In this document: piece by piece, positions 1 to 64,000 of the stretch
How positions within the stretch are numbered: the stretch's first letter is position 1
How the letters are laid out: every line of letters starts with the position of its first letter
Assembly (NCBI GenBank): GCA_964561965.1
Contig: CAZLQY010000002.1
Coordinates: 50,421-114,420 of the forward strand
Direction of reading: 5' to 3'
DNA: 64,000 nt
DNA from: an uncultured Verrucomicrobiales bacterium
GTDB taxonomy: Bacteria; Verrucomicrobiota; Verrucomicrobiia; Verrucomicrobiales; Akkermansiaceae
Made by a program: the position numbers and the translations under genes
The notes under the pieces: model-generated
What the model was told of the DNA's origin: nothing
What the model saw: only the letters and a program-made list of their open reading frames with translations
The model's database searches: none

Positions 1-1682
1 CCGACATGATCAGGAAACGCCCGTAAAACAGCTTCAGACACCTCTGTATGCCTCATTGTGAAATCCACGTCACGAGATGGCCAACCACGTGCTTGCACCA
101 CCTCTTGTAGCTGAGAGAGGGCCTGATCGACATCTTTTGCCGCTCTTGCCATAATCCCAGCATTCTCACACCGAGATATTTGAAACTTCATTTGCCGGGC
201 TGTTGCAAAAGCTCGGTATTCTGCCTCGAAGTCACTTCTATCATCCTCATAGATATACGCATTTTTTCCTACTGCGCCTCCTCGTTTACTCAATAAACTA
301 TCACCTTGGCATAGAGCGGCTATAAACAATACTTCACTTAGGCAATCTAACTCGGCACCAGCTACTAACATCCTGGCAAACCGAGGGTGTAGAGGGAACT
401 TTAATAATCTGGCGCCAAGACCTGTAAGCACTTCATGATTCGCCTCTAGCGCGCCTAAATCTGTCAATAACTCTAGCGCCTGTCTATACCTCGTTTCCTC
501 TGGAGGCTCGACCCAAGGAAAACTCTGTAACTGGCCCTCTACCCTACTCTGATAATGCGCCACAGTTAGCAGCGGTTCACTGAGCTCAACACGGTGTACC
601 TCTGGTGTTTCAAACTCAGGTCGATTGGCATGATGATGCTCACTCCACAAGCGATAACAAACCCCTGCTGCTGTGCGGCCCGCCCTTCCCGCTCTCTGCT
701 GCGCTGAGGCACGTGAGATAGGCTCTATCATCAGGGAATCTAATCCGCGGTTGGCATCAAACCGTGCAATGCGGGCCAAGCCAGAATCGATCACCACAGA
801 AACACCGTCAATTGTCAGCGATGTCTCCGCAACGTTGGTAGCAACGATTACCCGAAGCTCACCACGGCGCCCTATGACGGCCATATCCTGCTTTTCTGCA
901 GGTAACGAGCTATACAAAGGATAAATGCCATAATCTTTCGTCTCTTTCAGGTGCTCCAAACACTCAACACAACGCCTAATTTCATACACACCAGGTAAGA
1001 AAATAAGTATATGGCCAGCCGGCTCATTGACAATAGCCTGACGGCAGACTTTAGCGCAACGGTCCCAAATAGCTTCCACTCTTCGCTTCTGCATCTTATT
1101 CACTATCGGCACAGGCACGTAATTCACATCCACAGGGAAACTTCTCCCTTCAGACTCCAGTAAGCGACAAGGGGATAAGTAATCAGCTAATAACGAACTA
1201 TCGAGGGTCGCTGACATCACGCATAGTTTAAGATCCGGACGCTTGCCCTGCTGTAATGCCACACATTTGGCCAAAGAAATATCCGAGGTAATCCTGCGTT
1301 CGTGAAATTCATCAAACACGACACATTCTACCTTACGTAAGGAACAATCCTCGATTAATAGACGTTGCAGCACTCCATCAGTCACAAACAAAATCCGAGT
1401 CTGAGCACTTCGTTTCGAATCATGGCGCACTGTGTAACCTACAGTCTTTCCAACTGCTTCTCCACACATACTCGCCACTCTATGGGCCAACATTCTTGCC
1501 GCAATACGCCTTGGCTGCACAACAATGATCAAACCCTGTGTTTGCTCCAAGAGCATCGGGGCTATGCCTGTTGACTTACCGGAGCCGGTAGGGGCCTTCA
1601 ATAAGACGCGCCAAGGTTCTCCTGAATGAAAAGGCTCCAGCAAGCGGGCCTTTAACTCATGCACTCTTAAATCACTCAGCAT
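1..1682 (-). CDS. hrpB: ATP-dependent DEAH-box helicase HrpB-like; N-terminal ~560 codons only (C-terminus lies beyond the window start)
   Basis: Absent from the ORF track because no stop falls inside the window. My minus-strand translation from the ATG at 1682-1680 gives MLSDLRVHELKARLLEPF...KAPTGSGKST (Walker A). It continues with VVFDEFHER (DEAH box), TNVAETSLTIDGV and QRAGRAGR helicase motifs. Confidence 0.85.
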   Translation of the reverse strand, partial: MLSDLRVHELKARLLEPFHSGEPWRVLLKAPTGSGKSTGIAPMLLEQTQGLIIVVQPRRIAARMLAHRVASMCGEAVGKTVGYTVRHDSKRSAQTRILFVTDGVLQRLLIEDCSLRKVECVVFDEFHERRITSDISLAKCVALQQGKRPDLKLCVMSATLDSSLLADYLSPCRLLESEGRSFPVDVNYVPVPIVNKMQKRRVEAIWDRCAKVCRQAIVNEPAGHILIFLPGVYEIRRCVECLEHLKETKDYGIYPLYSSLPAEKQDMAVIGRRGELRVIVATNVAETSLTIDGVSVVIDSGLARIARFDANRGLDSLMIEPISRASAQQRAGRAGRTAAGVCYRLWSEHHHANRPEFETPEVHRVELSEPLLTVAHYQSRVEGQLQSFPWVEPPEETRYRQALELLTDLGALEANHEVLTGLGARLLKFPLHPRFARMLVAGAELDCLSEVLFIAALCQGDSLLSKRGGAVGKNAYIYEDDRSDFEAEYRAFATARQMKFQISRCENAGIMARAAKDVDQALSQLQEVVQARGWPSRDVDFTMRHTEVSEAVLRAFPDHV

Positions 1683-1711
1683 AAAGCAAAGAAAAGGAAA
1701 CTCTTAGCCAA

Positions 1712-2176
1712 CTAAGAAGAATGATCTAAGTGCGCTATGATGGCAGGGATGGCTTGGGCAAAGACAGAGCCTGTTTGTTGATACGCAGAAAACCCCATGC
1801 CAATAGGATCTGGCACATCCATCCCTCTCCCTCCATCCTCTGGTAAATGATCACAGACTAATTGGCACTTGGAGCGAAACTCAGGAAAGGCATCCACCAA
1901 TGTCGATAAGTGGCTCTGTGTCATCGCATAGATATGCGTCGCTTCTTGTAAGATATCCGCCGTCACCATTCTACTGGAGAAATGAGGTAATGATACTTCT
2001 GCGGAAGCTAAAAGGTGAGCTGTCTCCTCACTCATTTTATCTCCATTATAGGCTGCCACTCCGGCTGACCCTATACATTCTAGCTCAGAACTCCCTTGAA
2101 TCGCTTTACGAAAAAACCCCTCAGCCATAGGGCTACGGCAAGTGTTTCCTGTACAAATGAATAGAACCTTCTTCAT
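1712..2176 (-). CDS. Low-molecular-weight protein-tyrosine phosphatase / arsenate-reductase-fold protein
   Basis: P-loop CTGNTCRS (CX5R-S) sits right after MKKVLFI, and there is a DVPDP Asp-Pro motif. The tracked ORF begins at a TTG (2212); the ATG at 2176 (MKKVLFIC) is the more likely start. Confidence 0.85.
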   Translation of the reverse strand: MKKVLFICTGNTCRSPMAEGFFRKAIQGSSELECIGSAGVAAYNGDKMSEETAHLLASAEVSLPHFSSRMVTADILQEATHIYAMTQSHLSTLVDAFPEFRSKCQLVCDHLPEDGGRGMDVPDPIGMGFSAYQQTGSVFAQAIPAIIAHLDHSS

Positions 2177-2208
2177 GAAAAAGAGAGTGATCGTAGATGT
2201 TGGCAGCG

Positions 2209-3150
2209 TCAAGGATTCCCCATAGGCAGCATAGATCGAACAGCCTTAACATCACTCATAATTTGATTCTGTAATTCAGAAATAGAATCAAACTTCCTCT
2301 CTGAGCGTAAAAACCCCCCGAATCGAACTTCCACAGCTAACTCGTAAAGATCCTTATGAAAATCAAACAAATGCACTTCTAACAACCGTGCTGCGTCCTT
2401 CTCTTCTACAGTAGGTCTAAGCCCCAAATTACCAATTCCAGCATACCACTGAGTACCGACAGACACGAGAACCTGCCATACACCGTCAGGTGGTAACTGC
2501 TCATTCTGTACAGAAATATTTGCTGTAGGGAACCCCAGAGTTCTCGCTAACTGGCGACCTTCCTCTACCTTGCCATAGACAGAATATGCTCTGCCTAACA
2601 TTGCAGAGGCCCCTTTAATATTTCCATCGCGTATCGCTTGGCGTATTCTCGTACTACTCACCCGCTCACCCTCAGCCCGGACTGGAGGTGCTGCCGTCAC
2701 GGCAAAGTCCAGCTTCTCCCCCCATACCTTAAGAGTGTTAATATTTCCTCCTCGGCCTTTCCCGAACTGCCAATCTTCCCCTACCGATATGCTGCGAAGA
2801 TCAAAAGCGTTCACGTTTAAAGCCTGAATAAACTCTAACGCCTCATTCGCCGCAAATTTCTTCGTGAAAGCTTGTACACAAAACAAATCAACACCTATCG
2901 ATTCTAGTAATCTTTGCTTATGTTCTACAGAAGCTAGAATTCTGCGAGGAGCTCTCTCTGGAGCCAGTACTCGGATAGGGTGAGGCTCAAAGGTTAACAC
3001 ACCAGCAATACCACCACTGATAGATGCCGCGGTGACGGCTAGATCAATCACAGCTTGATGCCCTACATGCACACCGTCAAATACTCCTAACGCTAAGTGC
3101 AAAGGGCGTTTGACAGAAGCTAATTCTTCTATGCTATGAATAAAAATCAC
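2209..3150 (-). CDS. ribF: Bifunctional riboflavin kinase / FMN adenylyltransferase
   Basis: N-terminal GVFDGVHVGHQ nucleotidyltransferase motif. C-terminal riboflavin kinase region (GFPTANI, RPT...LEVHLFDF). 313 aa, GTG start. Confidence 0.9.
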   Translation of the reverse strand: MIFIHSIEELASVKRPLHLALGVFDGVHVGHQAVIDLAVTAASISGGIAGVLTFEPHPIRVLAPERAPRRILASVEHKQRLLESIGVDLFCVQAFTKKFAANEALEFIQALNVNAFDLRSISVGEDWQFGKGRGGNINTLKVWGEKLDFAVTAAPPVRAEGERVSSTRIRQAIRDGNIKGASAMLGRAYSVYGKVEEGRQLARTLGFPTANISVQNEQLPPDGVWQVLVSVGTQWYAGIGNLGLRPTVEEKDAARLLEVHLFDFHKDLYELAVEVRFGGFLRSERKFDSISELQNQIMSDVKAVRSMLPMGNP

Positions 3151-3158
3151 AAGAAAAC

Positions 3159-4259
3159 TTACGAACTAGAGCCGTTATCAGGAAATAATTCACGGTATTT
3201 AATCGCCTCAGCACCTACCAACAATGCTGTTCCTAGAAGTGTCTCTTCACTCGTTGTTAAAGGAACCTGCGCAGCAGGGCGAGTAAGGCCAAGAATCAAC
3301 TGCCCGTAATGCTGAGCACCGCCAACATGTTGTAATAATTTAAACGAAATATGTGCTGCATCCAGATTAGGAAATACTAGAACATCTGCAGGGTGATCAG
3401 CTCTAGAGTCTTGTAACTTCGTTTCAGCCGCTGCAATATCAAGCGCTACATCTGCCTGTAGCTCACCATCAATATCCATATCCAACATCTCTCTCTCACA
3501 ATAGGCCTTTGCCAAGCTGGTTGCCGCAGCCACCTTCGTCGCAGAAGCACTTCTGTTATTCCCATGCGTAGAGTGGCTCAGAAGGGCGACACGTGGTGCA
3601 CGGCCTAAGAAATGGTGGGCTAATCTACCTGTTTCCACGGCGATATGAGCAAGTTCATCAACTGTTGGCTCAGGAATAAGACCACAATCTGCTAAAAACA
3701 AAATCCCATCACGCCCCATATGCTGTAGATGGGGAGCTACCATGATGATCGCTCCTGAAAGACTCTCCACTCCCTTCTGAGGTTTAATGAAATTTTTCAT
3801 CGCACGGAAAACCGTCCAAGGTTGACTAGCGTTTCCAGCGACGATCCCATCCACCTGGTTATATTGAACCATCATCGCAGCGAAATTATGAGGCTGACTC
3901 ATCATTTCTTCAGGATTGACAATTGTGCGGCCTCTATAACTTTCCACTTTTTCCAGCCTTCTGCAAAAGCGCTCTAAATCAGATGCTTGGTCAGGTTGAA
4001 TCACATTAATAAACTGGAGGCTGATATCCATCGCCTCAGCCATCTCCTGAATTTGCTCTTTATTTCCTAATAAAATAGGGGCGATGGCTTCCATATCTAC
4101 GAGCTTACGAGCAACCCGGATAACGCGCTCATCCTCTCCATCCGTGAAAACGATCCGCTTGGGATGACGTTTCAGCTTTTTAGTGATTTGTAAGGTGTGC
4201 TCGTTGGCCGTAGCGAATGTAACAGGATTAGACATGGTGCAAAGGGAATCTATCAACAA
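3159..4259 (-). CDS. pta: Phosphate acetyltransferase (Pta/PTA_PTB family)
   Basis: DGEDERVIRVARKL near the N-terminus and LVFPNLDAAHISFKLLQ...LGLTRPA near the C-terminus are typical of phosphotransacetylases. An alternative start is MSNPV at 4235. Confidence 0.75.
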   Translation of the reverse strand: MLIDSLCTMSNPVTFATANEHTLQITKKLKRHPKRIVFTDGEDERVIRVARKLVDMEAIAPILLGNKEQIQEMAEAMDISLQFINVIQPDQASDLERFCRRLEKVESYRGRTIVNPEEMMSQPHNFAAMMVQYNQVDGIVAGNASQPWTVFRAMKNFIKPQKGVESLSGAIIMVAPHLQHMGRDGILFLADCGLIPEPTVDELAHIAVETGRLAHHFLGRAPRVALLSHSTHGNNRSASATKVAAATSLAKAYCEREMLDMDIDGELQADVALDIAAAETKLQDSRADHPADVLVFPNLDAAHISFKLLQHVGGAQHYGQLILGLTRPAAQVPLTTSEETLLGTALLVGAEAIKYRELFPDNGSSS

Positions 4260-4287
4260 TGATTAGTAATTCACAACCCTAATTTTC

Positions 4288-5325
4288 CTAAGATTGTTTT
4301 AGCTCTTCTACCTCTTTACGCAATTCACGTAACTCCACCAAGGCCTTCGGCAAACGAGATATACTAGCGTACCTTCTCTGAGCTTCCTTCACTGGATATA
4401 CAGGGAATCCCATGTAAACCTGCCCCCCCTCTAAACTCTTACTCACACCAGTGAGTGCCGACAAAACTGCCTTATCTCCAATTTCTAAGTGACCAGCGAT
4501 CCCCACTTGCCCTGCAACAGTGACATAATTTCCCAATTTCGTACTTCCTGCTATACCACACTGAGAAACTAGTAAGCAGTGTTTTCCAATTTGGACATTA
4601 TGAGCTATCTGCACCAGATTATCAACTTTTGACCCTTCTCCGACTAAGGTCTTTCCAAATCGGGCCCGATCAACCGTCGCATTCGCTCCCACCTCAACAT
4701 CGTTCTCCAAAACAACAATCCCCACTTGATCTATCTTACAATGCCGCCCATCGACAAGATCATAACCGTAGCCATCCGCACCGATGACACAGCCTGGTTG
4801 AAGAATCACCCGGTCACCTAGAATACTATGTTCACGCACCGTTGAATTGGCATGTAAAATACAGTCTTCCCCGATTTTCACATGTTCCCCAATCACAACA
4901 CCTGAACCAATCTCAGAACCATTTCCGATTTCACAGCCCGATTCAATAATCGCGCCAGCACGCACACAGACCTTCTCTCTATCGATTATCACATCATCTG
5001 CCACAATAGCAGATGGGTGAATACCAATAGGAATACTACGTGACCGAATGGAGAGTTTTTCCACTACCATGCCAAATGCAGAACTAGGGTTCTCAACTTC
5101 CACTAAAGTCACATTTTCAGGAACATCAGGTAAATCAGGAGGTACCAAAACCACCCCTGCTTTAGTCTTTAAAAAATCAGAAAAATACTTTTGATTACCC
5201 AGAAAAGAAATATCCAATTCAGAAGCTTCATCCAAAGAAGCCATACCCGTATACTCATCCATCAATCCCTGCTGTAAGAGCGATCCTTGAGTCAATTCCA
5301 TTAATTCGTGTAACGTTAACTTCAC
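4288..5325 (-). CDS. lpxD: UDP-3-O-acylglucosamine N-acyltransferase
   Basis: 345 aa. Long run of hexapeptide (left-handed beta-helix) repeats, LpxD-type N-terminal domain, C-terminal helical tail. GTG start. Confidence 0.9.
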   Translation of the reverse strand: MKLTLHELMELTQGSLLQQGLMDEYTGMASLDEASELDISFLGNQKYFSDFLKTKAGVVLVPPDLPDVPENVTLVEVENPSSAFGMVVEKLSIRSRSIPIGIHPSAIVADDVIIDREKVCVRAGAIIESGCEIGNGSEIGSGVVIGEHVKIGEDCILHANSTVREHSILGDRVILQPGCVIGADGYGYDLVDGRHCKIDQVGIVVLENDVEVGANATVDRARFGKTLVGEGSKVDNLVQIAHNVQIGKHCLLVSQCGIAGSTKLGNYVTVAGQVGIAGHLEIGDKAVLSALTGVSKSLEGGQVYMGFPVYPVKEAQRRYASISRLPKALVELRELRKEVEELKQS

Positions 5326-5494
5326 GGTCTATTTCTGCATTATACTCCAAAGTTTGTCAGTTTAATTTTCCAGACTTCATCAGACAAATTTAGAAAACGT
5401 AAAATAATCTGATGAACATTCATTTTCGTGTCGCTTCTTTCTCCGTACTAGCAATTATCCATCCATATTATCACGAATAATTAATCTTCTATCT

Positions 5495-6451
5495 ATGAAA
5501 TTATTTAATGCCACCGCTATCACCGTTGCAGCTGTCACCAGCCTTCTTCAAGCTCAAAGCCTTACTGAGATCTTAGCTCCCTTTGAGACCCGCCAACAAA
5601 AAATTCAAAGTGATATACAGGAAGCCGTCAAGCCGTTTGAAGATAAAATCAAGGACCTCGCTACAGAGCAAATTACGGTCGTCTCCGAATACATTCGTTC
5701 CAATACCGATGCTCCAGACCGCCTAGGAGCAATTCGCCAATTACATCAACTTTCTCAAATGGCTCAAGCACCTAATGCACTCAATGAGTTCTATGGAGAA
5801 TGGATGAACATGCTGAACAAAGAAGACACTGTTGATCCTAGAGAACTATCCTTCGTCGCCGGACAAGCAGTGAGACAAACTCTAAGCTCTGATGGGCGTG
5901 AAGCCGCACAGTCCATGCTGACTGAAACATTGACTCCCATCATCACAGCGAAAGCTCCACAACACGGCACTCAAATTATCCAACAAATTCAAGGATCCAT
6001 TAAAACACCTCTCGCAGGGGAAAAGATCGAACTAAGCTTCACCTCTATGAGTGGTAAACAAATCGATCTCAAAGACTACTTAGGGAAAGTAGTGCTCATT
6101 GATTTCTGGGCTACATGGTGTGGGCCTTGCATCGCAGAACTACCCAATGTCAAAGAAGTTTACGATACGTATCATGAGCAAGGGTTTGAAATTTTAGCGA
6201 TCTCATTAGATGGCGGTGAAACCCCATTGGAAGAAACAAAAGCGACCGTAGAAACATTCCTCAAGAAACACGATATTACTTGGGAAAACAAACTGTCTGG
6301 AAAAGGCTGGAAAGAAGAATTAGCTGTAAAATTTAACGTCACAGGAATTCCAGCTACATTTCTTATAGGGAAAGACGGCAATATCGCTGCTGTCAACCTT
6401 CGTGGTTCAGAAGCCTTAACAGAAGCAATTAAGACTGAATTAGCCAAATAA
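5495..6451 (+). CDS. Secreted TlpA/ResA-like thiol-disulfide oxidoreductase with a long helical N-terminal region
   Basis: Signal peptide MKLFNATAITVAAVTSLLQAQS. C-terminal thioredoxin fold with GKVVLIDFWATWCGPC. Confidence 0.8.
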   Translation: MKLFNATAITVAAVTSLLQAQSLTEILAPFETRQQKIQSDIQEAVKPFEDKIKDLATEQITVVSEYIRSNTDAPDRLGAIRQLHQLSQMAQAPNALNEFYGEWMNMLNKEDTVDPRELSFVAGQAVRQTLSSDGREAAQSMLTETLTPIITAKAPQHGTQIIQQIQGSIKTPLAGEKIELSFTSMSGKQIDLKDYLGKVVLIDFWATWCGPCIAELPNVKEVYDTYHEQGFEILAISLDGGETPLEETKATVETFLKKHDITWENKLSGKGWKEELAVKFNVTGIPATFLIGKDGNIAAVNLRGSEALTEAIKTELAK

Positions 6452-6589
6452 GGCAACACGGCTTTTCTTCGCTTCACTAGCTCCAGCTTCCCTCCCACTC
6501 CCAGATCTCAACTCTCACTTGTAGACAGCGCCTTCTTTGTCGTTTCGATTCTAATCGCTACAAATGCTTCGATATTAGAGCTACAGCAA

Positions 6590-7048
6590 TTAAAACGCTT
6601 CTCGTACAAGAGTCAGATCTGGGTACTTCCCTTCCTCTAAAATAACCTCTACCACATCAAAGCGCCACACCATATCTCTACGCCCCAGTAACGTCAACCA
6701 AGCTTGAGCTCCCCTCTCGATGAGTGCTTGTTTTTCTAGATTCACAGCATCCAGGGGTCTGCCTTTCCCCTTCTTTCGTCTCGTCTTTACTTCAATAAAG
6801 ACAAGACTCTCTCCCTCTCTTGCTACAAGGTCCAGCTCCCCTCCTTTGGGCCCTCGGTAATTAGAATACAAAATTTTAAAACCTAGAGACTTTAGATAGA
6901 CTGCTGCTATTTTTTCTCCCAAGGCCCCTACTTCAATATGGGATAACGCAGTAATAGAATGCCTAAGACCGTAGCCTTTTCTCAGAACAGGATGATACCG
7001 ATAAACAATCGAAAATAGCTTATTCACCAATCCAAGTTTATTCACCAA
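6590..7048 (-). CDS. yraN: YraN/UPF0102 family endonuclease-like protein
   Basis: Core GELDLVAREGESLVFIEVKTRR (D...E-V-K, PD-(D/E)XK-like) and RFDVVEV near the C-terminus. Overlaps the upstream gene by 11 nt. Confidence 0.75.
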   Translation of the reverse strand: MVNKLGLVNKLFSIVYRYHPVLRKGYGLRHSITALSHIEVGALGEKIAAVYLKSLGFKILYSNYRGPKGGELDLVAREGESLVFIEVKTRRKKGKGRPLDAVNLEKQALIERGAQAWLTLLGRRDMVWRFDVVEVILEEGKYPDLTLVREAF

Positions 7049-7676
7049 TACGGTAAGGCTTTATCGAGAAACGCTTAGAAAACATCCAACAAGCCGTCGC
7101 CAAGCCCCCTCCCGTCACTAAATCAATCAAAAGGTGCTGCCTAAGTGCAATCGTAGACCAAAGTATACCCAATACCCATAACCAGATGAAGCAGCGATAC
7201 CATTTCTGAGCGCCACCCCACAAAGCCAAACCTGCAATAACAGATAAGGAGGCATGCAAAGAAGGTGCGGCATTCACCGGAGCATCAACTCCAACAACGG
7301 CAGAATACAACCAGTGCTCACTACTATCCAAGCCAACCCTAGAAACACCAGTAGGATAAAGCATATAGCATGCATGAGAAAACAGAGCCGTCCACGCGAC
7401 TGAAGTGACATACCTCAAATAACGTGTGTATTCTAACCTGAGGCCAGCCCAGATTAACAGAGCGTAAAAAGAGACATAAAACCATATGGAATCAAAATTC
7501 ACAGGAATAGCTCTCTCAATCGCACTGATCTTCAGCCAATGAATCTCTCCTAAATCACCCCGCATCGTAGCACGCTGAATGAGCATATATGGGGCTATCA
7601 CCCAAATAATGAGTAAGCTTCCTGAGCAAGCCCTACGCCAGAAACTGTCCTTATAAGCTTTTGTCTCTTTCTCCAT
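7038..7676 (-). CDS. Polytopic membrane protein, PAP2-superfamily-like (PAP2_C/AUR1-like motifs)
   Basis: Multiple hydrophobic helices. PSLH (compare PSGH) and RQHLLIDLVTGGG (compare H-x3-D-x3-G) resemble PAP2 C2/C3 motifs. Assignment is by eye only. Confidence 0.5.
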   Translation of the reverse strand: MEKETKAYKDSFWRRACSGSLLIIWVIAPYMLIQRATMRGDLGEIHWLKISAIERAIPVNFDSIWFYVSFYALLIWAGLRLEYTRYLRYVTSVAWTALFSHACYMLYPTGVSRVGLDSSEHWLYSAVVGVDAPVNAAPSLHASLSVIAGLALWGGAQKWYRCFIWLWVLGILWSTIALRQHLLIDLVTGGGLATACWMFSKRFSIKPYRIGE

Positions 7677-8197
7677 TAGATTTTTTTACCCGAAGTGATC
7701 GAAGAAAACGACCGCGTCGCCCCAACCATAATTCCTAACCCACCTACAGCAAACAATGCTGGGAACCAAATACTATAACCAGCAGCCTTTGTATCATGCT
7801 CTAAAATTGCAATTTCAGGTAAAGCAGGATTCACAAAGCAGATTGTACTGAGACCTTCTGGATACTTTTCAACACATTCATCAACGTCGGAACGATGCTG
7901 GCCCCACTTAGAACCACGGGGAGTATGTAGCTTACTAACATATTCCTTACCCTCATAATAATAACGATAAGCAACATGCCAACGGAACTCCGTATTCGCC
8001 CCTAACAACTGACGTTCTTCAGGGCGAGACGATGTCACCCTAGCCTCAACTTCCGCCCAAGTCCGAGTAGCACTAGCTCTGGAAAAACTAGACCACAACA
8101 ACCAACAAAACCCACTGCCAAGTAACAATAAAAAGAGCCCCATCATAAAGAGAAAGACTGCTCCTCCACGGCTAGCACTTGGAGTATTGGGTGTCAT
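7676..8197 (-). CDS. Membrane protein, DUF3592-like (TM - beta-rich domain - TM)
   Basis: 173 aa. N-terminal TM (VFLFMMGLFLLLLGSGFCWLLW) and C-terminal TM (IWFPALFAVGGLGIMVGA) flank a soluble domain. Family name is tentative. Confidence 0.4.
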   Translation of the reverse strand: MTPNTPSASRGGAVFLFMMGLFLLLLGSGFCWLLWSSFSRASATRTWAEVEARVTSSRPEERQLLGANTEFRWHVAYRYYYEGKEYVSKLHTPRGSKWGQHRSDVDECVEKYPEGLSTICFVNPALPEIAILEHDTKAAGYSIWFPALFAVGGLGIMVGATRSFSSITSGKKI

Positions 8198-8207
8198 AAA
8201 AGTTTAC

Positions 8208-8570
8208 TTATTCCTCTTCTGCATCAGGATTTGCCATAGGAATATCTGCTACCTCATCTAGAAGATTAATCATGTCTACTCCGCGCTCAGCAGAGTGGTC
8301 AACGCGGAAATCTAACACGGGAGTGACCCGTATCGTTAATCTCTTTGAAATATGACGCTGAACAATGGCTCGTTTCTTATTCAGCTTCTCAATCACAGTT
8401 TTAGGGTGACCACCTAAAACACTAACAAAAACTTTGGCTTCCCTGAGATCTTGAGTAATTTCTGCGCCACTGATCGTGACGAGACAATTGGAGAACTCAA
8501 ACTCACGCTGCACAACCGTTCCTATCTCGCGCCGTAGAAGCTCGTTGATTCTGTCTAATCGCTGGGACAA
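8208..8570 (-). CDS. rbfA: Ribosome-binding factor A
   Basis: 120 aa. RINELLRREIGTVV start and KH-like core. Lies immediately downstream of infB. Confidence 0.9.
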   Translation of the reverse strand: MSQRLDRINELLRREIGTVVQREFEFSNCLVTISGAEITQDLREAKVFVSVLGGHPKTVIEKLNKKRAIVQRHISKRLTIRVTPVLDFRVDHSAERGVDMINLLDEVADIPMANPDAEEE

Positions 8571-8579
8571 AGTTTTAGA

Positions 8580-10700
8580 TTATAACGTTTGTTCAATTTT
8601 CTCGAGATTGTAGCACTCGATGATGTCTCCCTCTTCGTAATCATTGAAGTCACCGAGGCGAATACCACACTCGATGCCTTGCTTGACTTCTTGAACTTCA
8701 TCTTGGAAACGACGAAGTGTTGACATCTTACCATCAAAGACAGGAATACCATCGCGAAGAACACGTGCGTGTGCCTTGCGAGTCACTTTACCGTCCTTAA
8801 TCAAACAGCCGCCAGCTTTCCCTTTGTAAACCTTAAATACCTGCTTCACCTCTGCATGCCCTATAATAGATTCACGCGTCTCAGGCTCCAGTAGACCAAG
8901 CATACTATCGCGGACAGTATCTAATAATTCATAGACGATCGAATATAGTTTAATTTGAACACCTTCTGATTTAGCAGCCCGTACAGCCTTCGCTTCCACT
9001 TTCGTATTAAAGCCCATTACGATGGCATCGGAAGAACTAGCTAAAAGAATATCACTCTCTGTAATCGTACCTGCAGCGGAGTGAAGAAACTTAGTCTCCA
9101 CTTTTTCGGATTCAATTTCATTGACGGCGTTTGTAATTGCACCGACAGAGCCTTGAACATCTGTCTTCAAAACTAGTCGTAAGACAGCCTTGTGATCAAC
9201 CTCAGTCACATGCGATAAGAGATCCTCGATCCGCGCCTTCTTCGGAGAAGATAAGCGGCTTTGGCGTAGTTCAGACTGACGCTCTTCAGAAAGTTTCTTT
9301 GCTGCGCGTTCATTCTTCATCTCTACCAGCTCATCACCTACATTTGGTAGTTCCACAAAGCCCAATACCTCGACAGGAGATCCCGGCCCAGCTTCTGTAA
9401 TCTGGTTCCCCCAGTCATCAAGCATCGATTTCACTTTACCAGCAAATGGACCACAGATGAAAGGTCTGCCTTTCTTCAACGTTCCAGCTTCGATAATAAC
9501 GGAAGCGGTAGCACCTTTTCCTGCCTGAACTTTAGCTTCAATAATCTTCGCACGGGCATTGGCACGTGGATTGGCCTTTAATTCAAGCACTTCTGCTTGA
9601 AGGGCCATCAACTCCAGTAGATCATTCATGCCTTGGCCAGTAACAGCGGAAACTTCAATACACTCGATCTCTCCTCCAAAATCAACTGGCACAAGTTCAT
9701 GCTCCATTAACTGAGTTTTGACACGCATCGGGTCTGCGCCTTCCTTGTCACACTTATTGATGGCGACAATGATGGTTTTCTCTGCAGCTTTCGCATGAGC
9801 AATCGCTTCTTTTGTCTGAGGCATAATACCATCATCAGCAGCGACAACTAATACAACAATGTCAGTAATGTTAGCACCACGTGCACGCATTGCAGAGAAC
9901 ACGGAGTGCCCAGGAGTATCTAAAAACGTAATTGGGCGGCCAAGTTCATCACGCACTAAGTATGCACCTATATGCTGTGTGATTCCACCAGCCTCACCTG
10001 AAGCGACGCGCGCCTTGCGGAGGTAATCCAGAATTGATGTCTTACCGTGATCGACGTGCCCCATGAATGTGATGATGGGTGGACGAAGTTCTAATTTATC
10101 TTCAGACTCATTAACTTCAGGATCAGGCTCTTTGAGAACCTTCACTTTTTTATGAACACCAGCTCCTTTTTCACGTTTCTCACGCTCAAATTTAAAGCCG
10201 TGAGTTTCACAAAGTTTTTCAGCGATTTCAGGCTCAATCGCCTGAGTCGGTGCGACAAAGACTTCCAGCTTGATAAGATCAGCCATTAACTGGAATGGCT
10301 TTAATCCCATCGCTTCCGCAAGATCAGCTACAATAATTGGTGGCTTTAAGCAAATCAACTTACTCTCATCCACAACCTCCACTTCTTTCTCCGCTGGAGT
10401 GTTTGTAGGCTTCTTAGCTTCTGATGCGACAAATTCCATATCCTTTTCACTACGATTAACTTTGCTAATCGTAGGAAGAACAGAGCCTTTAGCCACCGCC
10501 TGCTTTTTAATGCCAGAGGTTTTCTTCTTACCGTCCTCAGAGAAAATATCAAGTGCCTCCTTCTTCTTCTTATCCACTGAGAGTGGTGCTTCCGCAGCCT
10601 TTTGACGACGTTTTTCACGACGTGAAGGTTTATTGGAATCATCGAGAAGATCGAGAACCTCTTTTTTCTTTGGGGTAGTGCTTTCTTTTTTATCAGCCAT
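8580..10700 (-). CDS. infB: Translation initiation factor IF-2
   Basis: K/E-rich N-terminus. G domain [22 protein letters not shown]-terminal IF2 domains. 706 aa. Confidence 0.95.
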
Positions 10701-10754
10701 GTATTGGGCTCAGAATATAGTTTATGTAGGGAGGAATGCGGAAAGGATAATATT

Positions 10755-12017
10755 TTACCCCTCTTGTTTTGCTCGAATCGTGTCGAGGATCTCTTGAGCT
10801 TCTTGCTCGGAAACTTCAATCGCAGTTGCGATGTACTCAGCTGGCATTTGAAGAACCATGTCAGCATTCACCCCGCCTGCACGGAATAAACGGCCTGCGA
10901 TGTCGTCAGAAACACCCAGCGAAGAAGCTAGTTCTCCCGCTGCATCAGAAACTTTAGCTTCGAATTGCTCATGCTCACTATCGTCCTTACGTACTTGAAC
11001 ATCCCACCCGATAAGGCGTGATGTAAGGCGGGCATTCTGCCCTCGGCGGCCAATCGCTTTACTAAGTTCTTCTTCATTCACAGTGACATGAATCACCTTT
11101 TTTTCCTCATCAAGGGTAACAGAACGAAGTGTTGCTGGTTTCAAAGCTTCATGCACAAAAACAGCAGGATCATCATCCCACGGGATAATATCTACCTTCT
11201 CATTATTCAGCTCACGTACAATATTCTTCACACGAGCACCACGTAAGCCAACGCAAGCTCCTACGGGATCTACATTTTCATCCGTGCTAGCCACAGCTAC
11301 CTTCGTACGGTAACCCGCCTCACGCGCAATCCCTTTTAAATCCACTGTGCGATCTGCGATCTCAGTCACCTCTGCTTCAAATAACCGGCGAACAAAATTA
11401 GGATGGCTACGGGAAAGTATGATTTCAGGGCCACGTTGCTCATTTTCCACAGCGACCACATAGGCACGAATACGGTCACCAATGTTGTAGTCTTCCGTTT
11501 GAACACGTTCACGAGAACTCATACGACCCTCAAATTTACCAAGATCCACCCAGACATCACTCTTCTCAAAGCGGCGTACTGTACCACTGACAATGTCACC
11601 TGCACGGTCTTTAAACTCCTCGTAAATCATTTCCTTCTCAGCCTGACGCAATCTCTGCATCATTGTCTGCTTTGCAGTCTGTACCGCAATACGGCCAAAG
11701 TTCTTAGGAGTAACATTCATCTCCACAGTATCACCGAGCTCAGGATTCTCTTTCACCTGAACGGCCAACTTCATAGGAACCTCATTCCACTGATCGATAT
11801 AATCATCATCTGCTACGACCGAAAGAGTTGCAAAAATACGGGTATCCCCCTTTTTCATATCAATCTCTGCACGTAATTCTTCGATCTTCTCAGCACCAGC
11901 AACCATCTTACGATATGCAGATAAAAAGGCATATTCCAAAGCGCCCTTTACGCGTTCGCGATCAATAGCTTTCTCTCTTTCATAGAAGTCAATAAGTGCG
12001 ACGATATCGTTAGTCAT
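10755..12017 (-). CDS. nusA: Transcription termination/antitermination factor NusA
   Basis: 420 aa. S1 and KH regions (GACVGLRGARVKNIVRELNNEKVDII). Lies upstream of infB. Confidence 0.95.
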   Translation of the reverse strand: MTNDIVALIDFYEREKAIDRERVKGALEYAFLSAYRKMVAGAEKIEELRAEIDMKKGDTRIFATLSVVADDDYIDQWNEVPMKLAVQVKENPELGDTVEMNVTPKNFGRIAVQTAKQTMMQRLRQAEKEMIYEEFKDRAGDIVSGTVRRFEKSDVWVDLGKFEGRMSSRERVQTEDYNIGDRIRAYVVAVENEQRGPEIILSRSHPNFVRRLFEAEVTEIADRTVDLKGIAREAGYRTKVAVASTDENVDPVGACVGLRGARVKNIVRELNNEKVDIIPWDDDPAVFVHEALKPATLRSVTLDEEKKVIHVTVNEEELSKAIGRRGQNARLTSRLIGWDVQVRKDDSEHEQFEAKVSDAAGELASSLGVSDDIAGRLFRAGGVNADMVLQMPAEYIATAIEVSEQEAQEILDTIRAKQEG

Positions 12018-12065
12018 AATCTAAATCGGAATTTTTGAAAGTTTCTCCAACCCCTTGACCTTGAT

Positions 12066-12093
12066 ACACAAAAGAGTGGGTAAAAACCCACTC
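12066..12093 (-). terminator. Intrinsic terminator-like hairpin in the nusA 5' leader
   Basis: Minus strand reads GAGTGGGT-TTTT-ACCCACTC (8-bp perfect stem, 12074-12093) followed by TTTTGTGT. Sits about 50 nt upstream of the nusA ATG. Confidence 0.6.
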
Positions 12094-12480
12094 CCTGCCA
12101 AGCGCCAGAAGTTGCTAAACGGAGACGTAAGGCACAGGTTTAAGAGATGCAAGCACAAATCACTCTAGGTTCTTAATTTATAAGGAAATTCCCTTGTTCG
12201 AAACATGACTAGCTCTCGAGCTGATCACGAGCCTAAAACAGAAACTTCTCAGCCGGCACGATCCGCGTGATATCGTCATCGCTAAACGCTTATCATTGAC
12301 ACCCATTATTTTACTAACAGCAGATGAATTCACGGCAAATCATTTCTAATGAATCCTTAAGCAAACTAGTGAATACTAAGACAAAGCACCACACTTCTCA
12401 GCACTCGTGCACCTAGAAACAACCGTATCCTTTTTATTTCAGTTGTCCTATCCAACAGATCTGGTCATACTTAAACTTAG

Positions 12481-12915
12481 ATGGAGCAAGTCGACAAAGT
12501 CTACAATCACTTACTTACTCGTTGCAAAGAGCTAGGCCTCCGTCGCACGAAAGCCTTGGAAGCGCTATTGACCGTTTTAACACGTGAAAATAGACCAATG
12601 ACACTCGCAGAGTTAGCAGAAAATACGGAATTAGCTACTTCCTGTGATAAAGCCACCGTATTTCGCCTTATTGGCCGCTTAACGAATAAAGGGCTCGTAC
12701 GTAGACTAGGCTTACATGAAAGGGCCGCATACTTCACATTGCTTCTCCCAGGGCGCCATCAAGATTTTCTAATCTGCAGCTCTTGTGGTGATATTAAAGC
12801 CGTCAAAGCACCTTGCCCTGTCCATCAACTCGAGCAGAAAATTGCTAAAGATACTGGCTATAGTGGCCTCTACCATGAGCTGGAATTTTTTGGTACTTGC
12901 CCCAACTGCCAATAA
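12481..12915 (+). CDS. Fur-family transcriptional regulator (Fur/Zur/PerR type)
   Basis: 144 aa. Winged-helix ATVFRLIGRLTNKGLV. Two CxxC pairs (CSSCGD and CPNCQ) for structural Zn. Confidence 0.85.
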   Translation: MEQVDKVYNHLLTRCKELGLRRTKALEALLTVLTRENRPMTLAELAENTELATSCDKATVFRLIGRLTNKGLVRRLGLHERAAYFTLLLPGRHQDFLICSSCGDIKAVKAPCPVHQLEQKIAKDTGYSGLYHELEFFGTCPNCQ

Positions 12916-13168
12916 GTCACCTACCGACAGCAAGTAGAGCTTCATCTTCCCCCAACAAAAACGCAGCTTTGTCTGGTTGTTTTAATTATTAACATTAGTT
13001 AAAAGTCTACGGAGACTCTCTTTATTTTTAAAAATACACACTCTCCACGCCATCCTCCTCCACAAATATGATCCGTTTATTATAATATTTCACATCACCC
13101 ACCTCAATAGACATAAAACTTCGCTTCACCTCTTCTCAAAAAGATTCCTCTAGCTAGAGTATCTGGCC

Positions 13169-14590
13169 GTGAGCTTAAGCCAGCACATATTTGACGACAC
13201 CCCAGCCCGATTCTTTGCCGTATTAACATGGCGCTATGGTCGATTGTATATCGATGCGTTAGACAGAATTGAAGAAATACAACGCCACCGTCATGGCGTA
13301 GGTTTAACAAGAGCCGAACTAATCGAAGTCTGTCAGGACATCATTAATACCAGTAATCCTGACACCACGGAAGCAGCAGACGATGAGAAAAATCTGACTG
13401 CCCCAGAAATGCTCCGTCAAATGCTCCATTGTCATTGGCTGGAAGCTCCGAAACGTAGTGATTACCAGCGAGTCTACTATCTAGACAACCGAGCAGAGCT
13501 ACTCCTGGAAAGTCTCCGCCGTATGGCCCATCCTGAGCAAGTAACCTTTACAGATAAACTCCATCTAGTTTGTTCACGCCTCATGGATCCAAACGCGTTT
13601 ACGGATCACCCACTCTCAGATATAGAATCTTGTAATGACAATCTGCGCTACGGCTTACAAGAACTGCGTTCCCTACAACAAGGAATGGCCAGGTTAACCC
13701 AACGCCAACTTCGCTCTGATTCACTCAAAGAGAACCTCCAAGTACTCTATGATGACTTTTCAGAAAACATAGGTCAACGCTGCTACAAACAACTGATTTC
13801 ACTAAATCTACCCGTCCGGCTGCCACTCATTAAAGAGCAACTCACCAATATCGAACAAAACCCCGTAGTGATCGCAAAAATGGAAGTTGCTCTCCAAAAG
13901 CGGCGCCCTGAACTCACAGAGAATGAAATCGCAGCTCGTGTCTCAAACCTCATTCGAGATGCGATCTCCATGCTAGAGAGCGTAGAGCCTCAGAGTGAGG
14001 CTGTTGACCGGAAAGCGGCCGACTTTGCTCGCCGTTCCTTTGCTCGATTTCGCTACCTTCAAGAAGTATCTAGTGGTCGCCGCTCCGAGATGCGCTCTGT
14101 TTTTGAGAAAATCAACAACCACTACTCCGGTTGTAAAATGGCCCATTTACCAGAACAATTACAATTGCCTGCTCTAAAAGTCCCCTCCGTCGGCCTCCTC
14201 TCAGGTCTCGAAAGCCTTTTCGCCCCCAGAACACAGCGTAAGAAATACGAACGCCAATCACTCGCAGACCTCTACGATGAGGATATCCTAGAAGATCACG
14301 ATCACGCCGTCGTTGAGATGCAAGAGAACATCAACAGCTCACTAAACACTGTTCGAGCCAATCGATTCTACCAAACACTTTGTGTCCCTTCTCAAGGCCT
14401 CAACTCAGACTCCATCGTTACAGACTCTGAAGAATGGTTACTAGAACTCGCCGGCCTGCTATTACACGGAGACACATCCGAAAGTGAATACACTATTTCT
14501 TCCCCCAGAGAAACTTTCCAAGAACCTACGCAAAGTGAGAAAGACGGATACCTCATCGACCAATTCACTATTCACCCCAACCAACCATAA
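13169..14590 (+). CDS. jetA: JetA/MksF-like kleisin-type subunit of a Wadjet/Mks SMC complex (DUF3375-like)
   Basis: 473-aa helical protein, GTG start. First gene of a tight three-gene operon ending in an SMC-type ATPase. Size and position match JetA. No motif-level proof is possible by eye. Confidence 0.65.
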   Translation: MSLSQHIFDDTPARFFAVLTWRYGRLYIDALDRIEEIQRHRHGVGLTRAELIEVCQDIINTSNPDTTEAADDEKNLTAPEMLRQMLHCHWLEAPKRSDYQRVYYLDNRAELLLESLRRMAHPEQVTFTDKLHLVCSRLMDPNAFTDHPLSDIESCNDNLRYGLQELRSLQQGMARLTQRQLRSDSLKENLQVLYDDFSENIGQRCYKQLISLNLPVRLPLIKEQLTNIEQNPVVIAKMEVALQKRRPELTENEIAARVSNLIRDAISMLESVEPQSEAVDRKAADFARRSFARFRYLQEVSSGRRSEMRSVFEKINNHYSGCKMAHLPEQLQLPALKVPSVGLLSGLESLFAPRTQRKKYERQSLADLYDEDILEDHDHAVVEMQENINSSLNTVRANRFYQTLCVPSQGLNSDSIVTDSEEWLLELAGLLLHGDTSESEYTISSPRETFQEPTQSEKDGYLIDQFTIHPNQP

Positions 14591-14602
14591 CCTTTAATCT
14601 CT

Positions 14603-15337
14603 ATGGAAGCGTCAGCTATCGCACCATCAGGCCTCATCAATCAAACATTGAACCAACGTGACAAGCAAATGCTTCGTGACGTCTCTCATCGTCTATTAGC
14701 TCATGGTTCACTCATGCGCCGCAGATCTTCAGAGAAAAACCTCTACGATTGGGCCAATGAACACCAAGAGTGGCTAGAAGAATGGGCCAGCTTATTAGGT
14801 CTAAAAATCATCATTCAGCGAGATGAAAGAATGGTCATGGCCATTCCAGAGTTCTCCAGTATGACAAGGCGTTTACGCCGCGACGAAACCCTTCTCGCCC
14901 TAGCCCTCTGGTATGACTACGATATAGAAGTAAGAGAGCATGGAGCGCATGATGTCTTCTTTTCCATTAGTGAATTCAACGAAGCGCTCAATAGTAAATT
15001 CCCCTCCATACAAGCGATCTCCGCATCTAGGCTAAAAGAAATCCTACGTAGCTTTTCTCGTTTCAATCTCGTTGAAATTGACTGGCAAGAAGAATTTTCT
15101 GATAGCATCATTCAAATTCTTCCCACACTCCGTTTCGCCATTCCATTTCCAGATATTGAAGAATGGTTAAAAGTAGCAGATACCTATACAGAGGAAGAAG
15201 TCACCCTTCAAAACAACGAAAACACCTCAACCGGTTCACCAGAGACTACCATGGAATCGAGCCTATCTGTCGATGATAGCGATGGTATCGACACACCTTC
15301 AGAACAAACGGACCAAATCAATCCCCCCCTATCATAA
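14603..15337 (+). CDS. jetB: JetB/MksE-like KITE-type subunit (DUF4194-like) with an acidic Ser/Thr-rich C-terminal tail
   Basis: 244 aa, 12 nt after jetA. Pattern LYDWANEHQEWLEEWASLLGLKIIIQRDERMVMAI...RRLRRDETLLALALWYDY resembles MukE/MksE/JetB winged-helix proteins. Confidence 0.65.
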   Translation: MEASAIAPSGLINQTLNQRDKQMLRDVSHRLLAHGSLMRRRSSEKNLYDWANEHQEWLEEWASLLGLKIIIQRDERMVMAIPEFSSMTRRLRRDETLLALALWYDYDIEVREHGAHDVFFSISEFNEALNSKFPSIQAISASRLKEILRSFSRFNLVEIDWQEEFSDSIIQILPTLRFAIPFPDIEEWLKVADTYTEEEVTLQNNENTSTGSPETTMESSLSVDDSDGIDTPSEQTDQINPPLS

Positions 15338-15422
15338 CAAAGGACATCCTCCTCATTGCCTCTAAGCCCTTAGTCACAGCCCCCTCCCACTTCATCACCT
15401 TAAATTATTTTTGCCCTAACTT

Positions 15423-18400
15423 ATGCAAATCGAACTCACTCGCATTCATGCAATCAATTGGTTCGGCTATCAAGACGTCTTTGATGTCGCAGGTAACCTC
15501 CTCATCGCAGGCGTCACAGGCTCAGGAAAATCCATCCTCATGGATCTAGTACAACTAGTGCTCATCGGTGACCAAAAATCCAAATATAACCAATCAGCGA
15601 CAGGCAAAGCCTCCTCAAGAACCTTAAAATCCTATTGCCTAGGTGACACCAAAGATGAAATCGAAGGCGTTGCCCAATATATGCGTAATGAAGGAGCGAC
15701 TACCTACGCCGCTCTAGAGTTCACCAGACCAGATGGGAATATTGAAACTTGGGGACTACGTGTCGAATTTGATAGTGCAGCACAAAATCAAGCATCGAAG
15801 CGCCATGGATTCTTCATTAATGGCCGCATGAATAAAGAAGACTGGATTGATGGTTTTGACTATCCACTAGATTGGGCCGTCTTCCGTGAAATGGTTCACG
15901 ACGGAGGAGGGAAAGTCTTTGACACCATGGACGGTTACCGCCGTGAAATGTCCTTAGTCAAACACCTTAATTTTGACAGAGAAACACTCGACTACCTTCT
16001 CCCCGCAGCCATGTCTTTCACCTTTTTAGACAACTTCAATAAATTCTGCAAAAACTACGTTCTACCACCAGATCAAGTTCATATCCAAGAAGTCAGAGAC
16101 TCCTATCATGCTTTCTTAAGCTTGCGCCGAGAACTCAGCTCCATGAAGCACCAGCTCACACTGTTAGACCAAATCCACACAAACTACACCTCACACAAAC
16201 AGGCACTAAATGACCGCAACATCTTTGCAGATATAGGGCGAGACATGAAAGTAGAAGAGCTCCGAGAAACCGTGGACGAGCTTCTTCATGAAATCAAAGA
16301 ACTCGAAGAAAAAGCGAAGCTCCAAGGAGATGAAGAAACAACGCTCGAAAACACTCTAGCAACCGGGCGCTCCCGCCGCGACTTATTACGTGATGCACTC
16401 AATGAAACAGAAGAAGGTCGCCTCTTCCTACACATTCGCGAAGACAACCGCAATTTAGTCAACAAACTACAGCACCTCCGCGAAGCAACACAATCGATAG
16501 AAGAAGCCCGCCGTAAACGCTGCCAAGCAGTAAGAAGCTGGATGGAAACAACGATCCAAACTCGCATCAAAATCCCCGCAATCCAGGTTTCTAAGCTAAA
16601 AAAAGCTCTCAACGACATCGAACAGTGCGACCTAACGAACATAACAAATATAACAAGTCTACTAGAAAAACTAGCAGAAGCTGTTCGGGAATTTCATACC
16701 GCTGCTAAAGAGGCAGAAAAACCACTCCGCGATGAAGTAGAGAAAAAAGTAAGAGCCATCCGCAACCTAACATCACGGCTGGAATCTCTCGATAACGGGC
16801 GCCTTAATCACCGCTCTGCACTACTAGATTCTATCAACTCCACACTCCCCAGGCGCTCCAATGGAGAACCTGCAGCCTACGCCCTACGTGAACTTTGTGA
16901 AGTCACAGATGAACGCTGGCGCCCAGCTCTAGAAACATCCTTTTCCCGTAAATTTGCAGTCGTTGTCGACCCAGGCAATTATAAACATGCAGAAACAATT
17001 TATCGTGAAATGAAAGGGGCTGCACCTGGAGAATCATTAATCAACCCAGAGCAAGCCCTAGAAATACGAGCCACTCGCCTCAAAGGCTCTTTAGCAGAAC
17101 ACCTAGAGTGCGAAAGCCCTGTCGCACAAGCCATTGTCAACCACCTCTTTGGTCGCATCATCTGCGTCGAGAAAGCAGCAGACCTCACGAAACATGATGC
17201 CGCTATCCTACCAGATGGATTCTCATATCGTAGACCCTTCGCAGAACGCCGCGCACACTATGATAATATTCCCTGCATCGGAGGCAAAGGGCTAGAACAA
17301 CAAAAAATTCAGTTAGAAAAAGATCGCCAGATCATCCGTAAAGAACTGGATCAACTCATGCCCACCGCACAGCTGCTAGAACAAGCAGACGCCACATATA
17401 GAAGAGAGAAACTAGATAACCCCAGCCTAGGGCCAAAGCTAATCAACCTTCATCAACTCGAGGACTACGAAACTAGGCTACAAGAGAACATTGAACGACT
17501 CAAAGCCATAGAAGGCTCTGACTTCGAAGCCAAAGAAGCGGAACTACGCGATTTAGACCACGAGCTCACCTCGATCGAAACAAAACTAAAATCCCTCAGA
17601 AAAAGCGAAATTAAAGTAGAACTAGGCCGTATCCAAGGTCAACTTCTTGACTCTGAGGAACAGCTGGAGCGAGCAGAAGAAGAACTCAGCCGCTACAGAG
17701 CAGAAGGGCCAAACATAGACGCTCATAGTCAACGCCGTGAAGAACTCGTACAGAGAATCATCACAGAATTCCCAGCCATAGACATCGCCGTCTCACAAGC
17801 TGTACGCCTAGAACGAGTCTCCGCAGAACGAGCCATAACCTCTTGGGCAAGTGTCGTAGACGGAAGAAAAGAACTCTCACGAGAATTCCCCATCTACAAC
17901 GAATTCTCACCAGAAGAAGAAGACAATTCCATCTGGGAAGAACGCCTAAAACGCATCGAATCCAGTGAGATACCTGCCTATGAAAAGAAAGCACAAAGAG
18001 AAGAAACAAATTGGCAAGAAATCTTCCGCAAACAAGTTCTGATCAAACTTCGTAGTGCACTGATGAAAGTAGACCTCACCCTCAAAACCCTCAATAAACA
18101 ACTTAAAAAACCCATAGGGCATCATCTCTATCAAATCCGCAAACGATCAAACCCAGACTATAAGATCTATCAAAAACTCATTGATAACAGCATGGTCGAT
18201 GAAGAGGATAGCCTATTCTTTGATAGCGTGAATGAAGAGAGTAAAACTGAAATCGAAAGAATATTCACAGCCCTCGTAGAAGACCCTAACAACGCTGAAG
18301 CTCTCAACTTCCTAGACTACCGAAACTACTATGATTACGACATGTCCGTCATGGATACCCGGGACTCAGATGCACGTGAAACAAGTGTCGACAGACAAAG

Positions 18401-18770
18401 TGGAAAGTTCTCTGGAGGAGAAAGTCAAAGCCCCTACTTTATCGCCATCCTAGCCTGTTATCTCAGAGCATATCATCGCTATGATCAACGTGATAATGAA
18501 CCAAGCATCGGAATCGTCCCCATTGATGAAGCCTTTTCAAAACTATCAGGAGAGCGTATCCGCGACTGTATCGAAGCTCTCAAATCTCTAGGCCTTCAAG
18601 GAGTCTTCTCCATGTCCTCAGGTAATATCCCGTATGCTATGGACCTCTGTGATCAAACCATGGTCGTCTCTAAAAAAGAAATTAAAAAAGACAACCGCAC
18701 ATCCATCCGTAACATCGCAGTCTCTCTCACCAGAGAAGAAGCCATTAACAGGCTCGTTGGAGCCTCCTAA
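15423..18770 (+). CDS. jetC: JetC/MksB-like SMC-family ABC ATPase
   Basis: 1115 aa. N-terminal Walker A GVTGSGKS (nt 15510-15533). More than 900 aa of E/K/R/L-rich coiled-coil-like sequence. C-terminal FSGGESQ signature (SGGES, 18411-18425) and Walker B IVPIDEAF (D-E at 18525-18530). Confidence 0.85.
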   Translation: MQIELTRIHAINWFGYQDVFDVAGNLLIAGVTGSGKSILMDLVQLVLIGDQKSKYNQSATGKASSRTLKSYCLGDTKDEIEGVAQYMRNEGATTYAALEFTRPDGNIETWGLRVEFDSAAQNQASKRHGFFINGRMNKEDWIDGFDYPLDWAVFREMVHDGGGKVFDTMDGYRREMSLVKHLNFDRETLDYLLPAAMSFTFLDNFNKFCKNYVLPPDQVHIQEVRDSYHAFLSLRRELSSMKHQLTLLDQIHTNYTSHKQALNDRNIFADIGRDMKVEELRETVDELLHEIKELEEKAKLQGDEETTLENTLATGRSRRDLLRDALNETEEGRLFLHIREDNRNLVNKLQHLREATQSIEEARRKRCQAVRSWMETTIQTRIKIPAIQVSKLKKALNDIEQCDLTNITNITSLLEKLAEAVREFHTAAKEAEKPLRDEVEKKVRAIRNLTSRLESLDNGRLNHRSALLDSINSTLPRRSNGEPAAYALRELCEVTDERWRPALETSFSRKFAVVVDPGNYKHAETIYREMKGAAPGESLINPEQALEIRATRLKGSLAEHLECESPVAQAIVNHLFGRIICVEKAADLTKHDAAILPDGFSYRRPFAERRAHYDNIPCIGGKGLEQQKIQLEKDRQIIRKELDQLMPTAQLLEQADATYRREKLDNPSLGPKLINLHQLEDYETRLQENIERLKAIEGSDFEAKEAELRDLDHELTSIETKLKSLRKSEIKVELGRIQGQLLDSEEQLERAEEELSRYRAEGPNIDAHSQRREELVQRIITEFPAIDIAVSQAVRLERVSAERAITSWASVVDGRKELSREFPIYNEFSPEEEDNSIWEERLKRIESSEIPAYEKKAQREETNWQEIFRKQVLIKLRSALMKVDLTLKTLNKQLKKPIGHHLYQIRKRSNPDYKIYQKLIDNSMVDEEDSLFFDSVNEESKTEIERIFTALVEDPNNAEALNFLDYRNYYDYDMSVMDTRDSDARETSVDRQSGKFSGGESQSPYFIAILACYLRAYHRYDQRDNEPSIGIVPIDEAFSKLSGERIRDCIEALKSLGLQGVFSMSSGNIPYAMDLCDQTMVVSKKEIKKDNRTSIRNIAVSLTREEAINRLVGAS

Positions 18771-18875
18771 GCTACATAGCCCCACTAAAAAGCCAGGCCA
18801 GTAACACTAAGATGAACCACGATACGGACAACCACAATACGGCCCCCCCCTCCAAGCTCCAATCATTCGCCGCAC

Positions 18876-20006
18876 CTACTCTTTCGTAGGTAACTTTGGA
18901 GGGTTCTTCTCTATAAATGCCACGACTTCTTCAACACTATCAGTACAACTCATAGACTCGGAAAACTCACGACCTTCTGCCAGTTGTTGTAAACAAGGGA
19001 AAATCATCGTTTCTGAAGTATAGCGCTCTTTGCCAAGGAATACCATTGGAGAAATGTAATCAAATGTTACATAATGGTTCTGAGTCGCATCCATAAATAC
19101 CTCTTGAGTCGTCCCCGCACTACCAGGAGCAAAAACAACTCCATGAGAAGCGATCGCTAACAGACCATCTTCTCGCAAACTATTCGAAAAATATTTTGCG
19201 ATTCTTACTGAAAATAAATTAGTCGGCTCATGCCCATAAAACCATGTCGGCACAGCTAAACTAGAGTGCCCGTTTGGGTGCAGATTTAAGACCTTCTGAG
19301 CCACCTCCATATAACCAGAATCTTTATAGGTAGGAGCTTGGGACAATAGAGTAAACACAGCATCAAGCTCCTCATCTGATCCGTCTGCCAGCCAAGCACC
19401 CATATTGGCAGCTTCCATGATTCCTGGGCCACCACCAGAAGCAATATAAAAACCTTTCCTAGTAAGATCACGTGCTAGACGGACTACCTTTTTAAAATAA
19501 GGATCCGTCCGTGATGTACCGTGCCCTCCCATAATACCAACTACGCGCTTCCTCCCATCATTTTCCACCCTACCTTCTAATAAGTCCTGCAAAGCATCAT
19601 CAATAGCGTGATCATGTAAACGCTGCCCTAATGCCTCAAGAACATCTGGTTTATTTCTACCTGAATCGACAAAATGATCATAAATCATCTTATCGACACT
19701 TTGATCGTCCCCAGGGCTCCAGCCCTCCATTAATTCCGCACGTGAATACAGCCTAGATCGATAAGGGTTATAAGGTAATCCCTGAATACGAGGCATAACC
19801 AGCGCACCCTTATTCATTAAAAAATCGATACCAACACTATCTGGGAAATGGCAGCCAAGAAATGCGGCTCCTTCACAATTCATAGAATTCCAGTCGATTT
19901 CAAAATTACGAAAATCCACCCCCTGTACAACAGCATGATTAAGATGAGATCCTTGACGCATCAGCGCCGGAATCGAATCAATTTCTCGAGTAACAGACTT
20001 TTTCAT
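18876..20006 (-). CDS. LOG/TIGR00730-family (PpnN-like) nucleotide 5'-monophosphate nucleosidase with an extra N-terminal domain
   Basis: GIMGGHG, ASGGGPGIMEAANMGA and APGSAGTTQEVF (PGGxGTxxE-type) motifs in the C-terminal two thirds. The N-terminal ~150 aa include a pentapeptide-repeat-like stretch, AVVQGVDFRNFEIDWNSMNCEGAAFLGCHF. Confidence 0.75.
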   Translation of the reverse strand: MKKSVTREIDSIPALMRQGSHLNHAVVQGVDFRNFEIDWNSMNCEGAAFLGCHFPDSVGIDFLMNKGALVMPRIQGLPYNPYRSRLYSRAELMEGWSPGDDQSVDKMIYDHFVDSGRNKPDVLEALGQRLHDHAIDDALQDLLEGRVENDGRKRVVGIMGGHGTSRTDPYFKKVVRLARDLTRKGFYIASGGGPGIMEAANMGAWLADGSDEELDAVFTLLSQAPTYKDSGYMEVAQKVLNLHPNGHSSLAVPTWFYGHEPTNLFSVRIAKYFSNSLREDGLLAIASHGVVFAPGSAGTTQEVFMDATQNHYVTFDYISPMVFLGKERYTSETMIFPCLQQLAEGREFSESMSCTDSVEEVVAFIEKNPPKLPTKE

Positions 20007-20464
20007 AATAATAATTCTCTACAACCTTATAAAAAAAGCAAGACACTTGATGCATCTATTGTGAACTCTACTAATAGAGTATTGCCCTTGTTACAGAACC
20101 GTTAAGAAACACAGGTATTCCTGTCACAACAAAAAACACGCCTCGGGTCTATTGAATACTTATTCAACTCGTTAAACATTAAACAACGCCCAAAATAAAC
20201 GAAATCAACCCACTCCAACAATATCACGTGACTGACTTTGAGCTCATTAGAGCAATTCCATGTACCTACGCATAAACGAATACATGAATTAAGAAAGTAA
20301 GCGTGAAGGCTTAAACAATGAAAACCAATAAACTATATGAAACAAATAGCCTCATGAAATAACACAAAAAGAGCCTCGAGACAGTACTTACGATAGGTAC
20401 TGACACAAAGCTCTCCATAGTGCTCAAATAAGTCACACCATCATAGAAATGATGGTAAACCGTT

Positions 20465-21271
20465 TTAAATATGGCGCCCTCTACGTCTATGTAAAAGAGG
20501 AATAAATCCAAATAAGCCAAGTAGAACTGAACTAGCCTCAGGTACGGCAATTAATGCAAATCCAGATAATGTCGGTTCCCCTAATGCAGCAGATGCACTC
20601 AAGGTGATCGCATTCGCAGCATCAGCAGTAAGTCCAGTAAAGACAGTAAAGTTTTGACCTAATACATAGGAATCAATCGGAGTTGGAGTCGTTGCCGTCG
20701 CACCAGAGAAAGCCACTGTATTCGTAACACCACCAACGGTATAACTCACATTAGAGCTAGCATTATCCCCAAATTGTATTCCACCATAAACATATAAATC
20801 ATAAGTTAATGTTGCATCCAAATTTGTAATATTTAAATCCCAAACCCGTAATGATTGGTCCCCATTATTTTGAAACGCAAAGTCATACAGCAAATTTGTG
20901 ATTCCACCTGTTCCACCGGGAACTGTGGCGGGCGTTGCTTGATTTTGCCGGCGAAAAGCACCAAGCCCACCATTTGGAGATGTGATTGTATAGCTAACGG
21001 TTGTCGCTGTACCGTCAGATTGTGTCAAATTCGTACCTGTCAGCCCTGAATTATTCCAAATAGCAGTAGCTCCTGCAGGATCAGCATGGGCAGCACTCTC
21101 CCCAGTTGCAGAATCCCTAGGTCCTCCATTTAGCTGTATATCGACATTAATTACACTTGCGCTTATAGAACCCACTGTTAGTGTATAAAAGAGGGACATT
21201 GATAGTTTTTTTATACGTTGCATGCATATAGAAATAACATTTACAGCATTAGATACAATATTTTTTTTCAA
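20465..21271 (-). CDS. PEP-CTERM-anchored secreted protein
   Basis: The C-terminus VPEASSVLLGLFGFIPLLHRRRGR has a PEP-like motif, a TM helix and an Arg cluster. The body is Thr/Gly/Asn-rich. The true start may be an internal Met (MQRIKK or MSLFYTL). Confidence 0.75.
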   Translation of the reverse strand: MKKNIVSNAVNVISICMQRIKKLSMSLFYTLTVGSISASVINVDIQLNGGPRDSATGESAAHADPAGATAIWNNSGLTGTNLTQSDGTATTVSYTITSPNGGLGAFRRQNQATPATVPGGTGGITNLLYDFAFQNNGDQSLRVWDLNITNLDATLTYDLYVYGGIQFGDNASSNVSYTVGGVTNTVAFSGATATTPTPIDSYVLGQNFTVFTGLTADAANAITLSASAALGEPTLSGFALIAVPEASSVLLGLFGFIPLLHRRRGRHI

Positions 21272-21664
21272 TGAAAATTTGTCTTAAATCGTCAAATACT
21301 ATTCCAATTCTCAACCATTATTCATCATAGTCTACCCTCCTGACAAAATCGACTTGCATAGCTGAACCCTATCTATCTCTAGTATTAACCGCCACAACAC
21401 CTTCAATAACCCCATCACAATTAGCCGCATTATCACTAAATAAGACAGCCCTTACTGTTTGTTCCTCCGCCGCTACTTGGAGAACACTCCATACTTACAG
21501 CTTAGGTTAATACATATCTCATCGAACTCTGAAAAGTCCTAAACTGCTTAGAGGGGCTAGATACAATGAGTCTGATATCATCATCGTTATTCTCGTTTAT
21601 TTTCTTAAACAAGAAAGCTGAAGTATCAAAACTCGCTAAACGACTAAAGCACATTTACAAATAC

Positions 21665-21695
21665 AAAAAAACCTCTACCCACAATGAGTAGAGGT
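21665..21695 (-). terminator. Intrinsic terminator downstream of tkt
   Basis: Minus strand: ACCTCTAC-(9 nt loop)-GTAGAGGT followed by TTTTTTT. About 30 nt after the tkt stop. Confidence 0.7.
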
Positions 21696-21723
21696 GAACA
21701 ACAGAGTTTGTTTATGAACCCTT

Positions 21724-23709
21724 TTAGCCAAGGAGTTCTTTCGCTGCGAGGACGACATCATCAGCAGTCATTCCCAGCTCTTTCATCACAACTCCACCAG
21801 GAGCAGAAATACCAAAGCGGTCAATCCCTAAGACTTTACCTTCGAGACCTGTGTATTTATGCCAGAGAGCTGATACACCTGCTTCGATAGCAATACGCTT
21901 TGTGCAGCATGATGGTAATACAGATTTTTTATATTCGCAGCTTTGGCGAGCAAAACGCTCCATACATGGCATGGAGACAACGCGGACGCCTTCGCCAAGT
22001 GCGGCAGCAGCATCATAGGCATGGCCTACTTCTGAACCAGTTGCCATAATAATCAGCTTAAGGTCTCCTGTCTCTTGCTTTAAAACATATCCTCCCTTGT
22101 ATGCACCTTCACGGCGAACAGAAGCTTCAACGTCTGAGAAGTTCGCTACTTTTTGACGAGAGAAGATCATCGCAGTAGGGCCGTCTGTACGGTGTAGGGC
22201 CGCTGCGTATGAACCTGCTACTTCTTCCGGATCTCCCGGGCGAGCTACATCAAGACCAGGGATGACGCGAAGACCACTAACCGTCTCAACAGGCTGGTGA
22301 GTAGGGCCATCTTCACCCACACCTACAGAATCATGCGTGAAAATGTAGGTAACTGGAAGTTTAGCAAGGGCAGCTAGGCGAATAGATGGACGAAGGTAAT
22401 CAGCAAAGACGAGGAATGTCGCTCCACTTGGGCGGAAAAGGCCATCATAGGCAATACCATTACAGATTGCACCCATCGCATGCTCACGAATACCGAACCA
22501 AAGATTACGGCCTGCAGGATCTTGCGCTGAATAATCTCCGCCATCCTTAATATAGTTCTTGGTGGAACCATAAAGATCAGCAGAACCTGTGATCAGTTGT
22601 GGCACGGCCTTGGCGATGGAGTTAATGACGGAACCGCCAGTACCACGAGTCGCATCAGCATAATCAGCCCCAAATTCTGGAATTTGCTCAAGAAGGTCAG
22701 ATGGAACGGCTTTTGCTACGCCATTTGAAAGTTCTTCTGCAAGTTCTGGATTAGCAGTACTCCAGGCCGCATACGTTTCTTCCCATGCTGTAAATTCAAC
22801 TGTATTCGCCGCTGCCACTTCTGCAAAAAAGGCGCGCACTTCATCAGAAACATAAAACGTTTCTTCAGGAAGGCCCATGTTAGCCCGTGCTGACTCTGCG
22901 AAGTTAGCACCGCCCTCGCCGTGCCCTTTCTGAGTTCCAGCCACTTCTGGGATACCACGTGCGATCTCTGTCTTGGCAATAATCACCTTCGGCTTGCCAT
23001 TGTTATTTGCCTTAGCGGTATCTAAAGCTTCTTTCACTGCGGAGAGATCATGGCCATCAATGGTCACGGCATCCCAACCTTGTGAAAGGAAGTAGTCTTG
23101 TGCACCTGTGCCCTGTGTGACATCAGCCATCGCATCCAGTGTGACATCGTTACTATCATAGATAAGAACGAGGTTATCGAGCTTATTATGTCCTGCAAAC
23201 TCGATAGCTTCACGTGCGACACCCTCTTGAATACATCCATCACCAGCAAGAGCAAAGACGTGCTGATCAAAAATTGTGTGCTCTGCTGTGTTATAGCGGG
23301 CTGCTGAGCGCTTCGCACTCACAGCATAACCCACTGCGTTACCGATTCCCTGACCAAGAGGCCCTGTAGTCGCCTCTACACCTGGGGTTTCATCAAATTC
23401 TGGATGACCGGGAGTCACACTGTGAAGCTTACGGAAGCTCTTCACAGCATCCAATGGAACATCGTAGCCACTCAAATGGAGCCAGCTGTAGATAAACATG
23501 GATCCATGACCACCAGAAAGAATGAAGCGATCGCGATTTAACCACTTAGGCGCGGCTGGATTATAACGGAGAGTGTCTCCAAAAAGAACAGCACCGATTT
23601 CGGCACAGCCTAAGGGAAGACCTAAATGACCTGAAGAACATGCGTGAACGGCATCAATTGCCAATCCGCGAGCTTGTGTAGCTGCTTGTGTTAGGATGTC
23701 TTGATTCAT
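21724..23709 (-). CDS. tkt: Transketolase
   Basis: [13 protein letters not shown] and [16 protein letters not shown] motifs. The tracked ORF extends to 23781, but [12 protein letters not shown] at 23709 is the conserved-type start. Confidence 0.95.
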
Positions 23710-23833
23710 ACTTGCCGGGGAGTGTCTATAAAGGTTCTCAAATTCGCAAGAGGTAATTCTGCCATTCTTTCTGAAATTCAATTTATTCCAGTAGATTCAT
23801 AGTGAAAGCACTCGAATTCATACAATTTCCAAC

Positions 23834-23871
23834 AAAAAAAAGCACCTACTCCTTCAACGAAGAGTAGATGC
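23834..23871 (-). terminator. Intrinsic terminator downstream of skp
   Basis: Minus strand: GCATCTACTCTTC-GTT-GAAGGAGTAGGTGC (one mismatch, one bulge) followed by TTTTTTTT. Confidence 0.75.
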
Positions 23872-23902
23872 TTCATATTAAATAATCAATGACTAGCTCA
23901 GT

Positions 23903-24505
23903 TTACTCCTCTGTGGCTTTCTCACTACCCTCTTCATTGAGCTTTTTGAGTACTTCTAGCGTCTCTCCTGTAATGTCATATTTATCCTTAGCATGTAGAA
24001 TAAGCGGTACTTGAGATTGGCTACGGCCTGAACTATCAAAGACAAAATCAATGTCTTTCGCTGCTGCCACTTCTGAGACCACATCTTGAATTTCCTGGAG
24101 AATCGTACGCATACGGGCAACCATTTGCTCATTCAATGCTGAATTTTTACGCTTGAGAAACTCACGACGCTCACGGTCTAGAGCATTCCCGTCACTAATG
24201 CGGCGACGAGCATCATTTTCAATATCAAGACGCTTTTTATCACTGAGAGAAGGATCTTCGATCATCTTACGGAATTTTTGAATTTCCGCTTCGATCTCCT
24301 TAATTTCGGTCAGACGCTCGTTGTTTTTCTTCTGAATCGCAGCCTGCTCAACCTGTAGGGATTCTTGAGCTTCTTTGGTTTTATGATAGTCATTAAAGAG
24401 CTTCTGCATGTCTACTGAGGCGATCTTTAACTCTGCGGTTGCAGTACCGATCATAGCAATAGCCAAAGCTGAAAGAAGGGTGATTGATTTACAAATAGAT
24501 TTCAT
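23903..24505 (-). CDS. skp: OmpH/Skp-family periplasmic chaperone
   Basis: Signal peptide, then KIASVDMQKLFNDYHKTKEAQ and a long K/E-rich coiled region. 200 aa. Confidence 0.8.
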   Translation of the reverse strand: MKSICKSITLLSALAIAMIGTATAELKIASVDMQKLFNDYHKTKEAQESLQVEQAAIQKKNNERLTEIKEIEAEIQKFRKMIEDPSLSDKKRLDIENDARRRISDGNALDRERREFLKRKNSALNEQMVARMRTILQEIQDVVSEVAAAKDIDFVFDSSGRSQSQVPLILHAKDKYDITGETLEVLKKLNEEGSEKATEE

Positions 24506-24639
24506 GATTCGTTTTTTTTACACTTCAAAGAGTTGTATGAAGGTGAAGTTGCACAGAAATAGGAGCGGAGTCAACGACATGGATTGTCTTTTTGCTGGTT
24601 TTAGGGCATTAAGACTTACAATCTACCAAAAATCACATC

Positions 24640-25485
24640 ATGGAGATCATTCAATCCGTCTCAGACTTACATCGATTCAGACGTAAACATCCCTGCCCAA
24701 TCGCCCTCGTCCCTACAATGGGAGCGCTGCATGATGGCCATTGTGAACTCATTCGCCAAGCACGCATCTTAGTTGGAGCAACAGGTAAGGTCATTGTCTC
24801 TATCTTTGTAAACCCTATTCAATTTGACCGAGCGGAAGACCTCAATTCCTACCCGGTGACACGAGATGAAGATTATGCAATCTGTAAACAGCTAGAAACC
24901 AATGCTATATTTTCTCCTTTAAGCTTCTACCACTCAGACAGATCCATTACAGTCACCGAAAATAATCTATCGAACCGCCTTTGTGGTGCGACTCGCCCAG
25001 GGCACTTTGACGGTGTCTGCACCGTAGTCACTAAGCTGTTTCATGCTTCTCAAGCCGACTACGCTGTATTTGGTAAAAAAGACTATCAACAGCTCGCTAT
25101 TATTCAACGTATGGTTCGCGACCTCAACCTACCTATAAAAATCCACGGAGTAGAAACTGTGCGCGAGCCCAGTGGCCTAGCCCTATCGTCCCGAAATCTT
25201 CGACTCTCTGAAGAAACCCGCTATTCTGCGCCCATTCTTAGAGAAGCTCTACTACAAGCCAAAGAGGACGCCCTCACATCCTCCCCCTCTACTGTTCTAT
25301 CAAAAGCGACCGAAAAGATCACAAGCGCTCCCTCAAGACCTCGTATTGATTACCTCGAACTTGTCGATGCAGAAACGTTACAAGCTGTTCAAGATTTCTC
25401 CAATCCTTCTGTCTTGGCAACCGCAGTCTTCTTTGGCGATGTTAGACTCATTGACAATATCGAAATACCACCTCAATCTTCTTAA
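24640..25485 (+). CDS. panC: Pantoate--beta-alanine ligase
   Basis: VPTMGALHDGH motif, FGKKDYQQ, 281 aa. Confidence 0.9.
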   Translation: MEIIQSVSDLHRFRRKHPCPIALVPTMGALHDGHCELIRQARILVGATGKVIVSIFVNPIQFDRAEDLNSYPVTRDEDYAICKQLETNAIFSPLSFYHSDRSITVTENNLSNRLCGATRPGHFDGVCTVVTKLFHASQADYAVFGKKDYQQLAIIQRMVRDLNLPIKIHGVETVREPSGLALSSRNLRLSEETRYSAPILREALLQAKEDALTSSPSTVLSKATEKITSAPSRPRIDYLELVDAETLQAVQDFSNPSVLATAVFFGDVRLIDNIEIPPQSS

Positions 25486-25488
25486 CTT

Positions 25489-27108
25489 ATGACAAAAATC
25501 TCAGACTTCCTCGTCATCGGCACCGGTATAGCTGGCCTATCCTTTGCTCTCCGCGCTGCTGAGCACGGAAGTGTCACTGTCATCACAAAAGGCCAACCCA
25601 TAGAATCCAATACAGCATGGGCTCAGGGCGGCATCTCAGCAGTATTACCTGATGAACTTCGAGAAGATGGGGACAATTATGAGAAACATGTAGCCGACAC
25701 CATTGATGCTGGAGCAGGGCTCTGTATCCACAGTGTCGTCAAAAATATTATCGAAGGTGGTGCGGAAACGATTGATGAACTTATTCAATACGGCGTAGAA
25801 TTTGATAAAGACAAAAAGAAGTTCTCTCTAGGGAAAGAAGGAGGTCACACCCAACGCCGTATTCTTCATTGCAAAGACACTACTGGCTTATCCATCGCCC
25901 AGGCCCTCATCTCCGCAGCGCAGGCACACCCGAACATCACTATTCTCGATGAACATTTTGCCATCGACCTTATCACCACAGGTCGCCTAGGAGTCGTCAC
26001 AGACAACCGAGTCATCGGAGCTTATGTCCTAGATGAAACAACGCATAAAGTCATCACCTTCCAGTCCGATAGAGTCGTCTTAGCTACTGGAGGGTGTGGA
26101 AAAGTTTATCTCTACACGACGAACCCGGATAGCTCTACCGGAGACGGCGTTGCCATGGCGTGGCGTGCTGGCGCAAGTATTACAAATATGGAATTTGTAC
26201 AATTCCATCCCACTTGTTTCTACAACCCTGCCGCGACAGGGGCAGAAGCAAGGTCTTTCCTAGTCTCTGAAGCTGTGCGTGGGGAAGGAGGCATTCTCAT
26301 CAATAGTAAAGGAGAAGAGTTTACCAAAGAACACGATTCCAGAGGCTCTCTCGCTCCTCGTGACATCGTTGCTCGTGCCATCGATCACGAAATCAAGAAA
26401 ACAGGAGCCCCTTGTGTTTATCTCGATGTCACTCACAAACCAAAGGGCTTCATGAAAGAGCGGTTCCCTCATATCTACAATACCCTCCTAAGCTTTGGTT
26501 TAGATTGTGAGACGCAACCGATCCCAGTCGTTCCCGCCGCTCATTACCAGTGCGGCGGAGTACTCACAGATGTGAACGGGAAAAGCTCTATCCGTGGCCT
26601 CTTTGCCGTGGGCGAAGTAGCCTGTACAGGCCTTCACGGAGCAAATCGATTAGCCTCAAACTCCCTTCTGGAAGGAAGTGTCGTAGCACGAAACGCTCTT
26701 GCTGAAATGATGCGTATTTACCCCCCTAATAAACCCACCCCAGAGGCCCCTCCTATACCAGACTGGGAATACGGAGATACCAACAACCCCGATGAACTTG
26801 TCATCATCTATCACAACTGGGATGAACTCCGGCGTCTCATGTGGGACTACGTCTCCATCATCCGCACAGACAAGCGCCTTCAGCGAGCCGCCTTCCGAGT
26901 CGCCAATCTACGCCAAGAAGTCCGAGAGTTCTACTGGGGGCACAGAGTCACGCCGGATATCTTAGAACTTCGGAACTTAGTCGCTGTTTCCGCCTTGATT
27001 ATTGACTGCGCCGTGCGACGTAAAGAATCCCGTGGAATCCACTACACTCTAGACTATCCAAAGAAGGATGATCGCTATTTAGCTCCTATGGAAATCCGTA
27101 GATTCTAA
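25489..27108 (+). CDS. nadB: L-aspartate oxidase
   Basis: FAD-binding DFLVIGTGIAGLS, HGANRLASNSLLEG, 539 aa. Starts 3 nt after panC. Confidence 0.95.
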   Translation: MTKISDFLVIGTGIAGLSFALRAAEHGSVTVITKGQPIESNTAWAQGGISAVLPDELREDGDNYEKHVADTIDAGAGLCIHSVVKNIIEGGAETIDELIQYGVEFDKDKKKFSLGKEGGHTQRRILHCKDTTGLSIAQALISAAQAHPNITILDEHFAIDLITTGRLGVVTDNRVIGAYVLDETTHKVITFQSDRVVLATGGCGKVYLYTTNPDSSTGDGVAMAWRAGASITNMEFVQFHPTCFYNPAATGAEARSFLVSEAVRGEGGILINSKGEEFTKEHDSRGSLAPRDIVARAIDHEIKKTGAPCVYLDVTHKPKGFMKERFPHIYNTLLSFGLDCETQPIPVVPAAHYQCGGVLTDVNGKSSIRGLFAVGEVACTGLHGANRLASNSLLEGSVVARNALAEMMRIYPPNKPTPEAPPIPDWEYGDTNNPDELVIIYHNWDELRRLMWDYVSIIRTDKRLQRAAFRVANLRQEVREFYWGHRVTPDILELRNLVAVSALIIDCAVRRKESRGIHYTLDYPKKDDRYLAPMEIRRF

Positions 27109-27126
27109 ACCTCACTCTTAAACACC

Positions 27127-28515
27127 ATGCCACTACGTATCTTACCATCAGTAGAAGCTCTCACCAATCGATTAGCAAAAGCTTCCACCCTCCCTAGAAC
27201 TCTCATCATTGGCTTTGTTCGGAATGAAATTGATAATTGGAGAAAAAAACTACTCTCTGGAGAAGAATCTACTCGTGAAGCTATTGAGCAAGACATCACG
27301 AACAAGTTACGAGCCTTTTCTGCTTCCCGACTACAGCAGGTCATCAACGCTACAGGAGTGATTATCCACACCAATCTCGGGCGCTCCCCACTTGGCGATC
27401 GCGTCTTTGACTCCCTCCGCTCCGTAGCCACTGGTTATTCCAATCTAGAATTTAATTTACCAGGTGGCGACAGAGGAAAACGCGCAGCCTACTTAGAAAC
27501 AGCACTGGCATGCCTCCTAGAAGCCCCTGCGGCAACGGCAGTGAACAACTGCGCAGCCGCCCTCGTTCTCATTCTCCGCACCTTAACAGCACAAGGGAAA
27601 AATGAAGTCATCGTCTCTCGCAGCGAACTAGTTGAAATCGGAGGAGGATTCCGAGTTCCAGAAATTTTAGAAACCTCAGGTGCCAAATTAGTCGAAGTAG
27701 GAGCCACCAATAAAACACACCTACGAGACTATGCGAAAGCCATCACCCCACAGACAGCACTCATTCTCAAGGTACACCGCTCTAACTTCTATATTGAAGG
27801 TTTTACAGACGAACCAGAGATCAAAGACATCGCAGACTTAGCGAAAGAACACAATATTCCACTTGTCGAAGATATCGGCTCTGGCGCCATGATGAACACC
27901 GAAGATCTAGCTCCTCTCGACCATGAACCAACTCCCCAAGAGGCGCTGCAAAACGGTATAGACCTCGTCTGTTTCTCCGGGGACAAGCTCCTAGGAGGCC
28001 CACAGTCTGGCATCATCGCCGGGCGAAAAGATCTTATCGCCCTAGTCAAACAGGAACCCTTCTTCCGCGCTGTCCGCTGTGATAAACTCATCCTAACAGT
28101 GCTACAAGAATGCATCGAAGAATACCTACGAACACAGTCGAACCCCTCTCAAACAGACATACCCGCACTCCAATTTCTTCAAACAAGTACAGAAAGCCTC
28201 CAACAACGAGCTGACGCCATCATAGCCGCGCTACCGCAATCAATACAAAGCTCCGTACAAAGCGAAACATCCACAGCAAGAACAGGAGGAGGCACTATGC
28301 CAAAGTCAGCCATACCCTCCATCACTTTAGCAATTAGTTCAGCCGACCTCAAAGTAACCCGTTTAGCCAAGCTACTCCGTATGGGTACCCCTGCCATCGT
28401 CGGTTACACAGAAGAAAACATGCTAAAGCTCGACTTACGAACCGTCTTCCCCCAGCAAGACAAGCAATTAACTCAGCGAATCACTGAAGTCTTATCACCC
28501 TCCAGCAATGCCTAA
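27127..28515 (+). CDS. selA: L-seryl-tRNA(Sec) selenium transferase
   Basis: N-terminal LRILPSVEALTNRL and PLP-lysine region FSGDKLLGGPQSGIIAG. 462 aa. Confidence 0.9.
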   Translation: MPLRILPSVEALTNRLAKASTLPRTLIIGFVRNEIDNWRKKLLSGEESTREAIEQDITNKLRAFSASRLQQVINATGVIIHTNLGRSPLGDRVFDSLRSVATGYSNLEFNLPGGDRGKRAAYLETALACLLEAPAATAVNNCAAALVLILRTLTAQGKNEVIVSRSELVEIGGGFRVPEILETSGAKLVEVGATNKTHLRDYAKAITPQTALILKVHRSNFYIEGFTDEPEIKDIADLAKEHNIPLVEDIGSGAMMNTEDLAPLDHEPTPQEALQNGIDLVCFSGDKLLGGPQSGIIAGRKDLIALVKQEPFFRAVRCDKLILTVLQECIEEYLRTQSNPSQTDIPALQFLQTSTESLQQRADAIIAALPQSIQSSVQSETSTARTGGGTMPKSAIPSITLAISSADLKVTRLAKLLRMGTPAIVGYTEENMLKLDLRTVFPQQDKQLTQRITEVLSPSSNA

Positions 28516-29116
28516 CCTTCTCCGACATCAAAGGTTATCCACCTTACTGCTCTTACTCCCCTTGGTCTATCTAGCCTCTCTAACCTCTTGCCAACTGGGA
28601 ACGAAAGAAACAGCGCCAGAAAAGACCAAGAAACCACCCGTGCGCGACCACCTCGTCGGTATCGTCACCTCCGTGAACAACGACTACGTTCTCATTCAAA
28701 AATACGGAGCATGGAAAGTCCCAGAAGAAGACATCTTATTTTCCAAAGGCCCAGAAGGGCAAACCGCAAATCTAAAATTCTCAGGGGAACAACTCGGCCA
28801 ATTTATTGCGGCGGATATCCGTAGCGGTAACGTTAAGCTCAAAGACGGCGTCTATTGGCGCCAAATTCTCAGTACAAAAGGCACCACAGGTCTCACTAAA
28901 CCTGAAGAACCCAACAAACCAATCCACCCTATCCCAAGCTCAACCCCAATTGTTAAGACAACACTAAACAAGACACAAGGAACAGCTATTCCCCCCTACA
29001 CGCCACCCCCACTAGCCCCACCTCTCCCAAATACCGTAGAACCAAAATTACCTCCTCCATTTAAGGCACCCACAACAGGAAACACGCAGTGGAAGGAAAT
29101 TCCACCGCAGCAATAA
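28508..29116 (+). CDS. Proline-rich lipoprotein, function unknown
   Basis: Signal peptide with lipobox LTSC (LLLLPLVYLASLTSC). C-terminal half is Pro/Thr-rich. The start overlaps the selA stop by 8 nt (ATGCCTAA). Confidence 0.5.
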   Translation: MPNLLRHQRLSTLLLLLPLVYLASLTSCQLGTKETAPEKTKKPPVRDHLVGIVTSVNNDYVLIQKYGAWKVPEEDILFSKGPEGQTANLKFSGEQLGQFIAADIRSGNVKLKDGVYWRQILSTKGTTGLTKPEEPNKPIHPIPSSTPIVKTTLNKTQGTAIPPYTPPPLAPPLPNTVEPKLPPPFKAPTTGNTQWKEIPPQQ

Positions 29117-29240
29117 CAACATCCTACTTTCATACCCTAGATTTTGTTTTCAGGTTGCCTTCCTAATTTCTAAATGATAGTTCGTAAAGGATGCGAGGTT
29201 CTCTAGCCTCTTCTATAATCTATATTGAATCGCTTTTTTC

Positions 29241-29882
29241 ATGAAAATCTCACAAAATTTCCGACTTCAGCAATCACGCAGAGGTTTCACTCTCATCGAA
29301 CTCCTGATTGTTATGGCCATTATCGCTACTTTAGCTGGTATTTCTGCTCCTATTGTTCTGACAAAACTTGATGAAGCCAAACAAACCAAAAGCGAAAACA
29401 TTGCCCGACAATTAGAAATCGCCATCGATGGATTTCATCAAGATTATTACAAACTCCCCTCTCCTGAAGCTGAATACCCATCCGCAGATAATATCAGAAA
29501 GCCTTACCGAGCACAAAAGAAAGATCCTCTAGGATCCTCCATGCTCCGAATTCTTGCTAACCAAGAAACGACAGAAGATATAGTGAACCACAAAGGAGTC
29601 GAATATTACACTCCAGAAGAAGGAAAGGCCTCCTCTGATACTGGTGCCATTGGCGGAGCCTCCCGTGACTCTTCTGGAAACATCACAGGGCTTTACGACT
29701 CGTATGGACAGCCCTTCCATATTATCTTTAATTTTGATCACGATTCGGGCACTGATGTCCCAAAAATCACCTCTACAAAATCGAAACCAGAAATTCAAAA
29801 ACTCTCTGGCAAAGACTCTGCCGTCTTCAGCGCAGGGAAAGACCGCAAGATCCTATCAAGAGATGACGTGAAAACCTGGTAA
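29241..29882 (+). CDS. Prepilin-type N-terminal cleavage/methylation-domain protein (pseudopilin-like)
   Basis: RRGFTLIELLIVMAIIATLAGI is a class III signal (G/FTLIE). 213 aa, with no pilus or T2SS genes adjacent. Confidence 0.75.
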   Translation: MKISQNFRLQQSRRGFTLIELLIVMAIIATLAGISAPIVLTKLDEAKQTKSENIARQLEIAIDGFHQDYYKLPSPEAEYPSADNIRKPYRAQKKDPLGSSMLRILANQETTEDIVNHKGVEYYTPEEGKASSDTGAIGGASRDSSGNITGLYDSYGQPFHIIFNFDHDSGTDVPKITSTKSKPEIQKLSGKDSAVFSAGKDRKILSRDDVKTW

Positions 29883-29910
29883 TTCACTTCCATCTCCTAT
29901 TTCACCATAG

Positions 29911-29940
29911 CCTGTACCCATCCTCGGTGCAGGCTTTTTT
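29911..29940 (+). terminator. Intrinsic terminator after the pseudopilin-like gene
   Basis: (AG)CCTGTACC-catcctc-GGTGCAGG(CT) followed by TTTTTT. Confidence 0.7.
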
Positions 29941-30333
29941 ATGATTAAAAACAGCACACAACATTTCATCAAGCCACCTTCAAAATTTGGAACTCAAAAA
30001 GCCAACTAGGATAAGCTCTCTTCACCTCCGCCCAACTCTACCTCCGGAGAAAACTTTGATGAAGCCCCTCTATCTTCCGTGAAATCTGAAGTGGTAACTT
30101 AAAGGGTGACTACACCACAAAATTTTTAATATGAATATTTCATGAGAGTAGAGGGCTCTTTGATTCCCTTCGCATTTTGTCTTTTCAAGAGCTTCGGCTT
30201 CGCTACAGTCTGCGCGGCCTCGCCTTGATCTCTCTGAACTACGGGTTTCTAAATTCATGTTGAGTCATCACTAAGGCCATTCATTCCACTTCTATCACCT
30301 ATAGAAGTTTCACTATCGCACCATATTATAGAC

Positions 30334-32877
30334 ATGTCAGACCGTCAAAAGCCGTTCCCCTTTGATACCTTTGAACCTCAATGGCAAGACCGCTGGGATA
30401 CCGAAAAAACGTTCCGCACGCCGCAGATCGGTGATCCTGATTTCGATCGCTCTAAGCCTAAGTACTTCGTGCTCGATATGTTTCCCTACCCATCGGGAAC
30501 CGGCCTACACGTTGGCCACCCGGAAGGCTATACAGCTACTGACATTTTAGGACGCTATAAACGTATGACAGGCCACAATGTACTCCACCCTATGGGATGG
30601 GATGCTTTCGGCTTACCTGCTGAGCAACACGCGATCAAAACGAATGAACACCCTTCCATCAGCACTAAAATCAATACAGACAACTTCCGCCGCCAGCTTA
30701 AAGCACTCGGCTTTGGCTATGATTGGGATCGAGAAATCAATACAACGGACCCCGGCTACATTAAGTGGACACAATGGATCTTTATCCAACTCTACAATTC
30801 CTATTTTTGTACTGAAACAAATAAAGCACGCCCTGTTTCCGAGTTACTTGAAAAAGGCTACACGAAAGAACAAGTGGATGAAGAACGCCTCGCCTTCGTC
30901 TCTGAAGCTCCAGTAAACTGGTCTCCAGATCTAGGGACCGTCCTCGCTAATGAAGAAGTCGAAGAATGGAAAAAGAAGGGCCACACAGTAGAGCGCCGTC
31001 CCTTAAAACAATGGATGCTACGAATCACTAAATTCGCACAAAGACTCATTGATGATTTAGAACCTCTCGATTGGCCAGATTCTATTAAAGCCCTCCAGAC
31101 AAATTGGATTGGTAAGTCTGTAGGAGCAGAAGTGAATTTTGAGATCCAGGGTAACTCTGTCACAGTATTCACTACTCGCCCAGATACCCTCTTTGGTGCC
31201 ACATACATCGTCCTTGCTCCAGAGCACAATCTCGTTGCTGAAATCACTTCTGTAGAGCAGAAAGATACGGTCAATGAGTATGTTAAAGCATGCTCGACAA
31301 AATCAGATCAAGAGCGAGGAGATCTCAACAAACATAAATCAGGAGTCTTCACAGGAGCTTACGCTATTAATCCTATCAATGGAGAAGAGGTCCCTGTCTG
31401 GATCGCCGATTATGTGATGATGAGCTATGGCACTGGAGCGATCATGGCTGTACCAGGACATGATGAACGGGACTACGAATTCGCCAACAAATTTGATCTT
31501 CCTATCCTTCAAGTTGTTCAATCAACAAATGATACAGATTCTAAATGTTTCACAGGGAATGGCACAGCGATCAACTCGGGCTTCCTCGATGGAATGAAAA
31601 CTAAAGATGCTAAAAAGGCAGCGATTCAATGGTTATTAACCAATCAAAAAGGCACCTTTAAAACGAATTTTAAATTACGTGACTGGCTTTTCAGCCGCCA
31701 ACGTTACTGGGGAGAGCCCTTCCCTATTCTCTGGGAAAATGGTCAACACCGCACTGTCTCTGAAGATGAGCTCCCAGTGCTTCCTCCTGAAATGGAAGAC
31801 TTCAAACCTACAGGATCACCTGAAGGCCCACTTGCTAAGGCAACTGACTGGATTAACTACAGTAACGATGCCCAACGAGAAACGAACACCATGCCTCAAT
31901 GGGCTGGCTCATGCTGGTTTTACCTCCGCTATTGCGACCCTAACAATACAGAACGATTCATCTCTAAAGAAGCGGAAGAATACTGGATGGGGAGTAACAA
32001 AAAACCGGGCGGTGTCGATCTCTACGTCGGGGGTACAGAACACGCCGTACTCCACCTGCTCTATGCTCGGTTCTGGCACAAAGTCCTCTTCGATCTAGGC
32101 CACCTCAGTACCAACGAACCATTTCAAAAACTCGTCAATCAAGGTCTTATCTTAGGAGAAGATGGACAAAAAATGTCCAAATCCACAGGTAACGTCGTTA
32201 ATCCAGACGAAGTCATTCATCAATATGGCGCAGACTCTCTCCGCCTCTATGAAATGTTTATGGGACCACTCACTCAGGTGAAGCCATGGCAAATGAAAGG
32301 AGTCGAAGGCGTTTCACGTTTCTTAGCAAAAGTATGGCGTGTCGCCATGACAGAAAATCAAGCTGGGGAATCAGAATGGTCTGGCAAAGTATGCTCTGAA
32401 GCACCTGAGAATCAATCTTTGCTTAAGATCACTCATGAAACCATGAAAAAGGTGACAGAAGACATAGAGTCCATGTCCTTCAACACCGCCATTTCACAAA
32501 TGATGATTTGCACGAATGCCTTTACCAAAGCAGAGAAGGTTCCCGCACAACTATTCCGGCAGTTTTTATTAGTACTTCACCCCTTTGCTCCACACATCAC
32601 GGAAGAGCTTAACAAACTCCAAGGCTCCTCTGAGTTACTTTCTGAAACAGATTGGCCTCAATACAAAGAGGAATACCTCATCGAAAGTGAAATTCAACTC
32701 GTCGTCCAGGTGAATGGTAAAGTACGAGCAAAAATCATGGTCAATAAGGACAGCAGCAAAGAAGAAGTCGAAGAAACAGCGAAGACAAACGAACAAGTCG
32801 CAAACTTTCTTCAAGACCTTACAATCCGTAAGGTCATCGTCGTGCCTGGCCGTCTAGTCAACATTGTGGCGAATTAA
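30334..32877 (+). CDS. leuS: Leucine--tRNA ligase
   Basis: HIGH-type GLHVGHPEGY, KMSKS (QKMSKSTGN), CP1 editing region, 847 aa. Confidence 0.95.
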   Translation: MSDRQKPFPFDTFEPQWQDRWDTEKTFRTPQIGDPDFDRSKPKYFVLDMFPYPSGTGLHVGHPEGYTATDILGRYKRMTGHNVLHPMGWDAFGLPAEQHAIKTNEHPSISTKINTDNFRRQLKALGFGYDWDREINTTDPGYIKWTQWIFIQLYNSYFCTETNKARPVSELLEKGYTKEQVDEERLAFVSEAPVNWSPDLGTVLANEEVEEWKKKGHTVERRPLKQWMLRITKFAQRLIDDLEPLDWPDSIKALQTNWIGKSVGAEVNFEIQGNSVTVFTTRPDTLFGATYIVLAPEHNLVAEITSVEQKDTVNEYVKACSTKSDQERGDLNKHKSGVFTGAYAINPINGEEVPVWIADYVMMSYGTGAIMAVPGHDERDYEFANKFDLPILQVVQSTNDTDSKCFTGNGTAINSGFLDGMKTKDAKKAAIQWLLTNQKGTFKTNFKLRDWLFSRQRYWGEPFPILWENGQHRTVSEDELPVLPPEMEDFKPTGSPEGPLAKATDWINYSNDAQRETNTMPQWAGSCWFYLRYCDPNNTERFISKEAEEYWMGSNKKPGGVDLYVGGTEHAVLHLLYARFWHKVLFDLGHLSTNEPFQKLVNQGLILGEDGQKMSKSTGNVVNPDEVIHQYGADSLRLYEMFMGPLTQVKPWQMKGVEGVSRFLAKVWRVAMTENQAGESEWSGKVCSEAPENQSLLKITHETMKKVTEDIESMSFNTAISQMMICTNAFTKAEKVPAQLFRQFLLVLHPFAPHITEELNKLQGSSELLSETDWPQYKEEYLIESEIQLVVQVNGKVRAKIMVNKDSSKEEVEETAKTNEQVANFLQDLTIRKVIVVPGRLVNIVAN

Positions 32878-33182
32878 CAAATGGATCTCATGACATAAGG
32901 AAACAACAATTCACATTATTTCCTTATGAAACTCGCTACCAATAAGCACTTTCCACTATCTATGGGCGTAGCTCTTTCTACGTTTCCATAGATAGTATCT
33001 GCGTCTTCTCCCGATGAGCCGTTAGATTCTCCTCTACCTGTAAGACCGGTTCCATGGAATCACTTCTTCTCTTTCTTTCGTCCTACAATTAAAAGTACGG
33101 TTTTATAAGAAAAACATCTTGCACGAAAACGAAAATTGATTAGCTTCTCGCCACCAGCAATGGTAAGCAATAAAACTGAAGC

Positions 33183-33259
33183 GGAGCGGTAGCTCAATTG
33201 GTTAGAGCACCGGCCTGTCACGCCGGAGGTTGCGGGTTCGATTCCCGTCCGCTCCGCCA
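33183..33259 (+). tRNA. tRNA-Asp (anticodon GTC)
   Basis: Folded by hand: acceptor GGAGCGG/CCGCTCC, D arm GCTC...GAGC, anticodon stem CCGGC/GCCGG with loop CTGTCAC, T arm GCGGG-TTCGATT-CCCGT, encoded CCA. 77 nt. Confidence 0.9.
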
Positions 33260-33464
33260 GTTTTATATCATTTGTTTTGTTTATCGATATATTTGATTCT
33301 TCATCTATCTCTCTATTTTGTGAAGCCCAGCTAATAGAATCCTCAACTAGTCATTTTATGAATCTAGTCGCATTGATTGTGGATAGGCTCTCATAAGTGC
33401 GATGCAAAAAGGATTGATCCTCTCATCTAAGAAATCACAATTATTGTGTCAAACCCCTAGATAG

Positions 33465-33494
33465 AAAAAACGCTAGTGAATTCATTCACTAGCG
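33465..33494 (-). terminator. Intrinsic terminator downstream of trxB
   Basis: Palindrome CGCTAGTGAAT-TC-ATTCACTAGCG, followed on the minus strand by TTTTTT. Confidence 0.75.
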
Positions 33495-33560
33495 CTAAAG
33501 GGTTACATCATCTCAAGCCCCTCTTTAACAAGGACGCTAGGGAGCTATTTATTTTGTCCG

Positions 33561-34511
33561 TTATAGAGAAGCTAGGTATTGTTCCGCTTCAAGAGCAGCC
33601 ATACAACCTTGCCCTGCTGCGGTGATGCCTTGGCGATAGACTGTATCTGCTACATCTCCTGCAGCATATAAGCCAACAGTCTTTGTTGCGGTCTTTCCTG
33701 GTACTTGAACAATGTATCCAGAATCATCTAAATCTGCTAATCCATTCACAAAACCCGTATTAGGGATGTGACCAATTGCCATAAACACACCTTCTACGGC
33801 AAGCTCATCCTCGCTCCCGTCCACTGTGCTTTCTAACTTCACAGCACGAATTCGATTATTTTCATCTAGAATATAATCTGTGACACCACTGTTCCAAATC
33901 ACTTCTATTTTCTCATGATTAAGAGCACGCTGCGCCATGATTTTAGAAGCACGGAGCTCATCTCTACGATGAATAAGATAAACTTTGCTAGCGAATTTCG
34001 TTAAAAACGTCGCTTCTTCACACGCACTATCTCCGCCGCCAATGACACAAACAGGAACGCCACGATAAAAGGCACCATCACAGGTAGCACAAGCTGTTAA
34101 ACCTGCCCCAGATTTCACAAGGTCCATCTCCCCCTCTATTCCTAGGTAACGAGCGGAGGCTCCTGAGGCGATTATAACTGTCTTACTCAGCCAAGTTTTC
34201 TCTTCCTGAGTGAATTGATTGATGGAATGAACCGAGAATGATTGATCTTCGTTTTTCTCTATCTTCGTGACGATCACCGCATTTTCTACACGCGTTCCAA
34301 ACTTCTCAGCCTGCTGCTGCATCTTCACCATGAGTTCTGGCCCCATTACTCCATCGGGGAAGCCTGGGAAATTCTCTACATCTGTCGTAGTTGTAAGTTG
34401 GCCCCCAGGCTGCTCACCTGTAAGAATCACAGGATTAAGGTCTGCTCGTGCCGCGTAAATCGCTGCTGTGTACCCAGAAGGGCCTGTTCCGATAATTATA
34501 ACGTTTTCCAT
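33561..34511 (-). CDS. trxB: Thioredoxin-disulfide reductase
   Basis: IIGTGPSGYTAA FAD site, redox-active CATCDG, GGGDSACEEA NADPH site, 316 aa. Confidence 0.95.
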   Translation of the reverse strand: MENVIIIGTGPSGYTAAIYAARADLNPVILTGEQPGGQLTTTTDVENFPGFPDGVMGPELMVKMQQQAEKFGTRVENAVIVTKIEKNEDQSFSVHSINQFTQEEKTWLSKTVIIASGASARYLGIEGEMDLVKSGAGLTACATCDGAFYRGVPVCVIGGGDSACEEATFLTKFASKVYLIHRRDELRASKIMAQRALNHEKIEVIWNSGVTDYILDENNRIRAVKLESTVDGSEDELAVEGVFMAIGHIPNTGFVNGLADLDDSGYIVQVPGKTATKTVGLYAAGDVADTVYRQGITAAGQGCMAALEAEQYLASL

Positions 34512-34780
34512 AGGACAATTAAAAGTCTTGCTCGGCGAGACTATGCCTTAGAAAAATCTTAGCGCAAGAGGTCAATTTATGAAAATCACCTCCTTTTTGG
34601 GAAAATACTAGGGGACAATCCATATTTTTTTAATTCTATCGCATTTCACGATTGATGAAGAGCTTTTCCCCGCCTAAAACCTCATCACTTCGCCGACGAG
34701 ATAAAGTCAGCGCAGGAGTGTTTTGTAGATTAACAATGAAATCTGCTTACTCTCAATTAAAATACAGACTCGTATAACCA

Positions 34781-36412
34781 ATGCTCGAGAACATCCGAAA
34801 ATACACTGGCCTCATGGTCATCGTCATCATTCTGCTAGCAGCAGGACTGATTCTTACTATGAGTAATACTCGCCCAGGTGGCAGCCAAACGATAATGACC
34901 GTGAATGGCATTGGAGTCTCAAATACTGAATACTACCGTTCAGGAACTTCCGCTAGCCAACTCGTTTATTACTTCACAGATCAAGCTTCTGCTACAGGCT
35001 TAGCAGCCAATGATCCATCTGACTTTCTTGTAAACCGCCTTATCTTGCGTTCAAAAGCAAAAGAAATGGGTCTGTTTGCTGGCGATGTTGAAATCACCAA
35101 TTTCCTGCAAGAACACAGACTATTTGCAGGAGAAAACCAGGAATTTGACGCAAACGCATACTCAGAGTTCATCAAAAATCTACCTGGAGCTATGACTGAG
35201 GCTGATTTCCGCAGCTTAATTAGTGATCTGCTACTCCACGACAAACTCAAGGAAGTCATTACTGGCGGACTATCTATGCCAAGAGAACAAAGCCTCTCCA
35301 TAATCAATGCCAGTGAACAATCATTCACTGCGGACACAATTGAATGGAAACGAGCTGATTACGTCGAAGGCATCTCACCTACAGAAGAGCAAATCAAGGA
35401 ATACTGGGAAAAGCATAAAGGCTCATATATGACTGAGCGCAAATTGCGTGTTTCTTACGTGTTATCGACATCACCACGCCCCTCTGCACCAAAGGCTCCT
35501 GAAATCACTGAGGAGTTAAGTGAAGAGGAAATAACAGCTCTAAATCGAGCGTACCAAGAGGAAATAACAGCACTCAACGTTTTGCATGAATCCAATGTTA
35601 AGACGTTAAAAATACAATTCTCTGAATTCACCAATAAAGTGGAAGAGTCCGAGGGCGTTGAATTTATCGAAAACGATGCTGAGGATGGATGGAAAGATTT
35701 AAAGATTGCGTCTACTGACTTACTCGCAGAATCAGAACTAAGGACTCTTGTGGGCAACCCACAAAAACGAAGCCGTACAACAGGCCGTACTGAAGGATTT
35801 ATCTTTGATGATATTGCATCTAGCGAGTTTGGGGAAAATCTTCAGGCGATCACCGATTACTACCCTGTCGCGCCAGACGGGTATTTTGTCATGAAAGTCG
35901 AAGAACTTATAGAACCACAGGAGAAAACATACGAACAAGCGAAAGAGCAAGCTACAGCAGCCGTCACAGCTCAACTGATCGACGAAGCATTACTTGCCGC
36001 AGCCGAAGAAGCACGCGAAGCGTTCTCCAAAGAAGGTGCAGACTTTGCCAATGTCGCGAAAGAACTCGAACTTGAGGTGAAACCTATAGGCCCGTTTAAA
36101 CCTTCTCAACTAATCAACATCCCACAGGCCTCACAATACGGCCCTCAAAGAATACCTGATCAGCCGGAACTACACAAAGCATGCTTAGGCGTCAAGGTAG
36201 GTGGACTCTCTGAGATCACACTCACAAATAACGGAGAAACAGCCGTTTTGGCCAAACTAAATAAGCGTACCTTAGAAAAAAATGCTCAACCCGAAATCCA
36301 CGCCAATGGCCAACTTGCTAGCTTCAACTCCAATATGAGTTCTCAAGTATTCCAACTCTGGCTGCGTAATGAATACCTGGCTGCAGATAAGACTCTTCCG
36401 AAGAGCAACTAG
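34781..36412 (+). CDS. PpiD/SurA-N-like membrane-anchored periplasmic chaperone (degenerate parvulin region)
   Basis: N-terminal TM YTGLMVIVIILLAAGLILTM, SurA_N-like helical region, and a weak parvulin-like C-terminal stretch (VGGLSEITLTNNGETAVLAKL). Assignment by eye. Confidence 0.55.
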   Translation: MLENIRKYTGLMVIVIILLAAGLILTMSNTRPGGSQTIMTVNGIGVSNTEYYRSGTSASQLVYYFTDQASATGLAANDPSDFLVNRLILRSKAKEMGLFAGDVEITNFLQEHRLFAGENQEFDANAYSEFIKNLPGAMTEADFRSLISDLLLHDKLKEVITGGLSMPREQSLSIINASEQSFTADTIEWKRADYVEGISPTEEQIKEYWEKHKGSYMTERKLRVSYVLSTSPRPSAPKAPEITEELSEEEITALNRAYQEEITALNVLHESNVKTLKIQFSEFTNKVEESEGVEFIENDAEDGWKDLKIASTDLLAESELRTLVGNPQKRSRTTGRTEGFIFDDIASSEFGENLQAITDYYPVAPDGYFVMKVEELIEPQEKTYEQAKEQATAAVTAQLIDEALLAAAEEAREAFSKEGADFANVAKELELEVKPIGPFKPSQLINIPQASQYGPQRIPDQPELHKACLGVKVGGLSEITLTNNGETAVLAKLNKRTLEKNAQPEIHANGQLASFNSNMSSQVFQLWLRNEYLAADKTLPKSN

Positions 36413-36440
36413 CACCACGATTTCCTTACTGATTTCTTAA

Positions 36441-36476
36441 AAGCCCGCTAGTCTATCTACGGGCTTTTCTTACTTT
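36441..36476 (+). terminator. Possible weak terminator/attenuator between the ppiD-like gene and the TPR gene
   Basis: AAGCCCG-(12 nt loop)-CGGGCTT followed by TTCTTACTTTT. It ends 1 nt before the next ATG, so its function is uncertain. Confidence 0.4.
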
Positions 36477-36477
36477 T

Positions 36478-36828
36478 ATGAACTCACAGCGCGATAACAT
36501 ATTTGACGAGGCTAATGGTGAATTAGCAATAGGTGAACTCGAGTCTGCCATCACTGGCTATCGAAAGTGCTTAGAGCTCGATCCTAATTTCTTCGACGGG
36601 TGGCAAGCTTTAGGCATGGTCCTGATGAAGACAGACCAGCTCAAAGAAGCCATAGGCTGTGCCCTTCAGGCCATCGCGCTACAGCCCAATGACCTCTTAG
36701 TATGGACGGCACTCTCTCAAATGTATGTCGCTAACGGCCAAATTCCTGAAGCGGAAGAGGCAAAACAAAACGCAACGATTTTGAGCATCGGCGGCAAGGT
36801 GTCACAAGACCCACCTCACAGCTCATAA
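36478..36828 (+). CDS. Small TPR-repeat protein
   Basis: Three TPR-like units (AITGYRKCLELDPNFFDGWQALGMVLMK...AIALQPNDLLVWTALSQMY). 116 aa. Confidence 0.7.
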   Translation: MNSQRDNIFDEANGELAIGELESAITGYRKCLELDPNFFDGWQALGMVLMKTDQLKEAIGCALQAIALQPNDLLVWTALSQMYVANGQIPEAEEAKQNATILSIGGKVSQDPPHSS

Positions 36829-36847
36829 CCTTTAGAACCAATCACTT

Positions 36848-38428
36848 ATGTTTTACATCACTACAGCAATCGATTACACAAATGGAACACCTCATATAGG
36901 CCATGCCTACGAAAAAGTTCTGGCTGATGTCCTCAATCGCTATCACAAACTAAAGGGAGAAGAGACTTATTTCCTAACAGGAGTAGACCAACATGGCCAA
37001 AAAGTCCAACAAACAGCAGAAATAGAAGGAGTCAATCCAAACACTTATGTACGGCGAGTAACCAAGGGCTTCACATCAGCATGGGAGAAATTAGGCCTCG
37101 AATTTGATGGCTGGGCAGAAACAACGAACGACCTCCACAAAAGCTGTGTGCAAGAAATTCTACAGACCCTTTTCGATCAAAAGCAGATCTATAAAAAACA
37201 ATACAAAGGGTTCTATTCTATCCGGCAAGAACAGTTCTTGACCGATAAAGAGCGTAATGAAGATGGAGAATTCGGCCCAGAATGGGGTGAAGTTGAAGAA
37301 CGCGATGAAGAAAATTACTACTTCAGACTGAGCGATCATGTTGATTGGCTACGCCAATATGTGCAGTCCAATGACAACTTCGTTCTGCCATCTTTCCGCA
37401 AAGCAGATATTCTCAACGCGATCGAGCGCACAGAGGGTACTGACTTATGTATTTCTCGCCCGAAAGAGCGCCTTCGCTGGGGCATAGAGCTCCCGTTTGA
37501 CCCGGATTTCGTCACCTTTGTATGGTTTGATGCTCTGATTAATTATATATCATTTGCCGGTTACCAGAAAGCTACAGATAGTGATCTTCCTGATTTTGAG
37601 AAACTGTGGCCAGCTAATTTACATGTTATAGGAAAAGATATCCTAGTCCCCTCCCACGCTATTTATTGGCCCATTATGCTCCACGCCATGGGTTTTGACG
37701 ATACTCAGATACCCACCCTCCTCGTCCATGGGTGGTGGAACAAAAAGGGAGGAAAAGTATCCAAAAGCCAAATGAGCAAAGAAGAAGCTGTACTGATGGA
37801 CCCCATCCATTTGGTAGAACAATTTGGACAAGATGCCGTACGCTATTACCTCGTCCGAGATATTCACACTGGTAAGGATTCCGATTATGATCCCGCACGC
37901 CTAGTCATGCTGTTCAATACAGAGTTAGCAAATAACTTAGGTAATCTCTGCAACCGTGCTCTCAATATGACAAAACGCTATAGTGCCGGTGTCACTGTTT
38001 CATCAAGTTTTGATGATTCATCTAGCCAAACACTGCGCGATTCTCTGAATTCTACGTTAGAGAAATATAAGGCTCATATGGATAAGCATGAAATCTCATT
38101 TGCCTTAGAAGCAGTCATAGAATTCATCTCAGGAGCTAACATCTATGCAGAACATCATAAGCCCTGGGAAATCGCTAAGGACGAAACCAAAAGTGAGCAA
38201 CTCAATGCAGTCCTCACCCACATGGTTGAGGTGGTAGCCATCTCCAGTGTGCTACTAAAGCCTATCATTCCCAATGCCTGTGAGCGTATCCAATCCCAAC
38301 TGAAGGCCACACATTTATCCTCCCTAACACTAGATGAGTTACATTGGGGCATTCTCCCCATAGGGCATGAAGTGGCAAAGCCAAAACCTGTCTTTCCTAG
38401 GATTCAACTGCAAGAGAACGAAGAATAA
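36848..38428 (+). CDS. metG: Methionine--tRNA ligase (short form, no C-terminal tRNA-binding domain)
   Basis: HIGH-type PHIGHAYE, KMSKS-type KVSKS, 526 aa. Confidence 0.95.
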   Translation: MFYITTAIDYTNGTPHIGHAYEKVLADVLNRYHKLKGEETYFLTGVDQHGQKVQQTAEIEGVNPNTYVRRVTKGFTSAWEKLGLEFDGWAETTNDLHKSCVQEILQTLFDQKQIYKKQYKGFYSIRQEQFLTDKERNEDGEFGPEWGEVEERDEENYYFRLSDHVDWLRQYVQSNDNFVLPSFRKADILNAIERTEGTDLCISRPKERLRWGIELPFDPDFVTFVWFDALINYISFAGYQKATDSDLPDFEKLWPANLHVIGKDILVPSHAIYWPIMLHAMGFDDTQIPTLLVHGWWNKKGGKVSKSQMSKEEAVLMDPIHLVEQFGQDAVRYYLVRDIHTGKDSDYDPARLVMLFNTELANNLGNLCNRALNMTKRYSAGVTVSSSFDDSSSQTLRDSLNSTLEKYKAHMDKHEISFALEAVIEFISGANIYAEHHKPWEIAKDETKSEQLNAVLTHMVEVVAISSVLLKPIIPNACERIQSQLKATHLSSLTLDELHWGILPIGHEVAKPKPVFPRIQLQENEE

Positions 38429-38533
38429 TTCAACAGCCCCCCTCGAACGAACCCATTCTCTCATCATTTTACCACAAATTTGAATAACGCTTCAGCTCAT
38501 ATCGTCTCAAAGAGTATCAAAACATTGAATAAC

Positions 38534-38562
38534 TTGACATAGCCCCCCTGAATGCTATAAAT
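38534..38562 (+). promoter_or_regulatory. Sigma-70-like promoter candidate for the 38595 lipoprotein gene
   Basis: TTGACA (38534-38539), a 16-nt spacer, then TATAAAT (38556-38562). About 30 nt upstream of the ATG. Consensus match only. Confidence 0.35.
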
Positions 38563-38594
38563 ACTGCACTAGAGCGCTTGAAATAAATACTGTT

Positions 38595-39008
38595 ATGAAA
38601 TTCCTACTATCATTCATCCCATTAACAACCTTATTGGTCTCATGCTACCCCTTGACCTATACTCCCCAAGGAATCTATAACCCTTACGGTAATACCACTA
38701 GGCCTTTACCCAACAATGGTGTAACGCAACCAAATATCACAACGGTTCCTCCAAACACACCCGCTATACCACCCCAAATCCCTTCCGTAAAGCCACCCTC
38801 TTTCAATACACCAAACGTACCAAAGCCTCCTATCAAGCCTCAATTAAAGACTCCTAATTACCCTTATGCCCAAGCCGTCCCTGGAGAAAAAGGCTTTGTA
38901 TTAAACCCCTACACAGGAAATAAGGTAGATGTCTCAAACCTCAGTCGCGGAACACTGGTCAGAGACCCTCACGATAAAAACGCAGACCATAAATTCAGAG
39001 TTCCTTAG
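38595..39008 (+). CDS. Proline-rich lipoprotein, function unknown
   Basis: Signal peptide with lipobox LVSC, PPxxP-rich middle, C-terminal GFVLNPYTGNKVDVSNLSRGTLVRDP...FRVP module. Confidence 0.45.
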   Translation: MKFLLSFIPLTTLLVSCYPLTYTPQGIYNPYGNTTRPLPNNGVTQPNITTVPPNTPAIPPQIPSVKPPSFNTPNVPKPPIKPQLKTPNYPYAQAVPGEKGFVLNPYTGNKVDVSNLSRGTLVRDPHDKNADHKFRVP

Positions 39009-39022
39009 CCCTATGCTGCCTT

Positions 39023-39448
39023 ATGGAATCATTTCAAGTCTCCAAGAACCTATTACGTAGTGCCCATCATTTAGGGAAAGTAGGCCGATGCCACGTTTTA
39101 TTAAAGAATAACGCTCATTATTCCTGGTTTCTCATCGTTCCAGAAACAGAGTGTGAAGAGATGTTCCAACTGGCACCAGATCTTCTGAATGAGATCCATT
39201 CCTACACGGATCTATTATCTCAGTTTATCGTGAAAACACTGGGAAGTTTCAAAATAAACATGGGGCAGATTGGTAACGTGGTCCCCCAGTTACATATTCA
39301 CGTGGTAGGGAGAAATTCTGGAGATCCGGCATGGCCGGCACCAGTATGGGGGCATCCTGAAAAAGAAAAATATACAGAAGAAGCCGTTCTGGAACTTCAA
39401 AACAAGTTACTGGAGGCTAGACTTCTAGTAGAAGAGCCTATCACGTAA
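39023..39448 (+). CDS. HIT-family nucleotide hydrolase/transferase
   Basis: Histidine triad QLHIHVVGR. 141 aa. Confidence 0.8.
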   Translation: MESFQVSKNLLRSAHHLGKVGRCHVLLKNNAHYSWFLIVPETECEEMFQLAPDLLNEIHSYTDLLSQFIVKTLGSFKINMGQIGNVVPQLHIHVVGRNSGDPAWPAPVWGHPEKEKYTEEAVLELQNKLLEARLLVEEPIT

Positions 39449-39497
39449 TCCACCGAACACGAATCGTTCGCGATAGACAAAAAGCCTAAACGCACGA

Positions 39498-40232
39498 TCA
39501 ACTGATGGATTTATAATGGGTATTGACCTTGCGCAAGAACCATTGCCACTTCCGGCCAGGTTTTCCATCATCCAAAAGAAAGTGTGGGCAGTTCTTATGT
39601 GGCGTGTCTAGGCCAACTCTCGGCCAATGATAATGAGGCACTATCTTATCCAAGGGAATTTGGTGCTTATGCATCAAATAAGCCGTTAGCTTCGCTGTCC
39701 TCTCAATAGTCTGCATTCGGTCATTTCCTTTATGTTCACACATCTCAATCCCCAAACTGAAGTTATTCCCAGGGCCATTAAAATCCGCATGTTCCCCTTG
39801 TTCATCAGACGGTAAGTGCTGAACTACCACATTTTCATCGACTGAATAGTGCCAAGTTAAATAGCCAATACGATTCCCCCCTTTGCGTTTATACGCTCGT
39901 AGTTTCCCATTCTTCAAAGCCAAGGAGTGCCTCCACGCATCCGCTCCTTCCGAGAAATTCTGTGTCGAATGTATTGTAATAAACATAGGGTTGAGCTTGC
40001 GTACTACTTTGCGGCCGTGAGTCCCCCGGGCAATGTAGTCACGTTTCACATTCGCTTCACGATACAGTTGAGTAGGAGTCTTTACAGACTGTTGCGAGCG
40101 AGGTGCTGAAAGACTCACTGGATAAAACTGAGGATCTGGCGGAGCAACAGAAGCAGATTTACCAGAGCAAGACCATAATAGAGTGATAATGCATCCACTC
40201 AAAAACCAAGGAGAAAAAAATCGAGAGATCAT
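39498..40232 (-). CDS. N-acetylmuramoyl-L-alanine amidase (amidase_2/PGRP fold), secreted
   Basis: Signal sequence. ITIHSTQN, GIEMCEH and HYHW...KNCPHFLL zinc-amidase motifs. Confidence 0.8.
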   Translation of the reverse strand: MISRFFSPWFLSGCIITLLWSCSGKSASVAPPDPQFYPVSLSAPRSQQSVKTPTQLYREANVKRDYIARGTHGRKVVRKLNPMFITIHSTQNFSEGADAWRHSLALKNGKLRAYKRKGGNRIGYLTWHYSVDENVVVQHLPSDEQGEHADFNGPGNNFSLGIEMCEHKGNDRMQTIERTAKLTAYLMHKHQIPLDKIVPHYHWPRVGLDTPHKNCPHFLLDDGKPGRKWQWFLRKVNTHYKSIS

Positions 40233-40392
40233 AGGGAATAGAGCTAGTCTGTAACATATTCTTCATCTGATAACCAATGAAGAATCAACTTTGATTTAAT
40301 ATACTGGATCTCACACAATTAGCAAAGAAAAGGTCACCTTTCTTAAAAAAGATGGTAGCCAAATATCAAACCAACTGTATATCTAGGCACTG

Positions 40393-40923
40393 ATGTTGAA
40401 CGTATTCAAGTTTGTCTCAAGACTGGGGGCTCTAGCTAGTGCTATTGTGCTATCCCACTGTGGTGGAAACTATTCTGAAACCATCGAAGTCGTACGAACG
40501 TCAGGCTTTCAACAAAGCCACGGTCCTTTTGACTCCAGTGGCAATTATGTCGAACGTTGGGCAGATAAGCCACCTCGCAGAATCTTCGTTAACAAAAAAT
40601 CTAAGAAGTCCAAGAAACAAGAAACAAAGCAACCAGAACCACTTCCCCCTCTCCCACCCAGAATCACTCCTCCTATCCAACAGTTACCTAGCATCCAGCA
40701 ACCTCGTGCCATTCCACCCACCCATCCTACTCCTGTACCTAGGCCTACGGCCCAAGTGATAAAGCCCCTTACCAAAGCTCCTCTTCGGCACCGAGTCAGC
40801 AGTACAGATACACTCTATGGACTATCACGCCGCTATGGTGTCTCCGTGACCTCTATACAAAGAGCGAATAGGTTAAAAGGAACGACGATTATCACAGGAT
40901 CTACACTCTTGATCCCCCGTTAG
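40393..40923 (+). CDS. Secreted proline-rich protein with a C-terminal LysM domain
   Basis: C-terminal HRVSSTDTLYGLSRRYGVSVTSIQRANRLKGTTIITGSTLLIP is a LysM unit. The middle is a K-rich then P-rich linker. Confidence 0.75.
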   Translation: MLNVFKFVSRLGALASAIVLSHCGGNYSETIEVVRTSGFQQSHGPFDSSGNYVERWADKPPRRIFVNKKSKKSKKQETKQPEPLPPLPPRITPPIQQLPSIQQPRAIPPTHPTPVPRPTAQVIKPLTKAPLRHRVSSTDTLYGLSRRYGVSVTSIQRANRLKGTTIITGSTLLIPR

Positions 40924-41135
40924 CCCTTTTCGGTAAGTCCTTGATAGACATGAAACACCTGTAAACTTATGTAAGAATCGACGAGATTCTACTACATTTG
41001 AGGCATTTCATGAGCCCACTTCCTACCGCCGTTTCGCCGCCACTCGAACAAATAGAACTTGATTTCCACTAATATTCGCTATTTTACCCTTGGACTTAAG
41101 CTCTGAACCACTTAAACCGGGCCAACCAAGCGACT

Positions 41136-41888
41136 ATGAGGACTCTTTCCATTCTGTTTAAAAAAGAACTCACACACTTCTTCTATACCCCCTTCGGGTG
41201 GATTTTATTAAGTGTTGTAATATTTATGCAAGGTATGTCCCTCTCTACAGCTCTGGAGTACTACCAATCAGGGCCTGTGGAAAAAAACATGTTATTTACT
41301 TTGTTACACACGCCTAATTTTTGGTTCTACTTCCTCTTCATTTTCCCTCTAATCACAATGCGCCTATTTGCTGATGAGGAACGTTTAGGAACTCTGGAGG
41401 GCCTCCTAACTGCCCCTGTCAAAACATGGCAAGTAGTCCTCTCTAAATATCTATCAGCTTTTGTGTTTTACTCCATCCTTTGGCTCCCACTTCTCGCTCA
41501 TATTAAAATTTTCACTTTACTAACAGGGCAGCCAGCACCTCTAGAGACTGGCCACATCATCGGCAGCTATAGTATCCTTTTTCTCATTGGTGCATTTTTC
41601 ACAGCAATTGGCTGCCTGACTTCCGCACTGACATCCAGCCAAATTATAGCAGGCATTCTCTCCATGTTCATCATCGTTATGTTGTTTTTCCTAGGCTACG
41701 TTCCCATCCTATTTGGAGATTCGTTCCAAGGCTCTGCCATCTTCCATTACATCTCTATTCAGGAACATCTCGCATACTATAGTCAGGGGATTATTGATCT
41801 CCGCAGTGCGATTTATCATCTATCTTTCGCCTTCTTCACCCTCATGCTCACCCACCAGGTTGTTGATTACCGCCGTTGGAAAAAATAA
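41136..41888 (+). CDS. ABC-2-type transporter permease (GldF-like)
   Basis: 250 aa, six hydrophobic helices, N-terminal FKKELTHFFYTPFGWILL typical of ABC-2 permeases. Confidence 0.7.
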   Translation: MRTLSILFKKELTHFFYTPFGWILLSVVIFMQGMSLSTALEYYQSGPVEKNMLFTLLHTPNFWFYFLFIFPLITMRLFADEERLGTLEGLLTAPVKTWQVVLSKYLSAFVFYSILWLPLLAHIKIFTLLTGQPAPLETGHIIGSYSILFLIGAFFTAIGCLTSALTSSQIIAGILSMFIIVMLFFLGYVPILFGDSFQGSAIFHYISIQEHLAYYSQGIIDLRSAIYHLSFAFFTLMLTHQVVDYRRWKK

Positions 41889-41889
41889 T

Positions 41890-43419
41890 ATGTCTGAGCA
41901 AAAAAAACATCAGCGTTCTGTCGCAAGATTTAGCCTTAGTGCCAAAGCTCTCTTCCAGCTATGCCTCATCCTCCTCATTACCGTTTTCGCTAACTTCTTA
42001 GGATGTACAGAGCATCAACGGTTTGACCTTACAAAAAAAGCTGACTTCACACTGTCTAAAACCACAAAACAACTTCTTCGAGGTCAATTGCTAGAGGGCC
42101 GTAAAGAACACATAAAACTCATTGCCGTCGTTAAAACGAGTAATCCTCACTATTTTAGAATTCGGGCACTTCTCGATGAATTCCAACGTGTCGGTAAAGG
42201 GAGAGTGACTATGGAATTTGTTGATCCCATCAAAAACCTAGATAGAACTCAGGAATTAGCGAACACCTATGATCACACCTTTACAGAGGAATCTATTTTT
42301 ATCGACGCTCGCCAGTCAACTAACGTTGAACAAACCGACACTGAAATCGCCCAATCGATAGCCAACCACGTCCGCTATTTACCCATCACTAAGCTCTACA
42401 TCTCCGATTTAGATCGTTATAACAAAGAAATCGTCGTTGGTTGGCAAGACGAGGACAGCCTAAGCACTGCCATACTGAGTGCTATAGAGGGTAAACCCCG
42501 CCGCTTTTACTTCCTTTTTGATAAAAGCCAAATTGACGCACACGGTGAAGAGCAAGCCCCGTGGAAAACACTCAAAAGCCTGATGCAGCGCCAAAATATA
42601 GCCCTTACTGAGCTTCGGCTAGCAACAACAGATCGCATTCCTGACGATGCCGAAGGCCTAGCCATCATAGCTCCACGCTACGATCTAGATGACCGAGAGC
42701 TCTCAGTTATTAGCGAATATTGGGATCGTAATAGCTCATCCATCTTCATCACCCTCGATCCATCTGCAGAACTCTATAAATTACGTTCGTTTTTACGCTC
42801 ATATGGCATCACCCCCCGGAATGACAGAATCATTACAAGGAATAAAGACCGAACGCTAACTTCCGCCCGGACAGTCATGATACAAGGCCCTAAAGTCACC
42901 AAGCAACTGGGAGAAAAACCCAGCCAAATGGATGGCCCCTCATGCTCTCTCGAGGTACGCTACGATGATGACAAACTCATTAATCGCCGCATCGCAGCCT
43001 TTCCTCTGATCCGTGCCGCAAAGGGATGGTGGGGAGAAACTAAATATAAAGAGACTGACCCAGAATTCGATTACAAAGAGGATAATGATACCCCCTTATA
43101 TCTTGCCGCAGCAGTCGTAAGAGGCAAAGAAAACGAAGACACCACTGTAGAATTAACCTCACGTTTAATCGTAATCAGCAATACAGAATTTCTTACTCCT
43201 ACGAACATGCGAGAAGAAATGACGGACTTCCTCAATAACAGCTTTAACTGGATGGTCGGCCGAGAAACGTTGCTGGGAAATGGCCCAAAACCTGTTTTTC
43301 GCCAAAAACTCACAATCCAACCCAAACATCAAAGTCAACTGAACCTGACCGTTTACATTATTCTACCAGCTATCACTCTACTTCTAGCCTTTATTACTTG
43401 GTATTCCAGACGTTCTTAA
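41890..43419 (+). CDS. GldG-like ABC-transport auxiliary protein
   Basis: Start MSEQKKHQ is 1 nt after the permease stop (the tracked ORF start at 41713 is an upstream extension). N- and C-terminal TM helices and RFDLTKKADFTLSKTTKQLL...VTMEFVDP pattern. Confidence 0.7.
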   Translation: MSEQKKHQRSVARFSLSAKALFQLCLILLITVFANFLGCTEHQRFDLTKKADFTLSKTTKQLLRGQLLEGRKEHIKLIAVVKTSNPHYFRIRALLDEFQRVGKGRVTMEFVDPIKNLDRTQELANTYDHTFTEESIFIDARQSTNVEQTDTEIAQSIANHVRYLPITKLYISDLDRYNKEIVVGWQDEDSLSTAILSAIEGKPRRFYFLFDKSQIDAHGEEQAPWKTLKSLMQRQNIALTELRLATTDRIPDDAEGLAIIAPRYDLDDRELSVISEYWDRNSSSIFITLDPSAELYKLRSFLRSYGITPRNDRIITRNKDRTLTSARTVMIQGPKVTKQLGEKPSQMDGPSCSLEVRYDDDKLINRRIAAFPLIRAAKGWWGETKYKETDPEFDYKEDNDTPLYLAAAVVRGKENEDTTVELTSRLIVISNTEFLTPTNMREEMTDFLNNSFNWMVGRETLLGNGPKPVFRQKLTIQPKHQSQLNLTVYIILPAITLLLAFITWYSRRS

Positions 43420-43435
43420 ATGATTCATCATCCCA

Positions 43436-45325
43436 TTGAAATCCCTGACTAACATCTTCCTATTCCTCCTCACCATTGGCCTTGCAGTAGCGTGTCTAGC
43501 CAAGATGGATAATGCTCCTATTTCCCTCTTTAAGGCCGTTGAAAAAATTGATGTTGGAGAAAAGTCATTCCGTTGTGATGCCCTATCTATTCGCCGCATA
43601 CAAGTTCGCCACTCAAGTGGTAAATATCTAGATATCACAGGAAATGAAGAACAGTGGCAGGCGACGCACCCTTGGAAAGACAGAGTCGACTACCATACAC
43701 ACGTCCAGCCACTCCTTCACTTCATTCACAACTCCAAAGTCATAGACACTCTACCTCGGCGAGAGTTCCGTCTGACCGATCTGGGAATGACGGAAGACTT
43801 TTTTGAAATCGAACTCTTTGATGAAGAATCGAACTCTGTCGAGGAATTCATTCTCGGGCGCTCCACTCCCTGGCATAGCATTGCTGCCGATGAAGCAAAA
43901 ACGCACCTTCCTACATATTTCATCCGTCATAAAAAATCGTCAAAAAAAGATTATATCTATCTCGTTTCCGACACTAGCCTCCAATTAAACGAAATCTTCG
44001 AGCAAAATTTCAAACAATTTAGAGATCACCGCCCATTCTCCATCTTTAGCTCCATCTGCCAAATCCGAATCATGCGTAAAGGTACTGACATGATTATCGA
44101 ACGCACCGCTGCTGGGCAGCCCTGGTACCTTACCAAGCCTTTAGAATTACGTTGTGATCAAGATACGGTGAAGCAGCTCATAACAGACCTCTCTCTACTC
44201 TCAGCAACAACAGTTGAAGACTCCAACAATTTCCCTGAAACATTAAACCCTGATGAAGCTCTAGAAGTAGGAATACGCCACTTTGGAGAAGAACAAGAAG
44301 TGACTCTAACTGTTGCCCTACCTTCTGATGAGTCAGCCCTTTCCGCACTAGCGAAAGTTTCCAATAGAGATCCTATCTTTTCACTCCCTCTCGCTCCTGC
44401 TTCAGATATAGACGTTTCTCTCAGTAAATTACCCACGTCCCTAAACGACGTCAGAGCAAAAACCATGCTGAGTTTAAATGGCCAAGAGCTCCAAACTCTA
44501 GTTATTCATTCCAATAATCAACCACCGACTCTCCTAACCCGTGAGCGAGGAGCCACCTATCAGATCGTCCAACCAGATGGACATCACGAGTTAGAAATCG
44601 AAACATTCTCAGAATTCATCAAGGGCCTCACCATCGATAAAGTCACTAAATTTGTTTCTGACGCAGCTGTCGACCTTAGACCCTATGGATTAGATAAACC
44701 AAACTTACGGATCGCACTGGTAGATTATGCCAAGAATCAACAACGCCTCCACATTGCCCGTAGCCCTGATGACTCACTCATCTATGCTCACATAGCAAAA
44801 TCACCTATCATCTGGCAAATCAGCGAAGAGACACTTAGTAAACTCGACCGACCCAGTTGGGACTGGCGCCCGAAAAGGCTATGGAATCTACCCTATACCG
44901 ATATTACCTCCATCGTTAGCAAGCACTCAGAGAAAGAAGAATTCTCTGTTTTCTATGATTTTGGTTCCGATGCGTATTCTGCAACAAAAGGGCAAAACGA
45001 CGTTACAGACCAACTCAACCCGAACCGAGCTCGATATTACTTCGAAGCTATCTCTCAACTACAATCACTCCGACGCCTAAGCCCTAATCATGCCAAAGCA
45101 AAAGAGCTATTACAAAACCCTGACTTCACGCTCAAAGTCACGGTGCAAGAGTACGACAATGAGGGAGAACCCAGCTACGATATTGATCATTGGCTCAAGC
45201 TAGCACGAGCCTCAAAATCGAAGGACAATCAGTTCTACTACGTCACTATCTCAGGAGAATCAGATTACTTTCTCTTCAATACCGATACAGCCAGCATTCT
45301 AGTCACAGACCTGTTCTCCAACTAA
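43436..45325 (+). CDS. DUF4340-like protein (usual partner of GldG-type systems)
   Basis: 629 aa, TTG start, single N-terminal TM. Position directly after the GldG-like gene. Family name inferred from context and architecture. Confidence 0.55.
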   Translation: MKSLTNIFLFLLTIGLAVACLAKMDNAPISLFKAVEKIDVGEKSFRCDALSIRRIQVRHSSGKYLDITGNEEQWQATHPWKDRVDYHTHVQPLLHFIHNSKVIDTLPRREFRLTDLGMTEDFFEIELFDEESNSVEEFILGRSTPWHSIAADEAKTHLPTYFIRHKKSSKKDYIYLVSDTSLQLNEIFEQNFKQFRDHRPFSIFSSICQIRIMRKGTDMIIERTAAGQPWYLTKPLELRCDQDTVKQLITDLSLLSATTVEDSNNFPETLNPDEALEVGIRHFGEEQEVTLTVALPSDESALSALAKVSNRDPIFSLPLAPASDIDVSLSKLPTSLNDVRAKTMLSLNGQELQTLVIHSNNQPPTLLTRERGATYQIVQPDGHHELEIETFSEFIKGLTIDKVTKFVSDAAVDLRPYGLDKPNLRIALVDYAKNQQRLHIARSPDDSLIYAHIAKSPIIWQISEETLSKLDRPSWDWRPKRLWNLPYTDITSIVSKHSEKEEFSVFYDFGSDAYSATKGQNDVTDQLNPNRARYYFEAISQLQSLRRLSPNHAKAKELLQNPDFTLKVTVQEYDNEGEPSYDIDHWLKLARASKSKDNQFYYVTISGESDYFLFNTDTASILVTDLFSN

Positions 45326-46554
45326 TGAGCTACCTATTAGACACCTCAGAAATCCGAAAGGAATTCCCTATACTAGAGCAAACAATCAATCACCGCCCCC
45401 TTGTTTACTTCGACAACGCTGCCACCTCGCACACCCCTAACACCGTTCTCGATGCCTCGCGTCAATATTACGAAGCTTATAACTCCAATATTCACAGAGG
45501 AGTCCACTATCTCTCCAGAATAGCCACGGAAGCCCACGAAACAGCCCGAGCAACTATCGCAAACTACCTCAACGCAGCTCATGAGCATGAAGTCATCTTC
45601 ACTTCAGGAACAACCGACTCTATTAACCTCGTCGCAGACATCCTAGAGAAAGGGAACATCATCCAAGAAGGTGATCGTATCCTTATTTCAGAAATGGAGC
45701 ACCACTCCAATATTGTTCCCTGGCAAATGCTCTGCGAAAGAACACATGCGATCCTAGATGTCATCCCCGTCACCGAAGTAGGAGAATACGATTTATCCAC
45801 TATTGATGACCTACTCATGCCTGAGACAAAGTTAATTGCCTTAAATCATGTCTCTAACGCTCTTGGCACAATCAACCCTATTGCCCCCCTCATACAGAAA
45901 GCGAAACAACTCAATATTCTAACTCTCATCGATGGAGCCCAATCTGTACCCCACATAGAACTTGATCTCCAGAAATTGGATTGTGACTTCTATACATTTT
46001 CAGGTCACAAGACCTATGCCCCTACCGGGATCGGTATCCTATGGGGCAGAGAAGAGCTGCTAAATCGCTTACCTCCATGGAAAGGTGGCGGAGAAATGAT
46101 CAAAGAAGTCAGCTTCTCCGGAACAACATACAACGATCTACCATTCAAATACGAAGCCGGCACACCTAACATCGAAGGCGCCATTGCCCTAGCACGAGCT
46201 CTGGAATGGATGAAACATCTCGGCGTTAACAATATCGCAAGACATGAACACACCTTGCTCCAGCAGGCAACAGAAGGCCTAGCAGAAATCGAAGGTCTCA
46301 CCATCTACGGCACTAGCTCTCATAAATCCGGCGTCATCTCCTTCCTCATTGAAGGTATTCACCATTTTGACTTAGGTACTTTAATCGATCAAATGGGTGT
46401 CGCCGTCCGTACAGGCCACCATTGCTGCCAGCCTCTCATGGCCCGGTATGGTATTACAGGGACAGTACGGGCATCCTTTGCCGCCTATAACACCCCTGAG
46501 GAAATCGACATCTTCCTAAACAGCGTCAAAAAAGCAAAGATGATGTTAAGCTAA
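45325..46554 (+). CDS. sufS: Cysteine desulfurase, SufS/CsdA group II
   Basis: MSYLLDTSEIRKEFPIL start (TAATG overlap with the previous stop). HHSNIVPWQ, PLP-lysine SGHKTYAPTGIG, catalytic RTGHHCCQP. Confidence 0.9.
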   Translation: MSYLLDTSEIRKEFPILEQTINHRPLVYFDNAATSHTPNTVLDASRQYYEAYNSNIHRGVHYLSRIATEAHETARATIANYLNAAHEHEVIFTSGTTDSINLVADILEKGNIIQEGDRILISEMEHHSNIVPWQMLCERTHAILDVIPVTEVGEYDLSTIDDLLMPETKLIALNHVSNALGTINPIAPLIQKAKQLNILTLIDGAQSVPHIELDLQKLDCDFYTFSGHKTYAPTGIGILWGREELLNRLPPWKGGGEMIKEVSFSGTTYNDLPFKYEAGTPNIEGAIALARALEWMKHLGVNNIARHEHTLLQQATEGLAEIEGLTIYGTSSHKSGVISFLIEGIHHFDLGTLIDQMGVAVRTGHHCCQPLMARYGITGTVRASFAAYNTPEEIDIFLNSVKKAKMMLS

Positions 46555-46588
46555 ACTCCCCCGCTAAGATCTCCCTCATCCTATTCCT

Positions 46589-46622
46589 AAAAAAAGCTGC
46601 TATGTCTCATAGACATAACAGC
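46589..46622 (-). terminator. Intrinsic terminator between convergent sufS and ilvD (strong for ilvD, possibly bidirectional)
   Basis: GCTGCTATGTCT-cat-AGACATAACAGC (12-bp arms, one mismatch). AAAAAAA on the plus side gives TTTTTTT after the hairpin on the minus strand. Confidence 0.75.
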
Positions 46623-46670
46623 TCTTATAAACTTTCTTCTTATGACCATCTTCGGTCTGGAAACGATGGG

Positions 46671-48380
46671 TTAGAGATCTCCATCCGTCACAGCACCTTT
46701 AGAGGCCGACGCCGCTAATTTGGCAAACTTAGCGAGGACACCACGCTTATAGCGGGGCTCTGGCTGTGTCCAGTTCGAGCGGCGCTCAAGTAACTCCTCC
46801 TCAGAAAGATTCACATCAATCGTATTCTTCTCTGCATCTATCGTGATCTCATCTCCATCTTCAAGAAGACCAATTGTTCCTCCTACAAAAGCTTCTGGTG
46901 TGATATGCCCGACGACGAAGCCGTGACTGCCACCTGAGAATCTTCCATCCGTAATTAAGGCCACAGAGTCTCCGAGCCCGCGGCCCATCACTGCAGCTGT
47001 TGGCCCCAGCATCTCACGCATACCAGGTCCTCCTTTTGGCCCTTCCATACGGACAACAATGACGTCTCCAGGATTAATCTCACCAGCTAAAATAGCTTTC
47101 AGGCTCTCTTCTTCAGAATTAAAGCAACGGGCTTTACCTGTAAAGCTCGTACCCTCATTTCCAGAGATCTTTGCGACAGAGCCTTCCGAGGCTAAATTCC
47201 CATAAAGAATACGGAGGTGACTATCTTTTTTCTTAGGATTATCGAATGGTTTAATAATCTTTTGGTCTGCTGGGAATTCAATCGGTGAATTCGCGAGATT
47301 TTCAGCCATCGTCTTTCCCGTCACAGTCATAACATCACCGTGGAAGAGCCCCGCCTTTAGTAACATTTTCATCACAGGAATCGTCCCCCCGATGCGCACA
47401 AGGTCTGCCATAACATACGTTCCAGATGGCTTTAAATCAGCCAAAACGGGAACGCGCTTTCCGATCTCCGTAAAATCGTCAATCCCAAGCTCCACATCGG
47501 CTGCATGAGCCATGGCAAGAAGGTGTAACACTGCGTTTGTAGATCCTCCAAGGGCTATCACGAGTGTAATAGCATTCTCAAAAGCCTTGCGAGTCATAAT
47601 ATCTGAAGGGCGAATCCCCTTATCAATCATATTCACAACAGCGGCACCTGCATCAATACAATCCATAAGCTTATCATCCCCCACAGCGGCCTGAGCAGAA
47701 CTATTTGGTAAGCTCATTCCAAGAGCCTCAATCGCACTCGCCATCGTATTCGCTGTATACATACCACCACAAGAACCGGCCCCGGGAATAGCACAACCTT
47801 CGACTTTATCTAATTCTTGGTCATTGATTTGACCATTTGCATGCTGACCGACAGCCTCAAAGACAGAGACGACATCCAGATCTTTCTTCTCCCCTTTAAT
47901 CGTAGCACAGCCAGGTAAAATCGTACCCCCATAGACAAAGACAGCTGGGCGATTCAAACGTGAGATCGCCATCATGCAACCAGGCATATTCTTATCACAG
48001 CCACCAACAGCTACCAGACCATCCATACCCTCAGCACCCACGACTGTTTCAATAGAGTCTGCGATCACCTCACGGCTCACTAGCGAATACTTCATACCTT
48101 CTGTACCCATAGAAATACCATCGGACACAGTAATAGAGCCGAAGGTGAGAGATTTACCATTGGCAGCATCCACTCCCTTAGCACACTCAGATGCTAACTT
48201 ATCCAAATGAAGATTACAGGGCGTAACTTCACTCCACAGCGAAGCAACCGCAACTTGAGGTTTTTCAAAATCCTCCTTCTTGAAACCTACAGCATAAAGC
48301 ATAGCACGGCTGGCAGCGCGATCAGGGCCATCTACCACTTTCGAGGAATAGGGGCGTGAGTTATTTTCGTATTCGTTCAT
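46671..48380 (-). CDS. ilvD: Dihydroxy-acid dehydratase
   Basis: 569 aa. [17 protein letters not shown] and [11 protein letters not shown] motifs. Confidence 0.95.
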
Positions 48381-48614
48381 TAATCTATCAAAGGCAAATT
48401 ACTATTGATAAGCAGTCTTGACTGAGTCCGAGTACGCGTCAAGCACAGGACAGTAGGACATCGTACCAAACTCCATTTTCTTCTCCAGTTTATGGAAAAA
48501 TGTGCTGCTAGCTTACTCGCACTTGACAGCGGATATGAAGAGACTAGAACCTTGCCAGCACATTCTGGTTTCTCCAGAGCAAATTTTTTTGAAGTCTTAC
48601 CGATCGCATAATTT

Positions 48615-49118
48615 ATGAACGCCAATCAACTTTTTGAATCCGTCAATCCATCCGTCGTCATCGAACTTTTCACGTGGCTTCGTGAAAACGAACGAGATCT
48701 CTACAAAAACGCTATTATAAATCTCGCCTCGAACAAAAAACTACGGCCTGTTTTTGTGACAAAAAAGCCCGTTCCGGATCAAATTGCCTGGTTACATAAG
48801 ACCCTGAAATCCAATACTAGTAACGTCATTGGAGAGCATCTACTTCAAATTTGGTTCATGCAGGCGAAGCAAGACATGCTCATCACCTTCTGTGATTCAC
48901 TTGAAATCGCACATGATGGTAACGGAACAGTGGAAGAAGATCTGCCCGAAGAACTCGATAGTGCTGGTTTAAAGAAAGCTGCAGATGCACTCCTCGCATC
49001 ACACCCGGCTAATATTACCACACTCTATTTACAAGTCTTCAATATGCAACGCCAGGGTGGTTGGCAAGCGCTCACTGATCTTCTAGCCTCAGATGATCGC
49101 CTTCAGCTTGGGTCATAA
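48615..49118 (+). CDS. Hypothetical cytoplasmic protein
   Basis: 167-aa ORF with protein-like composition, divergent from ilvD. I recognise no family. Confidence 0.4.
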   Translation: MNANQLFESVNPSVVIELFTWLRENERDLYKNAIINLASNKKLRPVFVTKKPVPDQIAWLHKTLKSNTSNVIGEHLLQIWFMQAKQDMLITFCDSLEIAHDGNGTVEEDLPEELDSAGLKKAADALLASHPANITTLYLQVFNMQRQGGWQALTDLLASDDRLQLGS

Positions 49119-49226
49119 AAGAACTCTGTGAAATCCTCAGAAACCCTTGACCCACAAGGCTACTATGTAGATATTTCACGGAGAAGTCTTCTCTCTTCAC
49201 CTATTATTCAAAAGTGGTCTTGCTGA

Positions 49227-50312
<1,086 letters not shown>

Positions 50313-50345
50313 TCAGTAGAACAAACGAATCAAAGCCCTTAACCC

Positions 50346-51149
50346 GTGAAACCTCTTAATCTCATCGCATTACTTCTTTTTCTAGCTGGCACCGCATGGG
50401 CGCTAACTAGAAGTGATGCTACAGTGCGTGAGATACAAAGTGCTTATTACACCGCATTAAGGCCTTTCCTCAGTGCAGGCTCAGTCTTAGAGGTCAAAGC
50501 CCGCCGCTACACTGATGAAGTCCATCATTCTGCAGAATTACAAGTACAGCTCGATCAGACTGAAAACCAACTAGGCATTTTACGTACAGAAGTCTCCCAC
50601 CTGCGTAAGTTAGAACAAGAGAACATTCAATTACGCTCTGCACTTAACTTCCAAAAACAATCCCCTTTTGCTGTCATTGCAGCAAAACTCATACGACGTA
50701 AACCTTCTACTTGGTGGCAAACAGCAACCATCGACCGAGGAGAACAATCTGGAATAGGAGTACAACTTCCTGTTCTCGCAGCAGAAGGCCTTGTTGGTAA
50801 AATCGATCGCACGGATCAAACCACTTCATCCATTATATTACTAACCGACGAAAGATGCCAGGTATCCGCCAGGATAGGCAACACTCAAGAGGTTGGTATA
50901 CTAAGCGGACAGCGCGTCCAACCAACAGATAGACCTGTTCTTAGGTTGCGCTATTTATCGAAAGAAGCAAGCATCCAACCCGGCAGCAAAGTCTTTACGA
51001 CTGGTAGGGGTGGCCTCTTTCCCGCAGATATCCTTTTAGGCACCATCATTTCAAGTGATTCAGGAGCCTTTGATGCTGAAGCTCGAGTTGAGCCAGCGGT
51101 GGACTTTGCGAGTTTAAACACCGTTTTTGTCCTCACAGGTAATAAATGA
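50346..51149 (+). CDS. mreC: Rod-shape-determining protein MreC
   Basis: GTG start, N-terminal TM, coiled coil (LRKLEQENIQLRSAL), beta-domain with GLVGKI. Follows mreB. Confidence 0.85.
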   Translation: MKPLNLIALLLFLAGTAWALTRSDATVREIQSAYYTALRPFLSAGSVLEVKARRYTDEVHHSAELQVQLDQTENQLGILRTEVSHLRKLEQENIQLRSALNFQKQSPFAVIAAKLIRRKPSTWWQTATIDRGEQSGIGVQLPVLAAEGLVGKIDRTDQTTSSIILLTDERCQVSARIGNTQEVGILSGQRVQPTDRPVLRLRYLSKEASIQPGSKVFTTGRGGLFPADILLGTIISSDSGAFDAEARVEPAVDFASLNTVFVLTGNK

Positions 51150-51745
51150 TTCGATATCACCTCAGCCTCATATTTCTTATCCTGGCAGCTTGTGTACTAC
51201 AACAGTTCGTGCCAGCCATTACGGTATTATTTGATGCTCGCATCCTCGTCTTACCCCTAGTGTTTCTCTGCTCCGCAGTCACTGTCCGGTTTGGCATGAT
51301 GTTGAGTTTAGCCTTTTTATCTGGCTTCTTATGGGATGCGCAGCACACCCTCAGCCCACACGGAGGAGATATTAGCGTATACACAGAACTCCCTCCTTCC
51401 CTTTCCTTTGGCTACTCGATATTACTCTACGGTTTCATGGGCTTCGTCATGCAAAGTATGCAGCCCCTATTCCGCCGTGGTATTTGGCAAGTTTCTGCAA
51501 TCTTGACTGGTGTTGCTACATTTCTTTATCTCTTCACGGAGTTCTCCCTCATCACCTTTGTTCGTGGAGAGCTCCAGTTTCCCTCACGTGTCTTTATGCA
51601 AATCTGGATCACATCCGCCCTCACCATGTTCTGCTCACCCATCGTTTTCGCTTTATTATTCCGGTTAGCAAAGGCATACGATTATGTCATTCGCTATGAC
51701 GGATTGCGCCGCCGGTACTTTACGCCAGAAACTCCGATCGATTAA
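51146..51745 (+). CDS. mreD: Rod-shape-determining protein MreD
   Basis: 199-aa polytopic membrane protein. ATGA overlap with mreC. Position in the mre operon. Confidence 0.7.
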   Translation: MIRYHLSLIFLILAACVLQQFVPAITVLFDARILVLPLVFLCSAVTVRFGMMLSLAFLSGFLWDAQHTLSPHGGDISVYTELPPSLSFGYSILLYGFMGFVMQSMQPLFRRGIWQVSAILTGVATFLYLFTEFSLITFVRGELQFPSRVFMQIWITSALTMFCSPIVFALLFRLAKAYDYVIRYDGLRRRYFTPETPID

Positions 51746-51764
51746 CCCCTATTAACCTCGCACC

Positions 51765-53885
51765 ATGACTCCTCGCTATAGGCACAGACTTTACTACCTA
51801 ACCGTCCTCATTTTGGTCGGTTGTGGAGTATTGTTAAACCGCCTTCACGAGATGCAGATCCTAAACCAAGAAAGCTATCGAGAAAAACTGCCCCAAAATT
51901 ATACTGTCAAAGTTAGAGAGCCCGGCATTCGTGGTGAGATCACTGATCGCAATGGCATCGTGATGGCAAAAAACCTCAAAAACTACGAAGTCGTTTTTAA
52001 TCTAGAAGAAATCTATCAAGACTATCTAGCCAATAACGACACAACTCTCACAACACCTCACTCTAAAGACGGGGCACCAGCCAAAACTTCCAGAATTAAC
52101 ATTGCACAGATCGTACAAGAATGGGTCATCCCGAGATTAGAAAGCCACGGGCTCCAAGCCAAGTTTAACAGCCGGGCAATGAACTCACACTTCCTCACCC
52201 ATCGCGGCTTGGTACCCTACACCTTCCGGACAGATCTCACTTATGAACAATTCGCTCATTTTGCAGAGCATAACTTAGAATTGCCAGGAGTTTCCGTCTC
52301 CGTCACACCACAGCGCCAATATGCCTTTGGCTCACTGGCATCCCACATTCTAGGCTACATTAAACCCTGGGCAAAAGGAGATATCCCTCCCGAATATAAG
52401 CACTACATCGGTGAACCGAAAGGAGACACAGGTGTCGAGGCCGTCATGAATACTTACCTCAAAGGCCCAGAAGGTATTCAAACAATTCTTAAAGACGAAA
52501 AAGGCAAAACCATCGGCATCACAGATTACCAGAAACCAGGCATCGGCTCTAAAGTCCAACTCACAATCGACGCCCATATTCAACACCTAACAGAGACAGT
52601 TCTCAGGCGTGCAGGCAGAGGTGCAGCAGTCGTCATGGATCCCAGAACAGGAGAAGTCTTAGCCATGGCCTCTGTACCAGACTTCGATCCCAATGACTTC
52701 ATCCCATCCATCTCTGTCGAAAAAAACGACCAATACCGGAAAAATTTTGCCTCCCCTTTTACCAATCGAAGCATCAGTAAAATGGCCCCCGGCTCCACCT
52801 TTAAATTACCCATCGCCATCGCAGCTGCAATGCATGGAAAAATGGATTACTACTCCACATGCCCAGGCTACGTGCTCTACGGCAAACAGAAAATCCGCTG
52901 CTGGAAAGCCCACGGCCACGGCACACTGGGTATGAGTGAATCTATTCAACGCTCCTGTAACCCCTACTTCATGAAATTGGCCAATCAACTAGGAACCAAC
53001 AAAGTCGTAGAAGTTATGGAATTACTGGGAATGGGCCAACCGACAGGAATCCGCCTACCACACGAATCCTCCGGCACTGTACCAGGCAGTCAAGAATGGC
53101 AACGCAAGTTTCGAAACCAGAGAATGACTCCTGCCCTCACAGGTATGATGGCAATAGGCCAAGGCTACGCAGAGGCTACGCCCCTACAAGTAGCAGCACT
53201 CGTATCAGCCATAGCGAACGGCGGGCGTTATTACAAACCACGGATTATCCGTAAAGTAACCCACCCAGAACACGATGAACAAATCTCAGACACCCCCATA
53301 CTCCAGCAAGACTTACTCACTCAAGGCCTCTCACCTTCTGATCTAGCCACCATCAAACAAGGCATGTGGAAAGTCGTCAACCAAGTAGGAGGCACAGGCC
53401 GAAAGACCGCACTCGACGACATAGAGATCGCAGGGAAAACAGGCACAGCCCAGACAACGGATCAAGGAATACGCAGTCATGTTTCTTGGACAGTTTCCTT
53501 CGCTCCCTACGAATCCCCCCGCTATGCCGTTGTCGTCGCCGTCCAACGGGGCGGTAGTGGTGGAAGCGTTGCTGGGCCGCTCGTCAAAATGATCTACAAT
53601 GGACTATTCGCAGCAGAGCAAGGGAAAGAACTCCCTCTTAAACCGATGATTCCCTATGTGGGTAACTTTGGACTTATATCTGGTATTAGCCTCCCTACTG
53701 AAACAGACTTACTAAAAGCCACATTTTCCTCAGATGGATCCGAAGACAATGAGGAACATCTAAAAAACAAAATAGTTGTACAACACCTTTCCCCCGAAGA
53801 ATACCCAGACAATTTTTATGAAAATTATTCCAACCTACACCCCAATGGCAGGCGCCCTCCAAAGGCTGTCCCTATCACTGAATAG
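51765..53885 (+). CDS. mrdA: Penicillin-binding protein 2 (elongasome transpeptidase)
   Basis: N-terminal TM. Transpeptidase motifs STFK (PGSTFKL), SCN (RSCNPYF) and KTGTA. 706 aa. Confidence 0.9.
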   Translation: MTPRYRHRLYYLTVLILVGCGVLLNRLHEMQILNQESYREKLPQNYTVKVREPGIRGEITDRNGIVMAKNLKNYEVVFNLEEIYQDYLANNDTTLTTPHSKDGAPAKTSRINIAQIVQEWVIPRLESHGLQAKFNSRAMNSHFLTHRGLVPYTFRTDLTYEQFAHFAEHNLELPGVSVSVTPQRQYAFGSLASHILGYIKPWAKGDIPPEYKHYIGEPKGDTGVEAVMNTYLKGPEGIQTILKDEKGKTIGITDYQKPGIGSKVQLTIDAHIQHLTETVLRRAGRGAAVVMDPRTGEVLAMASVPDFDPNDFIPSISVEKNDQYRKNFASPFTNRSISKMAPGSTFKLPIAIAAAMHGKMDYYSTCPGYVLYGKQKIRCWKAHGHGTLGMSESIQRSCNPYFMKLANQLGTNKVVEVMELLGMGQPTGIRLPHESSGTVPGSQEWQRKFRNQRMTPALTGMMAIGQGYAEATPLQVAALVSAIANGGRYYKPRIIRKVTHPEHDEQISDTPILQQDLLTQGLSPSDLATIKQGMWKVVNQVGGTGRKTALDDIEIAGKTGTAQTTDQGIRSHVSWTVSFAPYESPRYAVVVAVQRGGSGGSVAGPLVKMIYNGLFAAEQGKELPLKPMIPYVGNFGLISGISLPTETDLLKATFSSDGSEDNEEHLKNKIVVQHLSPEEYPDNFYENYSNLHPNGRRPPKAVPITE

Positions 53886-53955
53886 AAGAACCACTTTATA
53901 ACAACATTCCAAACACAAACCCATTTCATTCACTTTACTCAAAACGAAACACTAT

Positions 53956-55542
53956 ATGATTAAAAAAATCAAACGAGCCCTAGGCTGGGGAACACCTGAC
54001 CCGCATAAAGGGGTCACTCTAGTCATCAACTCGGAAAAACTAGAACGCCGTGTTGCCCTCCTTGAAAACGGCAGCGTAGAAGAATACAATGTCGAACGCG
54101 AAGGCGATGCCAACATCGTTGGTAGTATCTATAAAGGTACCGTCAAAAATATTGAACCAGGCCTCAAAGCCATGTTTGTCGATATCGGTATGGAAAAAAA
54201 TGCGTTCCTTCACTTTTGGGACGCCATTCCTGCAGCTCTCGATTCTAGCTTAGAAGAAATCAAACGCGGTGACAGACCAAAGAAAAAACAAAAAAAAGTC
54301 ACCTCAAAAGACATCCCAAGTATCTACCCCATCGGATCTGAAATCATGATCCAAGTTTCCAAAGGACCGATTGGAAACAAAGGCCCCCGAGTGACAACCA
54401 ACGTCTCCCTTGCAGGGCGCTATCTCGTCCTCATGCCCTTCTCGGAGCAATTCGGCATCTCACGTAAAGTGGATGATCCAAAAGAGCGCCAGAGACTCCG
54501 CAGAATCATGCAGAAACTTAAAGTCCCAGAAGGGATGGGCATCATCATGCGCACAGTCGCACAAGGTCAGCGCGCGCGCCACTTTGTACGCGACTTAGCA
54601 ATGCTACTCGAACAATGGGAGCAAGTAGAAAACATCCGTGATAACAAGCCGGCTCCGATCTGTACATTCCAAGAACCAGATCTCATTGAAAGCACCGCTC
54701 GCGATTTCCTCACTGATGATGTCGATCAAATCATTTGTGATGATCTCGAAACCACAGAATTCATGCGAGAAGTCGCTGGGAAAATATCCCGCAGAGCAAA
54801 GCGCCGAATTCATCACTACCCCTCACGCCAATCCATCTTTTCAAAGATCGGAGTACAAAAGCAAATCGACGAAGCGTTTCACCGCCAAGTCTGGCTCCCC
54901 TGTGGTGGTTACCTCGTCATTGATGAAACGGAAGCTCTCATTGCCGTAGACGTCAACACTGGTAGAAACAAAGGCTCAAAAGACGTCGATAAAATGATCC
55001 TAGAGACCAATATCGAAGCCGCAGAAGAAGTCGCTCGACAACTCCGTCTCAGAAACATTGGAGGCCTTCTCGTTGTTGACTTCATTGACATGCGCCACCG
55101 CCGTGACCAAATGGCAGTCTACCGTGCCATGAAAGGCCGCTTAGCTCGTGATAAAGCGAAAACGCAGGTCATGCAAATCTCAGCCATCGGCCTCATGGAA
55201 ATGACCCGCCAGCGCCTACATGAATCACTCCGTGATACCATGTATGAGCCCTGCCCATACTGCCAAGGCCGTGCCCGAGTAAAGACCACAATGACAATGT
55301 CTGTAGAGATCCAGAGAAAGCTAAACACCGTCATTCAAAAAAACCGAGACACAGCAGGCGACCTCATCGTCATGGTCAATAGTGACGTCCTCAACCGCTT
55401 CAAAGCCGAAGACTCCTCTATTCTCATCGAATTAGAACGTTCGCATAGCGGCCGTCTTATCTTCCGCTCTGATCCATCCCTCCATCGTGAACACTTCGCC
55501 ATTATCGATGCAGCCACGGAAAAGGCAATCGCCGAAGGATAA
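53956..55542 (+). CDS. rng: Ribonuclease G/E-family endoribonuclease
   Basis: S1 domain GSIYKGTVKNIEPGLKAMFVDIG, catalytic core ALIAVDVNTG, Zn-link CPYCQG. 528 aa. Confidence 0.9.
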   Translation: MIKKIKRALGWGTPDPHKGVTLVINSEKLERRVALLENGSVEEYNVEREGDANIVGSIYKGTVKNIEPGLKAMFVDIGMEKNAFLHFWDAIPAALDSSLEEIKRGDRPKKKQKKVTSKDIPSIYPIGSEIMIQVSKGPIGNKGPRVTTNVSLAGRYLVLMPFSEQFGISRKVDDPKERQRLRRIMQKLKVPEGMGIIMRTVAQGQRARHFVRDLAMLLEQWEQVENIRDNKPAPICTFQEPDLIESTARDFLTDDVDQIICDDLETTEFMREVAGKISRRAKRRIHHYPSRQSIFSKIGVQKQIDEAFHRQVWLPCGGYLVIDETEALIAVDVNTGRNKGSKDVDKMILETNIEAAEEVARQLRLRNIGGLLVVDFIDMRHRRDQMAVYRAMKGRLARDKAKTQVMQISAIGLMEMTRQRLHESLRDTMYEPCPYCQGRARVKTTMTMSVEIQRKLNTVIQKNRDTAGDLIVMVNSDVLNRFKAEDSSILIELERSHSGRLIFRSDPSLHREHFAIIDAATEKAIAEG

Positions 55543-55560
55543 TCAAACATCAGCATCAGA

Positions 55561-55590
55561 GCCGTTCTTCACTGTAAGAACGGCTTTTTT
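55561..55590 (+). terminator. Intrinsic terminator after rng
   Basis: GCCGTTCTT-cactgt-AAGAACGGC followed by TTTTTT. Confidence 0.8.
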
Positions 55591-55767
55591 GTGCCCTAAA
55601 AAACGTTACGGAGGTCCATAAACTCAAAATCACTTCCGTCTACCCCCACTTGGTCAATCAGTTCATTTTGCTCAAAATTTAAACATCCGCTCACGGATTT
55701 TCCTCCAGCTTCTTCAACATTAGACTCAGAGTACACAAACAGTCTCTAAGGCTGACATTATAAAATC

Positions 55768-56334
55768 ATGACAACTTCGCCAAACATCCTCAAATTTCTA
55801 ATGAGTGTTGTAGCCTGTCTCTACTCCACTCTAGCAGCGACTCCTACCTCAATAGAAACAATTAACTTTGGAGACTCTGCTGAATCAATTTCCCTGAAAC
55901 TACAATCCAGCACATCGTTTCAATCAAACCTTTCAGAAGGCTCCATAGAACAACAGGATTTAAACGGAGCTTTCCGAAGCAACGTAGATATCTTAGGCGT
56001 TCCCTACTACCTCTGTTTTCAATTTCATGCCAATAGGCTTTCCGATCTACATTTCCGCTCTGAAATTCAGCATTCTCATCAGTACTCCAGCACAATAAAA
56101 GAGCTCTGGGAAGAAAGCGTTACTCTTGTGACAAATATCTACGGTGCCAGTAAACACCAGTTACCAATGCCAGCTAGTTCCTCCATTTTCAAGAATACCA
56201 TTATGTATTCACATATCTGGAAAAACGGAAACACAACCATTCTTGCAGGAATTGGCGAAGAACAAGGCGCTTACTATTCCATCATTACCTTCACGCAAAC
56301 TAACATCACAGACTTACCAGAACGATCTAACTAA
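55768..56334 (+). CDS. Hypothetical secreted protein
   Basis: 188 aa. N-terminal hydrophobic signal-like segment (ILKFLMSVVACLYSTLAA). I recognise no family. Confidence 0.4.
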   Translation: MTTSPNILKFLMSVVACLYSTLAATPTSIETINFGDSAESISLKLQSSTSFQSNLSEGSIEQQDLNGAFRSNVDILGVPYYLCFQFHANRLSDLHFRSEIQHSHQYSSTIKELWEESVTLVTNIYGASKHQLPMPASSSIFKNTIMYSHIWKNGNTTILAGIGEEQGAYYSIITFTQTNITDLPERSN

Positions 56335-56399
56335 CGAAGCCTTCCTAAAAACCTTTATAACTTCATTCGTTAGTCACCACTTTAAAGTGGCATGCCCAG

Positions 56400-57125
56400 T
56401 TAAATCTGCTTCATTTCCGCAATTTCTTCGAGCGTGATAAGTTTACTGATTAATTCTTCTCTAGTAGCCACTTTGAGTTCACTAGCTGGAACGGCTCTTG
56501 AGAGATCAAAATCACCAGAATGAGTCCGCCTCAAAGCCGTTAGATGAGCTCCACACCCTAGATCTTGACCTATATCATGCGCATAGGTTCTGACATAGAA
56601 TCCTTTTGTGCATTTCACTGTAAAATCAACGTGTGGGACATCTATCTTATGGAGAATAGACTCAAATACAGTGACCGGTCGTGGCTTTCGCTCGACCTCT
56701 TTCCCCTTTCTTGCCAATTTATATAATGCCACTCCATTGATTTTAATCGCCGAGACCATAGGAGGGATTTGCTCAAAATCACCTGTATAAGCACCAAAGG
56801 CATTTCGAATTTGCTCATCTGAGAAATTTGGAACTATTTTTTCTTCTAGAATTTCCCCTTCTCGATCTTGAGAATTTGTCGTCACACCCAGAGCCAAAGA
56901 CCCTTGGTATACTTTGTGCTCAGACATCAATAAATCGGAGAGTTTTGTCGCCTTTCCCACAACTAAAATAAGCACTCCTGTCGCCATTGGATCAAGAGTA
57001 CCACAGTGGCCGATCTTTTTCATCTTTAGCTGTCTTCTCGCAATAGCAACCGCATCGTGCGAAGTCATATCAGGTTCTTTATCAACGATAAGAACCCCAC
57101 TAGGCAATTCTAACAAATCCTTCAT
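56400..57125 (-). CDS. truB: tRNA pseudouridine(55) synthase
   Basis: GHCGTLDPMATGVL catalytic-Asp motif. 241 aa. Confidence 0.95.
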   Translation of the reverse strand: MKDLLELPSGVLIVDKEPDMTSHDAVAIARRQLKMKKIGHCGTLDPMATGVLILVVGKATKLSDLLMSEHKVYQGSLALGVTTNSQDREGEILEEKIVPNFSDEQIRNAFGAYTGDFEQIPPMVSAIKINGVALYKLARKGKEVERKPRPVTVFESILHKIDVPHVDFTVKCTKGFYVRTYAHDIGQDLGCGAHLTALRRTHSGDFDLSRAVPASELKVATREELISKLITLEEIAEMKQI

Positions 57126-57128
57126 TAT

Positions 57129-58124
57129 CTAAGCTAAAACACGCTCCACTTCGACTAACACTAATCGCCTAGCTTCACCAATGGGCCCTGCCATTCTAAT
57201 CCCAGCAGCCTTGGAATGGCCACCTCCGCCGAACACCTTAGCAATCTCACAAACATCAATTCCTGCTGATTTAGAACGCATACTCACTCTCACAGCACCA
57301 CCTTCTAATTCTTCAAAAAGCACAGCTATTTCAATCCCTTTAATAGCACGAATAATGTCAATCAAGCCTTCATTGTCCTCGGGTTTTAATTCGAGCTTCT
57401 CTCGTACAGACCACAGTTGAGTCCAGTCAGCGACTCGCTCATCACAACTAAGTTCAAGAGTATTTAAGAGCTCACGCATGAGTTCCACTCGGCGAAAAGG
57501 GTGACTATCATATGTTAGACGATTGATTTGACCTACATTAAGGCCACGCTTCACCATCTCAGCCGCCATTTCATACGTTGCAGCAGTCGTAGAACCATAT
57601 TGAAATGAACCTGTATCTGTGGATACAGCAACATAGATATTATCCCTCGTTACATCGGAAATTGGGAAATCCTGATCATTTAAAAACTCATACAGAATTT
57701 GACCAGTAGCTGGAGACTCTGCATCGATGTAATTGAGGTCTCCATAGCGAGGATTAGAAATATGATGATCGATATTGATCCAAATTTTAGCCTTGGAAGC
57801 CGCAAGATTCGATTGATCTCCCAATCTGGGCTTCGTCGCACAATCCAGAGCAATCGCAACATCAACATCAAGAATCTCGCCTTGTGGTTGTTTCACATTC
57901 TCGGAATAAGGTAGAAACTCTAGGTTTTCAGGAGTTCCATCTTCATTTCTATAATATACTGTTTTACCAATTTGTTCCAGCGCGTGACCCAGCGCTAGCT
58001 GAGAGCCTATGGCATCACCATCAGGCCTCACGTGACTCATTAGAATAAAGGTTTGATGCTCTCTGAGCACATCTGCAATCTCTTGAAAAGAGTTATTTTG
58101 AGAATCTGACATCGTATTAAACAT
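57129..58124 (-). CDS. nrnA: DHH/DHHA1 bifunctional oligoribonuclease / pAp phosphatase NrnA
   Basis: DGDAIGS, NIDHHISN (DHH) and FGGGGHSKAAG (DHHA1 GGGH). The tracked ORF starts at a TTG (58172). ATG starts at 58124 or 58112 are more likely. Confidence 0.8.
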   Translation of the reverse strand: MFNTMSDSQNNSFQEIADVLREHQTFILMSHVRPDGDAIGSQLALGHALEQIGKTVYYRNEDGTPENLEFLPYSENVKQPQGEILDVDVAIALDCATKPRLGDQSNLAASKAKIWINIDHHISNPRYGDLNYIDAESPATGQILYEFLNDQDFPISDVTRDNIYVAVSTDTGSFQYGSTTAATYEMAAEMVKRGLNVGQINRLTYDSHPFRRVELMRELLNTLELSCDERVADWTQLWSVREKLELKPEDNEGLIDIIRAIKGIEIAVLFEELEGGAVRVSMRSKSAGIDVCEIAKVFGGGGHSKAAGIRMAGPIGEARRLVLVEVERVLA

Positions 58125-58208
58125 CTCTGTAATGCGAGGCCAGAGCCTAAATGGGGTTCTCACGAAGAGCAAGGAAAACTCTCCGTTTACAAGTCCACAT
58201 TTTCACCT

Positions 58209-59021
58209 ATGTTTCTGCCCGTGGATAAATTGACTGAAATCATGAACTACAAACAAGAGGAGATTACCCCCCTCCTCTCTCGTACGGCCAAACTCAAAGC
58301 AGCCGCTCTCAATCGAAATGAATTTCGAGGATTTCGCTCTGCACTCAACCGTGGACCAGATCATCTAGGCATCATAGCCGAAGTCAAAAAGGCATCACCT
58401 TCCGCTGGGATCATCGACCCGAACTTTGACCCCATTCGCCAGGCAAATATGTATATTGAGGGTGGCGCATCATGTATGTCCATTCTCACGGACGAAAAAT
58501 ACTTCCAAGGCCATCTCTCCTACCTCACAAGAATCGCAAAAGAATCTCCTATCCCTGTACTACGTAAAGACTTCATCATTCATGAGGTGCAAATTTATGA
58601 AGCCATCGTTGCTGGTGCAGATGCTATTTTACTCATTGTGGCAGGCTTAGAAGAAGATCAATTACGGCGCCTCTACCATACGGCAAAGGACTTCCAACTC
58701 GACGTCTTAGTTGAAGTTCACAATCTAGCAGAAATGGAAACCGCTATCGACTTGGAAGCGGACCTCATCGGTATTAACAACCGGAATCTCAAAACATTTA
58801 CAACAGATTTAGCTACGACTGAGCTTCTGGCAGACGAGGTCTCTGAAGACATCCTTCTCGTCTCAGAGTCCGGCATCAAAACGATCGAGGACGGGCAGCG
58901 TGTCTTAGATGCTGGAGCTAATGCCATCCTTGTAGGCGAATCCCTCATGCGAGCGAATACCCCAGCAGATGCCATTGCTGCATACCTTAGCCTAGAAAGC
59001 ACTCCTGATACTCTCGAATAA
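58209..59021 (+). CDS. trpC: Indole-3-glycerol-phosphate synthase
   Basis: IAEVKKASPSAG, LRKDFI and GINNRNLKTF motifs. 270 aa. Confidence 0.9.
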   Translation: MFLPVDKLTEIMNYKQEEITPLLSRTAKLKAAALNRNEFRGFRSALNRGPDHLGIIAEVKKASPSAGIIDPNFDPIRQANMYIEGGASCMSILTDEKYFQGHLSYLTRIAKESPIPVLRKDFIIHEVQIYEAIVAGADAILLIVAGLEEDQLRRLYHTAKDFQLDVLVEVHNLAEMETAIDLEADLIGINNRNLKTFTTDLATTELLADEVSEDILLVSESGIKTIEDGQRVLDAGANAILVGESLMRANTPADAIAAYLSLESTPDTLE

Positions 59022-59078
59022 TCAAGTCTTATCACAGACAAAGACAGTTCTTCCCTGTCTTCCATTCCGATATCTCTA

Positions 59079-59109
59079 AGAGCTTCCAACCCTGGAAGCT
59101 CTTTTTTTG
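59079..59109 (+). terminator. Intrinsic terminator after trpC
   Basis: AGAGCTTCCA-accc-TGGAAGCTCT followed by TTTTTT(T). Confidence 0.8.
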
Positions 59110-59308
59110 TGCCCTGCAAACTTCAATAACAGGCGAATCAATACATTGTAGTCCCCCATTTCATCTTTCGTTCAGATGCTCTAGAGCTCCCTCCCCCCAT
59201 TCTCTCAGCCCTTTCAGCTTCCTCCACTCCCTACAGCACCAAAAACCTGATGGCTTAAAATTTTATAAATTTTGAATTATTTGCTCTATTATTTCTTTAA
59301 TAACCTGT

Positions 59309-59345
59309 AATCTCTATTTTTTATAAAAAAACAATCTCTGTTTTT
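59309..59345. repeat. Direct repeat AATCTCT[A/G]TTTTT x2, 24-nt period, inside an AT-rich tract
   Basis: Copies at 59309-59321 and 59333-59345 differ at one position. Read directly from the sequence. Confidence 0.6.
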
Positions 59346-59352
59346 CATCCGT

Positions 59353-59415
59353 TTTTATTTAAAATTGTTAATAAACCAATGTATTTTAATCATTTACTAA
59401 AGTTTTATTTAAAAT
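59353..59415. repeat. Exact 13-nt direct repeat TTTTATTTAAAAT x2, 50-nt period, inside an AT-rich tract
   Basis: Copies at 59353-59365 and 59403-59415. Read directly from the sequence. Confidence 0.6.
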
Positions 59416-59420
59416 CAATA

Positions 59421-59448
59421 TTGACAAACTATTTTTTTAAGAAATAAT
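59421..59448 (+). promoter_or_regulatory. Sigma-70-like promoter candidate upstream of the LysM gene
   Basis: TTGACA (59421-59426), a 16-nt spacer, then AATAAT (59443-59448). It would leave only a ~5-nt leader before the ATG at 59460, so confidence is low. Confidence 0.3.
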
Positions 59449-59459
59449 CCTAAATTGTT

Positions 59460-60419
59460 ATGAAAAGACTAGCCCTTGTTACAGCCACACTCGTCGGCCC
59501 CCTTGGCGCCTTTGCCCAAGGAGCGACCGAATTAGAAACACTTCGCGCACGCTGCTCCGAGCAGGAGCGCCAAATCGTGCAACTTGAAACCAAGGTGGAT
59601 CACCTCAATTCCATCATTGAGCGCAACCAACGCCAATCCATCACAAACCCAAAGGTGAACACCACACCTATCGCTTCATCTCAAACAGGAACATCCACTA
59701 ACTACATTGTTCAAAAAGGAGATAGCATTTCCAAAATAGCCAAACATCACAAAACAAGTGCACAAGCTATCATCTCAGCCAATAAGCTTGAAAATGCAGG
59801 CATCATTGCCATAGGCCAGAAGCTCATTATCCCAACAGCACAGCCTACTAAAAAATCAACCACTTCCGATCAACCGTCTAAAGCTCTTGCCACTAGTGAG
59901 ACAAAAGGAACAGAAACCAAACAAACCACAACACTCTATAAAGTAAAAACTGGTGACACTCTTTATAAAATATCGAGAAACTCCGGGCTAAGTGTAAGCC
60001 AGCTATTAAAAGCTAACCCAGGAATCAATGCTAACCGCCTGGCCGTAGGTCAAACCATCAAACTTACGAACACGACAGGTTCCCCATCTTCTAAAGCTGT
60101 CAAAAAAGCACCGAGTATCGCAAAAGCGAAACCAACCGCGCCCAAGCCAGCTCCAAAAAAAGCGTCTACACCAAAGCCTACGCCTAAACCCGCTCCAAAG
60201 GTAGCAGCGCAAGCGCCCAAAGAACAAACCGTTCATAGCGCCCAAAATCCAACATCTGTACGAGCCGTAAAAGTCGACAAACAAATTACTTTTGGAGATT
60301 TTTGTAAGGCCCACGGCGTTACAGTGGATCAAGTGAATGAACTCAATGGACACGCTCTAACAAAGAGTCAGTACCTAGCCAAAGGCTCCGAACTCTATGT
60401 TCCATCAACTCAGCATTAA
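59460..60419 (+). CDS. Secreted peptidoglycan-binding protein with coiled coil, two clear LysM domains, a Pro/Lys/Ala-rich linker and a degenerate third LysM-like unit
   Basis: Signal peptide. YIVQKGDSISKIAKHHKTSAQAIISANKL...GQKLIIP and YKVKTGDTLYKISRNSGLSVSQLLKANPG...GQTIKL. Linker KPTAPKPAPKKASTPKPTPKPAPK. Confidence 0.8.
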   Translation: MKRLALVTATLVGPLGAFAQGATELETLRARCSEQERQIVQLETKVDHLNSIIERNQRQSITNPKVNTTPIASSQTGTSTNYIVQKGDSISKIAKHHKTSAQAIISANKLENAGIIAIGQKLIIPTAQPTKKSTTSDQPSKALATSETKGTETKQTTTLYKVKTGDTLYKISRNSGLSVSQLLKANPGINANRLAVGQTIKLTNTTGSPSSKAVKKAPSIAKAKPTAPKPAPKKASTPKPTPKPAPKVAAQAPKEQTVHSAQNPTSVRAVKVDKQITFGDFCKAHGVTVDQVNELNGHALTKSQYLAKGSELYVPSTQH

Positions 60420-60490
60420 GCTTTAAGTTTTATCTCAATATAGTTCAAACTATAGAAACATTTCGTTATCCGACGAAACATAACAAGGGC

Positions 60491-60529
60491 AGAGTTACTA
60501 GGTGCATTCCTAGTAACTCTATTCTTTTT
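60491..60529 (+). terminator. Intrinsic terminator after the LysM gene
   Basis: AGAGTTACTAGG-tgcatt-CCTAGTAACTCT (12-bp perfect stem) followed by ATTCTTTTT. Confidence 0.8.
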
Positions 60530-60561
60530 GTCTACATTCTTATATTAGAAATGCGGTACGT

Positions 60562-61143
60562 TTATCCGAAATAATCAGGCTCATTACCAGATTTCCACTT
60601 AATATTGCAGCCCGTAGCGGGTACGACAACGGAAGGAGGCGCAGCCCCTGAAACTAATAAATCAATCGCTTTTCTGAGGTCAGCTCCATCGGCCACAAAA
60701 TCATTATTAGGGCGAGAGGCATCAAATTGACCTGCGTAGAAAATATAACCTTGAGAATCCAACAAAAAGAAATCAGGGGTGCACGCCGCGAAATACGCAT
60801 GAGCGACTTCCTGAGTCTCATCAAACAGATAAGGGAAATTCCATCCATTTTCGCGAGCAAATGTCCTCATATGTTCAGGAGAATCTTGCGGGTAATTCAC
60901 AACGTCATTCGAATTAATAGCTAGAGTATTCACCCCCAGAGCTTGCACGTCAGATGCCAATGCACCCAGTTCCTTAGCCAAATGAATGACAAAAGGACAA
61001 TGGTTACATACAAATGCCACAAGAGAACCTGCTTCCCCTAAATTCTCCCGAAGACCAACGTCCTCCCCCTCACAGGTAGGAAGCATAAATTCAGGAGCCT
61101 TATCACCTATTTTCAATACAAATGTTGATGGAACTTCAGCCAT
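60562..61143 (-). CDS. Thioredoxin-fold protein, AhpC/TSA-redoxin-like with a CxxC site
   Basis: GDKAPEFMLP...SLVAFVCNHCPFV. 193 aa, no signal peptide. Confidence 0.8.
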   Translation of the reverse strand: MAEVPSTFVLKIGDKAPEFMLPTCEGEDVGLRENLGEAGSLVAFVCNHCPFVIHLAKELGALASDVQALGVNTLAINSNDVVNYPQDSPEHMRTFARENGWNFPYLFDETQEVAHAYFAACTPDFFLLDSQGYIFYAGQFDASRPNNDFVADGADLRKAIDLLVSGAAPPSVVVPATGCNIKWKSGNEPDYFG

Positions 61144-61298
61144 AGAGGCAGCGTAATTTTAAAGTCACTACAGAGCCATCATATTCTTCAGGAAGCATCT
61201 CACAAACAATAAAAACTATGACACGCCAACGTCTTAAAAAGTGTCAAACATAGGATATCCTGAATATTTGCTATAGATTGACAGCTGCAATCTCTCAC

Positions 61299-62681
61299 TT
61301 AACTGCCGGAGGGTAGCCGGCTCTTTATCGACTGATAAATTGGTCTACCAGAAATTCGGCGTTGGAAGAGAAATATGGCAACAATCATGAAGAGGATGTT
61401 CGTAGCCCAGGCAGCTAGAATAGGAGACAGGTGGCCAGACTCTCCTAACGTAGGAAAAACCGTGGAGCAAAATAACATCCCAGCACATAGGAAAATGGCG
61501 ACTGCGACTCCCCCTCCAAGACCTCTACGAGTAAATACAATGCCAAGTGGAGCTGCTATAAGGATCGTAATAAGGCAGATCATCGGCTGAGCATAGCGGT
61601 AGTGAATTTGGGTAATATAAGCGAGTTTGTTCGAAAGTGGATGGTCTCGATGGTTTTTGAGCCAACTTTGAAGACCTGGAACACCTAAGTAAGATGCTTG
61701 CAAGCCTGGTTTAATCAACTGCCATGGAGTCTCAGCCCAATCATGTACCAATGTGTCCTGCTTCGTCACAACAGGTATTTTTTGGAGCGCTGAGAGTCTT
61801 CGCCCAACAGACCTCTGATTGTGGTGGTATATTACGGCATCATAAAACGTCCATTCTTTCGTTTGAATATCCCACTGCGCCCTTTTCGCAAAAAGTCTCT
61901 GTGTAATCGCCCCTTCCGCATCAAAACTTGTAACTGTGACAGATTGTAATTGTCCATTTTTAGTAAAACGTGAAGGAAACTCTCCAACAGTCCATTGGCG
62001 TTTATCATCTATGGTTTGGTAGAGGACGTTTCTCGGGCGATGGCCTTTGTTTTCTTTCTGAGCATTGTCAAAGACAGCATCCCTCAACTCTTCCGCATGA
62101 GGAGCCCAGTGGTAGTTGAGAATCATACAAAATAGAGAGCATAGAAAACCAAAGAAAATAACAGGAGACGTTATTCTAGTGATACTCCGCCCAGTCTGAA
62201 TCATAGAGACAATTTCTTGCGCCCGAGACATCTTACCCAGACACCACAGCAGCCCTAGCATAAGAGCGTATGGTAGTATAAAGACAATCGTAGCTGGTGA
62301 TTGTACTATATAATACTGCAACGCAGTCTTCATAGGAGCATAGCTCTCTTGGAATTTATTGAAGTTGTTTTGAAAATCCAACAACAACATGAGGGAAAAA
62401 ATAGAGCTAAAGCATAAACAAAAGGACCCTAAAAAGAGAGAGCTGATATAGCGATCCAATGTCGAGGATAATGAGAAGACTATAGCGCCAAGAGCAGGAA
62501 GAAAACAGGCTATTCCAATCAGCCAAGGGCGCAGGATATGTGATTGTCTATCTGAATTAGGAAAGCCGACTAATTGTTCATTCACAGATGAAATTTCATT
62601 GGGAACTAACCAAGCACAAAATATTCCTCCTATAAGTAAATAGAGGAAAGGCCAGAAGATTAGGCGCAGATTCGTGGACAT
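61299..62681 (-). CDS. LptF/LptG (YjgP/YjgQ) family permease with an N-terminal extension
   Basis: LDRYISSLFLGSF motif at about residue 75 (normally near residue 5). TM helices flank a central soluble domain, with three C-terminal TM helices. 460 aa. Confidence 0.7.
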   Translation of the reverse strand: MSTNLRLIFWPFLYLLIGGIFCAWLVPNEISSVNEQLVGFPNSDRQSHILRPWLIGIACFLPALGAIVFSLSSTLDRYISSLFLGSFCLCFSSIFSLMLLLDFQNNFNKFQESYAPMKTALQYYIVQSPATIVFILPYALMLGLLWCLGKMSRAQEIVSMIQTGRSITRITSPVIFFGFLCSLFCMILNYHWAPHAEELRDAVFDNAQKENKGHRPRNVLYQTIDDKRQWTVGEFPSRFTKNGQLQSVTVTSFDAEGAITQRLFAKRAQWDIQTKEWTFYDAVIYHHNQRSVGRRLSALQKIPVVTKQDTLVHDWAETPWQLIKPGLQASYLGVPGLQSWLKNHRDHPLSNKLAYITQIHYRYAQPMICLITILIAAPLGIVFTRRGLGGGVAVAIFLCAGMLFCSTVFPTLGESGHLSPILAAWATNILFMIVAIFLFQRRISGRPIYQSIKSRLPSGS

Positions 62682-62832
62682 GTGCTGAGTATTAAGAGAA
62701 ATAACGTCAGGAAAAAGAAAAATAAAGACATCTTAGATTCTCTCTTGCAAAATGTGGCGAACCATAAAAAGAAAATCACTACAAAAATCATTCGGGAAAA
62801 ATCGTGATCGCTTATCCGTCATAGAACCGTCA

Positions 62833-63708
62833 CTAACCCTGAATCATTTTTACGGGAGGTTTCGCCGTTCTAGGGCCATGCAATCTTTTTGGAGGTGGTG
62901 GCATATGCTGAAGAGCCTCATCAAGGCTTTGATATCGATGTTGAGGGTCCGGCATTATGAATCGTTTATGCCACTGGAGAAAATCTTCTGGGAGATCAGA
63001 GCGGTAACCAGAGAGAGGTGGAATTTCACCCACTTTATGCTTTGCATAAGCAGTTGGTAAATCAAGCTCACTAAGAGGATGCCCCCCTGCCAACAACCAA
63101 TAGCTTAAATGACCTAATAGATAAATGGTCGATACAGAACCTTTTGCATGACCTTCATAAAGTTCTGGCGCGATGAGTGCAGGATCTAATGAGTGCGTAT
63201 GTTTCACAGTTTTACCTTCCAATAAGGGTATAAGCTGACTGTGCCCAAGATCCGTCACAATATGATTATACCCACCAGTGGGCTTTACTTGTGCTGTCAC
63301 AGAATTTGCACTCATAGCATAAAAATAGAATCCCTGTGACATCACATCATTCAATGTCATTAAGAGCTGCCTAAGAAGCTGATAAGCATGGATGAGGGAA
63401 ATACCTCTGGGGTCTTCAGAAAGAAAATCTGAGGCACTTTTACCAGAAAGAATAGGGCTTACGACATACGGCCCATGATTGTCATCAATCCCAGCATCTA
63501 TAATCGATAATACACCTGTATGGTTAATGCGAGAAAGCTCTCCTATGAGTTGAAAAAATTTATCGGAATAGAAGGCTTTATCCACCCCTTTTGAGACATT
63601 AAAGCAACGAAGGGCTACTTTCCTTTCGAGCATCTTATCGAGTGCTTCATAGACACTTCCAGCACGGCCTGAGCCTAGCCTTTTAATGATTTCATAGCGA
63701 TCCCTCAT
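62833..63708 (-). CDS. Ser/Thr protein-kinase-fold protein, predicted catalytically inactive (pseudokinase)
   Basis: Gly-loop LGSGRAGSVY, VALR in place of VAIK (Arg34 = CGT at 63609-63607), no HRD / D-x-K-x-x-N catalytic loop (GFYFYAMSANSV), DLG for DFG. APE and the C-lobe Arg (HRYQSLDEAL) are retained. Confidence 0.7.
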   Translation of the reverse strand: MRDRYEIIKRLGSGRAGSVYEALDKMLERKVALRCFNVSKGVDKAFYSDKFFQLIGELSRINHTGVLSIIDAGIDDNHGPYVVSPILSGKSASDFLSEDPRGISLIHAYQLLRQLLMTLNDVMSQGFYFYAMSANSVTAQVKPTGGYNHIVTDLGHSQLIPLLEGKTVKHTHSLDPALIAPELYEGHAKGSVSTIYLLGHLSYWLLAGGHPLSELDLPTAYAKHKVGEIPPLSGYRSDLPEDFLQWHKRFIMPDPQHRYQSLDEALQHMPPPPKRLHGPRTAKPPVKMIQG

Positions 63709-63869
63709 AAACGTTAAGAAAGCGTTCTGGAAAGATCACTAAAGAGCAAGATAAATATGATGGTTACTTGTACCAGAAAAAAGCCCCCTTTCATAAGGCG
63801 GAAAAACGATGGGTATAGCTCAACATGATATAGTTCAATAATATATGACTCAATGAAACACAAACCCTT

Positions 63870-64000
63870 CTAAACAGCTGCTCTCAGTAAAGCAACCATA
63901 ACGCCTTGGATAATAAGCTCACGTGCCGGCATAAGATCGGGGAATTGATCGTTCTCTGCTTGTAAAAACGGCTTACCTTCTTCAATAACATAGGTTTTCA
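63870..64000 (-). CDS. C-terminal 43 codons of an unidentified protein (gene continues beyond the window end)
   Basis: My minus-strand translation gives ...KTYVIEEGKPFLQAENDQFPDLMPARELIIQGVMVALLRAAV, then TAG (63872-63870). Open to the window edge. Product not recognisable. Confidence 0.35.
   Translation of the reverse strand, partial: KTYVIEEGKPFLQAENDQFPDLMPARELIIQGVMVALLRAAV

Follow-up and report, generated by a model that had tools for sequence, protein, structure and literature searches.

Several SMC complexes of the Wadjet group are known to lack the nuclease that gives type I Wadjet its plasmid-restricting activity (PMC7617805; 2023 review PMC10586767). The catalogue of Bürmann et al. 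(Cell 2025, Data S1; PMC7617805) tallies 94 nuclease-less operons, about 11% of the Wadjet-group operons it contains, against 775 nuclease-bearing ones. Operons classed there as 'FEB' consist of consecutive, co-directional genes for MksF (400-1200 aa), MksE (150-800 aa) and MksB (>890 aa, with Walker motifs) and have no MksG/JetD; an operon of Rubritalea marina is among them. MukBEF of Enterobacteria also belongs to the group and has no nuclease; its subunits, a kleisin, a KITE protein and an SMC protein, follow the FEB order (PMC7617805).

Here we analysed a stretch of 64,000 nucleotides (the window) from a marine Rubritalea-like verrucomicrobium (Verrucomicrobiales) found in an algae metagenome. 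It carries a chromosomal type I jetA-jetB-jetC operon without jetD, an identification that is fully supported. The operon is real but a fairly ordinary case, because nearly all of its close relatives lack JetD and the R. marina orthologue has already been catalogued as nuclease-less (PMC7617805).

A type I jetABC operon among core genes

The top profile matches of all three proteins were the type I Wadjet models JetA1, JetB1 and JetC1. JetA matched Pfam JetA (PF18982; E = 3.1e-33, residues 45-468) and PADLOC JetA1 (E = 3.4e-32, residues 6-468, model positions 4-463 of 467), JetB matched Pfam DUF4194 (E = 2.5e-18) and, over nearly its full length, PADLOC JetB1 (E = 1.3e-21), and JetC matched PADLOC JetC1 (PDLC00519; E = 1.1e-163, residues 4-1086) as well as Pfam AAA_29 and SbcC_Walker_B. 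These matches lie far beyond chance and bear out the type I jetA-jetB-jetC identity that had been proposed from the sequence. With lengths of 473, 244 and 1115 aa, a common direction and no MksG at either flank, the operon also falls within the catalogue definition of FEB (PMC7617805). JetA, JetB and JetC of type I Wadjet are thus all present, and an adjoining JetD/MksG Toprim nuclease is absent.

Membership of the neighbouring SMC families found no support. The Pfam scan returned JetA and DUF4194 and no Muk families, which speaks against MukF/MukE/MukB; the related MksE model reached 18 bits only, below its cut-off of 27 bits. Nor did any of the three proteins match ScpA, ScpB or SMC_N in that scan, as Smc-ScpAB membership would require. 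No NCBIfam model fitted JetA, JetB or JetC. Searches of PDB sequences with JetA and JetB returned nothing, and JetC gave weak sequence matches to the solved JetC structures 8dk1, 8as8 and 9qxt; its E value against the solved complexes was 5e-12, over the N-terminal head only.

The three co-oriented ORFs are separated by gaps of 12 nt (jetA-jetB) and 85 nt (jetB-jetC). Their coordinates and lengths, the acidity of the middle protein, the distances to the convergent gene and to the Fur-family gene, and the positions of the three ATPase motifs all agree with the original prediction, the motifs exactly so upon translation (Table 1). When motif conservation was scored across 24 JetC orthologues, G30 and T32-S37 of the Walker A motif were invariant and V31 was kept in at least 90%; the invariant residues of the signature and Walker B motifs are listed in Table 1.

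Table 1. Features of the jetABC operon and its flanks (window positions)
Feature	Position	Strand	Details
Fur-family gene	12481-12915		3' end 253 nt upstream of jetA
Promoter-like site	13059..13086	+	TCCACA, 16 nt spacer, TATAAT; ~83 nt upstream of jetA; match 10/12
jetA (mksF-like kleisin)	13169..14590	+	473 aa, GTG start
jetB (mksE-like KITE subunit)	14603..15337	+	244 aa, pI 4.6, acidic C-terminal tail
jetC (mksB-like SMC ATPase)	15423..18770	+	1115 aa
Walker A, GVTGSGKS	15510-15533	+	from translation
LFF motif, C-terminal head of JetC	18213..18221	+	residues 931-933
ABC signature motif, SGGES	18411-18425	+	from translation; S997-E1000 invariant in orthologues
Walker B and D-loop, IVPIDEAF	18513-18536	+	D1035-E1036 at 18525-18530; V1032-F1038 invariant in orthologues
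Convergent SLOG-like ORF	18876-20006		stop-to-stop distance from jetC 105 nt

The surroundings of the operon are those of a core region, as had been noted before: nusA, infB, rbfA and transketolase genes flank it, and its GC content and codon usage are host-like and lie inside the norm of the window, in keeping with the absence of a compositional shift seen by eye. A PADLOC scan of the genes neighbouring jetABC gave zero matches. The convergent gene had been assigned to the LOG family; it showed a partial match to SLOG cluster 4 (residues 154-209 of 376, E = 1e-9) and no clear LOG-family match, so that the assignment stands in this looser form. The single plausible promoter-like site upstream of jetA may serve the operon; the evidence for this is weak because promoter-like sites are no more numerous here than in shuffled sequence. 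A terminator scan 3' of jetC found none, and terminator counts, too, did not exceed those in shuffled sequence.

Absence of jetD in the window and in related loci

The original prediction had found no jetD or Toprim gene in the 64 kb, and three kinds of search gave the same answer. We derived a JetD profile from 82 full-length representatives; it scored the genuine JetDs of related loci at 1e-90 to 1e-136, yet a search of the window in all six reading frames (stop-to-stop segments of at least 40 aa) gave no match at E<=10. A tblastn search of the window with two JetDs from relatives returned nothing, and JetD_C was absent from Pfam scans of the neighbour genes and unassigned ORFs.

Most of the closest relatives lack the nuclease. 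For related loci, sequence was covered up to 10 kb on each side, and less on short contigs. Within this range, 17 of the 19 loci whose JetC is at least 56% identical had no jetD, 2 had a displaced copy and 0 had an adjacent one. By contrast, among the 53 loci with 36-49% JetC identity, jetD was adjacent in 44, displaced in 2, a fragment in 1 and absent in 6 (Fisher p = 3e-9 for the contrast between the two identity classes, with phylogeny ignored). The JetD profile had no match in L001-L012, L015-L019, L023, L024 and L026. The JetD-less operon is conserved in Rubritalea, Persicirhabdus, Sulfuriroseicoccus and related MAGs. Inside the clade, displaced jetD genes lie 2.4 kb (L014) and 8.4 kb (L009/L021) downstream of jetC; these loci are nested in the clade and carry jetD, and a nuclease-dependent function has therefore been kept at least there. 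Among distant relatives, jetD is decaying in one locus to a C-terminal fragment (L103) and in another through a frameshift (L013). L016 has jetC without jetA or jetB.

The residues at which JetD might contact the complex do not separate the two kinds of locus. In E. coli, F919 of JetC docks JetD (bioRxiv 10.1101/2023.11.03.565488). The LFF motif in the C-terminal head of JetC is a possible counterpart, equated by offset alone since the HMMER alignment to 8as8 begins at residue 949. LFF is conserved in lineages with and without JetD alike and does not discriminate between them. A JetD-contact motif, 'IFDR', has also been described at the N terminus of JetB (PMC10586767), and it was not recognisable in the JetB N-termini of the orthologue alignment. 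A short hydrophobic patch at the JetB N terminus occurs in loci of both kinds and is therefore uninformative.

We also looked for a gene that might stand in for the nuclease. No gene was found to be conserved beside JetD-less operons across genera: a divergent upstream gene of 340-350 aa is common to four Rubritalea species only, the downstream genes differ in every lineage, and the SLOG-like convergent gene adjoins the operon only in the closest relative of the window. The original prediction had offered three readings of the locus, namely a nuclease-less condensin, a Wadjet with its effector in trans and a Wadjet with a different effector. This is still the right set, although the last is unsupported because no neighbour gene is conserved at JetD-less operons.

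Inheritance, selection and the probable role of the complex

In a neighbour-joining tree of JetC, the Rubritalea species group together and other genera fall outside. JetC identity is 65-70%, equal to or above that of core enzymes of the same loci, and JetA orthologues in related loci are 54-86% identical. By these measures, the inheritance of jetABC looks vertical. The flanking genes vary among genera, and the chromosomal position of the operon is therefore not fixed. Between JetD-less Rubritalea pairs, dN/dS was about 0.02 for jetC, 0.04-0.07 for jetA and 0.04-0.125 for jetB, compared with 0.012 for nusA and 0.023 for infB. After the loss of JetD, jetABC is thus under strong purifying selection that is similar to that on core genes, and the three ORFs are intact across more than 15 species and genera.

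We put at slightly better than even the chance that jetABC is a nuclease-independent loop-extruding condensin, probably chromosomal, in this Rubritalea-like verrucomicrobium. The intact, expressed-looking type I Wadjet-group operon (also called mksFEB), which lacks the JetD/MksG Toprim nuclease, would descend from a JetABCD plasmid-restriction system whose jetD was lost in the clade, once or several times. The JetA2B4C4-type complex left behind would still load onto DNA and extrude loops at the expense of ATP, with cleavage gone, and its retained role would most likely be in chromosome organisation or segregation beside another condensin of the host. The functional precedent for such a role without a nuclease comes from MksBEF of P. 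aeruginosa, and MukBEF acts in this way as the main condensin of its hosts. Three ORFs of more than 1200 aa in the sampled Rubritalea loci were inspected for a canonical Smc, and none was one: two encode beta-propeller/Calx-beta and lectin/GSDH proteins and the third had no Pfam match. We count against the condensin reading the presence of jetD in L014 and L009/L021, the invariance of LFF in JetD-less members and the position of the operon, which is not fixed.

The same jetD-bearing loci lend something to the possibility that the system is a complete Wadjet in which loop-extruding JetABC would detect small DNA circles and a distantly encoded JetD would dock and cut, as they are precedents in the clade for a separated nuclease gene. 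The invariance of LFF in JetD-less members points the same way if the motif does correspond to F919, although its conservation may be purely structural, and the examination of the source genome covered 64 kb. However, jetD is absent from the window, which extends 13 kb 5' and 45 kb 3' of the operon, and from the covered flanks of the 17 related loci, and relatives that have JetD nearly always have it adjacent (44 of 53). The JetD of the clade, searched against 5.8 billion proteins by a word-indexed method of limited sensitivity, found two metagenomic relatives and zero named isolates of the Rubritalea clade; a nine-sequence JetD alignment in a word-indexed protein search gave 4 matches, and both searches are too insensitive to show absence. 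The ten best clusters of an exhaustive HMMER search of representatives consisted of metagenome proteins. We regard a nuclease acting in trans as quite unlikely. A nuclease-independent defence against plasmids or phages, through Smc5/6-like silencing, compaction or mis-segregation of small circles, or through a non-Toprim effector, is also improbable, if a little less so. The ancestry of the operon is probably that of a defence system, and sister loci with JetD are rich in defence genes (Mrr, AAA_15/21 and AbiC in L025; DUF6119, DUF1016 and HATPase_c_3 in L021). Purifying selection of the strength seen here means that some function has been retained, which could be this one. By contrast, the neighbourhoods of the JetD-less operons hold no candidate partner shared across genera, the neighbours in the window are without PADLOC matches, the SLOG-like gene is confined to the window and its closest relative, and vertical inheritance, core-like constraint and host-like codon usage are unusual for defence genes. 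That the operon is a functionless remnant decaying after nuclease loss is hardly credible. Decay does occur in related loci, in the jetD genes of L103 and L013 and the solitary jetC of L016, but the intact ORFs, the low dN/dS (0.02-0.125) and the invariant catalytic motifs contradict it, and the selection analysis effectively rules it out.

Comparison with known systems

The direct orthologue is the FEB operon of R. marina DSM 17716 (L017; WP_018969544/43/42; NZ_KB899251.1 63491-69002), which has the same gene order, with JetC 67% and JetA 62% identical to those of the window, and whose coordinates match the catalogue entry. It differs in species and in flanking genes, and that entry is a catalogue record only. 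The novelty that the original prediction had implied is unsupported: by its own account, an ATPase from a clade that normally lacks the nuclease would make the locus ordinary, and the clade proved to be of this kind, with an orthologue already listed as FEB in Data S1 (PMC7617805). On its own, the locus is therefore of little weight, given that nuclease-less Wadjet-group operons are documented. The added value is in the picture of the clade, where the JetD-less state extends over several genera under purifying selection of housekeeping grade. In genome annotation, a locus of this kind should not be counted as a complete Wadjet defence system.

Type I Wadjet JetABCD (E. coli GF4-3 and P. aeruginosa PA14; PDB 8as8, 8bfn and 8dk1-3) has the same three subunits in the same order, whereas the sequences in the window are very distant from those of the solved complexes. 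The operon lacks JetD, so that the known mechanism of plasmid cleavage would not be open to it. Among the relatives, those whose JetC is 36-49% identical have canonical jetABCD operons. P. aeruginosa MksBEF and mycobacterial MksB, likened here by their descriptions, are likewise Wadjet-group SMC complexes without MksG, but they lost the nuclease independently and belong to a different phylum; a chromosome role has been demonstrated for them, whereas for the operon in the window it is suggested by analogy alone. MukB is much longer than JetC of the window, at about 1480 aa, and MukBEF takes the place of Smc-ScpAB in its hosts, of which it is the main condensin.

It is conceivable, although we hold it at somewhat less than even, that the type I Wadjet motor was domesticated across this family into a nuclease-free chromosomal condensin, independently of MukBEF and of Pseudomonas MksBEF. 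If so, the JetD-bearing L014 and L009/L021, nested in the clade, would offer a natural before-and-after pair for the passage of an immune SMC motor to housekeeping. With close relatives that have a displaced jetD and distant ones that have an adjacent jetD as comparison material, the clade is a reasonable comparative system for the repurposing of SMC defence motors, the route that has been proposed for MukBEF and MksBEF.

A jetABC operon with no nuclease gene in the window

The three ORFs of the original prediction are co-oriented, all on the plus strand, with intergenic gaps of 12 and 85 nt. Pfam and PADLOC profile matches support their assignment as jetA, jetB and jetC, which encode the kleisin, KITE and SMC ATPase, and translation of jetC places the predicted Walker A, signature and Walker B motifs where they had been read. 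NCBIfam yielded no model for any of these proteins (0/3).

Features of the jetABC locus in the window
Feature	Position	Strand	Evidence
Fur-family gene	12481-12915		253-nt gap between its end and jetA; Pfam FUR, E 7e-12
jetA ORF	13169-14590	+	GTG start, 473 aa; Pfam JetA PF18982, E 3e-33; PADLOC JetA1, E 3e-32
jetB ORF	14603-15337	+	244 aa; Pfam DUF4194, E 2.5e-18; PADLOC JetB1, E 1e-21
jetC ORF	15423-18770	+	1115 aa; Pfam AAA_29 and SbcC_Walker_B; PADLOC JetC1, E 1e-163, residues 4-1086
Walker A GVTGSGKS in jetC	15510-15533	+	translation
ABC signature SGGES in jetC	18411-18425	+	translation
Walker B IVPIDEAF in jetC	18513-18536	+	translation
Convergent ORF, 376 aa	18876-20006	-	partial SLOG cluster-4 match, residues 154-209

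It had also been claimed that no ORF in the 64 kb resembles JetD (MksG), the Toprim plasmid-cutting nuclease. L014, a jetD-bearing member of the close clade, encodes a 426-aa JetD with Pfam JetD_C. With a homologue of this protein (P0121) as the query, 1.84 billion representative proteins were searched exhaustively by HMMER, and a profile built from 82 full-length JetDs obtained in this way was run against all stop-to-stop segments of at least 40 aa, in six frames, from the window and the loci fetched by then. Genuine JetDs in relatives (L013, L014, L020-22 and L025) scored E values of 1e-90 to 1e-136, and the window gave no match at E<=10. A tblastn search of the window with two JetDs was negative, and Pfam scans of its least obvious ORFs found neither JetD nor a Toprim-type nuclease. 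These results confirm that the prediction described a real feature accurately: the operon has intact kleisin, KITE and SMC genes, descends from type I Wadjet and is nuclease-free over 64 kb.

The description of the neighbours held for the Fur-family gene and for the convergent gene, whose stop lies 105 nt from that of jetC; the 'LOG-family' label of the latter is only approximate. PADLOC matched none of the immediate neighbours. As predicted, there is no compositional shift at jetABC, the GC, GC3 and codon usage of which are within the range covered by the 51 ORFs of the window. Further downstream, a 268-aa ORF (20465-21271, minus strand) with no Pfam or PADLOC match has an unusually low GC3 of 0.25, where the window averages 0.41. 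The matches of a 291-aa Ser/Thr protein kinase (62833-63708, minus strand) to numerous PADLOC PD-T4-6 models (best E 2e-22) are probably due to general resemblance among kinases, not to a role in defence. AT skew reaches 0.32 at 16001-18000, compared with 0.0-0.2 elsewhere, putatively because the JetC coiled coil, rich in Glu, Lys and Gln, is encoded by A-rich codons. GC skew is negative over almost all of 1-64000 irrespective of gene orientation, nearing zero at the far right end, which suggests that the plus strand is the lagging-strand template along the window.

Descent of the operon and probable loss of JetD

A JGI contig and several sequencing runs, these labelled 'algae metagenome', carry an identical JetC. 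The nearest named relative, a Verrucomicrobiales MAG, has an 87% identical JetC and shares the nusA-infB-Fur-jetABC-SLOG synteny. JetCs 56-73% identical to that of the window occur in Rubritalea tangerina, R. profundi, R. spongiae, R. marina, Persicirhabdus sediminis, Sulfuriroseicoccus oceanibius and Akkermansiaceae MAGs, and the flanking genes differ in all relatives beyond the closest. At 65-70%, JetC is as conserved as core enzymes of the same loci or more so (NadB, 72%; a phosphate acyltransferase-like protein, so read from its translation, 62%; LpxD, 57%; PanC, 56%). Because of this core-like identity, and because the Rubritalea species group together in a neighbour-joining tree of JetC with other genera outside, the sequences indicate vertical descent rather than recent transfer.

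In L001, the closest relative, an extra ~1.6 kb lies between jetC and the SLOG-like gene (L001:13343-19951 versus window 18771-20006). It includes a 154-aa cpYpsA SLOG-family gene (E 3e-48), and a type I restriction-modification HsdM gene lies further downstream; both are absent from the window. An uncultured Rubritalea MAG (L016:7221-13348) has a 66% identical jetC without jetA or jetB upstream, where RimK-like and AstE/AspA-like genes are encoded in the other orientation; either jetC is an orphan here or the locus has been rearranged.

After 78 metagenomic loci were added, the JetD profile was rerun, and the counts were restricted to loci whose sequence continues for 1.3 kb or more beyond jetC. 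Among 19 loci with a JetC at least 56% identical to that of the window, 17 had no jetD and 2 a displaced one, with none adjacent and none reduced to a fragment. At 36-49% identity, jetD was adjacent in 44 of 53 loci, displaced in 2, a fragment only in 1 and absent from 6 (Fisher p = 3e-9, treating loci without phylogenetic correction). In the neighbour-joining tree the two JetD-bearing members of the close clade are nested within it, beside L016 and S. oceanibius, and both carry inserted genes between jetC and jetD: a 651-aa Schlafen AlbA_2/HATPase_c_4 protein in one (L014:13672-17054), and in the other (L021:900-10596, the continuation of L009) an 8.4-kb insert with HATPase_c_3, DUF6119, DUF1016/YhcG and further genes of unknown type. 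Defence-like cargo may insert preferentially at the jetC-jetD junction.

Beside intact jetC genes, JetD is visibly decaying, reduced to its last ~67 profile positions in L103 (13385-13666) and frameshifted over two reading frames in L013 (6879-8074). Together with a second JetD-less subclade among 45%-identity relatives (L026, L032 and L080), this points to recurrent loss of JetD with JetABC kept. Several JetD-less Rubritalea loci (L002, L005-L008, L011 and L015) have longer acidic JetB C-terminal tails ending in a short LLD[DF]E-like motif, and the tails are short in JetD-bearing L009, L013 and L014. The correlation is imperfect: the window JetB (C-terminal region, 15100-15337) lacks the motif, and the tail of JetD-less S. 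oceanibius is short.

The JetD-less operon is conserved clade-wide under strong constraint. For pairs of JetD-less Rubritalea in which dS was not saturated (0.8-2.8), dN/dS was 0.02 for jetC, 0.04-0.07 for jetA and 0.04-0.125 for jetB; nusA and infB gave 0.012 and 0.023 between the window and L001. Across 24 JetC orthologues, the residues of Walker A, the signature, Walker B and the D-loop show little or no variation.

Precedents and probable function

Nuclease-less operons are already on record. A survey of Wadjet-group operons treats MksG as optional (Bürmann et al., Cell 2025, PMC7617805), and in its Data S1 the entry for Rubritalea marina DSM 17716 (NZ_KB899251.1) reads 'FEB', with MksF at 67578-69002, MksE at 66857-67543 and MksB at 63491-66835, exactly the coordinates of L017, an orthologue of the window operon. 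The entries listed there comprise at least 93 FEB and at least 1 BEF operons, against at least 609 FEBG, 155 GFEB and 11 BEFG operons with the nuclease (G), so that ~11% of those listed are nuclease-less. The suggestion of novelty is not supported: the prediction itself would have called the locus ordinary if nuclease absence were the norm in the ATPase's clade, and the ATPase sits in a clade normally without one. The window operon adds another member to a known group, and its orthologue is already catalogued as nuclease-less.

In published biochemistry, type I JetABC and MukBEF are dimers of dimers that use ATP to load and to extrude loops. By analogy, the complex encoded here would still load on DNA and extrude loops, and would be incapable of cleavage without JetD. 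Because the operon appears to be inherited vertically, resembles its host in composition and is constrained like core genes, its most likely function, at somewhat better than even chances, would be chromosome organisation or segregation of the P. aeruginosa MksBEF kind. Chromosome-related roles have also been described for a mycobacterial MksB (PMC11329512).

Nuclease-independent plasmid interference, or action with an unknown effector, is unlikely: in the flanks of the JetD-less operons, in the window and its relatives, no gene recurs throughout. The SLOG-like gene adjoins jetABC in the window and L001 only, an upstream divergent gene of 340-350 aa is common to just four Rubritalea species, and the downstream genes vary (GDPD, enoyl reductase, TonB receptor, AraC-type regulator and others). 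E. coli JetC F919 enters the JetD aCAP pocket (bioRxiv 10.1101/2023.11.03.565488); LFF at JetC residues 931-933, placed by an offset from a partial alignment, may be its counterpart and is conserved in JetD-bearing and JetD-less lineages alike. A JetD encoded in trans, sought in the window and up to 10 kb on each side of the relatives' operons, is somewhat less probable again. Protein-collection searches with the clade's own JetD matched only two metagenomic relatives, which argues weakly against it since the word index is insensitive here. That the operon is a functionless remnant is very improbable, because dN/dS is low throughout (0.02-0.125) and the catalytic motifs are near-invariant; by its sequence, it is not a remnant.

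For comparative work on the conversion of SMC defence motors into housekeeping condensins, this clade provides relatives without jetD, with a displaced jetD and with an adjacent one.
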